From: a virus
Strand: one strand, 5' to 3'
DNA length: 64,000 bases
Virus record (IMG/VR): IMGVR_UViG_3300034071_001657
Of this stretch, positions 1 to 64,000 are shown one piece after another. Each line of letters starts with the position of its first letter. The stretch's first letter is position 1. The notes below the pieces were generated by a model, which ran no database searches, was not told where the DNA came from, and worked only from the letters and a program-made list of their open reading frames with translations. The translations under genes and the position numbers were made by a program.

Positions 1-50
1 TCGTGTTTAGTGATAAAAAATTTTTGAGTTCTTCATCATCTAAAGATATC

Positions 51-818
51 TCAACATTTTTCATTTAAGTCCTCATGTTGCATCTTAGCCACAATGTAGT
101 CTTTAACCAAAGATGACCTAACGATATCGTCAACGACAAATTCTATTCGAGTAAATGCTTTCATATGATATGCAATGTCAAAAAACTTTAGAATGCCTGA
201 TTTGTCATTGTTCTTTCTCAAATCAGTTTGTCTATAGTCACCACACCAAATAATCTTCGAACGATGTCCTACGCGAGTCATCACGGTATCGATTTCTTCA
301 AAATTCATGTTTTGCATTTCATCAACAATGATGATTGCATCATCGAAACTCATACCGCGAATAAATGACGTAGAAATAAATTGTACATGGCCTTGCTCTT
401 CGAGTCTATCCCATGCATCTTTTCTACCAAACAAATTTTCACATATTTGTCTATAAGGCTGCTGATAGATTTCCATCTTCTCAGAAACGTCACCTGGAAG
501 ATGTCCGATTTCTCTAGACTGCACTGCCGATCTTACAATGATGATTTTATTGAATGGGTTTGATTTGTCCAATACTTCTTCTAATGATTTATAGAGTGCT
601 ATGAAGGTTTTGCCTGTACCTGCCACACCGTGCAATGCTATAAAGTAGTCGCCTCTTTTGTATGCGTCAAAAAATTTTTGTTGATTTTCTGTAAGAGAGG
701 AGAATGTTTTTAGATGATTTAGCGTTATCTTGAGTGTATTGTTGGATTGCCTTTTTGTCTCCGATTCAATGTGTAATGAATTTGCGTTATCGATCAACTT
801 CAGTGCTTTTCTACCCAT
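51..818 (-). CDS. phoH: PhoH-family ATPase
   Basis: Walker A GVAGTGKT, IGHLPGDVSEK, FIRGMSFDDAIIIVDEMQN, GDYRQTDL, IVRS motifs. Confidence 0.95.
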   Translation of the reverse strand: MGRKALKLIDNANSLHIESETKRQSNNTLKITLNHLKTFSSLTENQQKFFDAYKRGDYFIALHGVAGTGKTFIALYKSLEEVLDKSNPFNKIIIVRSAVQSREIGHLPGDVSEKMEIYQQPYRQICENLFGRKDAWDRLEEQGHVQFISTSFIRGMSFDDAIIIVDEMQNMNFEEIDTVMTRVGHRSKIIWCGDYRQTDLRKNNDKSGILKFFDIAYHMKAFTRIEFVVDDIVRSSLVKDYIVAKMQHEDLNEKC

Positions 819-855
819 AGGTGAACCTCTATTGTTGATTTGAGTTCACCCCTAT

Positions 856-1092
856 TCAGAAGGTATTGATGTCTCCTTTCGGATGCGCGGCCTTAGCTTT
901 TGCAAGAACTTCCCTGAATCCTTGGTCGGGCTTTTTGACTCCCAAACGAATAGGATCTCCTATAATAGGGGCACCAAGAATCACAGACTCATATTGAGGA
1001 TTCTGTTTAAAGAACTCCTCCATCTCACTAATCTTCATACTTTTTTCGAAGACCTCTCCGGTAGTCTTGTCTCTAAAATTGTAGGTGGGCAT
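856..1092 (-). CDS. conserved T4-like phage protein, FmdB-like N-terminus (no Cys)
   Basis: MPTYNFRDKTTGEVFE start; typical neighbour of phoH in T4-like phages. Confidence 0.7.
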   Translation of the reverse strand: MPTYNFRDKTTGEVFEKSMKISEMEEFFKQNPQYESVILGAPIIGDPIRLGVKKPDQGFREVLAKAKAAHPKGDINTF

Positions 1093-1108
1093 AAACGTCC
1101 TTTGTTAG

Positions 1109-1666
1109 TCACACATTACTATGTAGTAAACTTTGATACCATTCCGGAACACTTCGGCGCGTCCACTTGGCAAAAGTATTCTTTGCGCCGGCGTAATATT
1201 GATGATATGAGGTTATCGAATCATTTTTCACTTTGTAGATATCAGGCATTGCCGGCGTAGGTTCACTGAACACACTGTTCGGAATGTTTTTAGGATAAAG
1301 ATACAATGCATTAGCCATACGCTTTTCTACGGCATGAATCTTGCCGTATCGATAGGTGTACTCTTTGCACAAGTAAAACCACATTTGATGAAGCCAGATA
1401 TAATTCTGCTTGCTTTGGCGCACCCATACGGCAGATGGATGATTGATATGAGAAGCCTTCATCATAATGGTTTCGTTTTCTCCTTCTAGACGCCATCGTT
1501 TGATTGATCGTCCATTTGCAGTCTTATCGACATACGGCACACCATCAAGCAAACGGTGTGCCGTAGACATCAGTTGCGCATACTCGATAATCATTTTGAC
1601 CACATGTTTATCGAGGTGCATTTCTGCACACGCGCGAGGATTTTTGTCTAGATAGAAAATGTTCAT
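1109..1666 (-). CDS. pyrimidine-dimer DNA glycosylase / endonuclease V-like family protein
   Basis: MNIFYLD...HxDKHVVKMIIEYAQLMSTAH, HINHPSAVWVR, EYTYRYGKIH, PAMPD motifs. Confidence 0.8.
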   Translation of the reverse strand: MNIFYLDKNPRACAEMHLDKHVVKMIIEYAQLMSTAHRLLDGVPYVDKTANGRSIKRWRLEGENETIMMKASHINHPSAVWVRQSKQNYIWLHQMWFYLCKEYTYRYGKIHAVEKRMANALYLYPKNIPNSVFSEPTPAMPDIYKVKNDSITSYHQYYAGAKNTFAKWTRRSVPEWYQSLLHSNV

Positions 1667-1908
1667 TGCAGCATGAATTTCTTAAGATAGGCTTTCAATT
1701 CTAGAGAAACATCTGGATCATTTTGCATATCTTTCAACTGCGACTCTGCTTCGGTCAACAATTCAAACGCATATTCAATATCATCTTGCTCCATTTCAAA
1801 GTACCATTTTCGCAAAGTTTCTGGTGTTGAGGTAAGTAGGAATCGCAAATTTTCCAAGTCTTCCTCGGGCATATCAAGACTCTCGATAGTCAACATAAGC
1901 TTACTCAT
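1663..1908 (-). CDS. hypothetical protein
   Basis: ORF with ATG at 1908; stop overlaps next gene. Confidence 0.6.
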   Translation of the reverse strand: MSKLMLTIESLDMPEEDLENLRFLLTSTPETLRKWYFEMEQDDIEYAFELLTEAESQLKDMQNDPDVSLELKAYLKKFMLQ

Positions 1909-1909
1909 T

Positions 1910-2188
1910 TTATGGCCTTTCCAAATCAAAACGAATTTCACGAACAGAATCGATACGAAACGAACGCCATTCAGAAAGTTCAACGTCAAACACTGCTAGA
2001 ACATCTTCACTTGCTGTGCGAACAGTTTCCGTTTTTCGTTCGTATGGAGGAACATCTTTGAGTGTACATAGCATGGTCCTCATCGTACCATCTTTCTTTT
2101 CAAAGATGACAGTGACCTCGGTTTCACGAAGAAGGCCTTTGAGCCATTCTTTCAATTCGCCTCGATCAATTTCACTCAGATTGTTCAT
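1910..2188 (-). CDS. WYL-like / SH3 beta-barrel protein
   Basis: VTVIFEKKDGTMRTMLCTL...AVFDVELSEWRSFRIDSV. Confidence 0.75.
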   Translation of the reverse strand: MNNLSEIDRGELKEWLKGLLRETEVTVIFEKKDGTMRTMLCTLKDVPPYERKTETVRTASEDVLAVFDVELSEWRSFRIDSVREIRFDLERP

Positions 2189-2366
2189 TCGAATTTCCTT
2201 TTAACATAAATTTTTTCAAAACTTTTTTTGCTTCTGAGACATCAAGAACAATGAAATCTTCAACTACAACATCAAGCTTTTTTCCAATTTCAAGCGTAAC
2301 ATTAGGAAGATTCGTTATGGTCAACGTATACTGCCACGGGCCTTGATGAAAACTTGGGCGCGTCAT
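2172..2366 (-). CDS. hypothetical protein
   Basis: ORF coupled to neighbours. Confidence 0.5.
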   Translation of the reverse strand: MTRPSFHQGPWQYTLTITNLPNVTLEIGKKLDVVVEDFIVLDVSEAKKVLKKFMLKGNSNEQSE

Positions 2367-2860
2367 TTGCTGAAAATCTCTTTGAGAATCGGAATTGTTT
2401 CTTTAATGTCTTGGTGAAGAATGCCTATACCACCATGTTCATTGAACCCGTCGATTACATCTGGTGTGTCATCGATGAGAATTGCATTGCCGGCAGCATA
2501 GTTTTTCTTGAGCCGGCGACCAGGAACAATGTTCACTTCCGAAAAACTCATGTTGCTTCGGCGCAGCCAATAGTTTTTCTGTCGCTTCACCTCATCATAA
2601 AATTGAGAGCCGCCACTTGAACTCAAGATTTGAATATCGAGAACACGATCCGACTGCTTGACAAAATCATAAAGTTCATGCGCTCCAGGAAAAAAGTCTA
2701 GAGTTTCGAACTGATTGCTTAGAATAAAATTTTCCCATTTAGAACTGAATCGTTTCACTTGACGAGTTTCGGCAGGAGACTCTCCATAGAGTTCAATCCA
2801 ACGCTTGTCAAAATAAGCGAGGACTCCATCCATATCAAAGTATACAACAAAGTGACTCAT
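2363..2860 (-). CDS. HAD-superfamily 5'(3')-deoxyribonucleotidase-like protein
   Basis: YFDMDGVL motif I, ILSS motif II, K, LIDD motif IV. Confidence 0.85.
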   Translation of the reverse strand: MSHFVVYFDMDGVLAYFDKRWIELYGESPAETRQVKRFSSKWENFILSNQFETLDFFPGAHELYDFVKQSDRVLDIQILSSSGGSQFYDEVKRQKNYWLRRSNMSFSEVNIVPGRRLKKNYAAGNAILIDDTPDVIDGFNEHGGIGILHQDIKETIPILKEIFSK

Positions 2861-2953
2861 TTTGTCAACACCGCAACAACAGGCAAACCTAGGTTGGCTA
2901 GTTGAATAAGAATAGCTTTATATTTCATCGTCATGATTTTAATTTTCTCCATG

Positions 2954-3127
2954 TCAATCTGCCATCGTAGAAGAAATGTATGCCAGGATACTACGAACAT
3001 CCGATTCAGCAACAGAGGTTTCACTCAGAACATAATGAACCAACGACTCACCCATTAGTCCTCGCCGCCAGCCGCTGAATATTAACTCACTCACTTCTAA
3101 GAAAACTTCTTCACTATATCCAGGCAT
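2954..3127 (-). CDS. small hypothetical protein (57 aa, below ORF-track cutoff)
   Basis: MPGYSEEVFLEV...STMAD read by hand; AAGGA upstream. Confidence 0.5.
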   Translation of the reverse strand: MPGYSEEVFLEVSELIFSGWRRGLMGESLVHYVLSETSVAESDVRSILAYISSTMAD

Positions 3128-3138
3128 TTTGAATTCCT

Positions 3139-3612
3139 TTACAAGAGGTTCACATACTCCCGCGCAAAGCTTTGATCTTCGAAAGCCTCAACGTCGGAAT
3201 CGATTTCATCAAGAACATCAACGATACCACTGGCAAGCATCTTTGGGGATGACTCGCTCACGGGATCATTCTCAATGGGATCATTCACAAGTTCAACCAC
3301 AATGGGAGCCACAGCAGCAGCGGCAGCAACTTTCGAGGTTTTTGCTTTCGGAGTTTTAGCAGGTTTCACAACAGGAGCAGCAGGTGAAGCACTAGCAACG
3401 GAACCAGAACCAACCAATTCGTAAGCCACAACAGTACGACCGTCACGAACGGACCTAACAGCAAAAGTAGTATTCTTTTTGATTTCCCAGAGATAGGTTG
3501 AAAGACGCGAAGGAACGATATCGGGAAGAGCCTTGACCGCTTCGACGGTCATAGGACCGCCGGCAGCACGAAGAGCCTCAAGAACTTTGAGATACTGAAG
3601 AGATTTAGCCAT
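3139..3612 (-). CDS. putative winged-HTH DNA-binding protein with Ala/Pro/Lys linker and acidic tail
   Basis: helix-rich N-terminus (SRLSTYLWEIKK) plus wing (VRDGRTVVAYEL); own sigma70 promoter. Confidence 0.6.
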   Translation of the reverse strand: MAKSLQYLKVLEALRAAGGPMTVEAVKALPDIVPSRLSTYLWEIKKNTTFAVRSVRDGRTVVAYELVGSGSVASASPAAPVVKPAKTPKAKTSKVAAAAAVAPIVVELVNDPIENDPVSESSPKMLASGIVDVLDEIDSDVEAFEDQSFAREYVNLL

Positions 3613-3656
3613 GATGAAATTTCCTTTCAAAGAATAAAATGAACTACCACAATATT

Positions 3657-3720
3657 ATAGTATCACAACAGGGAATTAATGTCAAATGTTTTTTGAACGA
3701 GTTGTTGCTTTTTTACAACA
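3657..3720 (-). promoter_or_regulatory. early sigma70 promoter with upstream TGTTG-N8-CAACA palindrome
   Basis: TTGACA(3680-3685)-N17-TACTAT(3657-3662); palindrome 3703-3720. Confidence 0.8.
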
Positions 3721-3905
3721 GTAAAAGATGTCGGAATTATCGTATTTCCTTCGGTGTCCATCTCTAAAATCTTGCCGAGGGCAATCCAATCTTCAACGCC
3801 CAGATCATATCCAGTTTCGTTTGCGAGGTATTCGGCCGCGCCTAGAATGGTATCAAAGCTTTGTTGCCGCGAATGATTTAGTGCGAAAGGTCGTGCAATG
3901 TACAT
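3663..3905 (-). CDS. hypothetical protein
   Basis: ORF with GGAG SD. Confidence 0.6.
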   Translation of the reverse strand: MYIARPFALNHSRQQSFDTILGAAEYLANETGYDLGVEDWIALGKILEMDTEGNTIIPTSFTVVKKQQLVQKTFDINSLL

Positions 3906-3907
3906 AA

Positions 3908-4069
3908 TTAACTCCGCATGCTATTGACACCGGAGATGGCAAGGCCAAATCCAAGGGTTACAAAGACACCTTGCCAAAACAAGTACGAATAGGTTGGATC
4001 GGTAGGCATGTTATCCATACCACCAACAACACCAAACACAAGCAGAATACCAAGAATGAATCGAATCAT
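3908..4069 (-). CDS. small membrane protein (53 aa)
   Basis: MIRFILGILLVFGVVGG...; GGAG SD; two hydrophobic stretches. Confidence 0.6.
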   Translation of the reverse strand: MIRFILGILLVFGVVGGMDNMPTDPTYSYLFWQGVFVTLGFGLAISGVNSMRS

Positions 4070-4070
4070 T

Positions 4071-4238
4071 TTACTCTCCAATCAAATCATCAGCATCAGG
4101 ACCAAAGAAGCGAGGATTGGCTAGCAATATAACTTCAAGCCACTCCTCATCGATCATATCGCAATACTCATTCGCCCTGGTTTGCGCCGCATCGGCTGAA
4201 ATTAAAGAAAGCATGTAATTAATTAGGGTATCATTCAT
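4071..4238 (-). CDS. small hypothetical protein (55 aa)
   Basis: MNDTLINYML...; AAGGAG SD. Confidence 0.55.
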   Translation of the reverse strand: MNDTLINYMLSLISADAAQTRANEYCDMIDEEWLEVILLANPRFFGPDADDLIGE

Positions 4239-4247
4239 ATCGGCTCC

Positions 4248-4526
4248 TTATTTGTCATCGTCCATTACGTAATTGGACAGAATCCACTTTGCACGATTGA
4301 GCATTTGGCGGACATCCTCGACAATCATCATATCGTAGGAGCCACCGTTATCTGAAGCAAGCATTTCCTGACAGTCACTCATCAGGCTCATGGCGTACAT
4401 GACGGGACCTGAGAATCGAAACGTCAAAGACTCCTCAACAGCAGCCCGCATCTGGGAAACGGTGCAGCCGTACATACGGACTTCCCGCTGAAGATTGGCG
4501 GGCATATCAGCAAATCGATGAGACAT
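4248..4526 (-). CDS. hypothetical protein
   Basis: AAGGAG SD, downstream of promoter. Confidence 0.65.
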   Translation of the reverse strand: MSHRFADMPANLQREVRMYGCTVSQMRAAVEESLTFRFSGPVMYAMSLMSDCQEMLASDNGGSYDMMIVEDVRQMLNRAKWILSNYVMDDDK

Positions 4527-4561
4527 CAACTACTCCTTACAAAAATCTCAACACAGATATG

Positions 4562-4623
4562 ATTATACACGGTTCGGAAAAGAACGCAAGTTGTATTTTT
4601 GCAACAGTTGTTTTTTCACAACA
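4562..4623 (-). promoter_or_regulatory. early sigma70 promoter with two tandem GTTG-N8-CAAC palindromes
   Basis: TTGCGT(4584-4589)-N16-TATAAT(4562-4567); palindromes 4590-4606 and 4607-4623. Confidence 0.8.
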
Positions 4624-4867
4624 CACCTAGGCTTTTGCGAATTTCATTTCGCTGTTCCCTGGTGAGAGGGATTTTTCGGGTTTCATAGTCTTCGAAGATC
4701 GAATTCACCCAAGCATTGTATAGGGTCAAATGGTTTTCGGAAAGCTTAACCGCTTGGCGAATTTTTTCCTGAGAGGCTTCACCTCTCGACCAAACTCTGT
4801 GGTCATCACTGTAGGCATAGTACCAATCATGGCGAGCCAGAAGAGTGTCAAATTCCTGAAGATTCAT
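4616..4867 (-). CDS. hypothetical protein (HDWYYxYSDDHRVW family)
   Basis: motif recurrent in phage early genes. Confidence 0.65.
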   Translation of the reverse strand: MNLQEFDTLLARHDWYYAYSDDHRVWSRGEASQEKIRQAVKLSENHLTLYNAWVNSIFEDYETRKIPLTREQRNEIRKSLGVL

Positions 4868-4877
4868 TTTCGTTTCC

Positions 4878-5192
4878 TTAAAACGTGTTTAGACTTGGCG
4901 CGAGTTCGGCAATCAATTCACGCTCTCGCGCGTGGGCAGGCTTGCGACCGCGAATCACTTCCAGGACCTGATAGGTCCATGAGCAATCCGCTAGGGCGCG
5001 CAATGCGCGGCAGAAGTTCCAATTTTTGTTTTCGCATTTGGCGCGACTCACGTGCTTTTGCCAGCGAACTTTTACGCTACGCACGTAGGCATGGCCTTGC
5101 GCAACAGTGATACCGATATATTCATCACCAGTGTCCACGCAGGTAACCTTGTAGACAACGTGATTTCGGTCGCAACGGCGTTTTTTCATCAT
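4878..5192 (-). CDS. stand-alone GIY-YIG nuclease-domain protein
   Basis: VVYKVT...EYIGIT, R, H, E (ERELI), LN pattern. Confidence 0.7.
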   Translation of the reverse strand: MMKKRRCDRNHVVYKVTCVDTGDEYIGITVAQGHAYVRSVKVRWQKHVSRAKCENKNWNFCRALRALADCSWTYQVLEVIRGRKPAHARERELIAELAPSLNTF

Positions 5193-5198
5193 GTAAAC

Positions 5199-5259
5199 AT
5201 GATACCATAGTCGGAAAAAATGTCAAGAACTTTTTTTGACTTGTTGTTTTCATGCAACA
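5199..5259 (-). promoter_or_regulatory. early sigma70 promoter with TGTTG-N8-CAACA palindrome
   Basis: TTGACA(5221-5226)-N16-TATCAT; palindrome 5242-5259. Confidence 0.8.
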
Positions 5260-5276
5260 AAGAAAAACGCGGTTTT

Positions 5277-5333
5277 GGGCGGCTTTTTTGGCGTGGTTAA
5301 TGCTAGCGTATCAGCCAACGCCCAAAGCCGCCC
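5277..5333. repeat. GC-rich long imperfect inverted repeat
   Basis: GGGCGGCTTT...GGCGT...ACGCC...AAAGCCGCCC. Confidence 0.7.
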
Positions 5334-5432
5334 TAATCGACGGATGGGAAGCTTATCGGCTATCGTCGCCCTGTACACTAGACAGATAAACGGTTTCAGA
5401 AGCATATTTTCGGCTATGTTAGTTAGTGCTTA

Positions 5433-5732
5433 CTAACATACGAATTTGCTGACCAGAAACCGCTTGGCTTCGAAAACGCTTCGGCATAGATTTTTTCTAT
5501 TGGTTCCAGAGTCTCGATAGACAATCTCAATTTTACTAGGGGAATGAACCAGAATCGTTCCGAACAAATCCTTGGATCGCCCGAAAGGTAGGCTGTAGCA
5601 ATCACCCTTTTCGGTCTTAAGTTTTCGATGACGGCCAGCGTCCTTGATACGATACAAGTCTCCGAAGAAAATTGTATCGTTTAGTTCGTGGACGATTGAC
5701 CTGCGCGGACCCATGCCCTCATGATAGAACAT
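5433..5732 (-). CDS. hypothetical protein
   Basis: ORF with AAGGAG SD, TGATG coupling. Confidence 0.6.
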   Translation of the reverse strand: MFYHEGMGPRRSIVHELNDTIFFGDLYRIKDAGRHRKLKTEKGDCYSLPFGRSKDLFGTILVHSPSKIEIVYRDSGTNRKNLCRSVFEAKRFLVSKFVC

Positions 5733-5848
5733 CAGTGCATCTCCTTGTGCGGATACTTCGGAGGCTTGCGCCGTTTGTCCGAGACTATTCGCATTTTGTA
5801 TTTGGGGGACCGAAGGTCCCGCGCAACAGGATTTCTTTTTGTCTTCAC
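5732..5848 (-). CDS. small basic protein, ArfA-like (38 aa)
   Basis: MKTKRNPVARDLRSPKYKMRIVSDKRRKPPKYPHKEMH; GTGA and TGATG overlaps on both sides. Confidence 0.55.
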   Translation of the reverse strand: MKTKRNPVARDLRSPKYKMRIVSDKRRKPPKYPHKEMH

Positions 5849-6246
5849 TTTACAAGTTTGTATGGTTTGTTCCACTTACCGATGTTGACATCGACATAGT
5901 AAGCGGTGTTAAAGTAATCGGTCTGTGCATCAGACTCATCGTACCAATCGGCACCCTTCAGGGCACGGAAAGCTTCCGTCAGAAAGTTCTTGGCAACACC
6001 GCTGAAGTGTTCATGGAACCAGTACGGGTTTACGTCAATCGAACCGTAACGGCGAACGAAGGATTCATCTTTGCACTTGCCATCGGCCAAATAGTTCTCG
6101 ATGAAATCGATTTTGCCAGACTTCACATTCAGCACGATAGTCGAATGATTGTGAACCGCAAGAGTGCCTTTGACGCCGTATTTAGCCAGGATCGGCTTGA
6201 GCAGGGAGGCAATCTTTGCTTTCTTTTCTTGGGACATGTAAGCCAT
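5845..6246 (-). CDS. conserved hypothetical phage protein
   Basis: MAYMSQE...WYDESDAQTDYFNTAYYVDVNIGKWNKPY. Confidence 0.75.
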   Translation of the reverse strand: MAYMSQEKKAKIASLLKPILAKYGVKGTLAVHNHSTIVLNVKSGKIDFIENYLADGKCKDESFVRRYGSIDVNPYWFHEHFSGVAKNFLTEAFRALKGADWYDESDAQTDYFNTAYYVDVNIGKWNKPYKLVK

Positions 6247-6266
6247 GAGAATTCTCCGAATTCAGA

Positions 6267-6554
6267 TTAACGAAGGTAGAGATAACCGCCAGACCAGGTG
6301 ATATTGGTCGGGAAGTTTGTCAACAGATTGTATCGAACATGCTTGGCAGGAGCATTCCAGGACGCAGGCATGTAGATATCACCAGTCTTCATATCAACGA
6401 ACGAATGAACCGACCGCGAATCGCCGTGAGTCACATTGATTACTTTGGCGTATTTACGGCCGTATGCAACCTCAACATCAAAGGTTAGCGAACCTTTGTA
6501 AGAAGCTTTGATGTCGGCAACATAGTCATTCAGAAGATCGGACAGAGCATTCAT
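6267..6554 (-). CDS. conserved hypothetical phage protein
   Basis: GRKYAKV...SVHSFVDMKTGDIYMPASWNAPAKHVRYNL; start moved downstream of promoter. Confidence 0.75.
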   Translation of the reverse strand: MNALSDLLNDYVADIKASYKGSLTFDVEVAYGRKYAKVINVTHGDSRSVHSFVDMKTGDIYMPASWNAPAKHVRYNLLTNFPTNITWSGGYLYLR

Positions 6555-6585
6555 GTTTAGTTCCAAATCAATCACAACAGAATCG

Positions 6586-6634
6586 ATTATACGCTTTTCG
6601 GGAGACTTGTCAAGCGTGTTGTACAAAAACAACA
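6586..6634 (-). promoter_or_regulatory. early sigma70 promoter with TGTTG-N8-CAACA palindrome
   Basis: TTGACA(6608-6613)-N16-TATAAT(6586-6591); palindrome 6617-6634. Confidence 0.85.
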
Positions 6635-6973
6635 TTACTTACCAGACCGAGCCTTTCGCATTCTTGCATAGAGCATTTTAATTGCAGCCTTGTGCCCATA
6701 CTTCATGATTTCCTCCCTATGGAGGCGACCCTCTTCCCTAAGTTTGGCGTGATATTCTTCGCTGGCTGCGGCTACTTCCTTAGCAAGTTCAGGACCGTAA
6801 GTCAGAACACCGACGGCCTCTTCAATCTCACGTTTTACTTTTGTTGCTGATACTCCGTAAATCTCCGCAACCATGCGGACCCGCGCATAATGTGGAGTAG
6901 TGCTCTCACCCATATAGCCAGCACTATGAGCAATTTCAGCCTCGCGGCGAATCGTTTCTTCGTAGGTTCTCAT
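6635..6973 (-). CDS. hypothetical protein
   Basis: AGGAG SD, downstream of promoter. Confidence 0.6.
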   Translation of the reverse strand: MRTYEETIRREAEIAHSAGYMGESTTPHYARVRMVAEIYGVSATKVKREIEEAVGVLTYGPELAKEVAAASEEYHAKLREEGRLHREEIMKYGHKAAIKMLYARMRKARSGK

Positions 6974-7002
6974 TTTTGACACTCCTTGTTTCGACAGAAT
7001 CT

Positions 7003-7061
7003 ATTATAGAGATTTCGGTAGATTTGTCAAGAAGTTTTTGGGGTGTTGTTTTTACGCAACA
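7003..7061 (-). promoter_or_regulatory. early sigma70 promoter with TGTTG-N8-CAACA palindrome
   Basis: TTGACA(7025-7030)-N16-TATAAT(7003-7008); palindrome 7044-7061. Confidence 0.85.
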
Positions 7062-7420
7062 GTTTTGAGATATCCGAATGGAAGATTGAAACGGTACTCG
7101 ATATAGCCGTGGTCTTCACTGCCAAACCCACTGTCATGGGCAATCTGATTTATCGCGGTTTCGCGGTCAGATGCGCCCGCCTGAATGTATTCTCGGACGC
7201 GGGTTTCAAACTGCACAGTCGCGCAGGCCTGTGCTAGGCGCTCCTCTGCCATTTGCTCTTCGAGAGCAATGGAGAGTGCATTAATCTGGGCATTGAACCC
7301 CTCCAGCGTCCAATTGGAAGTGTCCACACCGCGTGGGCGAACACCGTGGACATCTTTATAAAGGTCCCACCACGTGGCGGAGGCTTGTTCGAGAGGAGAC
7401 ATTTCGTTCCAGGTTTTCAT
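7052..7420 (-). CDS. conserved hypothetical phage protein
   Basis: WDLYKDVHGVRPR motif. Confidence 0.7.
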   Translation of the reverse strand: MKTWNEMSPLEQASATWWDLYKDVHGVRPRGVDTSNWTLEGFNAQINALSIALEEQMAEERLAQACATVQFETRVREYIQAGASDRETAINQIAHDSGFGSEDHGYIEYRFNLPFGYLKTVA

Positions 7421-7421
7421 G

Positions 7422-7670
7422 TTAGATCAAGTCCACTTGAACATCGACGGAAGTACGTTCCATGCGATCATTGTAGAAGGTACTGGTATAAGCAAACCCA
7501 GTGATTTTCTCGCGAGCAATATGCTCTAGAGCATTCCAAGCAGCAACCCGCTGTTCAGTAAAAGTCATTTGAGTCATACCCTCAACGGTAGTCACGAAAC
7601 CGACACCGTTAACGATCACACGGACGGGCTGAGAATTTTTCAATCCACGAATCACTGAGCGAGTACGCAT
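7422..7670 (-). CDS. hypothetical protein
   Basis: MRTRSVIRGLKNSQPVRVIV; ATG at 7670. Confidence 0.6.
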   Translation of the reverse strand: MRTRSVIRGLKNSQPVRVIVNGVGFVTTVEGMTQMTFTEQRVAAWNALEHIAREKITGFAYTSTFYNDRMERTSVDVQVDLI

Positions 7671-7772
7671 ATTAGAGCACCATCCCAAGAAGAAACACGA
7701 AAGAGACAAGACCAACAAACATCACACTGGGCAGAATCATTTTTTCCTCACTCGTCAATCACTACAGGATCA

Positions 7773-7831
7773 ATTATACTCTTTTCGGTAGACTTGTCAA
7801 GTGGTTTTTAAAGTGTTGTTTTTATACAACT
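7773..7831 (-). promoter_or_regulatory. early sigma70 promoter with TGTTG-N8-CAAC palindrome
   Basis: TTGACA(7795-7800)-N16-TATAAT(7773-7778); palindrome 7814-7830. Confidence 0.85.
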
Positions 7832-8024
7832 AGTGATAACTTCCCTCTGCATGACTTAGAATGTACTTTGCAACTTCTAATTTTCCTTCGTCGCTTGACT
7901 CCCAGACTTCGTTTGGTGTAGACATATTAAAATGATAGTTTTGACTGTCCCACCACCGATTGACTAGCGTAGTTGAACCTAGCATTGAATATAGGACATC
8001 ATTTAGTTTTTCTTTTGATTTCAT
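7830..8024 (-). CDS. hypothetical protein
   Basis: ATGA coupling. Confidence 0.55.
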   Translation of the reverse strand: MKSKEKLNDVLYSMLGSTTLVNRWWDSQNYHFNMSTPNEVWESSDEGKLEVAKYILSHAEGSYH

Positions 8025-8467
8025 CGATCTTCCTCTTTCGAGTGTTCATCGCAGGCGGTGTAAAACCAGTGTCTGCCGCGCATTCTTCCTAGATTGCCGC
8101 ATTGTTCACAGGTGATTGAACTCATCATTTCGGCCATGCGAACCATGCCATCGATTGTGTCATCGCCGCCATCATAGTAGAACCGAAGTGTACCATACTT
8201 CTCTTTTACTTGTGTTACGGTAACCTGAGGAATAAGGTCATATGGTTTTTGGTCGTAGTCGGGGTACTTTTTCCTATTTTCTTCGATTCGTTCGTTAGAC
8301 TCTTTACGAAAATCAATGTACGTCTGAATCTGATAGCAGAGTGCATCGAGAAGAGGGAACCAACCACTACCACATTCAATACCGAACATGGAAAATGGTT
8401 CAAGTTCACGCCCTTTGCGAACCTGAAAGATCAGAGGATATTTTTCGAACAATTCATTAACGGTCAT
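8021..8467 (-). CDS. conserved phage protein with C-terminal CxxC...C zinc site
   Basis: ECGSGW, QVKEKYGTLRFY, TCEQCG...TACDEH. Confidence 0.75.
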   Translation of the reverse strand: MTVNELFEKYPLIFQVRKGRELEPFSMFGIECGSGWFPLLDALCYQIQTYIDFRKESNERIEENRKKYPDYDQKPYDLIPQVTVTQVKEKYGTLRFYYDGGDDTIDGMVRMAEMMSSITCEQCGNLGRMRGRHWFYTACDEHSKEEDR

Positions 8468-8468
8468 T

Positions 8469-8966
8469 TTAAATTACCTCATTCGGATATTCTTCAGAAG
8501 GCATAAATTTATATTGTGGCTTATCAGGTTTGATATATGGAAAGGTCACAGGTACACTTGATCCTTTTCCTGTAAAATAAGTCTTGCTCATCTTACCATC
8601 TTCATCTCTATACCATTCCCAGAATACGATACCATCAATATCATATGCTCCGTTCTTGTCTTTGAATACTGATCCGCATCGTTTGTTTTGATATGTAGGC
8701 CCATTCTCGGGACGGTCGTATACGTGCCCCCATTCCCAATCCTCACCAGTCAGTGGTGCAAGCGGCTTAAACATTGCTAACTTACTGAAAAGATTAATAG
8801 CATATGGTGCAGATGAACCAGAATGCCCTTCATCGTGAAACACATCGAGCAACTTCAATACGTGAGTGCAAATGGCTTCCTGCATCTCATCATTGAACTG
8901 ATTGTTCTCATCAACCCAACCTGCTGCGCGAAACTCGGTCCATGCGTGATTCTCATAATTACTCAT
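8469..8966 (-). CDS. conserved hypothetical phage protein
   Basis: EGHSGSSAPY, PLTGEDWEW, YQNKRC. Confidence 0.75.
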   Translation of the reverse strand: MSNYENHAWTEFRAAGWVDENNQFNDEMQEAICTHVLKLLDVFHDEGHSGSSAPYAINLFSKLAMFKPLAPLTGEDWEWGHVYDRPENGPTYQNKRCGSVFKDKNGAYDIDGIVFWEWYRDEDGKMSKTYFTGKGSSVPVTFPYIKPDKPQYKFMPSEEYPNEVI

Positions 8967-9358
8967 ACCCTGTGACTCCCCATTGTATAAAATTTATCGA
9001 CAGCATCTTCACCTAGCCCATGAAATTTTGCAAACGCTTTGAGCAAATCTGCCTCATGTTCAGCATCATAAATTGCATTGTGAATATCTAGATAGCCTGC
9101 GCACTGAGCAGGCATGTATGCTTCTGGTCCAAAACCAAATACATTATATAGCACATAACGATAAGTGCCTTTCTGTTTAATTTCGCCATCAACGATTCGG
9201 CGAGACATTGCACAGAAGGCCATCAGTTGTTGCTCTTTGGTCAGAGAATTCCAATATTCTTCTTGCTCTTTCTTCATTGCATCAATTACTTTTTGAAATT
9301 GTTGACCTAGTTCAGACAATTCTTCCATAGCTTTATCAATGTCTTCTTGCGTTTTCAT
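8963..9358 (-). CDS. hypothetical protein
   Basis: GTYRYVLYNVFGF motif; coupled ORF. Confidence 0.65.
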   Translation of the reverse strand: MKTQEDIDKAMEELSELGQQFQKVIDAMKKEQEEYWNSLTKEQQLMAFCAMSRRIVDGEIKQKGTYRYVLYNVFGFGPEAYMPAQCAGYLDIHNAIYDAEHEADLLKAFAKFHGLGEDAVDKFYTMGSHRV

Positions 9359-9361
9359 TCT

Positions 9362-9556
9362 TTATTGTCCAAAATATTCGAGTACGGCATCAATGGCCGC
9401 AACCGTCTGTTTACTCATGACAACATCATCTGGATGTAACCATTGGCCGTTCTCGTATCCTTCAAGTTCTTTTGTAAGGTAATCTCGATGTTCTTTCAGA
9501 TTGAGAACCGTGATACCATCTGCAATTTCACCACTAATATCAATTTGCGTAGCCAT
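9362..9556 (-). CDS. hypothetical protein
   Basis: ORF with SD. Confidence 0.55.
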   Translation of the reverse strand: MATQIDISGEIADGITVLNLKEHRDYLTKELEGYENGQWLHPDDVVMSKQTVAAIDAVLEYFGQ

Positions 9557-9566
9557 ATCGTCACCT

Positions 9567-9920
9567 TCAGTCATAATTTGGTTCTTTAATTGCAGGCTTT
9601 CTTCGCAGAAATTCTGTAATTTTACTTTGCCAATTGGAATAACAATGCCTTACACCAACTGTAATTCTTAGATAGGGCAAGATAGCACCAACATAAAGTT
9701 CATTTGGGTCTAACCCAGCATCCACACCAAACGAAAAGTGTTCCATCGTCCAAACTTGGAAGATCAACCAGTGAACACTCCAATTGTTTGCGTTCCACTC
9801 ATCACCTTCTCGGTAATGCCATCGAGGCACCAATGGGCATACATCATTACACCACCATTTATGCAGTGGATAATGTTCCCACCATTCTTTATCTCTACAA
9901 GGTCTTTCTTCACTCATCAT
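9567..9920 (-). CDS. hypothetical Trp-rich protein
   Basis: coupled ORF. Confidence 0.55.
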   Translation of the reverse strand: MMSEERPCRDKEWWEHYPLHKWWCNDVCPLVPRWHYREGDEWNANNWSVHWLIFQVWTMEHFSFGVDAGLDPNELYVGAILPYLRITVGVRHCYSNWQSKITEFLRRKPAIKEPNYD

Positions 9921-10246
9921 GGTGCTCCATGTTGTTTCTTCAGTTTTTTAATTTCTGCTTTGAGATTACGATTCTCATACTTTGCCCAACCCAAATCATC
10001 CTGCATCTTTCGCATCTGTTCAGCAAAGTCACGGTCAGCAGGTGAGAGGTTTTCTTCTGGTGTGATAATGAACTTACCTGCGTCCCAGTCAAATCCCATA
10101 CCAATGTGTTTAATCTTAACTGTAGGATGAGCACCTACAGTAGAGTATGGAAGTTTAATTTGAATTACAACTTCTGGATCTTCACGCATCATACGTTCTT
10201 CATTGTGATGAGCATTCACCAATCGATGCAGTTCACTTAGTTTCAT
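9917..10246 (-). CDS. hypothetical protein
   Basis: GFDWDAGK motif, coiled-coil C-terminus. Confidence 0.6.
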   Translation of the reverse strand: MKLSELHRLVNAHHNEERMMREDPEVVIQIKLPYSTVGAHPTVKIKHIGMGFDWDAGKFIITPEENLSPADRDFAEQMRKMQDDLGWAKYENRNLKAEIKKLKKQHGAP

Positions 10247-10490
10247 TATTTACTCCAAAATGTTTAGCAATTCTTGCAGCAGCAGTATCAGCACCATAAA
10301 TCATATCAGCATTTACACCACGCGAATCAGCCACACAATGAGCTTGCTCAATGCATTCTTGCACAATCAACATGGCAAACTTTTCATCACGAATGTCATG
10401 CCAATCAGGATGATATTCACCTTTCATTTGAAGTTTAGAATCAGCAAAAAGGTCTGCTTGTTCTGCAAATTTTTGAATCAGTTCGTTCAT
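10233..10490 (-). CDS. paralog of MNERI...EKFAxLIVxEC...HFGV family
   Basis: EKFAMLIVQECI...KHFGV. Confidence 0.7.
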   Translation of the reverse strand: MNELIQKFAEQADLFADSKLQMKGEYHPDWHDIRDEKFAMLIVQECIEQAHCVADSRGVNADMIYGADTAAARIAKHFGVNNETK

Positions 10491-10648
10491 GGACGATACT
10501 CTAGTTTAATACACTTCCATCCTTGACGCTTTGCCCACCATATATTATATACTGCTTTTAGTAGACTTTCACCAGTATAAATTTGCAGCCAATTATACGG
10601 TCCATTGACTGGACCGTCCCACACATTAACTTCATAGGTGTAGCCCAT
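10487..10648 (-). CDS. small hypothetical protein (53 aa)
   Basis: MGYTYEVNVW...IKLEYRP; coupled at both ends. Confidence 0.55.
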   Translation of the reverse strand: MGYTYEVNVWDGPVNGPYNWLQIYTGESLLKAVYNIWWAKRQGWKCIKLEYRP

Positions 10649-10770
10649 TACTCCACTCCAAAATCTTTCTTAGCCTGCTCCCAGACTTTACGGGGATTCA
10701 TAACACACCAAGCACCAATGATAAACGGTGCTATCAAAATATACAACAGGTTTTTATACCAAGGCATCAT
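10648..10770 (-). CDS. small membrane protein (40 aa)
   Basis: MMPWYKNLLYILIAPFIIGAW...KKDFGVE. Confidence 0.55.
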   Translation of the reverse strand: MMPWYKNLLYILIAPFIIGAWCVMNPRKVWEQAKKDFGVE

Positions 10771-11153
10771 TCAATCCCAAACATCTTTTGCTCTAGAATT
10801 CTCAGATAGTCTCGTGCTTTCTGAAAATCACGATCATACAATGCACGTTCAGTCAACATCAGGTCTTGTCTAAACTCACCATAGATTGCTTCAATCACTT
10901 GGCGCTTGGTTCGATGAATTGCTTCTTCTAGTGCATCACCACCTTCTTGGAGAAGATCAAGATCACTTACGTGGACCTGAGAACCAATTGTGACACTGAT
11001 TCGATACTGTTTAGCAATACCTTCAGTTCCTTTTAGGTCTTGAGTATGTGACTTGATATTGAATACATCTTGGAACAGATTAGAGAAACTTTCTTTAATA
11101 AGTTTTCGGTCACCCGTATCGTGTGCTTCAATTGCTCTTACTACTTGGCTCAT
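10767..11153 (-). CDS. hypothetical protein
   Basis: coupled ORF ending KMFGIE. Confidence 0.65.
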   Translation of the reverse strand: MSQVVRAIEAHDTGDRKLIKESFSNLFQDVFNIKSHTQDLKGTEGIAKQYRISVTIGSQVHVSDLDLLQEGGDALEEAIHRTKRQVIEAIYGEFRQDLMLTERALYDRDFQKARDYLRILEQKMFGIE

Positions 11154-11428
11154 TCTTTAACTCCAAAATGTTCTTTAATCATCACTTCATTATCCCAACA
11201 TTTCTCAGCACAGATTTCAAAATTACTGGCAAACAGTTCGTCTTTTTCTTCTGCTGATAGTTTATAGAGTCTTTCGGATTCTGCTCTCAATACACTAACA
11301 CATTCCTGAACAATCAACTCGGCGAATTTTGGCAAACTAGCATTATAATTTCCTGCCCAGCCGATACGTTCGTCGTCGATGTATTGAAATCCAGCCTGTT
11401 TTGCAAGTTCTCTCATTCGTTCGTTCAT
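11150..11428 (-). CDS. paralog of MNERI...HFGV family
   Basis: MNERMRELAKQAG...KFAELIVQEC...IKEHFGVKE. Confidence 0.7.
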   Translation of the reverse strand: MNERMRELAKQAGFQYIDDERIGWAGNYNASLPKFAELIVQECVSVLRAESERLYKLSAEEKDELFASNFEICAEKCWDNEVMIKEHFGVKE

Positions 11429-11562
11429 CGCCGACCCCAAAGAAATCGCAGAGTTAGACCATCAACAAAATTACGCTTAAAGGTCGTATCGGGTGCCCAG
11501 ATAATGTAGCCAATGATAATACCTAGTGCATACCCAATGAGAAGGTAAAGTGTTTCATTCAT
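11425..11562 (-). CDS. small membrane protein (45 aa)
   Basis: MNETLYLLIGYALGIIIGYIIW...; ATGA overlaps both ends. Confidence 0.55.
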   Translation of the reverse strand: MNETLYLLIGYALGIIIGYIIWAPDTTFKRNFVDGLTLRFLWGRR

Positions 11563-11795
11563 TCTTCAACTCCAAAATGTTCTTTGACTTTTTCAACACA
11601 GTCTCTACGGAAGGCATCTTCGATTTGGTTACGATAATCGGCGTATCCTGGGCTTATGTTTTCTACAATACCGATACATTCCCGAACAATCAACTCGGCA
11701 AATTCTTCAATGGCTGCACGTTGAACTGGACCCGTTTGAAAGAAATTTAGAATGCGTTCATTGCATTGTGCTAGTTCTTCAATTCGTTTATTCAT
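11559..11795 (-). CDS. paralog of MNERI...HFGV family
   Basis: MNKRIEELA...EEFAELIVRECI...VKEHFGVEE. Confidence 0.7.
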   Translation of the reverse strand: MNKRIEELAQCNERILNFFQTGPVQRAAIEEFAELIVRECIGIVENISPGYADYRNQIEDAFRRDCVEKVKEHFGVEE

Positions 11796-12073
11796 GGTTG
11801 TTCTCTCAGTTGAATTAGCCCATCAATCAACATAGGAATTGTTCTAACATCGAAATTAAATTCTACAGGATCACCGAAGTAATCGTAATCATGAATTTGA
11901 ATATAGGCAAGCCGACTATCTTTTCTCAGAGTCAGATATGGTGTTCCGTTAGGTCTTGTTAGTTCAATTCGTTTGTTAGGTTGTTTTATCCCTAAAGGAC
12001 CGCAGATATGTGCATAGTCAAACGCAGGTTCTTCACGCCCACATTTATGGCACTTGATAAAGTTCACAACCAA
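11792..12073 (-). CDS. hypothetical protein with CxxC...HxC
   Basis: ORF track. Confidence 0.5.
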   Translation of the reverse strand: MVVNFIKCHKCGREEPAFDYAHICGPLGIKQPNKRIELTRPNGTPYLTLRKDSRLAYIQIHDYDYFGDPVEFNFDVRTIPMLIDGLIQLREQP

Positions 12074-12273
12074 CTTCCTTTTAGAACGTATGCTTTGCGC
12101 TTACCACGAACCCGTACATCAATTTGACGGTGTTGCCGTTTTAGTTTCTTAGCATAGTATCGTGCTTTACCAAGATATGGTGTAGCAATAAAGTTAGACC
12201 AACCACCGTCGGGAAAGGTCCTCGGTTTGTACAGTAAGACATAATAAAGTTTTTTTGGTCTAACAAAAAGCAT
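12064..12273 (-). CDS. hypothetical basic protein
   Basis: TGATG coupling. Confidence 0.5.
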   Translation of the reverse strand: MLFVRPKKLYYVLLYKPRTFPDGGWSNFIATPYLGKARYYAKKLKRQHRQIDVRVRGKRKAYVLKGSWL

Positions 12274-12473
12274 CACTTAACTCCGAAATGTTTCTTTAGG
12301 TCCTCGATGCATCGACGGACTTCCATGTCCTCGCGGTTCAGGTCGCCCATGTACCTCTTCTGAACTACGCCGATAGCCTCACTTACGATAAGGTCGGCGA
12401 ATTTTTCGGCATCGAACACCGTAGGAAAAGTCTTCCAACTCTCCATCATCAATTCTCGAATTCGTTCGTTCAT
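12273..12473 (-). CDS. paralog of MNERI...HFGV family
   Basis: MNERIRELM...EKFADLIVSEA...LKKHFGVK. Confidence 0.7.
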   Translation of the reverse strand: MNERIRELMMESWKTFPTVFDAEKFADLIVSEAIGVVQKRYMGDLNREDMEVRRCIEDLKKHFGVK

Positions 12474-12646
12474 TTTACAATCTCTTTGCAATGTTTAACA
12501 GCATCAGTATACAGCATGGTGCCATTCTTGTCAAGACAGTTGTTGTAAATACGCGACGTTTCCATTTTACCGCCAACAACAATTAGTAAAACAATAGCCG
12601 CAAGTGTTAAACCTGCTACGGGAAAGACCCACCAATTATCATTCAT
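12470..12646 (-). CDS. small membrane protein
   Basis: N-terminal TM, two Cys. Confidence 0.55.
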   Translation of the reverse strand: MNDNWWVFPVAGLTLAAIVLLIVVGGKMETSRIYNNCLDKNGTMLYTDAVKHCKEIVK

Positions 12647-12968
12647 CTTCACACCTCGGTCCATGTTCAAGGTAATCTTTCATAAAAACATCACCATGTT
12701 CTAGGTAGAACCTATGATATTCCCAGCCTTTGCGAAAAGTCTCGAATCTGATTCCCGCAAGTCTCATACCTTCTTCTGTCATAGGTACTTGGTATGCTTC
12801 TGAATCACGCCATGCATTATAGATTAGTTGATCTTCATCACCAAGTTTATTCTCAGCCTGCTCGATGGCAGCGCGGAGGTTGTCCATCACCGCTCTGCGG
12901 TTACCCCAATGATTGCGCCCCAGTCCAGCAATAAACTCCAGCGCCTGTTTCATGACCGTGATGCTCAT
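12639..12968 (-). CDS. hypothetical protein
   Basis: MSITVMKQALE...LRAAIEQAE. Confidence 0.6.
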   Translation of the reverse strand: MSITVMKQALEFIAGLGRNHWGNRRAVMDNLRAAIEQAENKLGDEDQLIYNAWRDSEAYQVPMTEEGMRLAGIRFETFRKGWEYHRFYLEHGDVFMKDYLEHGPRCEDE

Positions 12969-13354
12969 GAGAATTCCCGACTACAGAAAGCATATCCTTC
13001 TGGATCGTCCCAATCGTATTCGGGATTGAACCAAGTATATCCAAACTTGTCAGGTTTTCGCCCTTCATCATTATGTTGAAGATTCCTTCGTCCATCATTA
13101 CGAATAAATCCTGGAGATTTCTCGCTCTCAATATACTGAACAAACCAATCGTAGTCGATACGTTCTCCATATTCATCCATGATAACTTTATCTTTGAGAA
13201 ATTCTTTCCACGCCTGCCAGCTTACAAGCCGTTCAGGTCGATAACCATGAAAAGAAAATGCCCAACCGCCAGAAGATTTACCGATATGGTATTCTTCATC
13301 ATATCGGTTGCAGCATTCACAGAGATTTTTAGCAACGTAATAATTAGTTCCCAT
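12965..13354 (-). CDS. conserved hypothetical phage protein
   Basis: MGTNYY...HIGKSSGGWAFSF...DEYG...EFS. Confidence 0.75.
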   Translation of the reverse strand: MGTNYYVAKNLCECCNRYDEEYHIGKSSGGWAFSFHGYRPERLVSWQAWKEFLKDKVIMDEYGERIDYDWFVQYIESEKSPGFIRNDGRRNLQHNDEGRKPDKFGYTWFNPEYDWDDPEGYAFCSREFS

Positions 13355-13384
13355 GATGTAGTTTCCTGAATTTCAGTATGGTCT

Positions 13385-13437
13385 ATTGTAATAGATGCCA
13401 GAAGCTTTGTCAAGATACGTGTTGTTATGACACGACA
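13385..13437 (-). promoter_or_regulatory. sigma70 promoter with degenerate palindrome
   Basis: TTGACA(13408-13413)-N17-TACAAT; TGTTG-N8-CGACA at 13420-13437. Confidence 0.7.
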
Positions 13438-13664
13438 TCAGTTTTTGTTTGCCATGGATCTTTGCCAAAGACCGGCTCATGATTTTCATTGATGGGTTCG
13501 CAAGCGCGACCCATATCATATTCATTTGGAAAATGCCTGAGTAGACTCGCGGCTTGCTGTCGAATTTGTTTTGGAATTCTTGGTGTTTCTTTTGGGTCTA
13601 ATAAACTTCGTAAAAATTGACGAGTTCTATTGACCGAATTAACTCTTTCGTAAGGTAGCGTCAT
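13425..13664 (-). CDS. conserved hypothetical protein
   Basis: MTLPYER...TRQFLRSL...PKQIRQQAASLLRHFP. Confidence 0.7.
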   Translation of the reverse strand: MTLPYERVNSVNRTRQFLRSLLDPKETPRIPKQIRQQAASLLRHFPNEYDMGRACEPINENHEPVFGKDPWQTKTDVVS

Positions 13665-13667
13665 GAT

Positions 13668-13907
13668 TTATTTTGATACGAAAAAATGATTGTGAATTTT
13701 TTCTAGGCACTCTAATTTATTGTCAGACTCTTTGACTAGATTCACACACTCTTGAATCAGAAGATAAGAATACTTTTCAAAGTCTTCATCATATTCATTC
13801 GCCCAATCGATGTGATTTTTTCCTGGACCCCAAGACTCATCCGACCAAAAAACAAATCCTGCTTTCTTCGCAAGTTTCTGTAAGTTTTTATTCACGATTA
13901 TCTCCAT
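13668..13907 (-). CDS. divergent paralog of MNERI...HF family
   Basis: LAKKAGF...EKYSYLLIQEC...IHNHF. Confidence 0.6.
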   Translation of the reverse strand: MEIIVNKNLQKLAKKAGFVFWSDESWGPGKNHIDWANEYDEDFEKYSYLLIQECVNLVKESDNKLECLEKIHNHFFVSK

Positions 13908-14206
13908 GTCCTATGATTTTCAGCTACCCATTCATTGCCATCGTATTCTTGAATGTGCCATTCGATGCCGTCAGGAATTTCGATAATCTTAAGACTTGAG
14001 AATTTTGTGTCGGCACGTTCACCTAACGTTTCTACAACTTTCACTAGATTAGGATCAGATCGAAACACCGTCAATTCGCGCGAGCCTTGAAGCCTCCACA
14101 AGTCTGCGATAAATTGCATTGATTTACCTGACAATTCTGCATACAACTGTTTTGCTTCATCTGAGAGATCAAAACCACCGAAACACTTATTCAAAACAAC
14201 TTTCAT
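13898..14206 (-). CDS. conserved hypothetical phage protein
   Basis: MKVVLNKCFGGFDLS...RSDPNLVKVVETLG...EYDGNEWVAENHRTW. Confidence 0.75.
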   Translation of the reverse strand: MKVVLNKCFGGFDLSDEAKQLYAELSGKSMQFIADLWRLQGSRELTVFRSDPNLVKVVETLGERADTKFSSLKIIEIPDGIEWHIQEYDGNEWVAENHRTWR

Positions 14207-14223
14207 AATTAACTCCAAATATT

Positions 14224-14300
<77 letters not shown>

Positions 14301-14301
14301 G

Positions 14302-14392
14302 TGGCGGAGGAAGGGAGAGTCGAACTCCCAAGGCGCTATTAACACTCAACTGTTTTCAAGACAGGTACCGTCGCCAATCGGTTTGTTCCTCC
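14302..14392 (-). tRNA. tRNA-Ser (TGA)
   Basis: long variable arm, G73, CCA; atypical D arm. Confidence 0.85.
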
Positions 14393-14393
14393 G

Positions 14394-14870
14394 TTATGCT
14401 GCTTTTGTGTGACATAAAATATGCTTGAACCTATCTGCTGCACCTGACGCCGCGAAAGCATTAGGCTTAACCATCGGAATAACATTACACATACCTTTGA
14501 TGTATCCAACTGCTTCATTTATAACACATGAACTTCCATGATCTTCATTTGGATTGATGTCTAGATGAACTTCAACTTCTCGATCATCTAGAACCTCAGC
14601 CAACTTAAGATATAATTCGGCAATCTTATAAACTTCATTCATTAGTCGCATTCTAGGTTTGTCTTTGCGTTGATCATAGTCCTTCTCACGAATGGTTTCT
14701 CCAAAGATTTTACATCCGTGCTTTCCTTCGATATGAATCACGACCACTAAAGTATAGTCGGCATACCAAACGCCTTTGATTTTAAATCTTTCTGAATCGC
14801 CACCGATATAGATTTTACTTGTGATCGGCTGTCCCTCGATGAAAGTTTTTACTTGATCAATGTTCATCAT
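14394..14870 (-). CDS. RNase H-like YkuK-family protein
   Basis: IYIGGDS, VVIH..GKHG, RLMNEV, EVHLDIN, KPNAFAASGAAD. Confidence 0.85.
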   Translation of the reverse strand: MMNIDQVKTFIEGQPITSKIYIGGDSERFKIKGVWYADYTLVVVIHIEGKHGCKIFGETIREKDYDQRKDKPRMRLMNEVYKIAELYLKLAEVLDDREVEVHLDINPNEDHGSSCVINEAVGYIKGMCNVIPMVKPNAFAASGAADRFKHILCHTKAA

Positions 14871-14886
14871 CTCACCTATGTTAAAC

Positions 14887-14962
14887 TGGTCTCGGACACA
14901 GGACTCGAACCTGCACCTTCTACGTCCCAAACGTAGTGGACTACCTATTATCCCAATCCGAG
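14887..14962 (-). tRNA. tRNA-Pro (TGG)
   Basis: CTACG-TT-TGG-GA-CGTAG, TTCGAG T loop, CCA. Confidence 0.9.
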
Positions 14963-14966
14963 AAAT

Positions 14967-15041
14967 TGGTGCTGGATGAAGGATTCGAACCATCGACCTA
15001 TCGCTTACAAGGCGATTGCACTACCACTGTGCTAATCCAGC
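14967..15041 (-). tRNA. tRNA-Thr (TGT)
   Basis: ATCGC-CT-TGT-AA-GCGAT, CCA. Confidence 0.9.
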
Positions 15042-15049
15042 ATTTAAAA

Positions 15050-15078
15050 ATTATACTAAATTTTATTTAGTCTGTCAA
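15050..15078 (-). promoter_or_regulatory. consensus sigma70 promoter inside tRNA array
   Basis: TTGACA-N17-TATAAT. Confidence 0.85.
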
Positions 15079-15082
15079 CTGA

Positions 15083-15157
15083 TGGCCTCGGTGTACGGAC
15101 TCGAACCGCAACTTTAGATTTTGGAGATCCACGTGCTGCCATTAACACTACACCGAG
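15083..15157 (-). tRNA. tRNA-Trp (CCA)
   Basis: TGGAT-CT-CCA-AA-ATCTA, CCA end. Confidence 0.9.
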
Positions 15158-15161
15158 ATTT

Positions 15162-15255
15162 TGGTGGTGAGAGTGGGATTCGAACCCACGGACCGCAAGT
15201 TAACACGATCTACGGTTTAGCAAACCGTTGATTTAAGCCTCTCATCCATCTCACC
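15162..15255 (-). tRNA. tRNA-Ser (GCT)
   Basis: long variable arm, ACGGT-TT-GCT-AA-ACCGT. Confidence 0.9.
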
Positions 15256-15258
15256 AAT

Positions 15259-15333
15259 TGGTGGACCGCTGGAGGATCGAACTCCAACCTCCGCCGTGCA
15301 AAGGCGGCGTGCTCCCATTATCACTAGCAGCCC
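15259..15333 (-). tRNA. tRNA-Ala (TGC)
   Basis: G3:U70, CCGCC-TT-TGC-AC-GGCGG. Confidence 0.9.
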
Positions 15334-15343
15334 AAATTCATTT

Positions 15344-15417
15344 TGGAGCAGGATATCGGAATCGAACCGATAACATCAGCTTGGAAGGCTGTAGTTTTAC
15401 CATTAAACTAATCCTGC
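15344..15417 (-). tRNA. tRNA-Gly (TCC)
   Basis: anticodon TCC, U73, CCA. Confidence 0.9.
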
Positions 15418-15527
15418 AAATCTTTCATAAGGGGCACAATAGGACTGTCATCTCGACGTTCATTGCTGTCATTTAAAAATAGGCGTGTTGTCTATATAAT
15501 GCGCCACTTCCCCACTAACTATATATT

Positions 15528-15602
15528 TGGCTCCAGTGGCTGGGATCGAACCAACGACCAATTGATTAACAGTCAACTGCTCTACCTCTGAGCTACACTG
15601 GA
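15528..15602 (-). tRNA. tRNA-Asn (GTT)
   Basis: canonical cloverleaf. Confidence 0.9.
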
Positions 15603-15609
15603 ATAAAAC

Positions 15610-15684
15610 TGGTACCGGATACTGGGATTGAACCAGTGACCAATGCGTTATCAACACACTGCTCTACCACTGAGCTAATCCGGT
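15610..15684 (-). tRNA. tRNA-Ile (GAT)
   Basis: canonical cloverleaf. Confidence 0.9.
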
Positions 15685-15685
15685 A

Positions 15686-15761
15686 TGGTACCGCCTCTTG
15701 GAATCGAACCAAGTTCCACGGCTCTTCAGACCGTTGCTATGACCACATCAGCTAAAGCGGC
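15686..15761 (-). tRNA. tRNA-Phe (GAA)
   Basis: ACGGT-CT-GAA-GA-GCCGT. Confidence 0.9.
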
Positions 15762-15765
15762 AAAC

Positions 15766-15839
15766 TGGTGCTTCGTGACAGAATCGAACTGCCGTGACCG
15801 TCTTGTAAGGGCGGTGTTCTACCATTAAACTAACGAAGC
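15766..15839 (-). tRNA. tRNA-Val (TAC)
   Basis: anticodon TAC, CCA. Confidence 0.9.
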
Positions 15840-15840
15840 C

Positions 15841-15915
15841 TGGGGTGTCTAATGAGTTTCGATCTCATCCTCACTCTTTCACAGAGAGTGGTGCTCCCAT
15901 TACACTATAGACACC
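15841..15915 (-). tRNA. tRNA-His (GTG)
   Basis: G-1:C73, anticodon GTG; T loop ATCGAAA. Confidence 0.85.
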
Positions 15916-15920
15916 GTTGT

Positions 15921-15996
15921 TGGTACACCGTAGGGGAATCGAACCCCTCTTCCTACCGTGAAAGGGTAGTGTCCTAAACCGATAGACGAACGGTGC
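15921..15996 (-). tRNA. tRNA-Glu (TTC)
   Basis: CTACC-CT-TTC-AC-GGTAG. Confidence 0.9.
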
Positions 15997-16001
15997 GTAT
16001 T

Positions 16002-16075
16002 TGGCAGGCCTACTAGGATTCGAACCTAGAATGACGGAATCAAAATCCGTAGTGTTACCATTACACCATAGACCA
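16002..16075 (-). tRNA. tRNA-Gln (TTG)
   Basis: ACGGA-TT-TTG-AT-TCCGT. Confidence 0.9.
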
Positions 16076-16082
16076 ACAAATT

Positions 16083-16158
16083 TGGTAGGGGCAGGGGGAC
16101 TTGAACCCTCCAACCTCGACGTTAAAAGCATCTTGCTCTACCATTGAGCTATACCCCC
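16083..16158 (-). tRNA. tRNA-Lys (TTT)
   Basis: anticodon TTT, CCA. Confidence 0.9.
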
Positions 16159-16162
16159 AAAC

Positions 16163-16237
16163 TGGCGGTCCCATCGGGATTCGAACCCGATCCTGCGCCG
16201 TGACAGGGCGCTATACTCGCCGATATACTATGGAACC
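16163..16237 (-). tRNA. tRNA-Asp (GTC)
   Basis: GCGCC-CT-GTC-AC-GGCGC. Confidence 0.9.
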
Positions 16238-16243
16238 ATTTAT

Positions 16244-16317
16244 TGGTTGCGGATGATGGAATCGAACCATCAACTTCAGCTTATGAGACTGATGAGATAC
16301 CTTTTCTCTAATCCGCA
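16244..16317 (-). tRNA. tRNA-Met (CAT), initiator-like acceptor/D arm
   Basis: TGCGGAT...CCGCAACCA, GAG/CTC D stem; lacks 3 G-C anticodon pairs. Confidence 0.8.
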
Positions 16318-16323
16318 GAATCT

Positions 16324-16413
16324 TGGTGAGTAGAGAGGGATTCGAACCCCCAACGGTTCCTAAGTAACGGATTTACAGTCCGCCGCGACACTCGCCATCT
16401 TCGCCGTCTACTC
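16324..16413 (-). tRNA. tRNA-Tyr (GTA)
   Basis: GCGGA-CT-GTA-AA-TCCGT, long variable arm. Confidence 0.9.
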
Positions 16414-16417
16414 ATTT

Positions 16418-16742
16418 CCATATTGAAACACACTCAACATTACACCCTTGATTCGCTGCTGCTACTAGGGGCGGGTTCTAATGTGTTTCAATATGGTCCG
16501 AGACTCGAACTCGGCATGTAAGCGGCTTCGCAATCGGGTAGCGCAATTTCCCTAGCACTGACTAACACAGGTTAATTAAGCCCGCTCTCATCAGTGAAGC
16601 CTACACAGCTTCCTGCACCATATTGAAACACACTTGAGGTAACCGTGACAAGCGGGGGCTTTTTACACCTCTCTACCTGCGTGCTCACCAGACAGTCACT
16701 TCTGTTCTAAGGACGCTTTCGATTTAGTGTGCTTCAGTATGG
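16418..16742 (-). ncRNA. putative structured ncRNA module: four 17-nt inverted-repeat arms and a T-arm-bearing tRNA mimic
   Basis: CCATATTGAAACACACT at 16418-16434 and 16618-16634; complements at 16480-16496 and 16726-16742; T arm CCGAG-TTCGAGT-CTCGG at 16498-16514. Confidence 0.7.
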
Positions 16743-16816
16743 TGCCTCAGGTGGGACTCGAACCCACAAAATTTGGCTTCTAAGACCAACACGTATACCA
16801 ATTCCGTCACCGAGGC
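16740..16816 (-). tRNA. tRNA-Leu (TAG), short variable arm
   Basis: TTGGT-CT-TAG-AA-GCCAA, A73, CCA. Confidence 0.85.
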
Positions 16817-16817
16817 A

Positions 16818-16910
16818 TGGTGCCCGAGGCCGGACTCGAACCGGCACGCTCTCTTTCGAGGTGGCGGCGGATTTTAAGTCCGCTGTGTCTACCGATTTCA
16901 CCACTCGGGC
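16818..16910 (-). tRNA. tRNA-Leu (TAA)
   Basis: canonical class II tRNA. Confidence 0.92.
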
Positions 16911-16911
16911 T

Positions 16912-16988
16912 TGGCCTGACCGGAGGGATTCGAACCCCCGACCAACGGATTAGAAATCCGTTGCTCTATCCTACTGAGCTACGGTCAG
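16912..16988 (-). tRNA. tRNA-Arg (TCT)
   Basis: ACGGA-TT-TCT-AA-TCCGT, A20. Confidence 0.9.
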
Positions 16989-17004
16989 ATATAAGATTAC
17001 CGAA

Positions 17005-17017
17005 TTTTTAAAGAACA
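17005..17017 (-). promoter_or_regulatory. rrn-type boxA antitermination element
   Basis: TGTTCTTTAAAAA between promoter and first tRNA. Confidence 0.65.
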
Positions 17018-17038
17018 ATCAATCACTCAACAGAATAC

Positions 17039-17097
17039 ATTCTACAGACTTTTCTATGGAATGTCAAGAACAAATTCTACTGTTGTTTTTTTACAAC
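17039..17097 (-). promoter_or_regulatory. sigma70 promoter of tRNA operon with TGTTG-N8-CAAC palindrome
   Basis: TTGACA(17062-17067)-N17-TAGAAT; palindrome 17081-17097. Confidence 0.85.
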
Positions 17098-17175
17098 TGG
17101 AGCACAGGGTCGGATTTGAACCGACGGCTTTAGAGTTTTGCAGACTCTTGCATTGGGCCGCTCTGCCACCTGTGC
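17098..17175 (-). tRNA. tRNA-Cys (GCA)
   Basis: AGAGT-CT-GCA-AA-ACTCT, U73. Confidence 0.9.
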
Positions 17176-17925
17176 TTAGATACTATTCAACAAAAACTTA
17201 ATTTCTGCTAGGTTCTTATATATAAGGACTTTATCGGACATTGAATTAATGCTATCTAAAATTAAGGATTTATTTTCATCCCAGACATCTCTTAGAGGTG
17301 TCACCTCAACATTTACGAAGAAAAGACTTGTTTGTCCACCACTTAATGGTAATGTGGTTTGCCGCTCCACTCTAAAAAATAAATTTTCAAAGATCAAAGG
17401 TGTGTCATCATACATTTTCTTTACATCAGGATGATTGCTCAATTCTGGAACTCGATTGATGGTCCACACAAATCGTTCAAAACTTCCCATTGTTGGATCA
17501 GACATCACTGATGCAAGCTTACCACTCACTTTTCGCAACTGTTCTCCATCAGCAACAGGTTCATGAATTTCATACAATGATTTGCCAAGTGCTGAGTTCG
17601 GCACCCATGAACTAGGAAAACAAAAGCAAATCGCAGCCAAACAACCACGATGCATTATAGCAACATCTTCTTCAAATGACAATGCAAACTCGACAATATC
17701 TCCAGTCACTGCTTTGCCAGTAAATGATTCGACTCTTCGAATTAGTTGGTTTGTTACGCAATCGATTGTGAATCCATAAAGATCACTGCCAAACGACTCA
17801 AGCTGTTTTACTTTTTCGTTTAGATATTTCACTCTTGGATTTGAATTGAATACTGGGCCTGTGTTTCTACTCATTCGAGGTTGAGTATTGTAAGGCGCTC
17901 TAACGATGTGTTCTAAATTATTCAT
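17176..17925 (-). CDS. heme-dependent oxidative N-demethylase alpha-subunit-like (DUF3445-type) protein
   Basis: EEDVAIM...AICFCFPSSW, IHEPVAD, RFVWTI, FRVERQTT motifs. Confidence 0.75.
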   Translation of the reverse strand: MNNLEHIVRAPYNTQPRMSRNTGPVFNSNPRVKYLNEKVKQLESFGSDLYGFTIDCVTNQLIRRVESFTGKAVTGDIVEFALSFEEDVAIMHRGCLAAICFCFPSSWVPNSALGKSLYEIHEPVADGEQLRKVSGKLASVMSDPTMGSFERFVWTINRVPELSNHPDVKKMYDDTPLIFENLFFRVERQTTLPLSGGQTSLFFVNVEVTPLRDVWDENKSLILDSINSMSDKVLIYKNLAEIKFLLNSI

Positions 17926-17931
17926 AATGTA

Positions 17932-18026
17932 TGGTAGTAGGTAAGGGTTACGATCCCTTCCGTTTCAGCCCATCTGACCGATCTCCAGGGTTTATAAGAC
18001 CCCGCCGCACACCAGTGCTACCTACC
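17932..18026 (-). tRNA. non-canonical tRNA/tRNA-like RNA with TAT anticodon and long variable arm
   Basis: acceptor GGTAGGT/ACCTACT-ACCA; GGGGT-CT-TAT-AA-ACCCT; T stem AAGGG/CCCTT with ATCGTAA loop; reduced D arm. Confidence 0.7.
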
Positions 18027-18031
18027 AAATT

Positions 18032-18208
18032 TTATCGATTCGTTGTGTTTCTCTGTTGAAGCATACCACCAAGAACTAGTGCGGCCAACCATTCTGCTAC
18101 ACCGTAGTTGATACCTAGTGAGAAAAGCGTGTTCAATGACCAGATAATAATCAACGGCCCCAGAATAATCAGGGTAATGATGACTGCTATTAGCAAAATT
18201 TTATTCAT
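18032..18208 (-). CDS. small membrane protein
   Basis: two hydrophobic helices, GPLIIIWSLNTLF. Confidence 0.65.
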   Translation of the reverse strand: MNKILLIAVIITLIILGPLIIIWSLNTLFSLGINYGVAEWLAALVLGGMLQQRNTTNR

Positions 18209-18383
18209 ATAAATCGTCCAAATCGTCTTCAGCAAAGTTATTAGGGTCAAAATTTTTAAGTCTCTGTTTTACTTTAAGTCTATCTTTCTTGTACTCTTTA
18301 ATCTGCTTCTTTCGATTCGGGCGTTCATCTTCATCATCATAGAATTCCCGAAAGTTTTTAATTTTCTTATCTTGATTTGACAT
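18201..18383 (-). CDS. small charged protein
   Basis: ORF. Confidence 0.55.
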   Translation of the reverse strand: MSNQDKKIKNFREFYDDEDERPNRKKQIKEYKKDRLKVKQRLKNFDPNNFAEDDLDDLYE

Positions 18384-18837
18384 TTGAATTTTCTTTTTCC
18401 CCAACTAGAAGTTCAGGCATCGACTCTTCAATAAGTTTCCTAGTAATGCCTTTGTAAGTAATTTTTTTGTTTTTGATCATTAGAAATAACTGTGCCTCTT
18501 CTGGAGACACACTCTCTAACATATCAATAAACATTTTCTCTTTTTGATACTTAGTCAAATTGTTTTGTGTGCCTCGAAGAAAATATCCAACCTTTCTCAA
18601 CTCCTTAGGCATCCTATTATACCCCCAATTGTCTGGAACGTCAAGAGGTTTGTATGGAGGATCACCTTCTGGCAAATCAAACACCAAATCTTTATGATAG
18701 GTTAATTGCAAAACTTTTTTCAAATCAGGCTTTAGATTCGAGATAGCCTTTATCGCACTGCCTCTATCCTTCGCAGGAAGATCAGCGACATGCTTCAGCA
18801 TCTCTGGCAATGTCATTCTAGAAATATCAATTGGCAC
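18367..18837 (-). CDS. conserved T4-like protein downstream of rnh
   Basis: LPEGDPPYKP, EKMFIDMLESVSPEEA, YKGIT. Confidence 0.8.
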   Translation of the reverse strand: MPIDISRMTLPEMLKHVADLPAKDRGSAIKAISNLKPDLKKVLQLTYHKDLVFDLPEGDPPYKPLDVPDNWGYNRMPKELRKVGYFLRGTQNNLTKYQKEKMFIDMLESVSPEEAQLFLMIKNKKITYKGITRKLIEESMPELLVGEKENSNVKSR

Positions 18838-18838
18838 T

Positions 18839-19699
18839 TTAAAACTCCTGTATGTGTTCCATTAAATTACGCATTCTGTTCTTAATGAAAAAGTTAAAAA
18901 TCTTATCCTTACCGTTTTCTTTAACATTCTCAAACGCATCAAGAATTTTATCCTGATACTCTTGAGGAATCTTTGATAGATCAATCAGACTTTCATTTCT
19001 TTTGTAATTCCTCAACATCATAGAATCACAAAAGTCTTCTGGTTCTTGATTGATCCAAATATTTAGTTTTTTCTCTTGAACTGGACGCTGGCGTTCTTCA
19101 TTTACAAATGTAGAATCCGCAGACAGGATGTTTGGAATGCCGTCACCACGATCACCTCGAATGATATGCTCTTTCAGCATGGCGTTGGCATTTGATGTTC
19201 GCAAAAATTTCTTTGCCATTGGACTGTATTGATCAACGTTTGAGAACTTTTGCAATTGCATGAAATCTTTATCACTTGACAGGATCAAAATTCTTTCAGT
19301 TGATTCATTGTTCAGATACTTACCATAAGCGTGGCAAATAGTTCCGATGACATCATCAGCCTCGGTTTTGTCTACTTGAATCACTTTATAGGGAAAGTTT
19401 TCTTTGATTTCTTCTCGAATTTTGTTTAGAGTTTCGAAGATCAAATTCCAATCGTATGGTGATGCCGCGCGATCTTTCTTTCGGCTTGCCTTGTAGTATG
19501 GAAAAATATCTCTGCGCCAATACCCCTTGTCATCAGCGCATATGATAATCTTACCATATGTTTCATGAAACTTGACATTGTACATTCGAATACTATTCAA
19601 GACCATGTGACGAATTAGATTTTCGTCAATCTTTTTCACCAGATCAGGCTGCATCATCAAATTAGAAATCATCACCTGATTCAAGTCAATTAAAATCAT
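18839..19699 (-). CDS. rnh: T4-type RNase H (5'-3' exonuclease)
   Basis: ILIDLNQV, YWRRDIFPYYKASRK, EADDVIG, SSDKDFMQL, GDRGDGIPNI. Confidence 0.95.
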   Translation of the reverse strand: MILIDLNQVMISNLMMQPDLVKKIDENLIRHMVLNSIRMYNVKFHETYGKIIICADDKGYWRRDIFPYYKASRKKDRAASPYDWNLIFETLNKIREEIKENFPYKVIQVDKTEADDVIGTICHAYGKYLNNESTERILILSSDKDFMQLQKFSNVDQYSPMAKKFLRTSNANAMLKEHIIRGDRGDGIPNILSADSTFVNEERQRPVQEKKLNIWINQEPEDFCDSMMLRNYKRNESLIDLSKIPQEYQDKILDAFENVKENGKDKIFNFFIKNRMRNLMEHIQEF

Positions 19700-19711
19700 T
19701 TTAAATCCATG

Positions 19712-20809
19712 TTAAGCAATACGAACAATAATTGTATCAGAATTAATTCTGCCTGTCAATGCAGATTCTTTTGTTGATAGATTTGACAGAAGTTGGCGAA
19801 GCTTAACTTTGCCAGCAGCCAAAAGATCGTCTAACGTTTCTTTTGGTTTACGTAAACGTTTGCCGATAGAAATGTCTTCTTTGAAGTTTTGTATTGTGCT
19901 GCCTTTCACTGTGAGTCCTCGGGCATCTTCAGCATGATAGACACCAAGAACTTTTGTCTTTACGTTATATACCCAAATCTGATTTGCGCCGATGATTTTA
20001 TCAACTGGCACACCTTTCAGGCCAAGGGATTTTTCTTCTGAAAGAAACTTCATCTTCGAAACAAGCTGTGATGCAGGCTTCTCTTTCTTCTTCCTAATCT
20101 TACGAATAGGCTTGTTGTCAATCGAAGTTTTATTTGTGATAGAAACAATTGTGTTTAAAAATTCTTTAAGCTTTTTCAAATCAGCCTTACTGAAATTTGA
20201 ATAGCCCTCTTTAATCTGCGGATCCTTTGACTCAATCACAGAATCAATCTCGGCAGACTTTTGAATGTACCAATCACAAATTTTGTTTAGAACAACCGAA
20301 CTGAGATTTTTAGACTTAAGGTAGACCTGCATATCAGGAGTATTCTTGAATCGATTGGCAATGCAATCATCAATCACTCCTTCAATGTCACCGATTTCAT
20401 CTCGGGCCTTGTCACGAATTCGTTCTTGAATGTTTACGGGCTGAACAGTAACTGTCTGAACGACAGGTTTTTGTTTAACCTGAACGGTTTGAATTGTTTT
20501 GTATCGTTTGATGAAATAGTCTTTAGTCTTTGCTGATGGTACAAATCCTGCGGTCATCATCCTAGCAATCCAACCAAACTGAACTTCAAAGTTTGATTCG
20601 GACACTCCTCGAACAGTCGCAATTTCATCTTTGTCTCGCCCTACATTTTTCATGTAGTCGAGAACAAATTCTTTAGCGTCCTTTTTATCGCAACAATGAT
20701 TGTACCAATTGAATGCTTTGATGAGAAATTCTTTCTCGCCATTCTTCTCATGATCTTTCCATAATGGTTCAGGTCCGAGCATGGGGTCAGCACCAGTAAT
20801 TTTTTTCAT
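19712..20809 (-). CDS. conserved T4-like hypothetical protein
   Basis: IKEGYSNF, IIGANQIWVYN.K, GLTVKGSTIQNF, TGRINSDTII. Confidence 0.75.
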   Translation of the reverse strand: MKKITGADPMLGPEPLWKDHEKNGEKEFLIKAFNWYNHCCDKKDAKEFVLDYMKNVGRDKDEIATVRGVSESNFEVQFGWIARMMTAGFVPSAKTKDYFIKRYKTIQTVQVKQKPVVQTVTVQPVNIQERIRDKARDEIGDIEGVIDDCIANRFKNTPDMQVYLKSKNLSSVVLNKICDWYIQKSAEIDSVIESKDPQIKEGYSNFSKADLKKLKEFLNTIVSITNKTSIDNKPIRKIRKKKEKPASQLVSKMKFLSEEKSLGLKGVPVDKIIGANQIWVYNVKTKVLGVYHAEDARGLTVKGSTIQNFKEDISIGKRLRKPKETLDDLLAAGKVKLRQLLSNLSTKESALTGRINSDTIIVRIA

Positions 20810-20893
20810 GCTAAACAACTTCTCCAAGAATTCTTTTCAATATTCCAAATCAAAACACTTGATCCGCCAGGGCTTCTTAGTGTGACTTCAATC

Positions 20894-21193
20894 CTATTTG
20901 TCTTCCACATCGATATCAAAAAATCTTTCAGCCATTGAAAGTCTGTAAGGGTCCCCGTCAATGAGACTTTTATTTGTATATAGGTATTCATATAAATCTC
21001 TAATACCTCCAATGTGTTTCGTGTTGTAAAATACTTGAGGTACCGTATCCTCACCAGGAAGTAATCTGTTGAATTGCTTCAGTGTAAAGTCTCGGCCCAA
21101 AACATAAAAACGATATTCATACCCTAGAGTATACAATAAAAATTCTGCTTTGTCACATGCTTTACTGTCAAGTCTTCCGTAGATGAAAAACAT
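20894..21193 (-). CDS. glutaredoxin-like protein (single Cys, CDKA)
   Basis: TVPQVF...HIGG glutaredoxin motifs. Confidence 0.75.
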   Translation of the reverse strand: MFFIYGRLDSKACDKAEFLLYTLGYEYRFYVLGRDFTLKQFNRLLPGEDTVPQVFYNTKHIGGIRDLYEYLYTNKSLIDGDPYRLSMAERFFDIDVEDK

Positions 21194-21194
21194 G

Positions 21195-21743
21195 TTATCG
21201 AAACTGCGGAACAACTGGAACAGCGAGAGTGTTTCCAGGGTGATATGGTAAGATTACGGTGTTCCTGTGGCCATTAATTTCATAATGAACAATAAATCGG
21301 CGTTCGACAGATTGCACCGGAACTTGAACGTTTTCGCATACAGGATAGTTTTGATATCCGACTATTTGCGGAGCATAGCCTACCACGTGAGGCTGATGAT
21401 ATCCGTAAGGCATCGAAGTTCCATGAGCAACTGCACCACCAATCAACGCGCCGGCGACTCGGGCATCACCAGAGCCACCGATATGCGCGCCGATAAGAAC
21501 ACCAGCAAGGGTTCGAAGCCACGGTTGTTCCCTTACATGATGAGGATGATACCCATGACCATACACAGGAACATTCGAGTAAATCGGTTGACTCTGATTT
21601 CTGCAAACCGTCTGAATGTTGTGTCCAACAGTCTGAACGTGTTGAGTTTCACTTACGTGAATAACGTTCGCGTAAGTTACGTGTTGCGCAGCAGCAGAGC
21701 CAGAAGCAAGAAGTAGTGCCAAAGCTAAAGTTTTGAGTCGCAT
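21195..21743 (-). CDS. secreted glycine-zipper (YcfJ-like) protein
   Basis: signal peptide, GVLIGAHIGGSG...GALIGGAV, two Cys. Confidence 0.75.
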   Translation of the reverse strand: MRLKTLALALLLASGSAAAQHVTYANVIHVSETQHVQTVGHNIQTVCRNQSQPIYSNVPVYGHGYHPHHVREQPWLRTLAGVLIGAHIGGSGDARVAGALIGGAVAHGTSMPYGYHQPHVVGYAPQIVGYQNYPVCENVQVPVQSVERRFIVHYEINGHRNTVILPYHPGNTLAVPVVPQFR

Positions 21744-21763
21744 TTTTATCTCCAACACCCCCT

Positions 21764-21792
21764 ATTTTACTCCTAAATTGCTACCGTGTCAA
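21764..21792 (-). promoter_or_regulatory. sigma70 promoter
   Basis: TTGACA-N17-TAAAAT. Confidence 0.7.
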
Positions 21793-22127
21793 GCACCTTT
21801 TTTAACTGTTGTTTTTTTGACACTATTGGGCTTCGTCGATTTCTTTGACTTTCCCTTAGATTCAGGCTTTTTGACCTTGGCAACGGGCTGAGAAACGGGA
21901 GCCTCAACTTTCGCCGCAGGTTCTTCTGGATTTCTTTTCCATTCTTTCCAAGTAGGTTCTGGTGCCTGAGGCGCAATCGGATCCTCAATCTTGTGTAAAA
22001 CTGGTGGCTGAAGCACCGTCACAGGCTCCAACTTTACTGGCTCAGTTTTGACTGGTTCAGGCTCAGGTTTAGGATCAGGCTTTTTACCAAAGAAATAAAC
22101 AAACAAGGATTTAAGTTTTTCTTTCAT
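21789..22127 (-). CDS. Pro/Lys-rich low-complexity late protein
   Basis: preceded by TATAAATA and GGGAG SD. Confidence 0.6.
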   Translation of the reverse strand: MKEKLKSLFVYFFGKKPDPKPEPEPVKTEPVKLEPVTVLQPPVLHKIEDPIAPQAPEPTWKEWKRNPEEPAAKVEAPVSQPVAKVKKPESKGKSKKSTKPNSVKKTTVKKGA

Positions 22128-22153
22128 GATTTTCTCCCACAAAATTCTAAAAG

Positions 22154-22161
22154 TATTTATA
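22154..22161 (-). promoter_or_regulatory. T4-type late promoter
   Basis: TATAAATA. Confidence 0.7.
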
Positions 22162-22948
22162 AAGTTATAAATTTAGGGTAATACGGATCGTCCTCTTGGC
22201 TAGCTCTTTCGTAATTGACATAGCCTCTAGGATTGCATACTACGCGAGTCTCGCCAATTATATAGTCAAACTCGTTGTGTGTATGGCCATGAACCCACAA
22301 TTTAATTCTAGGATGATTTACGATGAATTCATCTAGATTTGAACTGTATGCACCATTTATATGAAAATCGTGTTCATACTGCGGCTTAACACTTAGCTTT
22401 GATGGTGCATGATGTCCAACTACAACAATTGGCTTATCGAATTGATTGTAGACTTCATCAATTTTTTCCAAAGAAGTTTTGTGATGATATAACGTGTCTA
22501 AAGCAATTAACCTTCGTCCCTTTTCAGAGTTTCGAATAACCCGATAATCATTCATCATGCCTTCACAGGTTCGCATGCTCAAAGAATTTTCTTTGTTGAA
22601 ATCGGTCCACAAAGTTTGTCCAATGAAAACATGGTCTTTGATTTCGCAATATTCTTTTTCGAAGACATGAATATTCTTATGAATTTTCAGTTCTTCTTTT
22701 AGAATAGAATATGTTGTGCTGAAATCGCCTCTGTAATGTTCATGATTGCCCATGATGTAAATTACATCACCAAACTCCAGAGAACAATGTTTAAAAAATT
22801 CATAATATGAATTTCGAGTTAAATCATCTGAGAAGCCGTGAGCAGTGCAGATATCTCCTGCCAAAAGGAGAACGTCTGCATTTTCAGTATTTTCAATGGG
22901 CAGATGACCAAACTCTAAATGAATGTCTGAACATAGAGCAATTTTCAT
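22157..22948 (-). CDS. calcineurin-like metallophosphoesterase
   Basis: SDIHLE, AGD, GNHE, HHAP, HGHTH, NPRGY. Confidence 0.92.
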   Translation of the reverse strand: MKIALCSDIHLEFGHLPIENTENADVLLLAGDICTAHGFSDDLTRNSYYEFFKHCSLEFGDVIYIMGNHEHYRGDFSTTYSILKEELKIHKNIHVFEKEYCEIKDHVFIGQTLWTDFNKENSLSMRTCEGMMNDYRVIRNSEKGRRLIALDTLYHHKTSLEKIDEVYNQFDKPIVVVGHHAPSKLSVKPQYEHDFHINGAYSSNLDEFIVNHPRIKLWVHGHTHNEFDYIIGETRVVCNPRGYVNYERASQEDDPYYPKFITL

Positions 22949-22951
22949 GAT

Positions 22952-23599
22952 TTAATCCCACAGTGCTTGATAGTATTTTCCAAAGAGCCTAAATGCGTTT
23001 TGCTTACGATCTTGAAAAGCTTTTAGGCCAGCATCATCTACTTTTACTCTAGTAAATTGTTCGCCAAGGTCTGCTCTTCTATCAACTTCAGAATGATCAA
23101 AAAATTGATCTTCGGCATTGTCATCATTGTGAATTTCAAATGCCCAAATCATTTCTTCCATCACCCAATCCCAACGCTTGAAATGATTTTCGTCGGTGTC
23201 CCACTCATTCTCTTTTGGTGGTGCATTGGTGCTACGCAGATGTTCTGGTACATCTTCATCGTCTACGAAAGGCGCGCCATGCTTAGTTTCTTGCAACTGC
23301 TTGAGCATTGGTGCAATGATGTATGCTAGAGTATGATCCATAGACCAAGTATCGTAATGATCAATTCTCACTTTGATGCGGCGCTTTCTTTTAGTTTCTA
23401 GCCAATTGCAAAACTTGGTTAGCGCAGAATCGTCTCCGCGCTTATTCATTGCGAGCCAGTCGCCAAACTTCTCATGAAGTTTGTAGTCCCACCGTTCAGC
23501 CAAAGCATCTTCTGGATATTTTTCGTGCCAAAAGAAAATCTTATCGGCAATCTGATACGGACCGATCCAACTTTTGTAACCACCAATTTTTACTTTCAT
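22952..23599 (-). CDS. conserved hypothetical phage protein
   Basis: DTWSMDHTLAYII.PML, RWDWVMEEMIWAF, LFGKYYQALWD. Confidence 0.8.
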   Translation of the reverse strand: MKVKIGGYKSWIGPYQIADKIFFWHEKYPEDALAERWDYKLHEKFGDWLAMNKRGDDSALTKFCNWLETKRKRRIKVRIDHYDTWSMDHTLAYIIAPMLKQLQETKHGAPFVDDEDVPEHLRSTNAPPKENEWDTDENHFKRWDWVMEEMIWAFEIHNDDNAEDQFFDHSEVDRRADLGEQFTRVKVDDAGLKAFQDRKQNAFRLFGKYYQALWD

Positions 23600-23986
23600 C
23601 TATAAACTCAATTCGTTTGCGTCAAAATCTGAAGAAAATGTACTGTAGTCTATAAAGACTTCATCGCCAATATTGATATCTTTGATTGCCTTGGTTATCA
23701 TTCCCTCGGCTTCAACATTTGGATTAAAACTATGATTAATAAAACTTGTCAAATCACAAGACATATAATAAAAATCTTTTTCGGCATTTTCAATCCAACC
23801 ATACTTTTCGAAATGCTCTCTTTGTACAGGGTGCAATTGATTAATTTTTTCCAGTGGGATTTTCAGATCGACACCATCAACGAACTCCCAAACTATGCTG
23901 CCTTTTGGAATAAATTCTTTTGCAAATAGTCCCATACCCATACCTGGATTTGTGGCAACTTTAACTTCTACTCTATACAAAAACAT
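23600..23986 (-). CDS. SET-domain lysine methyltransferase
   Basis: GMGLFAKEFI, FINHSFNPN, AIKDINIGDEVFIDY. Confidence 0.9.
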   Translation of the reverse strand: MFLYRVEVKVATNPGMGMGLFAKEFIPKGSIVWEFVDGVDLKIPLEKINQLHPVQREHFEKYGWIENAEKDFYYMSCDLTSFINHSFNPNVEAEGMITKAIKDINIGDEVFIDYSTFSSDFDANELSL

Positions 23987-24082
23987 TATGGCAACAACTT
24001 ATATATTAAGAAAATAGAAAACCCTATGATTATTATATATTCCATGATTGTGAAATCATAGGGAGGACACGTGAAAAAATTT

Positions 24083-24520
24083 CTAATCTTCAACTTTAGT
24101 GAAGAAAGTTTCAATTTTCTTTTCTTCTGGCCAGGTTGAGACATATCCATTATCCTCGTCACACAATTTTATTGCATCTTCTTGGGTAATGACCCTATGG
24201 CTGACGATAGTTTCCCCTAGATGTTTCTGAGAAAACTCTGCCGCTTCTTCCATTGACACGGTATCGAGTGCCCATTCTTCTTTGCCAGCAGGCACTTGAA
24301 CCACATATCGCTGCCGAAAAGTAGAAACGCATTCCACCAACACCCATTCAAGTTCTTTTTTCTTCATAGTCCAACTTCCATCTTTGTTGTCAATCCATTC
24401 GATAGTGTCGCCAACTTTCAAATTGGCACCTTCTAAAATCTCATCATTCAAAGGAAGAATGAGTTCTCCTGTTTCAGGATCAGTTTCGAGAGTAACAATC
24501 CACGATTTATCTTTCATCAT
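24083..24520 (-). CDS. AbrB/MazE-like swapped-hairpin domain protein
   Basis: GELILPLNDEILEGANLKVGDTIEWID. Confidence 0.65.
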   Translation of the reverse strand: MMKDKSWIVTLETDPETGELILPLNDEILEGANLKVGDTIEWIDNKDGSWTMKKKELEWVLVECVSTFRQRYVVQVPAGKEEWALDTVSMEEAAEFSQKHLGETIVSHRVITQEDAIKLCDEDNGYVSTWPEEKKIETFFTKVED

Positions 24521-24545
24521 ATAACTCCTTAAATAGGATGCTCAC

Positions 24546-24574
24546 ACTATATCAGACTTTTTCTGAATTGTCAA
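24546..24574 (-). promoter_or_regulatory. sigma70 promoter
   Basis: TTGACA-N17-TATAGT. Confidence 0.7.
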
Positions 24575-25392
24575 CCATCAATGTGCATGAGGTTTGGTGC
24601 AGACTGTACAACGGCAGTCCTGTACAATTGCCACTTTTCAAAAGACTCATTATTGCCAGCCTGCGCTTCGTTTTTCAGAGTATTTACATAACCAAGTTTA
24701 TCTGCCGTTTCTAAGTCGATGTCATAGAGTGTATAGTCATATGGCATATGATACACATTAAAGTTATTCATTACAAGATATGTACTGAGCATTCGTTCAA
24801 TGATGAACGGAAACAAATTCAACGATCCGTCACGCACATAGTTTGCGCTACTTTCATACAATTCTTTTTCTTTTGGTGGCAAATTACTTAGTGCGTCTTT
24901 AATTTTAATCAGAAATAGTAAATATTCTTTCCAGAAATGATTTGATGCTACAATGTAATGGCTATAGACTGTTTCTTTGTCTGCCATAATTTCATTCACA
25001 TAGTTTTCTTGATATCCACAAATAAATAAAGCTTTCTTTGCGACCTGTGTGATACCTTTGTGATGAAATTCACCTTGTTCCCAAACATTTTTAGTCAACG
25101 ATCCTTGAACTCTGCAATGATTGAATAGGTATACATCGTGCCCTGGATTGTTTTCGATCTGAGAAATAATTTCAGAAGCATTCACTCGAATTTTTCTGCG
25201 CCATCTTGAACCAAACGCGCCCCAAAGGTCTACATCTTTTGTATGACCCTCATAGAAAATTCTCATGAGATTGTGATATTCTCTAAGTTCTGGTCTTTCG
25301 TTTTTTGTATTATCAAATGGCGTGAATAAATGATGAACTGTTCTTAGTTGTTCTTCATCAAAGCACACTTGAAAAATTTTAAATTTGTTCAA
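24571..25392 (-). CDS. hypothetical protein, possibly glycosyltransferase-related
   Basis: PFDN...ELREY, WEQGEFHH, FPFIIER; function inferred only. Confidence 0.5.
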   Translation of the reverse strand: MNKFKIFQVCFDEEQLRTVHHLFTPFDNTKNERPELREYHNLMRIFYEGHTKDVDLWGAFGSRWRRKIRVNASEIISQIENNPGHDVYLFNHCRVQGSLTKNVWEQGEFHHKGITQVAKKALFICGYQENYVNEIMADKETVYSHYIVASNHFWKEYLLFLIKIKDALSNLPPKEKELYESSANYVRDGSLNLFPFIIERMLSTYLVMNNFNVYHMPYDYTLYDIDLETADKLGYVNTLKNEAQAGNNESFEKWQLYRTAVVQSAPNLMHIDG

Positions 25393-26090
25393 TCTGAAAC
25401 TCCCACACCATTAGGTGCAATATTACCTTCAACGCCAATAGGGTCTGCTTCAACAATGATATTTGTATCAAGAACTGCATATAGGCAGTGCTCAATGTCA
25501 ATGTATCCTGTTTTCTGCCGCTCAAGCATCAATTCTAATATTTTCGAATATGCATCTCTTATGTAAGGTAACATAATCGAATCAAAACTCCACAATCTGG
25601 ACATGTATTGTGCTTCGACCCCGCCAGTAATATCTGACGGAAATTGACTTTTGAATGGACCACGAATTACAATTTTTTCTATTGCAGACTTATGGATGTC
25701 TAAGTTGAATTTAGAATTTAAACGATATCGACCACTAATCTTAAAAACTCTATCACAGTTAAATTGTTCGACCGATTCAAAATATGTTTTATACATTAAG
25801 ACTTCAATAACATTTTTTACAACATCATGATTATGAATTTGTTGAATTCTTTTTACATTTTCATCTTTAGCGTAAGAGATAACATCTTTGACGCCAAGTT
25901 CGTTATGAAATTGTTCTAGATGAATTTGACTTATTTCTCTCACACCTCCGTCTAGAATAATCATTTCGGCGCCAGGGCAATATGTTTGTATTGATTTGCA
26001 TGTTGCTGCGGTTTGAGCAAACCTCTCGCGCGGCGTGTATATTCCGTGTTTCGCATTGATTGCGGAACTAATCAAAAACAAATTTTTCAT
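25389..26090 (-). CDS. hypothetical protein, possibly GT-A glycosyltransferase-like
   Basis: ERFAQT, FKISGRY, YIDIEH motifs. Confidence 0.55.
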   Translation of the reverse strand: MKNLFLISSAINAKHGIYTPRERFAQTAATCKSIQTYCPGAEMIILDGGVREISQIHLEQFHNELGVKDVISYAKDENVKRIQQIHNHDVVKNVIEVLMYKTYFESVEQFNCDRVFKISGRYRLNSKFNLDIHKSAIEKIVIRGPFKSQFPSDITGGVEAQYMSRLWSFDSIMLPYIRDAYSKILELMLERQKTGYIDIEHCLYAVLDTNIIVEADPIGVEGNIAPNGVGVSD

Positions 26091-26096
26091 GATATA

Positions 26097-26756
26097 TTAA
26101 GCCCGCTTTTTGGTTGTTGCCCTAGTTGATTTTGTTTGTCTTGGTTTTTTCTGTGCCACAGGCTTAGAAGATTTTTCGCTTTCTTCTTTTTCCGCTTCTA
26201 TTTTAGATTTCAATCGATTCATGACCTCTTCGCCTTCCATCCAAAGGTCTTTGTTATTGAGGACAGATTCAATTTCCTCTTCTGTCAAGAATTTTTCGTA
26301 AATTTTTTGTACAATTTTTTCCGACCATTTTCTTTCGTTGATGAGTTGATCATACATCTCACCACCTTTACCAAAAGAGAATCCAGAATAATTGTGAATC
26401 ATGAATAGGCAGTGATCAGAGATTTCAAAGTTTTGTGCTGAGAGAAAAATCATCGTTGCCGCAGACATGCAGCAACCCTCTGCCGATGCAATCGTTGTTG
26501 CTTGAGTTTCAGATAAGGCGCGCAAAAATTGAATCGTGGTGAACAAATCGCCACCAGGAGAATTGATGTTAATTCTAACAACATCATTTTCATTTGCATT
26601 TCGTATGATATCGAAGCAGTCCAAATAGTTCTCTGCGGATCCAATTTCTCCGACAAGATAAATTGTGATCAAATTGCCGAGAGGCTTGACATCATAAATT
26701 TTGTTTGAATTTATAATCTCATCCAATTTCTTCAAGTCCGAATTTGTTTTATTCAT
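26097..26756 (-). CDS. clpP: ClpP-like serine protease
   Basis: ININSPGG, CMSAAT (catalytic Ser), FMIH, DLWM. Confidence 0.85.
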   Translation of the reverse strand: MNKTNSDLKKLDEIINSNKIYDVKPLGNLITIYLVGEIGSAENYLDCFDIIRNANENDVVRININSPGGDLFTTIQFLRALSETQATTIASAEGCCMSAATMIFLSAQNFEISDHCLFMIHNYSGFSFGKGGEMYDQLINERKWSEKIVQKIYEKFLTEEEIESVLNNKDLWMEGEEVMNRLKSKIEAEKEESEKSSKPVAQKKPRQTKSTRATTKKRA

Positions 26757-26763
26757 ATATCAC

Positions 26764-27318
26764 CTATGATTTATTTATTACTTGTTGATATCCAAACTTA
26801 CATATCCAATATGCATCAATGATATCTGAGGATGGATTCCACTGCTTCTCTGTCATACTTAGTCTACTTTTTAGATCAATTTGAGTTTCTTCTATAAAAA
26901 ACTCCTGCATTTTTTCCTTGTTAGCGTTACCTTTGCCAGTGGCAAACTTTTTGATCACCGTGGGAGGAACAGTTTCGTATTCCAATCCAAAGTTCCACAT
27001 TCTATACTTTAGAATACCTGTGTTCTCTGCTATGTTGAATACTCGACCTTTAGATCCGAGGGAATAGTTTTCTAGGAAGACTTTTGAAACTTCACGCTCT
27101 AGCATTCTATCAAGAAAAAAAGAAGAAATCAAGTCGAATCTTTGAATTTCCGTAGGGTATTCGAAATAACTTCCTACGATATTATCAACTATTACATCAT
27201 ATTTTTTTGTTTCCGTCAAAAAGAAAAAGGAGCAATTGTCATATTTCCATTCTTTTTCAGTATCAAATATGCATATTGCTGGTGATGTCATCGAGTAGTC
27301 AATGCCAGCAATAATCAT
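26764..27318 (-). CDS. RuvC-like (RNase H fold) nuclease/resolvase
   Basis: AGIDYS, FLENY, IAENTGILKY, PTVIKKFATGKGNA.K, DIIDAY. Confidence 0.8.
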   Translation of the reverse strand: MIIAGIDYSMTSPAICIFDTEKEWKYDNCSFFFLTETKKYDVIVDNIVGSYFEYPTEIQRFDLISSFFLDRMLEREVSKVFLENYSLGSKGRVFNIAENTGILKYRMWNFGLEYETVPPTVIKKFATGKGNANKEKMQEFFIEETQIDLKSRLSMTEKQWNPSSDIIDAYWICKFGYQQVINKS

Positions 27319-27533
27319 CTCCAGTCATCTCGCCAATCTTCAGTAAAAAGATCGTCATCGGATTCATTCCAATCATCTTTTATTTTATCTGATTCCTCTT
27401 CCGCAATTGATGATGGGTCGATTTCCGCCCCACAGCATGTACAAAATTTGGGTTGTCTTTTTTGGCCATCGAAAAATATATCTAATGAATAGTCGGCACC
27501 ACAAGATTCACAAAAAATATGAAAAATTGACAT
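27315..27533 (-). CDS. zinc-ribbon protein with acidic tail
   Basis: CESC...CTCC. Confidence 0.7.
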   Translation of the reverse strand: MSIFHIFCESCGADYSLDIFFDGQKRQPKFCTCCGAEIDPSSIAEEESDKIKDDWNESDDDLFTEDWRDDWR

Positions 27534-27575
27534 ATAACTCTCCCATAAATGAAAATGTCAATGTTATATATCCGA

Positions 27576-27704
27576 TTAGGAAATCATTGCTTTAATTGCA
27601 CCCACTAAACCGTATATCATGAGCATAAAGAATTCAATTACAATTACGGTAAGAGCACCCAATAATGCTCCAACGATAAAATCATCATTTATTTTTTTCA
27701 CCAT
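27576..27704 (-). CDS. small membrane protein (42 aa)
   Basis: MVKKINDDFIVGALLGALTVIVIEFFMLMIYGLVG. Confidence 0.45.
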   Translation of the reverse strand: MVKKINDDFIVGALLGALTVIVIEFFMLMIYGLVGAIKAMIS

Positions 27705-28216
27705 TTACCTGCCTCACGTCCGAAATCAAAAATCCAAGCAAAGAATTTTATCGCTACAGTAAGAGTTATAATTAACATTGTTCCCCAAAAAACATTTTCT
27801 ATAAATCGCTTTCTTCTTCTCGCTTGATCACGAATCATTCTCTCTCTACGCTCACGTATTTCTCGGCGCAGTTGAATGAACTGACTGTATCCTTCGGCAC
27901 CCAAATGCTGCAATTCTCCATAGTAAAACATATTATATATTTCTGCATCCATTTCTCTAAGCTTTTGTTGTGCTATGATAATATCAAAGGCTTCGGCTGT
28001 TTCGCTTTTTCCAAATCCAATTTTCTCAAAAATGCCATGCTTTTGTTCGCCAGTATCACTTTTTCTATCATTAATTAACTGTTGTAGTTGTCCAGCAGCA
28101 TCGGCCCACTTAGAAAGCTGTTTATAAACACCTTCCACTTCCTGCCCAACCTTAACCGCAGCCTTAAGACCATTAAAGGCTGCGGTAACAGTCCCCATTA
28201 GTGTTATTGGATCCAT
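27698..28216 (-). CDS. membrane-anchored coiled-coil protein
   Basis: MDPITL amphipathic start, C-terminal TM. Confidence 0.7.
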   Translation of the reverse strand: MDPITLMGTVTAAFNGLKAAVKVGQEVEGVYKQLSKWADAAGQLQQLINDRKSDTGEQKHGIFEKIGFGKSETAEAFDIIIAQQKLREMDAEIYNMFYYGELQHLGAEGYSQFIQLRREIRERRERMIRDQARRRKRFIENVFWGTMLIITLTVAIKFFAWIFDFGREAGKW

Positions 28217-28848
28217 TAATTCGCCAAAGGATTGTCTAACGCTTTCTTAATTTTATCATCCACTTCACGGCGAATAGTTCTAAGTTCAGCATTTGTTTCA
28301 CGCTCAATACGATTGACACGCTCATTAACATTCTGCACGGTAGAATCTACTTGTTTCTGCATTTCTCTCACTTGTGAATCAGCACTGCGGCGAATCTCTT
28401 TTATTTCACTATCAATTTGTCTACGGATATCATTAATGTCTTTTTCGACTTCACGTTGAGCAACTTTTGAACCACGTTCAACGCCTTCTAAAACTTGTTC
28501 GGTTCGACGAATATCGCCTTTGAGATTCGTGTTCACATCACGGGTGTATCCCAACATCTTTTCGTTATCTGCTTCCAATTTTATAATTCTTGCTTCATAC
28601 TCACTGAAATCTGGTGCAACATAATTTGCAATTTTCTTCTTCATGCCCTCATAATCTTTATACGCCTCGAAGACACCATACATGCCTCCAATCACAGAAG
28701 AAACAATACCAAATGCGATCATCAATTTAGCGGGTGTAAAGCTGTATCCGCCGATGCTGATGACAGTATCTTTACTTGCATACTTCTTCATTGCATCTTG
28801 AAGTTCATCGACTTTTTTATCTACATTCTTATCTTCTGTACTGCTCAT
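28216..28848 (-). CDS. single-TM long coiled-coil protein
   Basis: TM then 11-mer amphipathic repeats, ends ALDNPL. Confidence 0.7.
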   Translation of the reverse strand: MSSTEDKNVDKKVDELQDAMKKYASKDTVISIGGYSFTPAKLMIAFGIVSSVIGGMYGVFEAYKDYEGMKKKIANYVAPDFSEYEARIIKLEADNEKMLGYTRDVNTNLKGDIRRTEQVLEGVERGSKVAQREVEKDINDIRRQIDSEIKEIRRSADSQVREMQKQVDSTVQNVNERVNRIERETNAELRTIRREVDDKIKKALDNPLAN

Positions 28849-30652
28849 CTACCATCTCCTTATGGATTCTATCCGATCTTTGATTTAATTGTCTCAATGC
28901 CCTCGCATTGTCTACAATAGTTACTCTCTTATAAATATCTTCTGCTTTGTAAAAAGGCATGTCAGGTAATTTTGCCTGTTCATAAGCACTAAAACCAGGA
29001 ACAGTCGATAATGAAGCCATCACATCATCTTGCGGGTCCTTTTGAGCGTTTCTTTGGGAAGCTTGTTGACTTCTTTGTTGAGCGGCCGCGCGCCTTTGTT
29101 GTTGTTGCGTTTGTGTTGTTTGTGGTTGGAGGGATTGTGGCGAAGCATTACGACTTGTTATACCAGTTCCTAGTTGCTGCGATTGTTGATTAGAACTGAG
29201 GGCCTGATTTACAATAGGATCACTTGTCACTTGCGGTGTAGTTAATAACTTAGCAGCATCTTCATTACCCACCGAAGGCACAGGAAGTGATGTTGTTGTA
29301 GTTACTGTGGTAATTTGCTGTGCAGTGGTATAACCTGGGCACTGTGGATTGCTTTGTGGGTTAGCAGAACATGCATCAGCAATTTGTTTCTTTCTAAAAG
29401 CGTCTGCATAACCTGGGCAACCAGAATTGTATAAAGGGTTTGCCATGCATTGCTGATTGAAAAATGCCTGTTGGTACAGTGGGCAAGATGTAGAAAAAAG
29501 GGGATTAGAAGTACACTGTTGGTTTAAATATGCTGATTCATAAAGTGGACATGATGTACTCGAAAGCGGATTTTCATTGCAGGTCTTATCAAACAAAGCC
29601 TTAGCATATCCTGGGCATTGTGAAGAAAATAACTGATTCAAATTACACTGTTGTGTTTGATAGGCAGAAGCATATCCTGGGCATTGTGGAGAAAATAGTT
29701 GATTCAAATTACACTGTTGTGTTTGATAGGCAGAAGCATATCCTGGGCAACTCGAATTGTATAGAGGATTGATTGTGCATTGCTGATTGAAATACGCCTG
29801 TTGATATTGTGGGCATTGTGGAGAAAATAACTGATTCAAACTACATTGTTGTGCTTGATAAGCAGCAGCATAGCCTGGGCAATTCGATCCAAATAGGGGA
29901 TTTGTTGAACATTGTTGATTGAACCATGCTTGTTGCCATCCTGGGCAAGACTGACTGTATAATGGGCTAATTGCACATTGTTGCTGTAGAAATGCTTGTT
30001 GATAACCTTCGCATGTGGGTGATGCAAGGGGATTAGCACCGCAAGGATCAACAGAATATCTTAAACGAACATCTATATCTCTTATTTCTGGGCCGTAATA
30101 GCCCCTCCATTGTCCATCATCTCGACTTGAAATATCTATTGAGACATTTCCTACAGATGCCAAACTATACTTATTAGTAAAATCTTCAGTTCCTGTAAAT
30201 CGCGTCCAATCGTTGATACGCCTACCATAATCAAAAGTTTTATTTTCTATGATATTGATATTCGTACTATCATAAAGAGATACACGAATACTTAACGGAT
30301 CAAAAGATGGGTTTTGATTTGATCCTGCATTTGCATTTTTAATAGTCCAGCCGTATTGATAACCACGAATCTGAATACCTGTTCCCGATAGTGCTTGATT
30401 GACTGCTACGTTTTGATATAAAATTGAGCCACCATAGCTAAAAAGTATGGCTCCGTCTGCGGACCTTTGAACTGGGCAAGGTCCTCCTGTTGTACCACCC
30501 CAAATCATTCCGTTATGCTGAGTTAAACATCCCTGCCAACCTGTTTGGTTGATTATGTTTGAGGATGTTTGTATATCCTGAGCGTTACAGAAGAAGGAGA
30601 AGAACAGCCAAGACGCCAAGCCCAGCAGAAACTTTTTGCCAGAAACTTGCAT
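28829..30652 (-). CDS. secreted protein with 11 tandem 22-aa Cys-x9-Cys repeats
   Basis: signal peptide; QQCxxNPLxSxxCPGYxxA repeats. Confidence 0.8.
   Translation of the reverse strand: MQVSGKKFLLGLASWLFFSFFCNAQDIQTSSNIINQTGWQGCLTQHNGMIWGGTTGGPCPVQRSADGAILFSYGGSILYQNVAVNQALSGTGIQIRGYQYGWTIKNANAGSNQNPSFDPLSIRVSLYDSTNINIIENKTFDYGRRINDWTRFTGTEDFTNKYSLASVGNVSIDISSRDDGQWRGYYGPEIRDIDVRLRYSVDPCGANPLASPTCEGYQQAFLQQQCAISPLYSQSCPGWQQAWFNQQCSTNPLFGSNCPGYAAAYQAQQCSLNQLFSPQCPQYQQAYFNQQCTINPLYNSSCPGYASAYQTQQCNLNQLFSPQCPGYASAYQTQQCNLNQLFSSQCPGYAKALFDKTCNENPLSSTSCPLYESAYLNQQCTSNPLFSTSCPLYQQAFFNQQCMANPLYNSGCPGYADAFRKKQIADACSANPQSNPQCPGYTTAQQITTVTTTTSLPVPSVGNEDAAKLLTTPQVTSDPIVNQALSSNQQSQQLGTGITSRNASPQSLQPQTTQTQQQQRRAAAQQRSQQASQRNAQKDPQDDVMASLSTVPGFSAYEQAKLPDMPFYKAEDIYKRVTIVDNARALRQLNQRSDRIHKEMVDEQYRR
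29328..30050 (-). repeat. 66-bp coding tandem repeat array
   Basis: near-identical 66-bp units around 29605-29736. Confidence 0.85.
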
Positions 30653-31133
30653 TCGAATTCTCGCTTATAGGTTTAGGTTTACGATCTGGAGATGAATCCC
30701 AAATTCTCTTAGCATCCTCACCTATTCTACCATCGACTGGGCATGGGGTTCCAGCGTTCATCATGGCATCAAAAACTCGATCATCTTGACATAAAGTAGC
30801 CACGGCGGCCACTTTCATACCCATATCATATAGATTCTTTGCGAGTTTCAATCTTTCGCAATTCAAATCACGAACCATTGTACCGCCAGAGATACCTAGG
30901 ATTTGAGTTTGTACTGCCCCACCCACTCCTACAGTGCATAAGTCATTATTCAAAACATTAAAAGACGGAGAGATTGCCGAAGCAGGAGGCGATCTCACCG
31001 TCGTGTCATTTACGCTATTGGAATTTGTTGTTACTGTGCTAGTGCTTTTAGAATCCGTGACTATCACATCAGATTGTGCTACTGCTAACGAAGACATAAC
31101 AAAAAGTAGCACAAATGCTAGCTTTTTTGTCAT
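30585..31133 (-). CDS. secreted/C-terminally anchored 4-Cys protein
   Basis: signal peptide, PPASAISP, DLNCERLKL, AGTPCP, C-terminal TM. Confidence 0.75.
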   Translation of the reverse strand: MTKKLAFVLLFVMSSLAVAQSDVIVTDSKSTSTVTTNSNSVNDTTVRSPPASAISPSFNVLNNDLCTVGVGGAVQTQILGISGGTMVRDLNCERLKLAKNLYDMGMKVAAVATLCQDDRVFDAMMNAGTPCPVDGRIGEDAKRIWDSSPDRKPKPISENSNASFWQKVSAGLGVLAVLLLLL

Positions 31134-31166
31134 GTTTTTTCCTTTTTCTACGACATACGTACTTAT

Positions 31167-31361
31167 TTATCCTCGTTTACTGACGATCCAATCATCTTCA
31201 CCGAGAAATTTTGGGCAAGAATTGAGTTGTTTCTCAGTTTCCCATAAAATTTTGTACAATTCTTGCTTTGCTGAATATTGAGTAAAGGAATCCATGTTAG
31301 GATCCCTTATATACATACCATAATCTTGAATTTTTTCAATCATACTTTCACTCGCTTTCAT
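31167..31361 (-). CDS. hypothetical protein
   Basis: DPNMDSFTQ...KQELY. Confidence 0.6.
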   Translation of the reverse strand: MKASESMIEKIQDYGMYIRDPNMDSFTQYSAKQELYKILWETEKQLNSCPKFLGEDDWIVSKRG

Positions 31362-31758
31362 CTCCCCTCCATTCTTTTCCAGTTTCGTCTGTTAGTTTAA
31401 GGGGTCCAGAATAGTATGTATCCATGTAATGAAGTGTCCATCCATTTTCTTCAAGTTCTGAATGATCCATATATTGAATCTGCTCTTTTTCTTCTTCGGT
31501 CAATTCATCGCAAAAGTTATTAAACGACCAGCAGCCGTCATCGGCATTCATATCAGGATATTCTAAGTCTTCTGTGACATTAAAACCATGTTCATTTTTC
31601 AAATCGATATCGGGAAATTCCTCAGACTCGAATGATGCAGAACCCCAGCGCCAACCGTATTCTCGTTCAAACCAAAGTTTTCTCTCACCATCTTCTTTAA
31701 ACCAATTCTCAATATCAGTAACGGATTTTTTCCAAATAGGTTCTAACGTATATCTCAT
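31348..31758 (-). CDS. acidic hypothetical protein
   Basis: ATGA overlap with nrdB. Confidence 0.6.
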   Translation of the reverse strand: MRYTLEPIWKKSVTDIENWFKEDGERKLWFEREYGWRWGSASFESEEFPDIDLKNEHGFNVTEDLEYPDMNADDGCWSFNNFCDELTEEEKEQIQYMDHSELEENGWTLHYMDTYYSGPLKLTDETGKEWRGDESE

Positions 31759-32750
31759 GCTGCTTTCCCCCAAACATCTTCCCACCTCCCACTCAATGCA
31801 CCTTTTGCATAATCGGTGGCTCGATTTTCAAAAAAGTTAGTGTGTGTTGGCGCATTAATCATTTCCTCAACCCAAGGCAAAGGATTCTTCTTTACTTTCA
31901 TTATACCCTTGAGACCAAGACTAATAAGACGGCGATCAGTAATATAACGAATGTAACGCTTAACGTCATCAGCAGATAAATTATGCATATCGCCCATGCC
32001 GAATGATAAATCAATAAAACGATCTTCGAGTTCAACCATTCTTGTTGCAACAGTGTAGATTTGAGACTTGAGATCATCATTCCAAATTTCACGATTTTCC
32101 TCTATGTAAGTTCTAAACAATTTAATCATTGACTCGGCATGCATTGTTTCATCAACAATTGACCAAGTTACAATCTGACCCATACCCTTCATCTTTCCGT
32201 GTCGCGGAAAGTTTAACAACATAATAAATGAACTAAACAATTGCATGCCCTCAGTAAATGCAGAGAATAACGCTATATTCTTCGCAACAGATGCAGTGTT
32301 TACAAGCCCATTAGACCCATTCATAATATAATCATGTTTGTCTCGCATTTCTTGATATTCAAGAAACTGATTATATGTTGTCTCAGGTAAACCCAGTGTC
32401 TCAATCAAATGACTGTACGCGGCAATGTGCAATGCTTCTCTGGCTGCAAAGCCAGACAACATCATACGAATTTCAGGCTGAGGAAAATGAGGTAAGTAAT
32501 TACGGACGTAACCGCCAGCAACGTCAATATCTCCCTGCGTAAAAAATCTAAAAATATTGATAAGAAATTCTTTTTCATTTTGAGTAAGTTTGTTTTTCCA
32601 ATCTTTAACGTCTTCAATCATTGGCACTTCGGTATGTAGCCAATGGCTCTGTTCGTGTTTAAGCCAAGCTTCATAGGCCCATGGATATGTGAATGGCTTA
32701 AAATAATTTCTTTCATCTGTTAATTTGTATTGAGTTTTCTTAGCTGACAT
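31755..32750 (-). CDS. nrdB: ribonucleotide reductase class I beta subunit
   Basis: FFTQGD, EALH..AY, EGMQLFSSF, DETMH, NFFE. Confidence 0.97.
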   Translation of the reverse strand: MSAKKTQYKLTDERNYFKPFTYPWAYEAWLKHEQSHWLHTEVPMIEDVKDWKNKLTQNEKEFLINIFRFFTQGDIDVAGGYVRNYLPHFPQPEIRMMLSGFAAREALHIAAYSHLIETLGLPETTYNQFLEYQEMRDKHDYIMNGSNGLVNTASVAKNIALFSAFTEGMQLFSSFIMLLNFPRHGKMKGMGQIVTWSIVDETMHAESMIKLFRTYIEENREIWNDDLKSQIYTVATRMVELEDRFIDLSFGMGDMHNLSADDVKRYIRYITDRRLISLGLKGIMKVKKNPLPWVEEMINAPTHTNFFENRATDYAKGALSGRWEDVWGKAA

Positions 32751-33016
32751 TTAATTTCCTCTGATGTAACTATTTCTATTCTTTTTTTAAGAAAGATTTT
32801 ATTTAGTTCTTGTAGTAAACCATCAAGTGTTTTCGACTGTACAATGAATTCTTCTTTTGGTTCAGTGTGCCACGCATAGTATAAACCTTTTATTTCTTCA
32901 AGAAAAATTTTAACACTTTCTGGCTTCTGTTCCACTTCTTCAACTTCCTCATCACGTGATGCAAGTATTCTGTTTGTCATCAACATAATAATGATAGTCA
33001 TAATGAATTCTAACAT
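32720..33016 (-). CDS. hypothetical protein
   Basis: ORF with GAGG SD. Confidence 0.55.
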   Translation of the reverse strand: MLEFIMTIIIMLMTNRILASRDEEVEEVEQKPESVKIFLEEIKGLYYAWHTEPKEEFIVQSKTLDGLLQELNKIFLKKRIEIVTSEEIKCQLRKLNTN

Positions 33017-33025
33017 AAAAGCCTC

Positions 33026-33457
33026 TTAACACCAACTTTGTTTAGCGTCACCGAAATATTCTCTGGCAAAGCCGTTCTGAATCAGTAAGGCACGGAGACT
33101 TTGACCATTCAGTAAGATATCACCCAATACACGACCACCGAATTTATCCCATCCGTAAAGTACGACCTGTCTCTGCTGACTTTGATTGATAGCCTTCTTG
33201 GTGAACTCTGTGGCTGCCAATCCACGTTGTTTTTCTGATTCGCATTTGGCGAGGTGATTCTTTTCTGGAGTATCGACGCCGAAGACTCTAACTGCCAATT
33301 CTGGTTTAAGAGGCGCAGGTAGAAAAGGAGCAGAAATGACAACGGTATCGCCATCATTGACTCGAATAATCTGAGCGTCATAAATTACACCTTGTGGTGT
33401 TTTTTGCGCCCAGACTATAGCTGGAATTAGAAGCAAAGCAAAAATAAGTTTTTTCAT
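33026..33457 (-). CDS. secreted thermonuclease (SNase-like)
   Basis: signal peptide, DGDT, VRVFGVDTPE, DKFGGRVLG. Confidence 0.9.
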   Translation of the reverse strand: MKKLIFALLLIPAIVWAQKTPQGVIYDAQIIRVNDGDTVVISAPFLPAPLKPELAVRVFGVDTPEKNHLAKCESEKQRGLAATEFTKKAINQSQQRQVVLYGWDKFGGRVLGDILLNGQSLRALLIQNGFAREYFGDAKQSWC

Positions 33458-33467
33458 ATTGATTTCC

Positions 33468-34103
33468 TTAACTGTAATTGAAATTATTTGTAGCACCTAG
33501 ATGCCATTTAGGATTTGTTTCTACCCTATAAATCTTTGTGCAGACTTTGAAATCTGGAAATTTCAAAGGTTCTGGATTCGATGCTGCATCTAAAAAGATT
33601 GTTCTATTGTTAGGTTGCGCAGCGAACTGTCCATTGTCTAACATAATGAAATTGAATGACTTATGATCTTCAGGCCACTCAGAATATGTAGTGTCAATAA
33701 CATTTGAATCTGCGGAATAATTATCGACGGTAAATAGATATTCTCCACTGTACCAATTCTTGTCTTTACCATAAAACTTAGCAGTCAAGTTCGCAAGAAA
33801 AGATTTCTTGACTACTGTTATATCATGACTAAAGCAATCCCAAATCTGAAGAGTGTCTAGAGGAAGAAAGTCATCTTGAATTAAATTCTCATCTCTAGAA
33901 ACATATGCATGCAACGGAAGCTTATCATACAATGCGCCATAGTTAGGTAGATATGATTCAATACGAAATGCTTGGCCTCGAATAGATTTTATTGAAACCC
34001 AAATGCAAGGTTCATACTCGCCAAAACCTTTTTCAAAATCGTACAGAAATTCTTTTCTAATGAAGCAATGTAGTGGTGGCAAGTTTGCTATTAGTTGTGC
34101 CAT
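33468..34103 (-). CDS. conserved hypothetical protein
   Basis: GALYDKLPL, LQIWDCFS, YLFTVD, LDNGQFAAQPNNR. Confidence 0.75.
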   Translation of the reverse strand: MAQLIANLPPLHCFIRKEFLYDFEKGFGEYEPCIWVSIKSIRGQAFRIESYLPNYGALYDKLPLHAYVSRDENLIQDDFLPLDTLQIWDCFSHDITVVKKSFLANLTAKFYGKDKNWYSGEYLFTVDNYSADSNVIDTTYSEWPEDHKSFNFIMLDNGQFAAQPNNRTIFLDAASNPEPLKFPDFKVCTKIYRVETNPKWHLGATNNFNYS

Positions 34104-34106
34104 TTA

Positions 34107-35900
34107 TTACCCCTCACACGCTAGACATTCTTCACCTTGCGCCAATGCTTTTAGATCGATCTCTTGAATTGCCTGCCGCTCAATTTTCTTTGCCACTTTA
34201 TCTGCTTTGGCTAGTTTCTCACTTCGACAGTAGTACAATGTTTTAAGTCCACTCTTCCAAGCTTGAAAATGAACTGCATGCAAGTATTTAATATTCGCAT
34301 CAGGCCTGAAAAATAGATTTAATGATTGTGCTTGATCGATGTATTGTTGTCTATCTGAGGCATGTTGAACTATCCATCTCTGATCAATTTCCATAGATGT
34401 TTTGAACACATCTTTTGTCCAATCATCCATCCAATCTAGGTGTTGCACTGAGCCATCATTGGCAATGATGCTGCTCCAGACTTCATCGTACCATCCATCG
34501 GGATGCGATTGAGATTCTTTTTTGATGATCTCGTCGAGATATCTGTTTTTATTTAAGAATGCTCCACTTAAAGTATCTTGCCTATATGCGTTTGCCCGAT
34601 AAGGTTCAATGCTGGGGCTAGTATTTCCCATGAGAATACTGCTTGAGGCATTTGGAGCGATAGCCATAACATGGGCAAAGCGACGCCCAGTGCCAGCGCA
34701 ATCAGGGGCTTCGCCGCGCTCTTTACCCAATTGCAAATTTGCGTCATGTAGTTTTTCCTTAATAGTTTTAAAAATGGATAGATTTCTTCCTACTGCCATG
34801 GCTGATTCCCATGGAAGGTTTTTCTTTTGTAGATATGCATGAAAACCGAGTGCGCCAACACCAATAGACCGTTCCATGCTAGCAGAATATTTTGCTCGTG
34901 ATATGCTATCAGGAGCATTATCAATGAAATACTGTAGAACGTTATCAAGCATCTCTGCAATGTCCCGAAAAAAGGTTGGGTGATCTTTCCAAGCATCATA
35001 ATACTCCAAGTTAACTGAGGATAGACAACACACTGCGGTTCTATCTTTGTCTGTGGGAAGAATAATTTCACTGCAAAGATTACTCTGCTTAATGCTTAGG
35101 CCTTTCTGCTTTTGAAACTCGGGCATATTATTATTGCTAGTGTCAATGAAATGAATGTAAGGCTCGCCAGTCAACATTCGAGTTTCAATAATCTTTTGCC
35201 AAAGTTCTCTAGCAGAGACCGTGTCACGAATTTCACCATTGTGTGGATCACGCAAATGCCAATCATCGCTTGCATTTGGATCCAACATAGAGTTTTCAAT
35301 AATCTTCATGAAGTCATCTGTGATATTAATTCCGTGATGAAGATTAAGTGCCCTCATGTTCGGGTCGCCTGTTGGTTTCCGCATTTCAAGGAAGAGATGA
35401 ATATCAGGGTGGGAAACATTAAGATATGCAGCATAAGAACCACGGCGAGTGCGACCTTGACGATAAGCCAGCGAGGAGGCATCGTAAGTGCGCAGGTGAG
35501 GCATAATGCCAACAGACTTATCATCAGCAGAACGAATGCCAAGACCGATTCCAATTCCGCCTCCTAACATTGAAAGCCAATTTACCTCTGAAAGACAGTC
35601 CACCAAACCTTCTGCACTATCGTGTAAGTATGGTAGAAAACATGAAATAGGCAGGCCACGACTACTACGCCCAAAAGACAAAATGGGAGTAGAATAGCTG
35701 AGCCAATGCTTACTACTGTACTCATATAACATCTGAGCGTGTTCCGGCGAGGAAGAGAATGCTTTTGAGACATACGCAAACCTTTCTTGTGGTGAATTTT
35801 CTTCTTCTTTCATATAGGATTCTTTTAACCTACGAAGTCCTAATTCATCAAAAAGAGAATCCCTAGAGTAGTCTACCTCTATTCCATGTACTGTGTTCAT
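34107..35900 (-). CDS. nrdA: ribonucleotide reductase class I alpha subunit (short, no ATP cone)
   Basis: PISCF, SNLCSEI, VCCLSS, APNASSS, KTLYY, C-terminal CLAC. Confidence 0.97.
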   Translation of the reverse strand: MNTVHGIEVDYSRDSLFDELGLRRLKESYMKEEENSPQERFAYVSKAFSSSPEHAQMLYEYSSKHWLSYSTPILSFGRSSRGLPISCFLPYLHDSAEGLVDCLSEVNWLSMLGGGIGIGLGIRSADDKSVGIMPHLRTYDASSLAYRQGRTRRGSYAAYLNVSHPDIHLFLEMRKPTGDPNMRALNLHHGINITDDFMKIIENSMLDPNASDDWHLRDPHNGEIRDTVSARELWQKIIETRMLTGEPYIHFIDTSNNNMPEFQKQKGLSIKQSNLCSEIILPTDKDRTAVCCLSSVNLEYYDAWKDHPTFFRDIAEMLDNVLQYFIDNAPDSISRAKYSASMERSIGVGALGFHAYLQKKNLPWESAMAVGRNLSIFKTIKEKLHDANLQLGKERGEAPDCAGTGRRFAHVMAIAPNASSSILMGNTSPSIEPYRANAYRQDTLSGAFLNKNRYLDEIIKKESQSHPDGWYDEVWSSIIANDGSVQHLDWMDDWTKDVFKTSMEIDQRWIVQHASDRQQYIDQAQSLNLFFRPDANIKYLHAVHFQAWKSGLKTLYYCRSEKLAKADKVAKKIERQAIQEIDLKALAQGEECLACEG

Positions 35901-35902
35901 AG

Positions 35903-36598
35903 TTATTCCGATGCAAATTCTTGTGCTAGTGGGAAACAAAATGATATCACCTTTGCACACTCTTTTGCAATATCAATGTGTTCTTTTTGTGTACCATTTC
36001 CAGACCTGAGTTCTATATAGTGAACCCATGATCTCAATGTTCCGTTTACGTATAGTTTTGAAACAGTATTTCCTTCTGGTAAGACTGCTCTTGCTACTTC
36101 TTTTGCAATACCTTTGCTGATTGCCCACTCGTATGCATTCTTTGCTTCTGTGATCACACGCTGTTGCATCATTTCCCACTGATAGGCAATCTGACGATCC
36201 ATATCATTTTTCAAATCGATATCTATACTATTTTGTCTATTTTTGGTATCTTGATATCGTGCTTCTCGTAGTACGAAAGCCAATTCTTTGGTGGGGTCGG
36301 CGTATCTCTGGCTAAATTCCTGGAAGCTAAAACTTCGATGGCGCAAAATCTGTCTAGCAATATCTCTGGTAGTTTCAATTTCGATACAGGCGGAGGCCAT
36401 TTCGAGGGGGCTCCAGTGCTTGTGTTTGACAAGATATCGGATGAGTTTTTCTGATGTCTCTGAATTGAATTGATTGGATGGATTGGAGACACGGGCGCAA
36501 TATGCAATGAGTTCTTGAACGTCATATAGTCCCTCCTTGATCAACTCGTTTGATGGTTTCTGATAACTAATTAATTTAACTTTCAATCTTCGCTCCAT
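35903..36598 (-). CDS. thyX: FAD-dependent thymidylate synthase
   Basis: HWSPLE, RHRSFSFQEFSQRY, ARAVLP. Confidence 0.97.
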   Translation of the reverse strand: MERRLKVKLISYQKPSNELIKEGLYDVQELIAYCARVSNPSNQFNSETSEKLIRYLVKHKHWSPLEMASACIEIETTRDIARQILRHRSFSFQEFSQRYADPTKELAFVLREARYQDTKNRQNSIDIDLKNDMDRQIAYQWEMMQQRVITEAKNAYEWAISKGIAKEVARAVLPEGNTVSKLYVNGTLRSWVHYIELRSGNGTQKEHIDIAKECAKVISFCFPLAQEFASE

Positions 36599-36843
36599 TT
36601 CTCAGTTTGTTCGAATCGTTTTTCTTGAATTGTTTTTTCACCAAATGTGTGCCTAGGATTAGCACACATTACGCATTTAGGATTGCCGCAGTTTAAAACA
36701 TGGTGTTTCGCAAATCTATGAGGCTGTTCCGTATATTTTTTATCTACACCGTACTGCTTTGCAATCTTTACCTGTTTTTTAATTGCGTTTTCTTCTTGCT
36801 GAAGTCTACGTGAGTGCTTTTCTTTGGTAAGTTCATCGCTCAT
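36583..36843 (-). CDS. conserved hypothetical Cys/His protein
   Basis: PHRFAKHHVLNCGNPKCVMCANPR. Confidence 0.7.
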   Translation of the reverse strand: MSDELTKEKHSRRLQQEENAIKKQVKIAKQYGVDKKYTEQPHRFAKHHVLNCGNPKCVMCANPRHTFGEKTIQEKRFEQTEKWSED

Positions 36844-36851
36844 GAAATCTC

Positions 36852-37880
36852 CTAACATCTCCTCCATAAGAGAAGATTCATAATCGCTGTAGGGCCAGAA
36901 AAAGTATTTTTATTTATAGTAGTCAAAATTTCATCTGTGCTTAAATTCTCATGTTGTATCATTTCATTGATATCTTTTGCCATAATTGTTTCAGGCCAAA
37001 TGCAAATGCTAAAGCCTTGCTTGATTGATGATTCCATCTCTCTTACAATCTCTTTATTTCTAGGCTCATTGTCATATACTAAAACAAGATTATCTTTTGA
37101 CAAATGTTCACCAACAGACTTTAGATTAGAGTTACCAACCGCGACTGAATTCGGCAAGAACAAACTATCTATTGGACCTTCGGTCACATAAATTGTCTGA
37201 TCTTTGTCTACAGTATTCATACCAAAAATCATCGGAGAATCTTTTTTAATTCGTATTGTCACATAACGAATTTTTTCATCGCCCAATGCTCTACCAGAAA
37301 GACCAACAAGTTCATTGTTTTCATCGAAAAAAGGAATCACAAGCCTTGATTCATTCGTGACTATCTTCTCGTCATATCCTTCTGCAAATTTTTTAAACTT
37401 TGAGATATCATCTACATATCTCAAATCAGAGTATCGATCTTTCGGAATTTTTCTGTATGTAAGATAACGAATTACCTCATGATCTTCATTCAGTTTATCA
37501 AGAGGTGTCAATAAATTGTTGAAAGCATTGTCTTCTTTATTGCTTTTAAAACTAACTGGAGTAAAAACAAAGCCATGGCTTTTGTGCGCCTTAAATCCTG
37601 TTTCACCACTAGCGTATCTCTCTAGGCAATACTCTTTGTATAGATTTGAATCTATGACTCGAATCAGTGAACCGAGAGACATGCTGGCTTGGCAATTGTG
37701 ACAGCGGTAGAATAGGCCACCCTTTTTGCCAAACAAATAACCGCGTGCTTTATTTTTATTCTTCTGACTGTCGCCACAGATCGGACAGCGGAAATTGTAT
37801 GTATACGAATCCTTTCTGGTGAACTTGTCAAGCCTGCCAGAAAGGATTCCAATATATTTTTGATCGATCCACATACTCAT
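36852..37880 (-). CDS. 61: DNA primase (T4 gp61)
   Basis: CPICGDS...CHNC zinc finger, EGPIDSLF, DNEPRN, KDIN. Confidence 0.95.
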   Translation of the reverse strand: MSMWIDQKYIGILSGRLDKFTRKDSYTYNFRCPICGDSQKNKNKARGYLFGKKGGLFYRCHNCQASMSLGSLIRVIDSNLYKEYCLERYASGETGFKAHKSHGFVFTPVSFKSNKEDNAFNNLLTPLDKLNEDHEVIRYLTYRKIPKDRYSDLRYVDDISKFKKFAEGYDEKIVTNESRLVIPFFDENNELVGLSGRALGDEKIRYVTIRIKKDSPMIFGMNTVDKDQTIYVTEGPIDSLFLPNSVAVGNSNLKSVGEHLSKDNLVLVYDNEPRNKEIVREMESSIKQGFSICIWPETIMAKDINEMIQHENLSTDEILTTINKNTFSGPTAIMNLLLWRRC

Positions 37881-37932
37881 AATGACTCCATGTGCAATAG
37901 ACGTTACATTCTATCACATGAAGAATCGAAAA

Positions 37933-38373
37933 TCAAATGAATTTTGAAACTATGAATCCTACAATAGCTCCACCGCCCATCATCATCCATTTCCATCTTT
38001 CTATAGTGGTCACCCTTTGATTCATTTCGGAATGATAGTTCGTGGTGCAATTTTTTATTTCTTTCATTTCTAACATAATGTCATTATGTAGATGAGAAAT
38101 TTCTTTACGAAAATCATCCTTTATAGTGTCTACTTCACGGCGGCGCTCTTCGACCTTAGCAAATAACAATTCAATCATAGAATTTAATTGTTTATCTGCC
38201 TCTTCTTGTTTTTCCAGTTTATTTTCGTGAACAGCAAGCATTCTGGTGAGATTCGAAGAAACCTCACCAAGCTTTTCAATAGTAACATCGAGCCGCGTGA
38301 ACAGCCCATTTAACTGGTGCATGTCACGCTTCAATATCTCAACGTCGGTTCTTAGATTCGAATCTTCTATCAT
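37933..38373 (-). CDS. coiled-coil protein with C-terminal TM
   Basis: MLAVHE...IERWKWMMMGG. Confidence 0.7.
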   Translation of the reverse strand: MIEDSNLRTDVEILKRDMHQLNGLFTRLDVTIEKLGEVSSNLTRMLAVHENKLEKQEEADKQLNSMIELLFAKVEERRREVDTIKDDFRKEISHLHNDIMLEMKEIKNCTTNYHSEMNQRVTTIERWKWMMMGGGAIVGFIVSKFI

Positions 38374-38374
38374 A

Positions 38375-38590
38375 TTATTTTTTTTCTGGAACCTTAGTGC
38401 CTTCTAGTTTTTGATGGACTTTGATTTCTTTACATTCCTGGACAGGTTTACCGTCTTTGTCTAAAACTTTCTTGCCGTCATTTGTAACTTTGTCCACGCA
38501 AACTTTTTTCGTTTCTGCTGCAAATGAAATATTATGATAACTCAAAATTGGAATTAAACCAATGATTGCTGCGGTAATGATTAGTTTCAT
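38375..38590 (-). CDS. small secreted protein
   Basis: signal peptide, two Cys. Confidence 0.65.
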   Translation of the reverse strand: MKLIITAAIIGLIPILSYHNISFAAETKKVCVDKVTNDGKKVLDKDGKPVQECKEIKVHQKLEGTKVPEKK

Positions 38591-38599
38591 TTTTATTCC

Positions 38600-38836
38600 T
38601 TATTTTAGTAATGGTTGTGCTGGTGGTGGCGCTTTAGGGGCAAATTTTTCTGATGCTGTAAATCCTAATCCCGCAACTACAATATACATCATTGAATCAA
38701 ATAGCGCGGGAGTAACTTTATATCCAAAGATATCGGCTATAAATCCAAACGCACATAAAACAAATGCCAAAAAAGTTATAACTCTTTTACTGCTAATGCT
38801 TTCATTATGCCCATCTTGAAATATAGATTTCAACAT
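38600..38836 (-). CDS. holin-like two-TM protein
   Basis: SSKRVITF, two TMs, in lysis cluster. Confidence 0.6.
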   Translation of the reverse strand: MLKSIFQDGHNESISSKRVITFLAFVLCAFGFIADIFGYKVTPALFDSMMYIVVAGLGFTASEKFAPKAPPPAQPLLK

Positions 38837-38837
38837 A

Positions 38838-39317
38838 TTAAAGCTCCGGCTGAGGTGCTGGTGGTGGCGCTAGTTTACCACCAAATCCTGGGGCTGGCGC
38901 AGGCATTTGAAACGATTGCACAGACTGCGGTGCTGGACCGAATCCGAGTACAGGTTCAGTGCGTTCAGCTTTTTTTGGCTCTGGCGCTGGCTTTTTCGTT
39001 TCTTCCATTGTTGTTTTGAAGGACTCAGTGGCTTGCTTCTGTGCTGCAAGCATAGCTTCTTGTTCTTCTTTCGGTCTACCCGCTAGCATAATACCTGATA
39101 ATGTTCCAGTTAAAAATGTTGCAATCGGAACAATAAGTTCAAAGAATTTTTGATCGATTGGTGACATTGCATTTAATGGTTGTGTTACGAAGATGATTGA
39201 ATACAATACAACGAATACAATACCTGTCAATGTTAATGCAAGACAAACTCCAATAAAGAATTTCAGTCTCGCCATCAATTGATCTTCAGTATATACGAAT
39301 GGAGTGTTATTTTGCAT
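38838..39317 (-). CDS. two-TM membrane protein (holin/antiholin candidate)
   Basis: two TMs plus Pro-rich tail. Confidence 0.6.
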   Translation of the reverse strand: MQNNTPFVYTEDQLMARLKFFIGVCLALTLTGIVFVVLYSIIFVTQPLNAMSPIDQKFFELIVPIATFLTGTLSGIMLAGRPKEEQEAMLAAQKQATESFKTTMEETKKPAPEPKKAERTEPVLGFGPAPQSVQSFQMPAPAPGFGGKLAPPPAPQPEL

Positions 39318-39606
39318 TATTAGCTCCCTGTGGTGCTGGACATGTTTGGCAAATCTGTCCTGTGTTTTGTACTATGGGTTCGTTCCTTGTTGGTGGTGGT
39401 CCTAATCTAGGATCACGTTGACCTTTAAATATGTGTTCGGGGCATGTTCTTGTTACATCACAATGCGGCATCTTACACATTTCTTTATCCCAGTTTTTAG
39501 GGTCCTGGCAAGGATATCTGAAACGATCTCCACCAAATATTGCAAGTGTAAGAGGAAGTAATAATAAAATGAGAAGCCCAAGAAAGAGTTTTCTGTCACT
39601 CACCAT
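39307..39606 (-). CDS. membrane-anchored Cys-rich periplasmic protein
   Basis: TM then DRFRYPCQDP.NW...C..P.C...RTCP. Confidence 0.65.
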   Translation of the reverse strand: MVSDRKLFLGLLILLLLPLTLAIFGGDRFRYPCQDPKNWDKEMCKMPHCDVTRTCPEHIFKGQRDPRLGPPPTRNEPIVQNTGQICQTCPAPQGANNAK

Positions 39607-40227
39607 TTATACCTCCAGAACGTGTAAAGCATGTTCGTAATGTTTAATACGATCATCTAAACCTATCGTTCCACCATTGATTCTTTTTGTTAATGTAAGA
39701 ATGTCACCAGTATCTGCCCATTGATTGAGTTTGTTGCTCTCCCAAAACCAACAGGCAGATTGCGCAGCACCTTCGAAGGTTGTCAGATACTCTGATGCCT
39801 CTTCAGGAGTTATCTCAAGTGATGCAGCAAACCAAGTATAATTATGTCTGCCAGTAAGTTGAATTAATCCACGTCCACGAAAACGATAACCATCACCCGA
39901 TTCTTCTGGACCGTTACCCATGCGACTTGCATAAATTCTATTTGCTATTGCTTCTTGTTTGTTTGGTCTGCCAGCATAGTCCTGCGCAATAGCGTCATTT
40001 GGAAAATATTTCGGAAATACTTTTCTCAATGATTGCCAACGATAGTTTAGATTCTCAACCAGTGCAGTAAACCCAGCAGACTCATGGGCGCACTGTGCTA
40101 TAAACGCAGCCATTCTTTTAGGCGTGTTTATTTCATAATCAGGAAATAATTGTTCAAGTGCTTTGTGCCAATGAGGCACATAAGGATTCTTAGGCAATAA
40201 TTGTTTTAATTGTTCTTGTGTTATCAT
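39607..40227 (-). CDS. glycoside hydrolase family 19 endolysin
   Basis: FIAQCAHES, ENLNY, FRGRGLIQLTG, TKRINGG. Confidence 0.93.
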   Translation of the reverse strand: MITQEQLKQLLPKNPYVPHWHKALEQLFPDYEINTPKRMAAFIAQCAHESAGFTALVENLNYRWQSLRKVFPKYFPNDAIAQDYAGRPNKQEAIANRIYASRMGNGPEESGDGYRFRGRGLIQLTGRHNYTWFAASLEITPEEASEYLTTFEGAAQSACWFWESNKLNQWADTGDILTLTKRINGGTIGLDDRIKHYEHALHVLEV

Positions 40228-40487
40228 TTGACATCCTCAAAAATCTTTTTTTGTACTTTATACCATTCGATCCATGCTTTAGATTTCAATGAGCAGTCAT
40301 GATATAACATATAATTATCAGTCACAGTCTTTGCAATATCACTCAATTTAACTTCTTTTTCCAACTTTTTAAGTTCCGTGCAAGGCTCAAGCAACATATC
40401 TGGTGCAACAGGAAATTTAGGTTTTATTGGTACTGGTGTAGAGCAACCCGCCAACAATAACAGTGTGCATAATAAAACAATTCTCAT
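40224..40487 (-). CDS. o-spanin (Rz1-like lipoprotein)
   Basis: lipobox LLAGC, Pro-rich, downstream of i-spanin. Confidence 0.85.
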   Translation of the reverse strand: MRIVLLCTLLLLAGCSTPVPIKPKFPVAPDMLLEPCTELKKLEKEVKLSDIAKTVTDNYMLYHDCSLKSKAWIEWYKVQKKIFEDVK

Positions 40488-40918
40488 TGTATTTTCTCTG
40501 CTGCTTTATTATGTACTTCTACAAACGCAGGAGGTATTTCACATTTATTGTCGAACTTCACAACCTCTCGATCAACATACTGAACTATATCTTTTCCCTT
40601 TTCTTTTATGACTTGTTTTTGTACTACAACTTTTTCAACAATCTTAACTGTCTCAACTGCACCTCTTGCTTCTGCTTCTGCTAACTTCGCTTCAACTTCT
40701 TTTACTTTTGCTTGCCATGCTTCTTCGTTTGCAATTGATCCTGCCATGTAAACACCAATGACAATAAAAATAACCGACACAATTTGTATCGGTGCTTTGT
40801 ACATATACAAAGCAGGAATCGGTATAAATTTAAGTAGATAAGTTACAAGAAATCCTAATATGCCTATTGCAAGTATACCGTAGAATATCCAGTTAGGAAG
40901 CCATTGTAGAATCCACAT
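40484..40918 (-). CDS. i-spanin (Rz-like)
   Basis: N-terminal TMs, periplasmic coiled coil, C-terminal Cys. Confidence 0.8.
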   Translation of the reverse strand: MWILQWLPNWIFYGILAIGILGFLVTYLLKFIPIPALYMYKAPIQIVSVIFIVIGVYMAGSIANEEAWQAKVKEVEAKLAEAEARGAVETVKIVEKVVVQKQVIKEKGKDIVQYVDREVVKFDNKCEIPPAFVEVHNKAAEKIQ

Positions 40919-40930
40919 GATTGCTAATCT

Positions 40931-41971
40931 CTACACTGTTAATTTCTGATTGCTGGTCATAAAATTTTTCTTTCTCATTACAGTTTTAGCAACCAAGTCT
41001 AATTGTTCGGCACTTCTATCCCACTTCAAAACAAATGGCATATTAATGTCAGATTGCATATCATTAATCACTGCTTCAGCATCAGGGCCTAGCTTTGGAA
41101 TTCTTTTGCCGTGTTTTTCATATGTTTTTTTAAACAACGCAGTCAATTCATCTGACGTAATTTGTTTTCTATTTCTCTCATCATTTACTCTATCTAAAAA
41201 ATGTCGAGTAAATGCCACATCAATTCCTACCGCCTGAAATAATTTATCAGCATATTGTTCAATCTTTTTTAAGTCTGACTGAGTTATTTCCTCAATCAAC
41301 AACCTAGCACCAAAAGATTCAGTGAATAATCCGCTTTTGCCGTGACGTAAAAAAATCATCGCACCTGTCATTCCATCTTGAAGAATGATCGGCTTCTTTG
41401 GATTCTTTCTTCCGTACTGACGAATTGCTTCACCCACATCATCGTCGCCAACATACGTTTCATATTTTAGAAATTTTCTTTTTCCCAAACGCGCTTTTAA
41501 GTAACGCTTTGTATCGACAACGAAAACATCATTGTTAGCAAATCTTCTCATCATTATTTTACTTCCCGCTGGAGGATCACCCGTAGTTCCTGCTATTCGG
41601 CCTGCCCCAACAACGTTAGCAATTTCTTCTTTTAGTGTTTCTTTGTTTGATAGAAACACTGCAAACTTTTCTTCCAGATTATCTGGCGTCAAATTCTTTT
41701 CTTCTTTAATCAAAAACAATGCTGCGGCATATGTTGCAAATTTTGTTTTACCGCCTGGAACTTTCATTAACAGTTTTTTTAAGTTTAGAATCAACACATC
41801 TAACAGATTAAAAGAATCTCTTTCATCTTGAGTGTTTCTCTCAGATGATGACTTGAGAATGTTACCCTCGGCATCGATAACTCCAGTCTTGTAGGCTGGC
41901 CAGTTTTCGAATGGTGTGGTTAACTTTCTTAGAATTCTATAAACTACATATAAGTCTACTAAGTTTGCCAT
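40931..41971 (-). CDS. conserved T4-like late protein, multi-module
   Basis: YRILRKLTTPF..WPAYKTGVID.EG; modules separated by LKEE/FTE/IEE. Confidence 0.7.
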   Translation of the reverse strand: MANLVDLYVVYRILRKLTTPFENWPAYKTGVIDAEGNILKSSSERNTQDERDSFNLLDVLILNLKKLLMKVPGGKTKFATYAAALFLIKEEKNLTPDNLEEKFAVFLSNKETLKEEIANVVGAGRIAGTTGDPPAGSKIMMRRFANNDVFVVDTKRYLKARLGKRKFLKYETYVGDDDVGEAIRQYGRKNPKKPIILQDGMTGAMIFLRHGKSGLFTESFGARLLIEEITQSDLKKIEQYADKLFQAVGIDVAFTRHFLDRVNDERNRKQITSDELTALFKKTYEKHGKRIPKLGPDAEAVINDMQSDINMPFVLKWDRSAEQLDLVAKTVMRKKNFMTSNQKLTV

Positions 41972-42318
41972 TATATCCTTCTTTTTATTTCTTCTAGCAA
42001 TTCAGAATCGTGAATTTCATTATCATGAATATATTTCAACATTACAAGAAAAGCATTGAGTATGTGATGATTCTTCTCTTCAATTTTAAATCGAAGCATA
42101 TTTACTGTAGCTTCTACACCAAAAACATTTGAGAGAAAGATTATGTGATTCAGTATTAATCTTTCTCTCAATTCACTCTTTTCAACATATTTGTTTATCA
42201 GTCTTTTGATATACTTAAATTTATTTAAATCTTCTAAGTATTCTAAGACTGATATACAATTAGGATTTCTGTAATTGTTTATAGCATATTCATCAAATTC
42301 ATCATCATTAAAAATCAT
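41971..42318 (-). CDS. conserved T4-like hypothetical protein
   Basis: YRNPNC...EDLNKFKYIKRL...LRERLILNHII..NVFG. Confidence 0.8.
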   Translation of the reverse strand: MIFNDDEFDEYAINNYRNPNCISVLEYLEDLNKFKYIKRLINKYVEKSELRERLILNHIIFLSNVFGVEATVNMLRFKIEEKNHHILNAFLVMLKYIHDNEIHDSELLEEIKRRI

Positions 42319-42319
42319 A

Positions 42320-42742
42320 TTACCAGCCGCTTAGTGCAACCCTTAGAATTGAATTGGCGCCTGTCGCTGCAACTGCAACATACAAATAGTTTGCATCCCA
42401 AGCAATTGATCCTACTTCCATACCAACCGAACTATTATTATTGGATCCTGGTGTGAATGCAGTTCTAACTCTAATTCTATCATTATCAAAGTCTGCTAAA
42501 CCATCAACAAGAAATCTGTCACTAGGCGTAATTTTAAACGTGCCACCAGTAACAAATTCTGTATTTGCAACTGAACCCAACTTAATTGTTTGAAATGTGG
42601 TTTGTGCTGTTTCACCAAAAATATCACCAAGTTCAACTTTTTTAGAAACTGGTGATCCCGATGGATCATCAACGATAAGCAACAAATCATTATTTGCTGG
42701 TGCTGTCAATGCGGTTAATTGTGTAATCTTTTTATCTGCCAT
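42320..42742 (-). CDS. putative virion structural protein
   Basis: MADKKITQLTAL..., GSIAWDANYLYV. Confidence 0.7.
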   Translation of the reverse strand: MADKKITQLTALTAPANNDLLLIVDDPSGSPVSKKVELGDIFGETAQTTFQTIKLGSVANTEFVTGGTFKITPSDRFLVDGLADFDNDRIRVRTAFTPGSNNNSSVGMEVGSIAWDANYLYVAVAATGANSILRVALSGW

Positions 42743-42811
42743 TTAAAACTCCTATTTTATAAACCCAACTGAATGGGAATGCTACTCCTGGGACTCAGGC
42801 CAACATGTAGA

Positions 42812-43558
42812 TTAAACTTCTTCGAGAGTTGCCGCATCAGAAACTGTATTGGCTGAAACACCCGTGGCAGAAATCTGTACGCGATAAAGATTGCCATCCA
42901 ATCCGGTGTTATCGGAAATTTCAAGCGTGCTAGTATTGGTATTGGCATAAACTCCAGCATCTGTGAGATTTGCCCAAGATGCGCCAGTGTTTGCTTGCCA
43001 ACGATAGTTGAGTGTTGTGCCCGATGGATCAACTGAAGCAGAAACGCTAAACGAAACTGCATTACCAGTTTCTTCACTCGAATTCTGTGGTTGTGTATTG
43101 ATAGTAATGATTGCGTCTGGATAAACTGCGTCCTCTGCATCACCTGAAATGCTTGACATAGCAACCAATACTTCACGCTTAATTCTAGTGACGCCGTGCA
43201 TGTCGGTGTATGTGTTTCTTAAAATCCAACCCGCATCTTTGTCATTGACTTGTGCTTCTGTTGAATCAACACCGAAAGTTTTTCTACCATCTGTATAGTA
43301 AAGATACTTAGGTGTGTCTTGACCAGTTACAGTTTGGCTTGAAGCATTTGCTGTTGACCATGCTGGAGAAATAGTTAAGTGTGTGGCGTTTGTAATGCCA
43401 GTAACTTTATATTTTGTTCCCCCGCTCGTAACAATCATGTCGCCAATGTCAAGTTCAGTCACAAAAGCTGTTCCTGTTCCAACAACTGTGTCTGAAGTGT
43501 TAACAAAAGCAACTGTTCCAGTGACTGTGAATGAATCTCTTTTTCCCCATAGTGCCAT
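42812..43558 (-). CDS. virion (capsid-decoration-like) protein with C-terminal Ig-like domain
   Basis: MALWG, AGW...R.KREVLVAM, ITINTQP...YRWQ...YRV Ig fold. Confidence 0.75.
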   Translation of the reverse strand: MALWGKRDSFTVTGTVAFVNTSDTVVGTGTAFVTELDIGDMIVTSGGTKYKVTGITNATHLTISPAWSTANASSQTVTGQDTPKYLYYTDGRKTFGVDSTEAQVNDKDAGWILRNTYTDMHGVTRIKREVLVAMSSISGDAEDAVYPDAIITINTQPQNSSEETGNAVSFSVSASVDPSGTTLNYRWQANTGASWANLTDAGVYANTNTSTLEISDNTGLDGNLYRVQISATGVSANTVSDAATLEEV

Positions 43559-43604
43559 GGTTTTCTCCTTTAAATTACTTTCACACTTATTTATGTGTGC
43601 GTTA

Positions 43605-45836
43605 TTATTTCTCAGATATTTCTGGATTAATTTCTATTGGCTCTTTTTTACCGCTAAGAACCTCACCCTTTTTATGATTTTTTTCTTTGCCATTTACTTC
43701 TTTATCTTCTTTTTCTTTTTTCTCAGAAACAAGTTTCTTAAACTTGTCAGAAAAACTTTCTGGTTCTTCATTCACAGAGACATTGCCAACTGTCTTCATT
43801 TTAATTTTGGTTTTAACACCTGCTTTGGCAAAAGCTTTTTCAAACTTTTTAGCTAAAGGCTCGCCGCCTTGTTTAAACTCTTGATATTCATCAAGAGTTT
43901 CTTCGCCAAATTTTTGTTTGTTATCAAGTCTGTCAGCAGGTCTTTTGCCTTGTCCGAGTTTGGTGTCTTTTGGACCAACTTCTTCTGGACCAACTTTCTC
44001 TAGATCACCTGGGTCTTTTATCTGGGCCAAATAGCTTTTTTTGACCATCTCTTTTTCTGTTCCTGCTTTTGGTTCGATGACTTTGAGTTCACTCATTCTC
44101 TCACGCTTCTTGGCAGCAGTTTCTTTACCAGATTTAGTAAAGCCGAATTTGGCATACTTTCCTGCGGCTAGGTCAGCAGCATAAGAACCTTCTGGTGGTT
44201 TGCCTGGTTTTTTATCTTTTTTTGGCGTGACAATTCCTTCACCTTCCACTACAACTTCTTCATTTTTTGGCACACAATTAGGCACCATCTTACCATTCTT
44301 TTTCTTCATGCCTTCCTGTTTATGCGTGTCCCAACAAGCTTCATCAACTTCAACTTCTTCTTTCTGTGGTGCACTCTGTGCTTTGCCTTTAATCAATCTG
44401 CCTTTTGCTTGTATTGCCGCAAATCTTGCTGCCTTATCGTTGTGACCAGGCATAAGGCTTGTCGTTGGCACTTTACCTTCAGGCGCTTTGCGTTCATTCT
44501 CGGGGTTATCATAGCCTTTGCCTTTGATAACTCTTTCGTCAAGCTCTTCAATGTCAATCTCTTCATTTTGAAGTTCGCCAACTTTTTTCTTATGAGTTAC
44601 TGCACCATATTTGTCCTTTACTTTAATATGTGCAACGTCACCTTCGATCTTGTGAACGGTTCCAGACTTCTTAACTTTTTTTCCTGGAGCAGATGACATT
44701 TCATGGTCAAAACTAACCTTATCGCCTATTTTTACTTCATCCAATTGAACTTCTTCGCTGTACATATTCAATTCGTAACGCTTGTTGTCAAGGTTTGCGA
44801 CTTGTACTTGAATTGCTTTCTTGCCAGTCTTGTCTAACAAACGATAAGCATTTGTTTTACCTGAAGATGGCTTCTTAGGTCCCATTGCAACTTTACGATC
44901 AATCTCTTCTGGATCAACTTCAATACCATACTTGTTCTTTGCAAAGTCATATGCATGTGCCATTGCTGAAGAAAAGTCTTTGTGATATAGATTGTATCCT
45001 GTGCTAGACTTACCTTCTTCAAGTTCAATTTCTTTTACGGGACCTAAATCGTCACTCTCGATAATTTCTACTTCTTCACCTTGAAGTTCTTTCTGTGTTG
45101 CACCAGCTTTTCTAGCAGCCTCAGCATCTTTAGGACTCTTAGTCTTATGATATTTAGCGAGCAATTCTTTTCTTGTGCCACCTTGACTTTTTGCATTGTA
45201 ATCTGTGACACCAGTTGCTTCATCAACAACAACTTCTTCATTCTTCATGCGATTGACACGATTTCTTGCAAGCCCAGAAACAAACTTGATTCCCGCATCG
45301 GCAAGAGTCTGCAAGTCTTTCTTGTCCATCTTGTCAAGCATGGCAATCAACTTTTTGTAGCTGTCGCTCGATGGATCGATGCCACTAATCTTACCATATT
45401 CTGCTTTCAACTTAGCGACCATTGCTGGAGAAAAAGCTTCCTCTAAAAAAGAATCGTCGAATTCTTCTTTGACGTTGGACTTTTGACTTCTAAGGGCGTC
45501 CATTTCTTTTGCGTGTTTCTCTTTTGTGTCTGCAATTTTTTGTGAGATTGCCGCGCGTTTCTTTTGAGCCGCAATATTTTTAGTTGATGAAACGCTTGTT
45601 CCGCCACCAGATTCTTCTTCAAGATCGACTTCTTCATTTTTTGCCTGATGCAGTGCATCGACTTCTTTGAAGAATTTTTTCTTTTGTTCAGGCGTCAATT
45701 CTCCAAGAGACTTGATACCTTTCTTTGCCATGTGTGCGCGAACTTTAGCTTGAAACTCATTTTCTTCTTTTTGAACTTCTTTAATTGCCTCAAGCAAAGA
45801 GGGCGAAATATTAAATAGACTTGACATAGTTCTCAT
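43605..45836 (-). CDS. large modular internal-head-like protein with repeated EEVx(L/V/I)(D/E)E linkers
   Basis: about 10 acidic linkers separating short basic modules. Confidence 0.65.
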   Translation of the reverse strand: MRTMSSLFNISPSLLEAIKEVQKEENEFQAKVRAHMAKKGIKSLGELTPEQKKKFFKEVDALHQAKNEEVDLEEESGGGTSVSSTKNIAAQKKRAAISQKIADTKEKHAKEMDALRSQKSNVKEEFDDSFLEEAFSPAMVAKLKAEYGKISGIDPSSDSYKKLIAMLDKMDKKDLQTLADAGIKFVSGLARNRVNRMKNEEVVVDEATGVTDYNAKSQGGTRKELLAKYHKTKSPKDAEAARKAGATQKELQGEEVEIIESDDLGPVKEIELEEGKSSTGYNLYHKDFSSAMAHAYDFAKNKYGIEVDPEEIDRKVAMGPKKPSSGKTNAYRLLDKTGKKAIQVQVANLDNKRYELNMYSEEVQLDEVKIGDKVSFDHEMSSAPGKKVKKSGTVHKIEGDVAHIKVKDKYGAVTHKKKVGELQNEEIDIEELDERVIKGKGYDNPENERKAPEGKVPTTSLMPGHNDKAARFAAIQAKGRLIKGKAQSAPQKEEVEVDEACWDTHKQEGMKKKNGKMVPNCVPKNEEVVVEGEGIVTPKKDKKPGKPPEGSYAADLAAGKYAKFGFTKSGKETAAKKRERMSELKVIEPKAGTEKEMVKKSYLAQIKDPGDLEKVGPEEVGPKDTKLGQGKRPADRLDNKQKFGEETLDEYQEFKQGGEPLAKKFEKAFAKAGVKTKIKMKTVGNVSVNEEPESFSDKFKKLVSEKKEKEDKEVNGKEKNHKKGEVLSGKKEPIEINPEISEK

Positions 45837-45837
45837 G

Positions 45838-46110
45838 TTACTCTCCTGTTTCTTTTATTCTTAAAATTAAATTACCGTTACCTTTTAAAATTCTGTGATA
45901 GTCACCAGCTTTTATTTTATAAACCTTATTCTCTTCTAGAGAGATTGGTAGTCTATTATCATACTGTAACTTCCAATCTCTTCCTTCTAATATTACTATC
46001 TCTCTATCTTTTCTGTCTCTGTGCCAGATTAATTCTTCTTCGTTTACGTTTGAATCAAAGACTCTAATGAATTCGTTCTTTGATTGCCTATTGTCAGAAT
46101 AAGGTTTCAT
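45838..46110 (-). CDS. small cupin-like protein
   Basis: LIWHRD..DR...W.LQ...YHRILKG. Confidence 0.6.
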   Translation of the reverse strand: MKPYSDNRQSKNEFIRVFDSNVNEEELIWHRDRKDREIVILEGRDWKLQYDNRLPISLEENKVYKIKAGDYHRILKGNGNLILRIKETGE

Positions 46111-46113
46111 ATT

Positions 46114-49100
46114 TTACCAGAAGAAATTACCACCACCAGAAAGTCCTAATTGCTTTGCGTATCTTGGCGTGTTGCATGCCCAGTATGCAGCAGAGGTTCT
46201 ATCTTTTTGTGTGCTGCATTGATGGCGTGCTGCGAAAGATTTTCTAGCTTCTGGATCATTCATCTTTACTGATAGCCCAGTGGTATCGCCCCATGTAACT
46301 TTCTTAATGTTGCCTGATGATGGGTCTTTTACATAGACATAGAATTTCTTAGGACCACCACGCTTTGGTTGATTGAGCGGTGGATCTTTTTCATCTTCTT
46401 CTTTTAGATGTGCTTTGCTCGAAGGTTTTTTTGCTGAAACAACATACTTGCCTTTAGGATCATCTTTTTTATAGATTTCAAGCCATTTGTCTTTTGTCTC
46501 ATCAGTTACATCACGCTCGATTTTCCACAAGCCAGAAACAGGATTGTATTTCCAAATGTTCAGCCCTTCATCCAAATCATCTATCTCGTCTTCGTATTCT
46601 TCCATCATTGCTGCAAGTTTTCTTGCATCTACGTGCTTGAAGCTCTTAGCAACTTGAGCAGCATAATAGGTGACGTTGTGCGCTGATTTACCTTCAGAAT
46701 TTTTTCTTGTCACAATATCTTTTAGAGTTTTAAGTGCTTCTTTGTATTCGCCAGAGTGTGCCATCGCACCGATTGTTGCGGCAATTCCTTCATCGATCAT
46801 TGGACAATCTAAAGGAACATATTGTCCCTCATACTCTGCGATTTCACCAATGTCTGTTTCTTCAATTAACATTTTGTCATCAGCAGAGAGTTCTATCTTA
46901 CCTTCAGCGTAAAGTTCTCTAACTCTTTTGTATAGATCGTAGTAGCTTTCTGAGCCAACACGAAATACGTTTTCAGAGAAAGAAACTTTATTATCGACAT
47001 GCCATTCAACTGCTTCATCGATTTCTGTTATTTCTTTTCCTTCTGAAAACAATTTAAATTTTCTTTGAAGATTGATATCATTCATCAATTTTAATGCTGA
47101 ATCAGCAGAATACTTTGCCGTAATGACATCAATGTTTTGTCCTGGTGTGGCTCTCGCGTATGCCATTCTTGCTGCGTCAGTGCCATACTCTAAAGCTTCT
47201 ACAAACTCAGAGAATGCTTCATTGGTTTCTTTTTTGCCACCTTTGACTTTTGCTGCAAGATCGCTATCAGCACCACCCCATGTTCCTTTGCCTTTAGTGA
47301 TGAATGAATTCACTCTAGCGTAAGCCCACTGTTGTGGCGTTGTGCCTGGACGATGACCACCTTTCCATGCTGCCATTCCGCGATTGTAAACTTGTTTGAG
47401 AATGCCATATGGTATGCCAGACTTCTCTGCTTTCTTCTTCAGGCCATCCATTTCTTCAAAGAGATCCATAAATTCTTCTTTGAGGTCACCAAAGTCTTCT
47501 GGAGACATATCGGCAATACATTCGTAAACCTCATACTCTGGAAACTCGTAACCTTCCTCTTCTTCGTCTTCCTCTTCTTCACCCTCGTCTTCCATCTCGC
47601 CGTTGTCTTCAGTGTAATACTCTAGATAATCTCTGGCAGTTGCCATGTAATCTGCGGCCAATGTTATCTTAGATAGAACCCACTCTTCTGGTTCTTCTTC
47701 CATGTTTTCCATCATCATTATGATTTCTTCAGTGTCATCGATGAGATTTGATAGCTGAACACGTGCCATGTAAAGACCATCTGATTCTTGATCTTCGTCT
47801 TCTTCAGCCTCTACGATATATGATTCAAATGCATGCACTCTGCGTTCTACTTTAGCAACCCATGCATCGCTTGGTTTACCTTCACCGTCATAGTATTCTA
47901 AAACGCGACCAGTTTTCTTTGAGACAAGTGCCCATTTTTTGTTACCTTCTTTATCAGTAACTTGTTTTAGGGTTTCGTCGATTAACTCAACTTCTTCTTT
48001 TTGAACCTGTGTCTTTGTTAGTCTGAATAAACTGTCGGCAGAAGTTACCATGTCCACTAAAGTATTCAGTAAAGATTGTGTTGCATTTTTTTCTGTCGTG
48101 CTTAAAGTCTCACCCTTATCAATCTTGTCGAGTGATCTTTTAATTGTAGATAGCATAGCTTTATCAGCAAGACCTAGGCGAACTAGTTGCTCTAGTCTGC
48201 CCATTTGTTTCTTGTCTAGTTGTTCACCATACATTTGCTTAAATCTTTTAGTATGCTTTGATTCAGGCATACCCTTTTCTCTAGCTTCTTTGTCGCCTGG
48301 AGCATCTTTGTATGAACTTGGATCGCTATCAGGTTTTTTATCGTGCGCTTTAAAGTGTGCATCTCTGCTTTGCTTTGTATCTTTGTCTAAGCCTTTGTAG
48401 TATTTCGTTGGCTGTGTGCCTTCTCTAGAAGCAACATCTTTGTCCTGTGGCAACTTTGCCTTCTCAAAAAGATTCAAGAATGAATCATTCAAATCAAATT
48501 CTTCTCTTTGTTGAGAAAGGCTTTTCTTTCTCTCTGTCTCTGTTCTTCTAACTCTTGGAAGTAAACGGGAAGCAATCTTGCCAACTGCGGGACGAAGCTT
48601 CTCAATTTTCTTGTCAATCATTTGCTTTTGACCAGCAGACATTGATGCGTAGTCACGACCGCCAGCAAGTCTTCTCTTTAAGAACTTGGTGGCAAGTCTT
48701 CTTGATCGAACATTTAATTTCTTGGCATTTGCAAATCGTTTCATGGCCAACATTCTTGATCTTTGAATCTTAGCTTTCAATCTTCTGATTTGCATTGCAC
48801 GTTTTCTTCTACCCGCCAAAGAGAGAACCTCTTGCAAGTCTGGCAACATTTCAGACGCAAAGATATCATCGATATTTTGTTCTAACGCTTCTGAAATTTT
48901 GGTAAGATTTGATTCTGAATTTTCTTTAATGTTCATACCTTTTCTAACCTCATCGAATAATTTTTTTGCATCTGCATCTGATAGTTTTGATGGCACGCCT
49001 TTTTTAAAATTCTCTAAATCATCTGCTGACGCAAAGCCACGCATCTTTGATGCCGACATACCAGTAACGCCTTCTGCGTCTGGATCACGTTCGCCTGCTG

Positions 49101-49473
49101 AAATGACTTCAATCGACTTAAATTCGTAGTCGCCTTTTCCGTTATACTTCTTAATGATGTTATCAAATTCTTGGACTCTATCGCTACCGACAACCATTAC
49201 AATGTTGTCGTATTTGCCGTTGAGTTCTTCAAGAACCTGAAAAATAACTTTTGCATTTGAGTTCTGCACCATAGGTCCGAATGCCTTCTTGGCAAACTTT
49301 ACCTTTGTTGCATGGTCAAGTGGGTCTTTTTTTGGATTTGTGCTATGAGATAGGTAGAGTTTTGCATCGGCGTTGCGCTTCGATGCTTCCGACTTAATCT
49401 TGTCGGCTAACTTTTCATGCCCATTCGTCATGGGATTCATTCTACCAAATGAGAATACTACTGTTTTTTTCAT
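46114..49473 (-). CDS. cytidyltransferase-like (HxGH) domain fused to multiple phage modules
   Basis: FGRMNPMTNGHEKL, VVGSDRV, SAGERDPDAEGVTGMSASKMR; further modules C-terminal. Confidence 0.85.
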   Translation of the reverse strand: MKKTVVFSFGRMNPMTNGHEKLADKIKSEASKRNADAKLYLSHSTNPKKDPLDHATKVKFAKKAFGPMVQNSNAKVIFQVLEELNGKYDNIVMVVGSDRVQEFDNIIKKYNGKGDYEFKSIEVISAGERDPDAEGVTGMSASKMRGFASADDLENFKKGVPSKLSDADAKKLFDEVRKGMNIKENSESNLTKISEALEQNIDDIFASEMLPDLQEVLSLAGRRKRAMQIRRLKAKIQRSRMLAMKRFANAKKLNVRSRRLATKFLKRRLAGGRDYASMSAGQKQMIDKKIEKLRPAVGKIASRLLPRVRRTETERKKSLSQQREEFDLNDSFLNLFEKAKLPQDKDVASREGTQPTKYYKGLDKDTKQSRDAHFKAHDKKPDSDPSSYKDAPGDKEAREKGMPESKHTKRFKQMYGEQLDKKQMGRLEQLVRLGLADKAMLSTIKRSLDKIDKGETLSTTEKNATQSLLNTLVDMVTSADSLFRLTKTQVQKEEVELIDETLKQVTDKEGNKKWALVSKKTGRVLEYYDGEGKPSDAWVAKVERRVHAFESYIVEAEEDEDQESDGLYMARVQLSNLIDDTEEIIMMMENMEEEPEEWVLSKITLAADYMATARDYLEYYTEDNGEMEDEGEEEEDEEEEGYEFPEYEVYECIADMSPEDFGDLKEEFMDLFEEMDGLKKKAEKSGIPYGILKQVYNRGMAAWKGGHRPGTTPQQWAYARVNSFITKGKGTWGGADSDLAAKVKGGKKETNEAFSEFVEALEYGTDAARMAYARATPGQNIDVITAKYSADSALKLMNDINLQRKFKLFSEGKEITEIDEAVEWHVDNKVSFSENVFRVGSESYYDLYKRVRELYAEGKIELSADDKMLIEETDIGEIAEYEGQYVPLDCPMIDEGIAATIGAMAHSGEYKEALKTLKDIVTRKNSEGKSAHNVTYYAAQVAKSFKHVDARKLAAMMEEYEDEIDDLDEGLNIWKYNPVSGLWKIERDVTDETKDKWLEIYKKDDPKGKYVVSAKKPSSKAHLKEEDEKDPPLNQPKRGGPKKFYVYVKDPSSGNIKKVTWGDTTGLSVKMNDPEARKSFAARHQCSTQKDRTSAAYWACNTPRYAKQLGLSGGGNFFW

Positions 49474-49535
49474 GGAGTTTTCCTTAGACTGATCCAAAAC
49501 CGCAGGTTTGTCTTAACCTAACTGCGAGACTATTG

Positions 49536-49543
49536 TATTTATA
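49536..49543 (-). promoter_or_regulatory. T4-type late promoter followed by leader hairpin
   Basis: TATAAATA; CGCAG...CTGCG stem 49501-49526. Confidence 0.75.
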
Positions 49544-50362
49544 TTAAACGCTTCCTTTAGTCTCAATTCTGAAGGCAATTGATGAAATACCGCCTCTAGA
49601 CTTCGCTCTGAGGTCCATTTTGATCTTTGGTTTGAGTTTTTGCACATAAGAATCGTCAATTTCATAGAATCCTGACGGTGAAATGATCGAATTTGCAACC
49701 GCGCCCTTGAATTGACTCAGAGTTTTCTGTCCTGTTAACGCTTCATAGATGATAGCGTCATAATAATCGTTATTTGCTTTCACAAATTTCAGCAATGCGC
49801 CTAGAAGATGCGGCTTATTGTTCTCAAGCCAGTATTCATAACTCTTGTCTTGAATGATTTTACCTTTTTTGATAAACTCATTGATGATTTTTTCGTTACC
49901 TTCAGAGATAATTCTGTCGTAATTTCCCATTGAAAGCAATCTCGTAGGCATTGTCTTGAGTTCTTTGACAATTGAAGACAATACTTTTTTCTGTGCAGGA
50001 TTTTTAAGTGAGTCGGCTGCCGATTCAAACAATTCTGCTGTTGATGCACCTTGTCCAGATGCTAATTGAATGCCGCCTTCCATTTTGACTGACACAAAAT
50101 ACTTCTTACTCTTGGTAAAAATGCAAATGTCTGTCTTTGGTTCAGGTTTTGCATAGATCGATCCTATACCAGGAACGTCTTCGTCCGAATGGTAGATATC
50201 AAAAGTCTTGCCCATCTTTTTGAAGATGTGTTCAACGCATTGTTCCGCTTGCTGTTTGATCTTAGCAGAATACGTCTTGGTTACTGCACGTTGTTTGTTC
50301 AATTTGATGCGCGAATATTCAACAATTGCCCATTCTAAGTCTACGCCTTCTGATGCTGCCAT
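49544..50362 (-). CDS. putative PD-(D/E)xK restriction-endonuclease-like protein
   Basis: E, PKTD, VSVK, QLASG motif. Confidence 0.6.
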   Translation of the reverse strand: MAASEGVDLEWAIVEYSRIKLNKQRAVTKTYSAKIKQQAEQCVEHIFKKMGKTFDIYHSDEDVPGIGSIYAKPEPKTDICIFTKSKKYFVSVKMEGGIQLASGQGASTAELFESAADSLKNPAQKKVLSSIVKELKTMPTRLLSMGNYDRIISEGNEKIINEFIKKGKIIQDKSYEYWLENNKPHLLGALLKFVKANNDYYDAIIYEALTGQKTLSQFKGAVANSIISPSGFYEIDDSYVQKLKPKIKMDLRAKSRGGISSIAFRIETKGSV

Positions 50363-50435
50363 CGGATTTCCTCTTTTCTAGAAATTCTTATTTTTATACA
50401 TAAAAGTGTCCAGCCGGGAACCTCCTAGGTAGGGA

Positions 50436-51743
50436 TTACCTCGTTATTTCTTCCCAATCCATTGAAGCAAGAGCACTAACACTATTTACAGAAGCAGACA
50501 TTGCTATTGTAATAGGTTCTGGAGTGCTTGTTAACCCATTTCGCTGCAATTGAAACTTAAACAACGCTTCTTTAAGAACATCAATTGTTTGTGATGCCTG
50601 GTTAGTAATACCAATATAACCTTGAGCTAATATGGTACCACCACTAATACCTGTCGCAGATGTATCATACTCTACTGAACCATCAGCACTGCCTGGTGTC
50701 CATGATGGACTAGTTAATGTACCATTTCGAATTACTCTCCATGCAACTGAACAGGGGTTACTATTGATTCCAAGAATTGAAAGTGCTGTAAGGATAGCAA
50801 TTCCATCGAGATTCGTTGATTTTAATTGAAGTGATACTATTGGATAGTACGTTCCTGCTGTCGCCAAACTTTTAGGTGTCTGTACTGGTGTACCTATCGC
50901 TTGTTGAGCACCACGCAACTCATAGCCACCTTCAGTTACAACCGATGAACAAATTTGTTTGAGTGTGCTGCCGCCTGAAACTGCGCCCACGTTTTTGATT
51001 TCATATCGTAATGGTAATGATGCTGTTGTGATATATGTTGCATCTACATAGTTTGCATGATGAAATGAATGGCAGTGAATTAGTTGACCATTGATTACAA
51101 ATCCACATCTGACTGAACCTACACCAAGCCACTCGATGTCTGACCAGAAGATTTGCGCCTTTGTTAAATCCAATGTTAACTGTGAGGGGCCTGTACCATC
51201 TAATTTATCATAGTTCCAACTAGACTGAACTGCTGGTGTATCAACAACGGCGCCAGTTACATTAGACCTTTCAACAAAACTAATTGTGTTTCCAGATCGT
51301 TCTAAGAAAATTCCATTGTTTGCACCAAAGTATCCAACACGTTGTCTAAGATTTTCTTTTGGTGCGCCCATAACCATAGTGTTCAGAATGAGCAAGGACT
51401 TACCAGGCTGATAAGACATAACCTTTGTTGTTTCACGAACAACTTCATTGTTAGCATTGCCATTTGTTAAAGTTAGATTGATCAGACCCTCATTCGAAGA
51501 AAAGGCGACTGTTGAGTTTGCGGTGTTTGCTGTAGACCACAATCCATTGTCTTTGTATCTATGTGAAGAATCAAAGAGCGTCAATGGTGTTGACATTCTG
51601 GCTCTACCAAATGCGTCAACTGCAACACCCGTTGGATTTGCTGGACCAACACGATTGCCGTATTGGTCGGCAAGCATCACAACTTCAAAAAGTGTTTTTG
51701 CTTGATCGAGGTATTGATGCGTGTTTTTGTTAAATTGTGCCAT
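50436..51743 (-). CDS. conserved virion structural protein
   Basis: DAFGRARMSTP.TLFD, YQPGKS, DIEWLGVGSVRCGF, QICSSV..EGGY. Confidence 0.7.
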   Translation of the reverse strand: MAQFNKNTHQYLDQAKTLFEVVMLADQYGNRVGPANPTGVAVDAFGRARMSTPLTLFDSSHRYKDNGLWSTANTANSTVAFSSNEGLINLTLTNGNANNEVVRETTKVMSYQPGKSLLILNTMVMGAPKENLRQRVGYFGANNGIFLERSGNTISFVERSNVTGAVVDTPAVQSSWNYDKLDGTGPSQLTLDLTKAQIFWSDIEWLGVGSVRCGFVINGQLIHCHSFHHANYVDATYITTASLPLRYEIKNVGAVSGGSTLKQICSSVVTEGGYELRGAQQAIGTPVQTPKSLATAGTYYPIVSLQLKSTNLDGIAILTALSILGINSNPCSVAWRVIRNGTLTSPSWTPGSADGSVEYDTSATGISGGTILAQGYIGITNQASQTIDVLKEALFKFQLQRNGLTSTPEPITIAMSASVNSVSALASMDWEEITR

Positions 51744-52970
51744 TTATCTTTGCCATCCTTTAATAACGTCTGGTGAAAAATTTGCGTAACTGAATTGCAT
51801 TCTGTCAACTAATTTAACTGCCCTTCCCGATAAATGATCAATGGCAACATATCCTTCTACGCCGGTTACTTCATAGCCTCGATTAGTCTTCAAGAAAGTA
51901 TTTAGGCTTTGCACTTCATCCAGTTTCTTAACAAGAATTAGTTTAGCTTCAGACAGTAAACTCATAATCTTAAAAATATTTTGCAATTGAAGTTTATTGC
52001 CTTTGAAAAATTTCATAGCTTCGGTCTTTTTTGCTGTCCAATCTTTCTTTGCTGCCGGCGTTTTCTTCTTTGATATTTCTGCATCGTAATAATCTTCAAA
52101 GTGTTTGATTAATTCGTTTGTGTGCTTTCTTGCATCTGTGATTTTTACTTTACTTTTAACTTTTGCATTGTTGAAAGCTTTGATACGAACTTTCATATCG
52201 TCATTGTCTCGAATGTGATTCATTACATTTGCATCTGTTTTATAGAAAATTTTTCCTACCTCAGACAAAATGCGTGTGATTTGTTCAGTCTCTTCTCTTG
52301 TTAGCGTGGCTTTACCTGAAACGTCTTTATAATCCACATCAGTGGACCAAACTTTATCAGTTTTCAATAATTTCGTGAGAATATTTCTACCAAATACGGC
52401 TTTCATGTCCTCAAATGACTTGCCTTCATATTGTGTATGCCAAACAACGCCAATTTTTGCTCTTTTTATCTTTTCTGCCAAGTCACTATTGGCTGGAACT
52501 GCATACACAATCGTGTTTGGATGAAATGTGACGTATTCTTCACCATCTATCGTAACAGTTTTTAAGTCTGCTTGAGTAAAAAGCAGGTCTCCTTGAATGA
52601 CGCCATCGATGCCCAGTGCTGGAAGTTCAGCCAGACAAGCTTTAAGTTTGACTGCAAGGTCTCCAGAAGTGTCTGCATCGATTTCCGCATCTGTTTTGTA
52701 GACTTTAGGATTTTTATTGAACACACCTTTCTTCGCAACAAAGAATCTTTTGTCGCTTGGGTCTGTTCCAGCAAAAATAGCAGGAGCACCATCCCATTTA
52801 ACTGTAATGCTGACCTTTTTGTCAGAATTTCCAGCCAACATATCACGCACTGCCCTTAGTGCATTGATGCTGTTTCGTGTGCCTTCGACTCCGCCATTGA
52901 GAACATCATCCTCTGCATGTTCCATGTGCGTGTTTTTTTGCTCTGATATGAATTCTTTAAATTTTATCAT
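51744..52970 (-). CDS. conserved T4-like protein (KWDGAPA, ligase-like nucleotidyltransferase motif) with CTS-like N-terminus
   Basis: MIKFKEFISE, HMEHAED, TVKWDGAPAIF, QGDLLF, EGYV, VKLVDR. Confidence 0.75.
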   Translation of the reverse strand: MIKFKEFISEQKNTHMEHAEDDVLNGGVEGTRNSINALRAVRDMLAGNSDKKVSITVKWDGAPAIFAGTDPSDKRFFVAKKGVFNKNPKVYKTDAEIDADTSGDLAVKLKACLAELPALGIDGVIQGDLLFTQADLKTVTIDGEEYVTFHPNTIVYAVPANSDLAEKIKRAKIGVVWHTQYEGKSFEDMKAVFGRNILTKLLKTDKVWSTDVDYKDVSGKATLTREETEQITRILSEVGKIFYKTDANVMNHIRDNDDMKVRIKAFNNAKVKSKVKITDARKHTNELIKHFEDYYDAEISKKKTPAAKKDWTAKKTEAMKFFKGNKLQLQNIFKIMSLLSEAKLILVKKLDEVQSLNTFLKTNRGYEVTGVEGYVAIDHLSGRAVKLVDRMQFSYANFSPDVIKGWQR

Positions 52971-52977
52971 CTTTGAA

Positions 52978-53012
52978 ATAAAAAAGCCTGTCATGTGACA
53001 GGCCTATTTATA
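52978..53012 (-). terminator. intrinsic terminator overlapped by late promoter TATAAATA
   Basis: TATAAATA(53005-53012)-GGCCTGTCA-CA-TGACAGGC-TTTTTTATT. Confidence 0.75.
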
Positions 53013-53030
53013 ATACTTGAGTGCTTGAAC

Positions 53031-53411
53031 TTAGAGAACTTCGTTCTTGCGGCCCAAACCAGCCGGATTGATGCCTGGCGTCACATAGACTAGATTGCCT
53101 TTGTGCATTGGAGCCACACACTCGGACACTTTTTGTACAATATCTCGATCTTCTTTCGACATTTTGTGAAAGTTTTTCATGATTCCTGTGTTGGTACAGG
53201 CGCCGAGAACCGTGTCCTGCTTGCTAGGGATGCTGGGTGTTTCTCGTCGATATGGTTTTGTCTGAGACATAGACGGACTTTTCTTGATGGTCGTTGGTTT
53301 GCCAGACAAGCTTTTCGGCAGAGATTGCAACCATTGATTGTAAGCCTCTGCTTCTTTCTTGGTCGGCGATTTACGCTTTTTATCAGGTCGAGTTTGGCAA
53401 TAGATTAGCAC
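53031..53411 (-). CDS. conserved basic hypothetical protein
   Basis: PYRRETP.IPS, PMHKGNL. Confidence 0.65.
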   Translation of the reverse strand: MLIYCQTRPDKKRKSPTKKEAEAYNQWLQSLPKSLSGKPTTIKKSPSMSQTKPYRRETPSIPSKQDTVLGACTNTGIMKNFHKMSKEDRDIVQKVSECVAPMHKGNLVYVTPGINPAGLGRKNEVL

Positions 53412-53431
53412 TATGATCTCCTATCTTTACT

Positions 53432-53460
53432 ATGATAGCACAGTTTGTTTGCCTTGTCAA
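53432..53460 (-). promoter_or_regulatory. sigma70 promoter
   Basis: TTGACA-N17-TATCAT. Confidence 0.7.
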
Positions 53461-54866
53461 GCGACTTTAAAGCCGTCAAAATTCCTTTCTTTTCTCATAC
53501 GATTGCCGAAATTGCTCTTATCGAAAGCCGGAGAATCGTTCTGGCTCTGCCCACTGTCTGAGATATGATTCTGTGCAGACTGTTCGACATCATATAGTTT
53601 CATCTTCGCCCTGTCAACACCAATCACGAATCGTTTGTTTGTGTCTGGATTGCTATATCGATTCTTCAATTGCTTTACCATGATCTGATTGAGTTCGGCC
53701 AATTCTTCTGTAGAGATAAGTGCAAACATGAAGTCTGCTGTTGCTGGAAGACCAAATGATTCGCTAGTGTCAGTCAATTCAACGTCAGAGTTAGAATAGC
53801 CAGACCTTGTTGTTTGTGTTGCTGATACGATGGGCAAGCCAAACTCTACAGCAAGACCTCGCAATTCTTCTGCAATTGCTTTGATGTAACTGTATGAGTT
53901 TACGTTAGAGCCTTGTTTGATTCTAGACGATGAGCAAATATTCAGATAGTCGATATAGATAATGTCAGGCATGAATTGTTTTTTGAGTTTCAATTCGTTC
54001 AACAAATGCCTGAAGTGAGACACGTTAGCTGATGCCGTTGGATATTCTTTGATGATAAGCTTACCCAAAGTTTTTTCTTTAAGCTTCTCAATCTTTTTAA
54101 TGTAAACATCTTTTGGTATGCTGATGAGTCTATCTAAATCAATATTCAATAGATTTGCGTCAATTCTTTCTGCAATTCGTTCTTCGGCCATCTCAAGTGT
54201 AATGTATAACACATTCTTGCCTAGAGTCAGATTTGCTGCTGCACAATGACACATGAACAAAGATTTACCGACGCCAGTGCCTGCAAGAATGATATTCAAA
54301 GTTTTATCTGGTATGCCATTCTTTGTGATGCGATTGAAATAATCTAGATCAAAAGGTGTTCTTCTTTCAAGCTTGTGATAAAATTCGTATCGACGTTCAG
54401 CATCATCAATGAAATCATGACCAATGTGATTGTCAAAAGAAACCGCAAGTGCATCGGATAGAATGTTAGGTATCGATCCTTTATCTTTTTTGCTTTCTTT
54501 TGTGTGGTCGAGAATCTGAATGCTTTCCATAATCGCATTGTAGATTGCTTTCTCTTGACAAAACTTTTCAGTTTCATCGATGAGCCAATCTCGATCATTG
54601 GCTTCGCATTCAGAATTTATCTCGCCAATAAGAGAAACAGTTTTTTTGTATTGCTCTTCTTTTAGATCATTACGATTTGAAATCTCAATTTGAATCGCGT
54701 CTGCGGTTGGTGTGCCATTGTATTTGAGAATAAATTTCTTGCATTCTTCAAATACAATTCTTTCGTTGACATCTTGAAAATACTCAGACTTTAGAAATGG
54801 TATCGTTCGGCGAACGTACTCATCATCCTTGATCAACCTCTGAAGTATTTTCTTTTCTAGATTCAT
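53457..54866 (-). CDS. 41: replicative DNA helicase (T4 gp41)
   Basis: AGTGVGKS, LEMAEERI, IKEYPT, DYLNIC, SESFGLPATAD, KQLKNRY. Confidence 0.97.
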   Translation of the reverse strand: MNLEKKILQRLIKDDEYVRRTIPFLKSEYFQDVNERIVFEECKKFILKYNGTPTADAIQIEISNRNDLKEEQYKKTVSLIGEINSECEANDRDWLIDETEKFCQEKAIYNAIMESIQILDHTKESKKDKGSIPNILSDALAVSFDNHIGHDFIDDAERRYEFYHKLERRTPFDLDYFNRITKNGIPDKTLNIILAGTGVGKSLFMCHCAAANLTLGKNVLYITLEMAEERIAERIDANLLNIDLDRLISIPKDVYIKKIEKLKEKTLGKLIIKEYPTASANVSHFRHLLNELKLKKQFMPDIIYIDYLNICSSSRIKQGSNVNSYSYIKAIAEELRGLAVEFGLPIVSATQTTRSGYSNSDVELTDTSESFGLPATADFMFALISTEELAELNQIMVKQLKNRYSNPDTNKRFVIGVDRAKMKLYDVEQSAQNHISDSGQSQNDSPAFDKSNFGNRMRKERNFDGFKVA

Positions 54867-55164
54867 TGTAATTCCTTTCCATTTCAGCACCGAGAACAGT
54901 CTCTAAAAGAGAGTTCATAATTTTCTCAATGACAATTTCAAATTCTTTCTTTAAAAACTCATCTTCTAGGAGTTTAGAATTTTCAATTATAGCATAATCA
55001 AATGAAATTGTCGCGCGTTCACTCTCTTCATTGACGGAAATAGAACCAAAATTAAATTTGGTTCCTTTAAACTCTCCAGTCAAAATCTCTATGCATGCCA
55101 CATCATTTTCGTTTTTATAAGTTCCAAAATCGTCTGTGATTTTGAAATCTTTATTGTAAATCAT
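54823..55164 (-). CDS. gp40-like protein
   Basis: synteny between uvsX and 41. Confidence 0.55.
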
Positions 55165-56212
55165 TTTCAACCTCTTCATCTTCAATTGGTTCTTGATCTT
55201 GCCCATACAAGAATTCTTTACGGCAAGCTTCATCGATTCTGTCTAGAAGTTCTTTCGTAAAATACTTCTCAGGCTCTTCGTTGATATTCTTGCCAAAGAT
55301 TTTTGTGCCATCTGGCAATTCATATCGAGTCGAAACTTTCTTGATGATTTCGTATTTCTCTGCAATGTCAAGCAAACCGTAATAGCGATCTAGACCTTTG
55401 CTGTATGTGATTCGAATCTCAACATTAGAGTTTTCTTTTGTGAATCGAGACTTAATGAGTTTTGCTTTGACGATGTTGCCAACTACATCAGTGCCGTCTT
55501 TGTCTTTCTTCTTGGTCAGAAAAACAATCGTTGATGCGGTGTACTTAAGACCAGAGCCACCACTCATTTCTTTTGTGGGAATGTATGCACCAACTACATC
55601 GTAAACGTGATTAGTCACAATCAAAGGCACGCCAATCTTTGCAAGCTTCAAATTCAAAACTCGAAACGTTGCTTTGAGAATTGACGCCTTAGTCATGTCT
55701 TTCGTTTCTTTACCTTCGATGGTGTCTTCCATCTCTTTTGTTGAAGAGAGTTGACCGAGAGAGTCTAGAACCATCATCATAGGTTGGCGCTTGCCCTCTG
55801 ATTGAGTAGAATACTTATCAATGATTTGAAGTGCAGTATGCCTAAATTTCTGAATTGTATCTGGCTCAGAGATAACGATACGTTTGGTATCAATGCCTCG
55901 TTGTTCCATCATGTATTTTGTGACGGCTGCTTCAGTGTCAAAGTAAATCACGCCACCTGTGGGATTCGCATCAAGGAATTGCTTTACAATTCCTAAGACG
56001 AAGAACGTTTTTCCTGTTGCGCTTTCTCCTGCGAATGCGGTGACCTTGTTGTTCGGTACCCCTCCATAAATGCTTCCACTAAGGAGAGCATTGAGCGCGT
56101 AAGACCCCGTATCAATACACCCCGTGAATTCTGCTGAGGCTCCACCTTCTGAAAGAATTTTTGTGTCTTCATCTTTCAATTGCTCCACCAATGATGAGAA
56201 AAAATTGCTCAT
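55151..56212 (-). CDS. uvsX: RecA-like recombinase UvsX
   Basis: [35 protein letters not shown]. Confidence 0.96.
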
Positions 56213-56221
56213 ATCAAACTC

Positions 56222-57082
56222 CTATTCAACGCGACTGATTTTTGTCGCCTTTTCGATTTCATCTTTGTTCATTGCAATCGGCCCCATGGCAGTCATGTTG
56301 ATTGGTATATCAATCTTCACTTCTGGTTGCTTTCTCAATTTACTTATGTTGTAATTTGTTGCAATGACCATGAGAACGGCTAAAGGATCAAATACTAACA
56401 CCAATAGTATTATAACAAATCTGACAGCAGAATCCAAGTGATCTTTGGCTTGTTCGCCATAAATCAGTTCGGCAATGTATTTTAACGGGCCGACCTCGGC
56501 TTCCACTTTGCGTATTTCTGTGCGAAGAGGGGATGATTCTTCACGAAGAGCAGCAATAATTTTTTGGTTGGCTTCAATCTCTTTGGCCAGAGTATTCCTG
56601 TCACGCTGTTGAGCATTACGAATAGCCATGCTCCGCGCGGCCCCTTGCTCTGTTGTGCTCCGTGCCAAGACTTGTTCAACTGCTTCATCCAACTGTTTAA
56701 GTTGCCTGCGGAAACTATTAATGTTTTCCTCGGCCACTTTGATCTTGTCATCATAAATTGCCACCTTTGCTATAAGTTCTGAAGTTCCAGAAGTTTGATC
56801 GATGTGTGCTTTTGATAGATATCCAAAAATGCCTAACGATGTAATCAACATCAATATTACAACCGCTACCGTAAAATAATACTTCAATGCAATTGGAGAA
56901 TCTTTCCAATTTCTATAGAGCCAACTTGCTGTGACTAGCTTTGCAATTTCTAACGATGCACCCATCACCGCAACTGGTATTGGTGCTCCTGCGAATATTG
57001 CAATCAAACCTACAATCGAATAATATGCCGCTATGCCAGATAATGTAAATGCTGTAAATAAAAGTATAGCAATAAAAAACAT
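56222..57082 (-). CDS. multi-TM coiled-coil membrane protein
   Basis: AAYYSIVGL, LEIAKLV, ITSLGIFGYLSKAH, EVGPLKYIA, VFDPLA. Confidence 0.75.
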   Translation of the reverse strand: MFFIAILLFTAFTLSGIAAYYSIVGLIAIFAGAPIPVAVMGASLEIAKLVTASWLYRNWKDSPIALKYYFTVAVVILMLITSLGIFGYLSKAHIDQTSGTSELIAKVAIYDDKIKVAEENINSFRRQLKQLDEAVEQVLARSTTEQGAARSMAIRNAQQRDRNTLAKEIEANQKIIAALREESSPLRTEIRKVEAEVGPLKYIAELIYGEQAKDHLDSAVRFVIILLVLVFDPLAVLMVIATNYNISKLRKQPEVKIDIPINMTAMGPIAMNKDEIEKATKISRVE

Positions 57083-57492
57083 TACTCGGAAGTACCTCTT
57101 GTGAGAATGAGAATTTTATCGATCTGTTCTTGAATCTTGTCTTTACGATTTGGCCAGTAGATATATTCCTTATCAGGATTCTTCATTAGATTTACCAGCA
57201 AAGGAATAATCATTTTCTCTAACTCAAGAAGTTTTTCTGATGTTTCTTTTTGTAATTGTTGACGTTCGACATCAAGACCAAGCTTGCCTTGATTATATAG
57301 CTCAAAGATTCGATCTAGCTTATCATTGATGCCATTGAGCATTTCATTGGATGTTGAAACAGTCTCACGAATAATTTTCGTTTCTAATGTGTTCTCATCA
57401 ACAGTCTGTGTGACCTCGTTTTCATCAACTGCACTGAATCCGAAATCTTCTTGCGACCGTAACACCAAATATTCTGAAGGTATTTTATTCAT
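57082..57492 (-). CDS. conserved hypothetical protein
   Basis: DFGFSAVDE, PLLVNLMKNPDKEYIYWPNR. Confidence 0.75.
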   Translation of the reverse strand: MNKIPSEYLVLRSQEDFGFSAVDENEVTQTVDENTLETKIIRETVSTSNEMLNGINDKLDRIFELYNQGKLGLDVERQQLQKETSEKLLELEKMIIPLLVNLMKNPDKEYIYWPNRKDKIQEQIDKILILTRGTSE

Positions 57493-59990
57493 TTGAAAAA
57501 TCCTAGCAGTGAAGAGGTTGGTTCAATCGACCAACCAAATGTCGATACAATGCCTTTCAATGGTTCCAAATAAGTCTTTTCGAATTGTGTTTCGTAGTCA
57601 ATATATTTTTCCATATCAAACTCTTTTGGCAACACGGTAAGAACAGACAACACATTCTCATGAACTGGGTTTGGAACTTTCATGTAACAAAACTTAATTT
57701 TGTCACCATCATTGATTTGTTGATACTTCTTAGTTAGCTTGTGCTTCTCAAGCAATGCATTGTAAATGATAGAGCCACGAACATGAATTGGTGTGCCCTT
57801 TGCGTAAAAAGTATTCTTGCCTTTCTCAGTGTATTTAGTAATGTCACTGACACCTCGAGGAAACGCAACGTCTTCGAATGGCAACGTTTTGAATTCTTTT
57901 TTGAAGTCAGCGACAAAGGTTTGAAATTCTTTTTCGTTGCCTTTCATAATAATTTTTAGCGCATCTTTAATCTTGTCTCGGCACATCATAGGCGTAGAAG
58001 ACTTGACCGCTTCAATGCCCATCATCTTAAGCTTAGGCTCAGTGTATCGAACGCCTTCATTGTCCCAGACGTTTAGAATGTAATGCTTCTTTGCGGTCCA
58101 GATGCCAGTGTCGGCAATCGTTTCTCGCTTCATGAACATCTTCTGATCGTAGGCATTCATATAGTCTGCCAATTGCTGATACGATTTGTCAATGAACGGT
58201 TGCAACTTATCTTCACACACTTTGTCTAGAAAGATTACAATCTTTTCTTTTGGTGTGTCTTTGTTGTATAGCTTTTGCACCAACGGTCCGAGATTCAGAT
58301 AGATTGAATCGGTATCAGATGCAATTACATAATCGACATCATCGGTACTCAGTATCTTGTTCAAATACTGATTCATTTTCTTTTCGATCCAACGAATAGA
58401 AAGTTGACCCGAGAGTGTGATTGCTTCTGCTTGTCGAATGTCAAAGAAACGAAAGTATTCGTTGCCTAGCGCACCATATGCTGAGTTCAGTTGAACTTTC
58501 TTAGCTAACTGAAGATTCTTATACTTTGAAATTTGATTTTCAATTTCAAACTTTTCTTTTTTCGTTGTGGCTGTTTCTTTTTTCTTTTGCCATTCGATCA
58601 TTAGTTTTTTGTACTTTGATCGATCTTCATACATTCGCTCCATCATCTCAGGCAGAAAGCCTTGAACATCTTTGCGAAAGAAGTGTCCATTCGCTGCCAT
58701 GCAATATTCGCCGTCAGGCTCATATTCATTGTTCAGCAAATTATCAACTGATACTGATTGATACTTGCCATCAACGATTGTGTCTGGTGACACATTGTAT
58801 TGCATAATGAGGTGCGGATAAAGAGAATTCAAATCGAATGATACAACCCAATCATACATTCCGACCTTTGGTTCTTTGACATAAGCACCAGCATACTGAG
58901 CATTCTTAGATGAAACTTTTTTCTGCGGTACAACGATGCCTTTCTTTATCAGATGATTGTGTGTTAGTGTGTCCCACATTCTCACTTGTGTAAAGACATC
59001 GGTGAGATTCACTTTCGCATCATATGCAAGGGCTAACACCATGTCAAGAAACTTCATCTTGTCATCGATACGACCAACCAGTTCAACGTCTTTGATGTTA
59101 TACTCAATAAACTTTTGAAAGTTCAATCGATATAACTGATGAAGATTTTCAAACTCGCTGTAATCAAGTTTCTTTTCGCCAAGTTCTACAAATGCAATGT
59201 GATTCAGACTAAAGCTTTCTTGCTGAGAGTAAGTAAACTTTTTGTATAGCTCAATGTAATCAAGAATAGCAATGCCGACAAGATCAAACGCAGTTTGTTG
59301 TCTGTTATGAATTGTTGTTGTTCGTTCACCAATCATCTTCCAAGGCGACAATCTCTTGGCAGTGTTCTCACCCATCAATCGATTGATTCGATTATACAGA
59401 TACGGAATATCAAAGAACTGAATGTTCCAGCCAGTCACAATGTCTGGTGATTCAATCTCCCAAGTCTCAAGAAATTTCATGATGAGACTATTCTCATCGC
59501 GGCATTTGAAGTAGACTACATCGTCACGATGATTTGTGAAGTCTCCGCAGCCGAACACCATGAACTTGTTTTGAATCTTGAATGTGATTGCAGTGATTGG
59601 TTCACTCGCCACTGATGGCTCTGGAAAGCCATTCTCTGATCCGACCTCAATGTCTAGATTGGCAATTCGAATGTATGAGGTGTCGTATGGAACTTCATTC
59701 GGATACTGTTCATTGATATAGACATAAGCGAAGTTTGTCGATCCATATATCTCGAAATTCTCTACGCCCTCATACTTTCGAATAAAATCGCTGGCATCTC
59801 GCATCGTTCCGAGTTCAATGGGCGAAACTGATTTGCCAAAGAGAGTCTTGTATTCAGACTCTTTGCCTGGCTTTGATGGCACGAACAGAATTGGATTATA
59901 TTCTTTTCTGATTTGAAAACGTTTACCGTTCTCATACCCACGCTCAAGAATATAATTTCCTGCTCGACTGAAGTGAGTGTAAAATTTCAT
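57489..59990 (-). CDS. 43: family B DNA polymerase (T4 gp43)
   Basis: DIEV exo I, SFDLNSLYP, K..LNSAYG, DTDS. Confidence 0.98.
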   Translation of the reverse strand: MKFYTHFSRAGNYILERGYENGKRFQIRKEYNPILFVPSKPGKESEYKTLFGKSVSPIELGTMRDASDFIRKYEGVENFEIYGSTNFAYVYINEQYPNEVPYDTSYIRIANLDIEVGSENGFPEPSVASEPITAITFKIQNKFMVFGCGDFTNHRDDVVYFKCRDENSLIMKFLETWEIESPDIVTGWNIQFFDIPYLYNRINRLMGENTAKRLSPWKMIGERTTTIHNRQQTAFDLVGIAILDYIELYKKFTYSQQESFSLNHIAFVELGEKKLDYSEFENLHQLYRLNFQKFIEYNIKDVELVGRIDDKMKFLDMVLALAYDAKVNLTDVFTQVRMWDTLTHNHLIKKGIVVPQKKVSSKNAQYAGAYVKEPKVGMYDWVVSFDLNSLYPHLIMQYNVSPDTIVDGKYQSVSVDNLLNNEYEPDGEYCMAANGHFFRKDVQGFLPEMMERMYEDRSKYKKLMIEWQKKKETATTKKEKFEIENQISKYKNLQLAKKVQLNSAYGALGNEYFRFFDIRQAEAITLSGQLSIRWIEKKMNQYLNKILSTDDVDYVIASDTDSIYLNLGPLVQKLYNKDTPKEKIVIFLDKVCEDKLQPFIDKSYQQLADYMNAYDQKMFMKRETIADTGIWTAKKHYILNVWDNEGVRYTEPKLKMMGIEAVKSSTPMMCRDKIKDALKIIMKGNEKEFQTFVADFKKEFKTLPFEDVAFPRGVSDITKYTEKGKNTFYAKGTPIHVRGSIIYNALLEKHKLTKKYQQINDGDKIKFCYMKVPNPVHENVLSVLTVLPKEFDMEKYIDYETQFEKTYLEPLKGIVSTFGWSIEPTSSLLGFFK

Positions 59991-60289
59991 TAGACAATGA
60001 GATTATTTTTTGCTACGACAATTCCTGCACCGAAGATTTCATTGTACTTGTTTTGAATGTTGATGTCAACACCAGCGATATAGATGATAAAGTCTCGACT
60101 GATTTTGACTGATTTGTCTTCCGAGAACATAAGCATTGGTTGCATGTTCAATCCTGGCTTGCCATTGGCTGCCATGGCAAGACCTAGAAGACAAGGATTT
60201 TCAATGTGAATATTGTTTTGATCTTGGTCTTTGATAACGCCAACAAAATCTTCACCTGTGATCAATTTGAACAATCTAACGTCGCTCAT
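59990..60289 (-). CDS. Sm-like fold hypothetical protein
   Basis: LFKLITGED...IENP. Confidence 0.65.
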   Translation of the reverse strand: MSDVRLFKLITGEDFVGVIKDQDQNNIHIENPCLLGLAMAANGKPGLNMQPMLMFSEDKSVKISRDFIIYIAGVDINIQNKYNEIFGAGIVVAKNNLIV

Positions 60290-60308
60290 AATAACTCCAT
60301 GAAATTAG

Positions 60309-60329
60309 AAGGGGGCTTGCGCCCCCTAT
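60309..60329. terminator. hairpin after hsp20
   Basis: AGGGGGC-TTGC-GCCCCCT. Confidence 0.6.
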
Positions 60330-60331
60330 TT

Positions 60332-60823
60332 TTATTCTGCTAGAAGTTGTTTCTCTTTAGCAGGTTTGCTTGCAGTAGTTTCCTTGACTGCAATTTTCTT
60401 TGGCTTTTTATGTTCTGGAATGAACATGTCAAGCCAGATGCGAAGCATGCCGTTAATCATCTCGGCATCTTTAACTTCCAAGTTGTCGTTCAGTAAGAAC
60501 GTTCTTGTGAAGTTACGATTTGCAATGCCTTTGTAAATCCAATGATCAACTTCTGCGTCATCTTTTGATGTTCCCTTGACAACTAGTTTGCCGTCAACAA
60601 GTTCGATTTCAATTTCAGACTTGCTAAATCCAGCAACAGCAAGTTCGATAATGTATCGATCTTCAGCAACTTTTTTAATGTTATATGGGGGATAGTTTGG
60701 AATACCTTTGGTCAAATCGTCGTGCATTTTTGCTAGACGGTTGTATTGATCATCGAAACCGACATAGAGTTTATCGAAATCTTTGAACAAGTCGCGGCCA
60801 AATACATCTTTGAGATATGTCAT
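60332..60823 (-). CDS. hsp20: small heat shock protein (Hsp20/IbpA-like)
   Basis: NYPPYNI, IELAVAGF, GIANRNFTRTF, NGMLRI. Confidence 0.96.
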   Translation of the reverse strand: MTYLKDVFGRDLFKDFDKLYVGFDDQYNRLAKMHDDLTKGIPNYPPYNIKKVAEDRYIIELAVAGFSKSEIEIELVDGKLVVKGTSKDDAEVDHWIYKGIANRNFTRTFLLNDNLEVKDAEMINGMLRIWLDMFIPEHKKPKKIAVKETTASKPAKEKQLLAE

Positions 60824-60845
60824 TTTAGTCTCCTTTTAAGCAAGA

Positions 60846-60989
60846 TTAAACTTTGACGTATTCGTCTTTGTGGCATCCGCAGTCTGGACAGAGCCAAAAC
60901 TGAGGAAGGTCTTTCCACTTTTTACCTTCTTTTTCTTCATCGTACTCATGACCACAAACATCACACACATATACTTCATATGATTCCAT
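60846..60989 (-). CDS. rubredoxin (47 aa, missed by ORF track)
   Basis: MESYEVYVCDVCGHEYDEEKEGKKWKDLPQFWLCPDCGCHKDEYVKV; AAGGAG SD. Confidence 0.88.
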   Translation of the reverse strand: MESYEVYVCDVCGHEYDEEKEGKKWKDLPQFWLCPDCGCHKDEYVKV

Positions 60990-61017
60990 GATTTCTCCTT
61001 TTCAGCGAGATAAAAAT

Positions 61018-61111
61018 TGTCACCCCGAAGGCGTGACAGGCAGTTTTACCTAGGGTGCCCAGCCTAGTCCCATCCCGAATGAGATGGTCTAGTATGTATT
61101 TATACTAGACC
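61018..61111 (-). promoter_or_regulatory. late promoter within palindrome plus structured 5' leader
   Basis: TATAAATA 61097-61104 inside GGTCTAGTAT/ATACTAGACC; hairpins and a pseudoknot downstream. Confidence 0.65.
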
Positions 61112-61124
61112 AGGTGATGCTAGA

Positions 61125-61352
61125 TCACGATTGCCATGCCATCCGACGGGAAATGAAGTATACGGTGCGGCCGCTCTTGTTTTGTTCGGTGCGAATGCGA
61201 TAACCTTCTTGACGAAGTTCGCTCATGCGGGCACGGAGATTACCGATGCCGAAGAGTGCGCGGGCTTGAGGTGCGGTGAGGCCGCGATTCTTGCCGCGAA
61301 GGAAGGTGACGAGGGTTTGGTTCTGGGTCATGCTGGTTTTAACGAATGCCAT
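61125..61352 (-). CDS. winged helix-turn-helix DNA-binding protein
   Basis: LTAPQARALFGIGNLRARMSELRQEGYRI. Confidence 0.8.
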   Translation of the reverse strand: MAFVKTSMTQNQTLVTFLRGKNRGLTAPQARALFGIGNLRARMSELRQEGYRIRTEQNKSGRTVYFISRRMAWQS

Positions 61353-61448
61353 AATTATACTCCGTTTCAAATCAAGTTAAGAATTAGTGCTGTCTTTGCA
61401 CTGTTATAATTCTCTCATAATTTATATGAGAAGTCAAACAATTTTCGG

Positions 61449-61886
61449 TTAACGTTTCATTGTTGCCGAAAACATCCAAATGTGCTTCGATAGAGCATCG
61501 ATCCGACCGGCGATAAAGTCGCTCAGGCCATAAGTTTTGCTCTGCTCAGAGAGTTCAAAGAGAGGAATTAGTTGTGCTTTGCAGGTATTGAGGTCTTGAA
61601 GAGTTCTAGAAATCATCGTCATTGCATCGGCTACCATTATTTCGTCGGCAATCTGAGACAACTCGGTGAATCTGGAAAAACTTCCTGGTGTGTATGCACC
61701 CAAGGCACGAATTTCTTCGGCAAAAACGTCAACACTATCTGAAATTTCTTGATAAAGTTCACCGAAAAGCTTGTGATACTGCACAAAGTCTGGACCTTCT
61801 ACGTTCCAATGATAGTTTTGTGCTTTCAATTGTAGTGCGTATGCATTTGCTAGGGCAATTTTCATACCTTGAATAAGTTCTTCCAT
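61449..61886 (-). CDS. dps: Dps / ferritin-like DNA starvation protein
   Basis: KAQNYHWNVEGPDF.QYH.LF...D.FAEEIR.LG, KHIWM. Confidence 0.93.
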   Translation of the reverse strand: MEELIQGMKIALANAYALQLKAQNYHWNVEGPDFVQYHKLFGELYQEISDSVDVFAEEIRALGAYTPGSFSRFTELSQIADEIMVADAMTMISRTLQDLNTCKAQLIPLFELSEQSKTYGLSDFIAGRIDALSKHIWMFSATMKR

Positions 61887-61933
61887 TATGTTTCCTTTAA
61901 AGTTTCGAGTATAACTTATTTATGATCGAATGT

Positions 61934-63112
61934 CTATAGTCCGTATCGACTTCTAGAAGAAATATAGTTTTGATAAATTTCGGATGCGGTCAATGCCCTA
62001 TTATAAATTCGAACGTCTGATAATCGACCTGGAAACGCACTATCGCCTGAAGTATTTTGTGCACCAATCGCAATATCCATATTTCCAGAAGATGTTATTG
62101 ATTTCCCCGCATCATTAGCAGAAGCGTTTAATACTCCGTTGAAATAAGTTTTCAGTCCAACATTATCATAAACTCCTGTGATATGATGCCATACATTAGT
62201 GGATAAAGTTTGACCACCATCTATTGCGTAAACCCCAGACACACCACCATCATATTGCCAAAATATTCTACTGCTAGGATTAATTAGTAAACATATTCCA
62301 TTTTCTACATTCACTTTATTAGATATAATACCCGCCCAATAATTCGGCGCGGAAGTTCTATAAACCCAAGCTGAAAAAGTACAAGAATTTCCGATCAAAA
62401 AGTTCATTCCATTTGTGATGTATCCAAAATCATTTGTTCCGTCAAGAACTAATGCTCCACTATTGTTTGAATTATATGATAAACCATTTGTTAAAATTAA
62501 ATGATTATTTCTTCCACTTAAATCCAACATTGAGGGAAAAGTTCCTCTTTCCATTTTCAAGTTTGTATAGTATCGATATCCTGTGTATGCACTACCACCA
62601 TATCCAACGAACCAAGCAAAATCATTATTGTAATCACTCGGTGTGGTGATTAGATCATAACAATACTTCCAAGTAATGCCGTTCACAACAACCGTTTTTA
62701 AAACTGTTCCTATACCAATTCCAAGTGCAACGTGTGCGCCAGAACTACTATGTGCCCTACAGTGAAACATTCTGCTTCCGTCTGCGCAACTATAGTCACT
62801 AGATTCTGCATACCAACCACTTAAACAGTATGCTGTACTTGCAACTAATTGTGATGTAAGGTTGATTTGATATTCGGTATAAGCAACAGTGCCTGTCTGT
62901 CTTAGTACAAACGCACTGTCTCCAGGATTAGGAAACGCAATTACTTCATTCGTTGGATTACTACCACTCTCGTAAGGCATACCAGAGCCATCACCAAACG
63001 CACTATTGGTATAGAAGTTTGATGAAAAGACTGTTTGGTTTTTGATTGTTCCTGCATCCATGCAGAAAACTAAACCATTAGCGACTCCGTTTGGTCCTGA
63101 TGAAGAACTCAT
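61934..63112 (-). CDS. LamG/concanavalin A-like domain protein
   Basis: GLVFCMDAG, DLSGRNNH, WHHITGVYD, IYNRALTASEI, RYGL. Confidence 0.85.
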   Translation of the reverse strand: MSSSSGPNGVANGLVFCMDAGTIKNQTVFSSNFYTNSAFGDGSGMPYESGSNPTNEVIAFPNPGDSAFVLRQTGTVAYTEYQINLTSQLVASTAYCLSGWYAESSDYSCADGSRMFHCRAHSSSGAHVALGIGIGTVLKTVVVNGITWKYCYDLITTPSDYNNDFAWFVGYGGSAYTGYRYYTNLKMERGTFPSMLDLSGRNNHLILTNGLSYNSNNSGALVLDGTNDFGYITNGMNFLIGNSCTFSAWVYRTSAPNYWAGIISNKVNVENGICLLINPSSRIFWQYDGGVSGVYAIDGGQTLSTNVWHHITGVYDNVGLKTYFNGVLNASANDAGKSITSSGNMDIAIGAQNTSGDSAFPGRLSDVRIYNRALTASEIYQNYISSRSRYGL

Positions 63113-63846
63113 AGTCCGTATCTTCCTTTCCAAGAAATCCAATTCGACGATACTTCAGTTTGAGTAAATGGAAAATTGTAGACTTTTATTGTTGAGCGTC
63201 TACCAAAAAATTTCCATCCGTATAGTGTTCCGAACAAGCATCCGCCACCATCATAAACACTAGTTCCTGAAGTATTATTTGTATTTCCTGTTCCTATTAA
63301 ATTTCCATTTATATAAAACGAAAAAGTGTTTGCTGATCTATTCCAAACCATTGTTCTAAGTCGCCATGTGTTAAATGTATTATATGGGCTAGGGACAGTA
63401 AAGATAATTTCGTCTTCATACGATCCACCAGAACTGCTTGACATGCCCATTTTAAAAGAGCCTACACCTATACCATGTTGCCAATCAAATCCTGTCGCTC
63501 CACCACCATAGGCACTATCACTTACAACAGACCCGCCGTCGGCCTCTGGATAATTCGTTGAATATGTATATACAGATTCCTCTATTGTCCATCCTCCAGT
63601 AGTTGTACTGAAAGTATTATTAATAGTTGTAGAATTTGATGTTGAGATATAAAAAAAATCAGAAGTATTAGAAGAATTTTGAAGCCATGTATTCGACTTC
63701 TCTCCCAGATTAATTGTTCCATGATTGCCATTTCCGCTCAGATCATACCATGTGGTTCCACTTCCTGGATAGCTTTTAACATTAGCGGCATCATACGACA
63801 AAATCAGTCCCGACAACACCGTTTTTGCTCCATGAAACAAGCTCAT
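63109..63846 (-). CDS. LamG/concanavalin A-like domain protein
   Basis: GLILSYDAAN.KSYPGSGTTWYDLSGNGNH, ends GRYGL. Confidence 0.85.
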   Translation of the reverse strand: MSLFHGAKTVLSGLILSYDAANVKSYPGSGTTWYDLSGNGNHGTINLGEKSNTWLQNSSNTSDFFYISTSNSTTINNTFSTTTGGWTIEESVYTYSTNYPEADGGSVVSDSAYGGGATGFDWQHGIGVGSFKMGMSSSSGGSYEDEIIFTVPSPYNTFNTWRLRTMVWNRSANTFSFYINGNLIGTGNTNNTSGTSVYDGGGCLFGTLYGWKFFGRRSTIKVYNFPFTQTEVSSNWISWKGRYGL

Positions 63847-64000
63847 ATACCATACCTTCCGCGTAGGGCTTGAAAATTTTGCGCGATCTCTGCCGCGCTT
63901 AATGCTTTTTTGTATGCCTTGATTACCGATAGTTTTCCAGTATATATGCCGCAGCAAGGACTGCGCACAATTCCAGGTGCAGACGCATTCTGTGCTGTCT
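63843..64000 (-). CDS. LamG-domain protein, 3' end only (truncated by window)
   Basis: frame ends ...QNFQALRGRYGI-stop with ATGA overlap. Confidence 0.7.
   Translation of the reverse strand, partial: TAQNASAPGIVRSPCCGIYTGKLSVIKAYKKALSAAEIAQNFQALRGRYGI

What the first reader, a model, noticed from the sequence alone, without database searches (positions are those of the whole stretch)
16418..16742. Unexplained ncRNA cassette in the tRNA operon: four 17-nt arms framing two inserts and a tRNA-elbow mimic
Seen: on the transcribed (minus) strand the order is tRNA-Leu CCA / arm A (CCATACTGAAGCACACT, 16726-16742, sharing the tRNA's CCA) / 91-nt insert / arm A' (AGTGTGTTTCAATATGG, 16618-16634) / 121-nt middle / arm A (16480-16496) / 45-nt insert / arm A' (16418-16434) / tRNA-Tyr. 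The two A' copies are identical and 200 bp apart, but the inserts are unrelated. Two of the three deviations from perfect pairing are G-U wobbles on this strand, which suggests selection on RNA pairing. The middle segment ends in a perfect T arm (CCGAG-TTCGAGT-CTCGG) followed by ACCA. Pairing its flanking A' with the next A gives a cloverleaf with an 18-bp extended acceptor, a mini D hairpin (CAG-GAAG-CTG) and a large branched domain in place of the anticodon arm (TGTAGGCTTC/GAAGCC..TTACA). The arms can therefore pair in two mutually exclusive registers. Inference: a modular small-RNA expression system in which constant stalks (RNase III-like processing stems or protein-binding handles) deliver variable RNAs, possibly tRNA decoys or anti-defence RNAs. 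I cannot assign it to any family I recognise.
Basis: partly seen in the sequence, partly recalled or inferred. Interest (0 to 1): 0.85.

Follow-up and report, generated by a model that had tools for sequence, protein, structure and literature searches.

The report
RNase III-clamped phage small-RNA cassettes
Between two tRNA genes of a freshwater-type T4-like phage sit three small structured RNA genes, two of them clamped by stems shaped like cutting sites of the host enzyme RNase III; they belong to a large, apparently undescribed phage RNA family with more than 200 swappable cargoes whose job is still unknown.

Summary
The four arms, both inserts and the T arm are as described. They belong to a phage-restricted family, with more than 500 stalks in about 235 viral loci; this scan noted what looks like the same family on other phages.

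The selected pairing is A with its own downstream A': 42/70 deviations are compensated, against 2/43 in the other register. Conservation tracks E. coli RNase III recognition boxes. One cut register meets 7.7 of 10 determinants (others at most 53%) and agrees with T7 R1.1, the 16S rRNA stalk and the annotated ends of phage T5 RNAIII. No phage RNase III was found in 20 carriers.

Predicted products are tRNA-Leu, clamped RNAs of 113 and 67 nt, a 133-nt tRNA-elbow-like RNA closed by 6 bp of leftover arm, and tRNA-Tyr. The 18-bp acceptor and the two-state switch are not conserved. Cargoes fall into 215 unrelated clusters and swap between 99%-identical phages; about 10% carry T-loops.

The closest known RNAs are T5's stalk-released stable RNAs of unknown function. 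Cleavage and expression are inferred, not shown. A decoy or aptamer role is a guess. Cultivated phage BUCT-ZZ01 carries stalks and offers a test system.

The parts
17039..17067 (-). sigma70-type promoter-like site (11/12) upstream of tRNA-Arg/Leu/Leu and the cassette
   Evidence: consensus match only
16740..16816 (-). tRNA-Leu(UAG); its CCA is the first 3 nt of stalk 1
16726..16742 (-). arm A1, 5' strand of stalk 1; predicted RNase III cut between 16736 and 16735
   Evidence: cut inferred
16635..16725 (-). cargo 1 (91 nt), two-hairpin structured RNA; homologues in L006, L014, L017, L256 with compensatory changes
16618..16634 (-). arm A'1 (B1), 3' strand of stalk 1; predicted cut between 16623 and 16622
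16490..16622 (-). predicted 133-nt middle RNA: 6-bp terminal helix from leftover arm stubs, conserved AGG in the D-loop position, long P2 helix with branched domain, T arm 16514-16498, ACCA
16480..16496 (-). arm A2, 5' strand of stalk 2; predicted cut between 16490 and 16489
16435..16479 (-). cargo 2 (45 nt), hairpin with a bulged-G/loop-E-like motif; found after other tRNAs in L014, L019, L079, L088; replaced by an unrelated 100-nt cargo in L003
16418..16434 (-). arm A'2 (B2), 3' strand of stalk 2; predicted cut between 16423 and 16422
16324..16413 (-). tRNA-Tyr(GUA); ARAGORN calls 16324-16404, but the 7-bp acceptor begins at 16413
14394..14870 (-). YkuK/PF04308 RNase H-like gene embedded in the same tRNA cluster (associated, not required)

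Best explanation
Each A-insert-A' unit is a 17-bp RNA stalk built as a host RNase III site inside the phage tRNA polycistron. Shown here: the pairing register, its covariation, the conservation pattern and the exchange of cargoes. Inferred: RNase III cuts after arm position 7 and after position 12 of A', leaving 2-nt 3' overhangs. That would free the upstream tRNA with CCA plus a 4-nt trailer, a small RNA clamped by a 10-bp stem that carries the variable cargo, and the downstream RNA with a short leader ending before GG. Where two stalks are adjacent, the leftover stubs re-pair (6 bp) and close the RNA between them, here a tRNA-elbow-like RNA that cannot decode. The constant arms also act as recombination handles, so cargoes are exchanged like accessory genes. 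Least certain step (about 35%): the cargoes are protein-binding decoys or aptamers used in the phage-host arms race, about a tenth of them tRNA mimics.
For: (1) Register: 42/70 deviating cells are compensatory in A-A' against 2/43 in A'-A (shuffle mean 3.3, max 10); G-U 116 vs A-C 22; pairing probability 0.97 vs 0.013. (2) In 73 divergent stalks, conservation peaks at position 10 (A-U 66/73, never G-C/C-G), 15, 16 (U-G 44) and 17 (U-A 67); position 8, next to the cut, is least conserved and most often mismatched. This matches the E. coli RNase III rules of PMC1540722: distal box UA/UG, G-C excluded at proximal box position 2. (3) A cut after position 7 meets 7.7/10 determinants with 0/157 inhibitory pairs at either proximal position 2; all other registers meet 28-53%. 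(4) The same register fits T7 R1.1, the E. coli 16S stalk (using the known +115/+33 precursor ends) and the annotated ends of T5 RNAIII (CCA+4 nt; 2-nt overhang). (5) 100 stalks lack the CCA end but keep the inner 10-bp core, against 7-8 in shuffles. (6) No phage RNase III in 0/20 carrier genomes. (7) 338 cargoes fall into 215 clusters; T-loops in 22 against 0.2 expected; L003 is 99.4% identical in the flank yet has another cargo.
Against: There are no RNA data, so neither expression nor cleavage is shown. The canonical arm, including both window stalks, has G-C at proximal position 4, which in E. coli lowers cleavage about 14-fold without lowering binding. The register was chosen after seeing the data, the outer five pairs were fixed by my search, and the stalks are related by descent. 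The host and its RNase III specificity are unknown. Cargoes as a set fold only slightly better than shuffles (mean z -0.45). Nothing tested bears directly on cargo function.
Confidence: 0.7

Rival explanations
1. The stalks bind RNase III (or another dsRNA-binding protein) but are cut slowly or not at all, acting as sponges or protective handles; flanking tRNAs are released by RNase P, RNase E and exonucleases.
For: G-C at proximal position 4 in 188/224 canonical stalks is a catalytic antideterminant for E. coli RNase III; G-C or C-G in 98/157 distinct arm pairs.
Against: Divergent stalks mostly have A-U, U-A or mismatches there. T5 RNAIII's annotated ends fall at the predicted cut. A pure sponge does not explain 215 conserved, structured cargo types.
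Confidence: 0.12
2. A phage enzyme, the YkuK/PF04308 RNase H-like nuclease encoded in the same tRNA cluster, recognises and cuts or trims the stalks.
For: The gene lies inside the window's tRNA cluster. It is the commonest neighbour of stalk loci (61 loci) and is present in 13/20 carrier genomes.
Against: It is absent from one complete 400-kb carrier and present in cultivated phages with no stalk in the region scanned (DLP6, BUDD, KVP40, MD18). The conservation pattern is already explained by RNase III boxes.
Confidence: 0.08
3. The arms are DNA-level terminal inverted repeats of a small mobile element or recombination cassette, and the inserts are passengers.
For: Cargoes move between positions and genomes; up to 10 units per locus.
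Against: G-U far exceeds A-C on the tRNA strand. Units start exactly at tRNA CCA (159/351) and often end on the next tRNA's first two bases (56). Cargoes covary as RNA. No transposase or recombinase was recognised among the commonest neighbours.
Confidence: 0.05
4. One reading: the arms toggle between two registers, one giving a tRNA with an 18-bp acceptor.
For: Both registers can form in this window with similar minimum energies (-118.2 vs -115.5 kcal/mol).
Against: No covariation in the A'-A register. Homologues of the middle RNA keep only 6 bp. In L160 neighbouring stalks differ in sequence, so cross-pairing is not possible.
Confidence: 0.05

Closest known systems
Phage T5 stable RNAs RNAIII, RNA2H, RNAIV (stalk-closed) and RNAI, RNA1, RNA2 (GenBank AY543070, annotated 'stable RNA with unknown functions')
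   Same: In a phage tRNA cluster. RNAIII sits in a stalk that starts on the CCA of the preceding RNA and ends on UGG of the next tRNA. Its annotated ends give CCA+4 nt and a 2-nt 3' overhang, as predicted here. tRNA-like RNAs are interspersed.
   Different: T5 stalks differ from each other and lack the UA/UG distal box. T5 RNAIII is 95-100% conserved in about 295 phages, whereas here one arm design carries more than 200 exchangeable cargoes. No cargo homology was detected.
E. coli RNase III processing stalks: T7 R1.1 and the 16S rRNA leader/trailer helix (PMC1540722)
   Same: The same four pairs at the distal end, the same proximal-box pattern and the same spacing to the cut.
   Different: In those systems the enclosed or flanking RNA is fixed. 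Here the stalk is repeated, overlaps tRNA ends and encloses a variable small RNA. The canonical arm carries G-C at proximal position 4.
T4 RNA C and RNA D (species 1 and 2; function unknown, PMC3014915, PMC9697503)
   Same: Stable RNAs from a T4-like tRNA cluster; RNA C ends in a T arm like the middle RNA.
   Different: No stalk and no sequence homology. The middle-RNA model scores RNA C no better than ordinary tRNAs.
tRNA arrays with variable spacers (Altae-Tran et al. 2023, PMC10910872)
   Same: tRNA arrays with variable sequence between tRNAs, some linked to RNase H-type genes.
   Different: The passage read describes similarly sized spacers between tRNAs and no inverted-repeat stalks; its supplementary figures were not checked.

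Membership tests
RNase III substrate (E. coli rules) | dsRNA helix of at least 11 bp from the cut, at least 6 nt on the other side | tested here: met
   17-bp stalk: 10 bp inside plus 7 bp outside the predicted cut; cargo 1 homologues continue into further helices. Inner helix is at the lower limit.
RNase III substrate (E. coli rules) | distal box U-A then U-G | tested here: met
   Position 17 U-A 207/224 and position 16 U-G 178/224, both left free in the search. Window stalk 1 has C-G at 16, as in the 16S stalk.
RNase III substrate (E. coli rules) | no G-C/C-G at proximal box position 2 (both sides) | tested here: met
   0/157 arm pairs; the outer side was fixed by the search pattern.
RNase III substrate (E. 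coli rules) | A-U/U-A at inner proximal box position 4 | tested here: not met
   G-C in both window stalks and 188/224 canonical ones. This slows but does not abolish cleavage in E. coli.
RNase III substrate (E. coli rules) | actual cleavage with 2-nt 3' overhang | not testable with these tools
   needs RNA end mapping or in vitro assay
T5 stalk-released stable RNAs (RNAIII type) | stalk spanning upstream CCA to downstream UGG in a tRNA cluster | tested here: met
T5 stalk-released stable RNAs (RNAIII type) | sequence homology of arms or cargo | tested here: not met
   no T5-like hit for the cassette; middle-RNA model gives only tRNA-level scores in T5
T4 RNA C/D | sequence or structure homology | tested here: not met
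   nhmmer best E about 3; shared words lie in RNA D's variable part; covariance model 17.4 bits, equal to ordinary tRNAs
tRNA (decoding) | 7-bp acceptor with free NCCA and an anticodon loop | tested here: not met
   middle RNA missed by ARAGORN and Rfam; CCA is paired and the anticodon arm is replaced by a branched domain
Y RNA / YrlA-Ro60 system | Rfam match or a co-occurring Ro60-like gene | tested here: not met
   no Rfam hit; the vWA-containing DUF2828 gene is in only 3/20 carriers; TROVE itself was not searched
Self-cleaving ribozymes (hammerhead and others in Rfam) | catalytic core motifs | tested here: not met
   0/215 cargoes with a hammerhead core; no Rfam hit in the regions scanned

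The most novel reading that the evidence does not exclude
Aquatic T4-like phages carry an exchangeable library of more than 200 natural RNA aptamers or decoys. Each is plugged into a standard RNase III clamp that uses tRNA CCA ends as part of the cut site, and the released RNAs neutralise host proteins such as anti-phage nucleases or tRNA-binding factors: an RNA counterpart of accessory anti-defence genes.
Probability: 0.33. Interest if true: 0.92.

Novelty: new variant of a known kind. Interest (0 to 1): 0.72.

Why it matters
It is essentially phage-restricted, with one short contig in GTDB, and was not found in Rfam or in the literature searched. It supplies precise, falsifiable RNA end coordinates and a cultivated carrier (BUCT-ZZ01). 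It also links to a decades-old open question, the role of the stable RNAs in T5 and T4 tRNA clusters, by suggesting a shared RNase III release route for the T5 stalk-closed ones. If the cargoes are decoys, this is a large untapped source of natural aptamers and anti-defence RNAs. The stalk itself would be a compact natural device for expressing several small RNAs from one transcript.

Tried and rejected
- Rfam: only tRNAs and chance miRNA hits (one search showed only the top 150 of 209 hits).
- BLAST of the cassette against cultivated phages: nothing.
- Literature searches for the arm words and the concept: nothing relevant. The library lacks most subscription papers.
- No RNA holder was listed for the region; this is not evidence either way.
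- No whole genome is held for the window.
- T4 RNA D homology of the middle RNA: rejected.
- Hammerhead reading of the CUGAUGA word: rejected, no stem I.
- Sarcin-ricin-loop mimicry by cargo 2: a 7-nt identity only, not enriched among cargoes; kept as a weak lead.
- Antisense or sense matches of cargoes to E. coli rRNA: at chance level apart from T-loops.
- CRISPR-handle resemblance of an 8-nt word in the arm: dropped, because that word is paired and varies in divergent stalks.
- DUF2828 as partner: 3/20. Phage RNase III: 0/20.
- Stub re-pairing as a general rule for all middle RNAs: only weak support (42/53 vs 29-37 in controls).
- Krinke and Wulff's paper was not retrievable.
- The Planktophila MAG hit is a 1.5-kb contig and was not accepted as host evidence.

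Full report
OBSERVATION. The window is a T4-like phage: its DNA polymerase is about 55% identical to those of marine cyanomyoviruses. It has 24 tRNA genes on the minus strand. Rfam finds nothing but tRNAs. A sigma70-like promoter lies three tRNAs upstream.

FAMILY. In 235 loci there are 351 distinct A-insert-A' units. Of these, 159 begin exactly on a tRNA's CCA, 56 end on the first two bases of the next tRNA, and none encloses a tRNA in the first set checked. A relaxed scan finds 509 stalks against 1 in shuffles. Earlier notes of this scan (e1-5318426, e1-5407280) describe what seems to be the same family on other phages and also named RNase III stalks as the closest known system. The register analysis below is my own test.

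REGISTER. Where an arm deviates from consensus, its own downstream partner compensates in 42 of 70 cells. The upstream partner does so in 2 of 43, and shuffled partners give a mean of 3.3. G-U outnumbers A-C 116 to 22 on the tRNA strand. The unit is therefore an RNA hairpin A-cargo-A'. In the window the alternative register is close in minimum energy but has probability 0.013 against 0.97.

WHAT THE STALK IS. Pertzev and Nicholson (PMC1540722) define E. coli RNase III sites by a distal box (U-A, then a stringently required U-G) and a 4-bp proximal box whose position 2 excludes G-C. Aligned to T7 R1.1, arm positions 17 and 16 are the distal box and positions 11-8 the proximal box. Positions 15-17 were free in my searches, yet they are U-A in 207/224 and U-G in 178/224. 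In 73 divergent stalks, position 10 is the best-conserved inner pair and is never G-C or C-G, while position 8, beside the cut, is the least conserved. The terminal five pairs form a second, outer proximal box placed symmetrically about a 2-nt staggered cut, so the tRNA's CCA doubles as part of the site.

Scoring all registers, a cut after position 7 meets 7.7 of 10 determinants and the others 28-53%. The E. coli 16S stalk fits the same register when the established +115/+33 precursor ends are used (those ends are from my own knowledge). One hundred further stalks keep the inner core with different outer pairs (7-8 expected). None of 20 carrier genomes encodes RNase III, which points to the host enzyme.

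Caveats: the register was chosen after inspection, the outer pairs were fixed by the search, and the sequences are related. The canonical G-C at position 8 is a catalytic antideterminant in E. coli (14-fold), so slow cutting or binding without cutting remains open.

PREDICTED PRODUCTS (inferred). tRNA-Leu with a 4-nt trailer; RNA 16735-16623 (113 nt); RNA 16622-16490 (133 nt); RNA 16489-16423 (67 nt); and tRNA-Tyr with a 9-nt leader. The one C-A mismatch of stalk 1 lies between the two cuts.

MIDDLE RNA. It has distant homologues in L113, L160, L261 and L299. Four of five T-arm pairs change on both sides, and 9 of 30 pairs overall do so (five distinct sequences only). The T-loop and an AGG in the D-loop position are invariant. 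The terminal helix is conserved for 6 bp only, exactly the stubs that two RNase III cuts would leave. The 18-bp acceptor is thus a local accident, and the D hairpin is unsupported. The RNA looks like a tRNA elbow without a usable acceptor end or anticodon.

CARGOES. 338 cargoes fall into 215 clusters, 152 of them singletons. The only enriched motif tested is the T-loop (22 vs 0.2). There are no hammerhead cores and no rRNA complementarity above chance. Cargo 1 covaries among five homologues. Cargo 2 recurs after different tRNAs and is replaced by an unrelated cargo in L003, whose flank is 99.4% identical. Conservation within families, together with rapid exchange between them, is how accessory genes behave under host-driven selection. 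That is the basis, and the only basis, for the decoy or aptamer guess.

PARTNER PROTEINS. A YkuK/PF04308 RNase H-like gene lies in the window's tRNA cluster and is the commonest neighbour. It is missing from one complete carrier and present in cultivated phages where no stalk was found in the region scanned. DUF2828 is in 3/20 carriers. Following YkuK led to a cultivated carrier: Synechococcus phage BUCT-ZZ01 has a canonical stalk just before a permuted tmRNA, two variant stalks after tRNA-Lys and a further one upstream. Its host is as deposited in GenBank.

COMPARISON. Phage T5's GenBank record lists stable RNAs of unknown function in its tRNA cluster. RNAIII and RNA2H lie in long stalks, and their annotated ends form 2-nt 3' overhangs. 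RNAIII's stalk starts on the CCA of RNAI, is cut four bases later and ends on UGG of tRNA-His, the same geometry as predicted here. I did not check the experimental basis of those annotated ends. There is no sequence homology with T5 or T4 RNAs. The system therefore works like T5's stalk-released RNAs and like T7 and rRNA RNase III stalks but is not a member of a described family. What is new is one standard clamp carrying hundreds of swappable cargoes.

VERDICT. The feature is real, widespread and absent from the sources searched. The processing mechanism is probable (0.7) and the cargo function is unknown (decoy or aptamer about 0.33). It is a new variant of a known kind; interest 0.72.

Noticed in passing
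window:14394-14870 (-): YkuK/PF04308 RNase H-like gene inside the tRNA cluster. Homologues also sit in or near the tRNA clusters of DLP6, BUDD, MD18, KVP40 and BUCT-ZZ01, and beside tRNA-repair genes (CCA-adding enzyme, Thg1, RNA ligase, PNK) in Rhizobium phage RHph_I1_18; a candidate phage tRNA-processing nuclease.
   Followed up: partly
L348:8053-8471; L346:3713-4056: Permuted (two-piece) tmRNA genes, not annotated in the regions fetched, in phages BUCT-ZZ01 and DLP6; in BUCT-ZZ01 it lies directly after a stalk.
   Followed up: partly
L348:12305-13708; L350:8514-9950: DUF2828+DUF7788 (vWA) protein, annotated RNA-binding in KVP40, recurs near phage tRNA clusters (11 stalk loci); possibly Ro60-like in architecture.
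   Followed up: partly
window:17176-17925 (-): PF11927 (haem-dependent oxidative N-demethylase alpha-subunit-like) gene between tRNA-Ile2 and tRNA-Cys, conserved in related tRNA clusters.
   Followed up: no
L160:1-700: Array of three divergent stalks alternating with structured spacer RNAs, with no tRNA in between.
   Followed up: partly
L008 and L024 (flipped 5777-5888; 600-714): A related tRNA-like RNA with a large insert occurs once as cargo inside a stalk and once as spacer between stalks.
   Followed up: no
L002:13255-13332 and 14004-14081: Cargo cluster shares two short motifs with the conserved frame of T4 RNA D; not significant by nhmmer.
   Followed up: partly
L010:4150-4348: Group I intron (Rfam RF00028) inside a phage tRNA cluster.
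   Followed up: no
window:16324-16413 (-): tRNA-Tyr 5' end is mis-called by ARAGORN; the true acceptor starts 9 nt further upstream.
   Followed up: yes
L355:4285-4390, 5809-5980, 6839-6941: T5 RNAIII, RNA2H and RNAIV look like RNase III products from their annotated ends; not found stated in the papers searched.
   Followed up: partly
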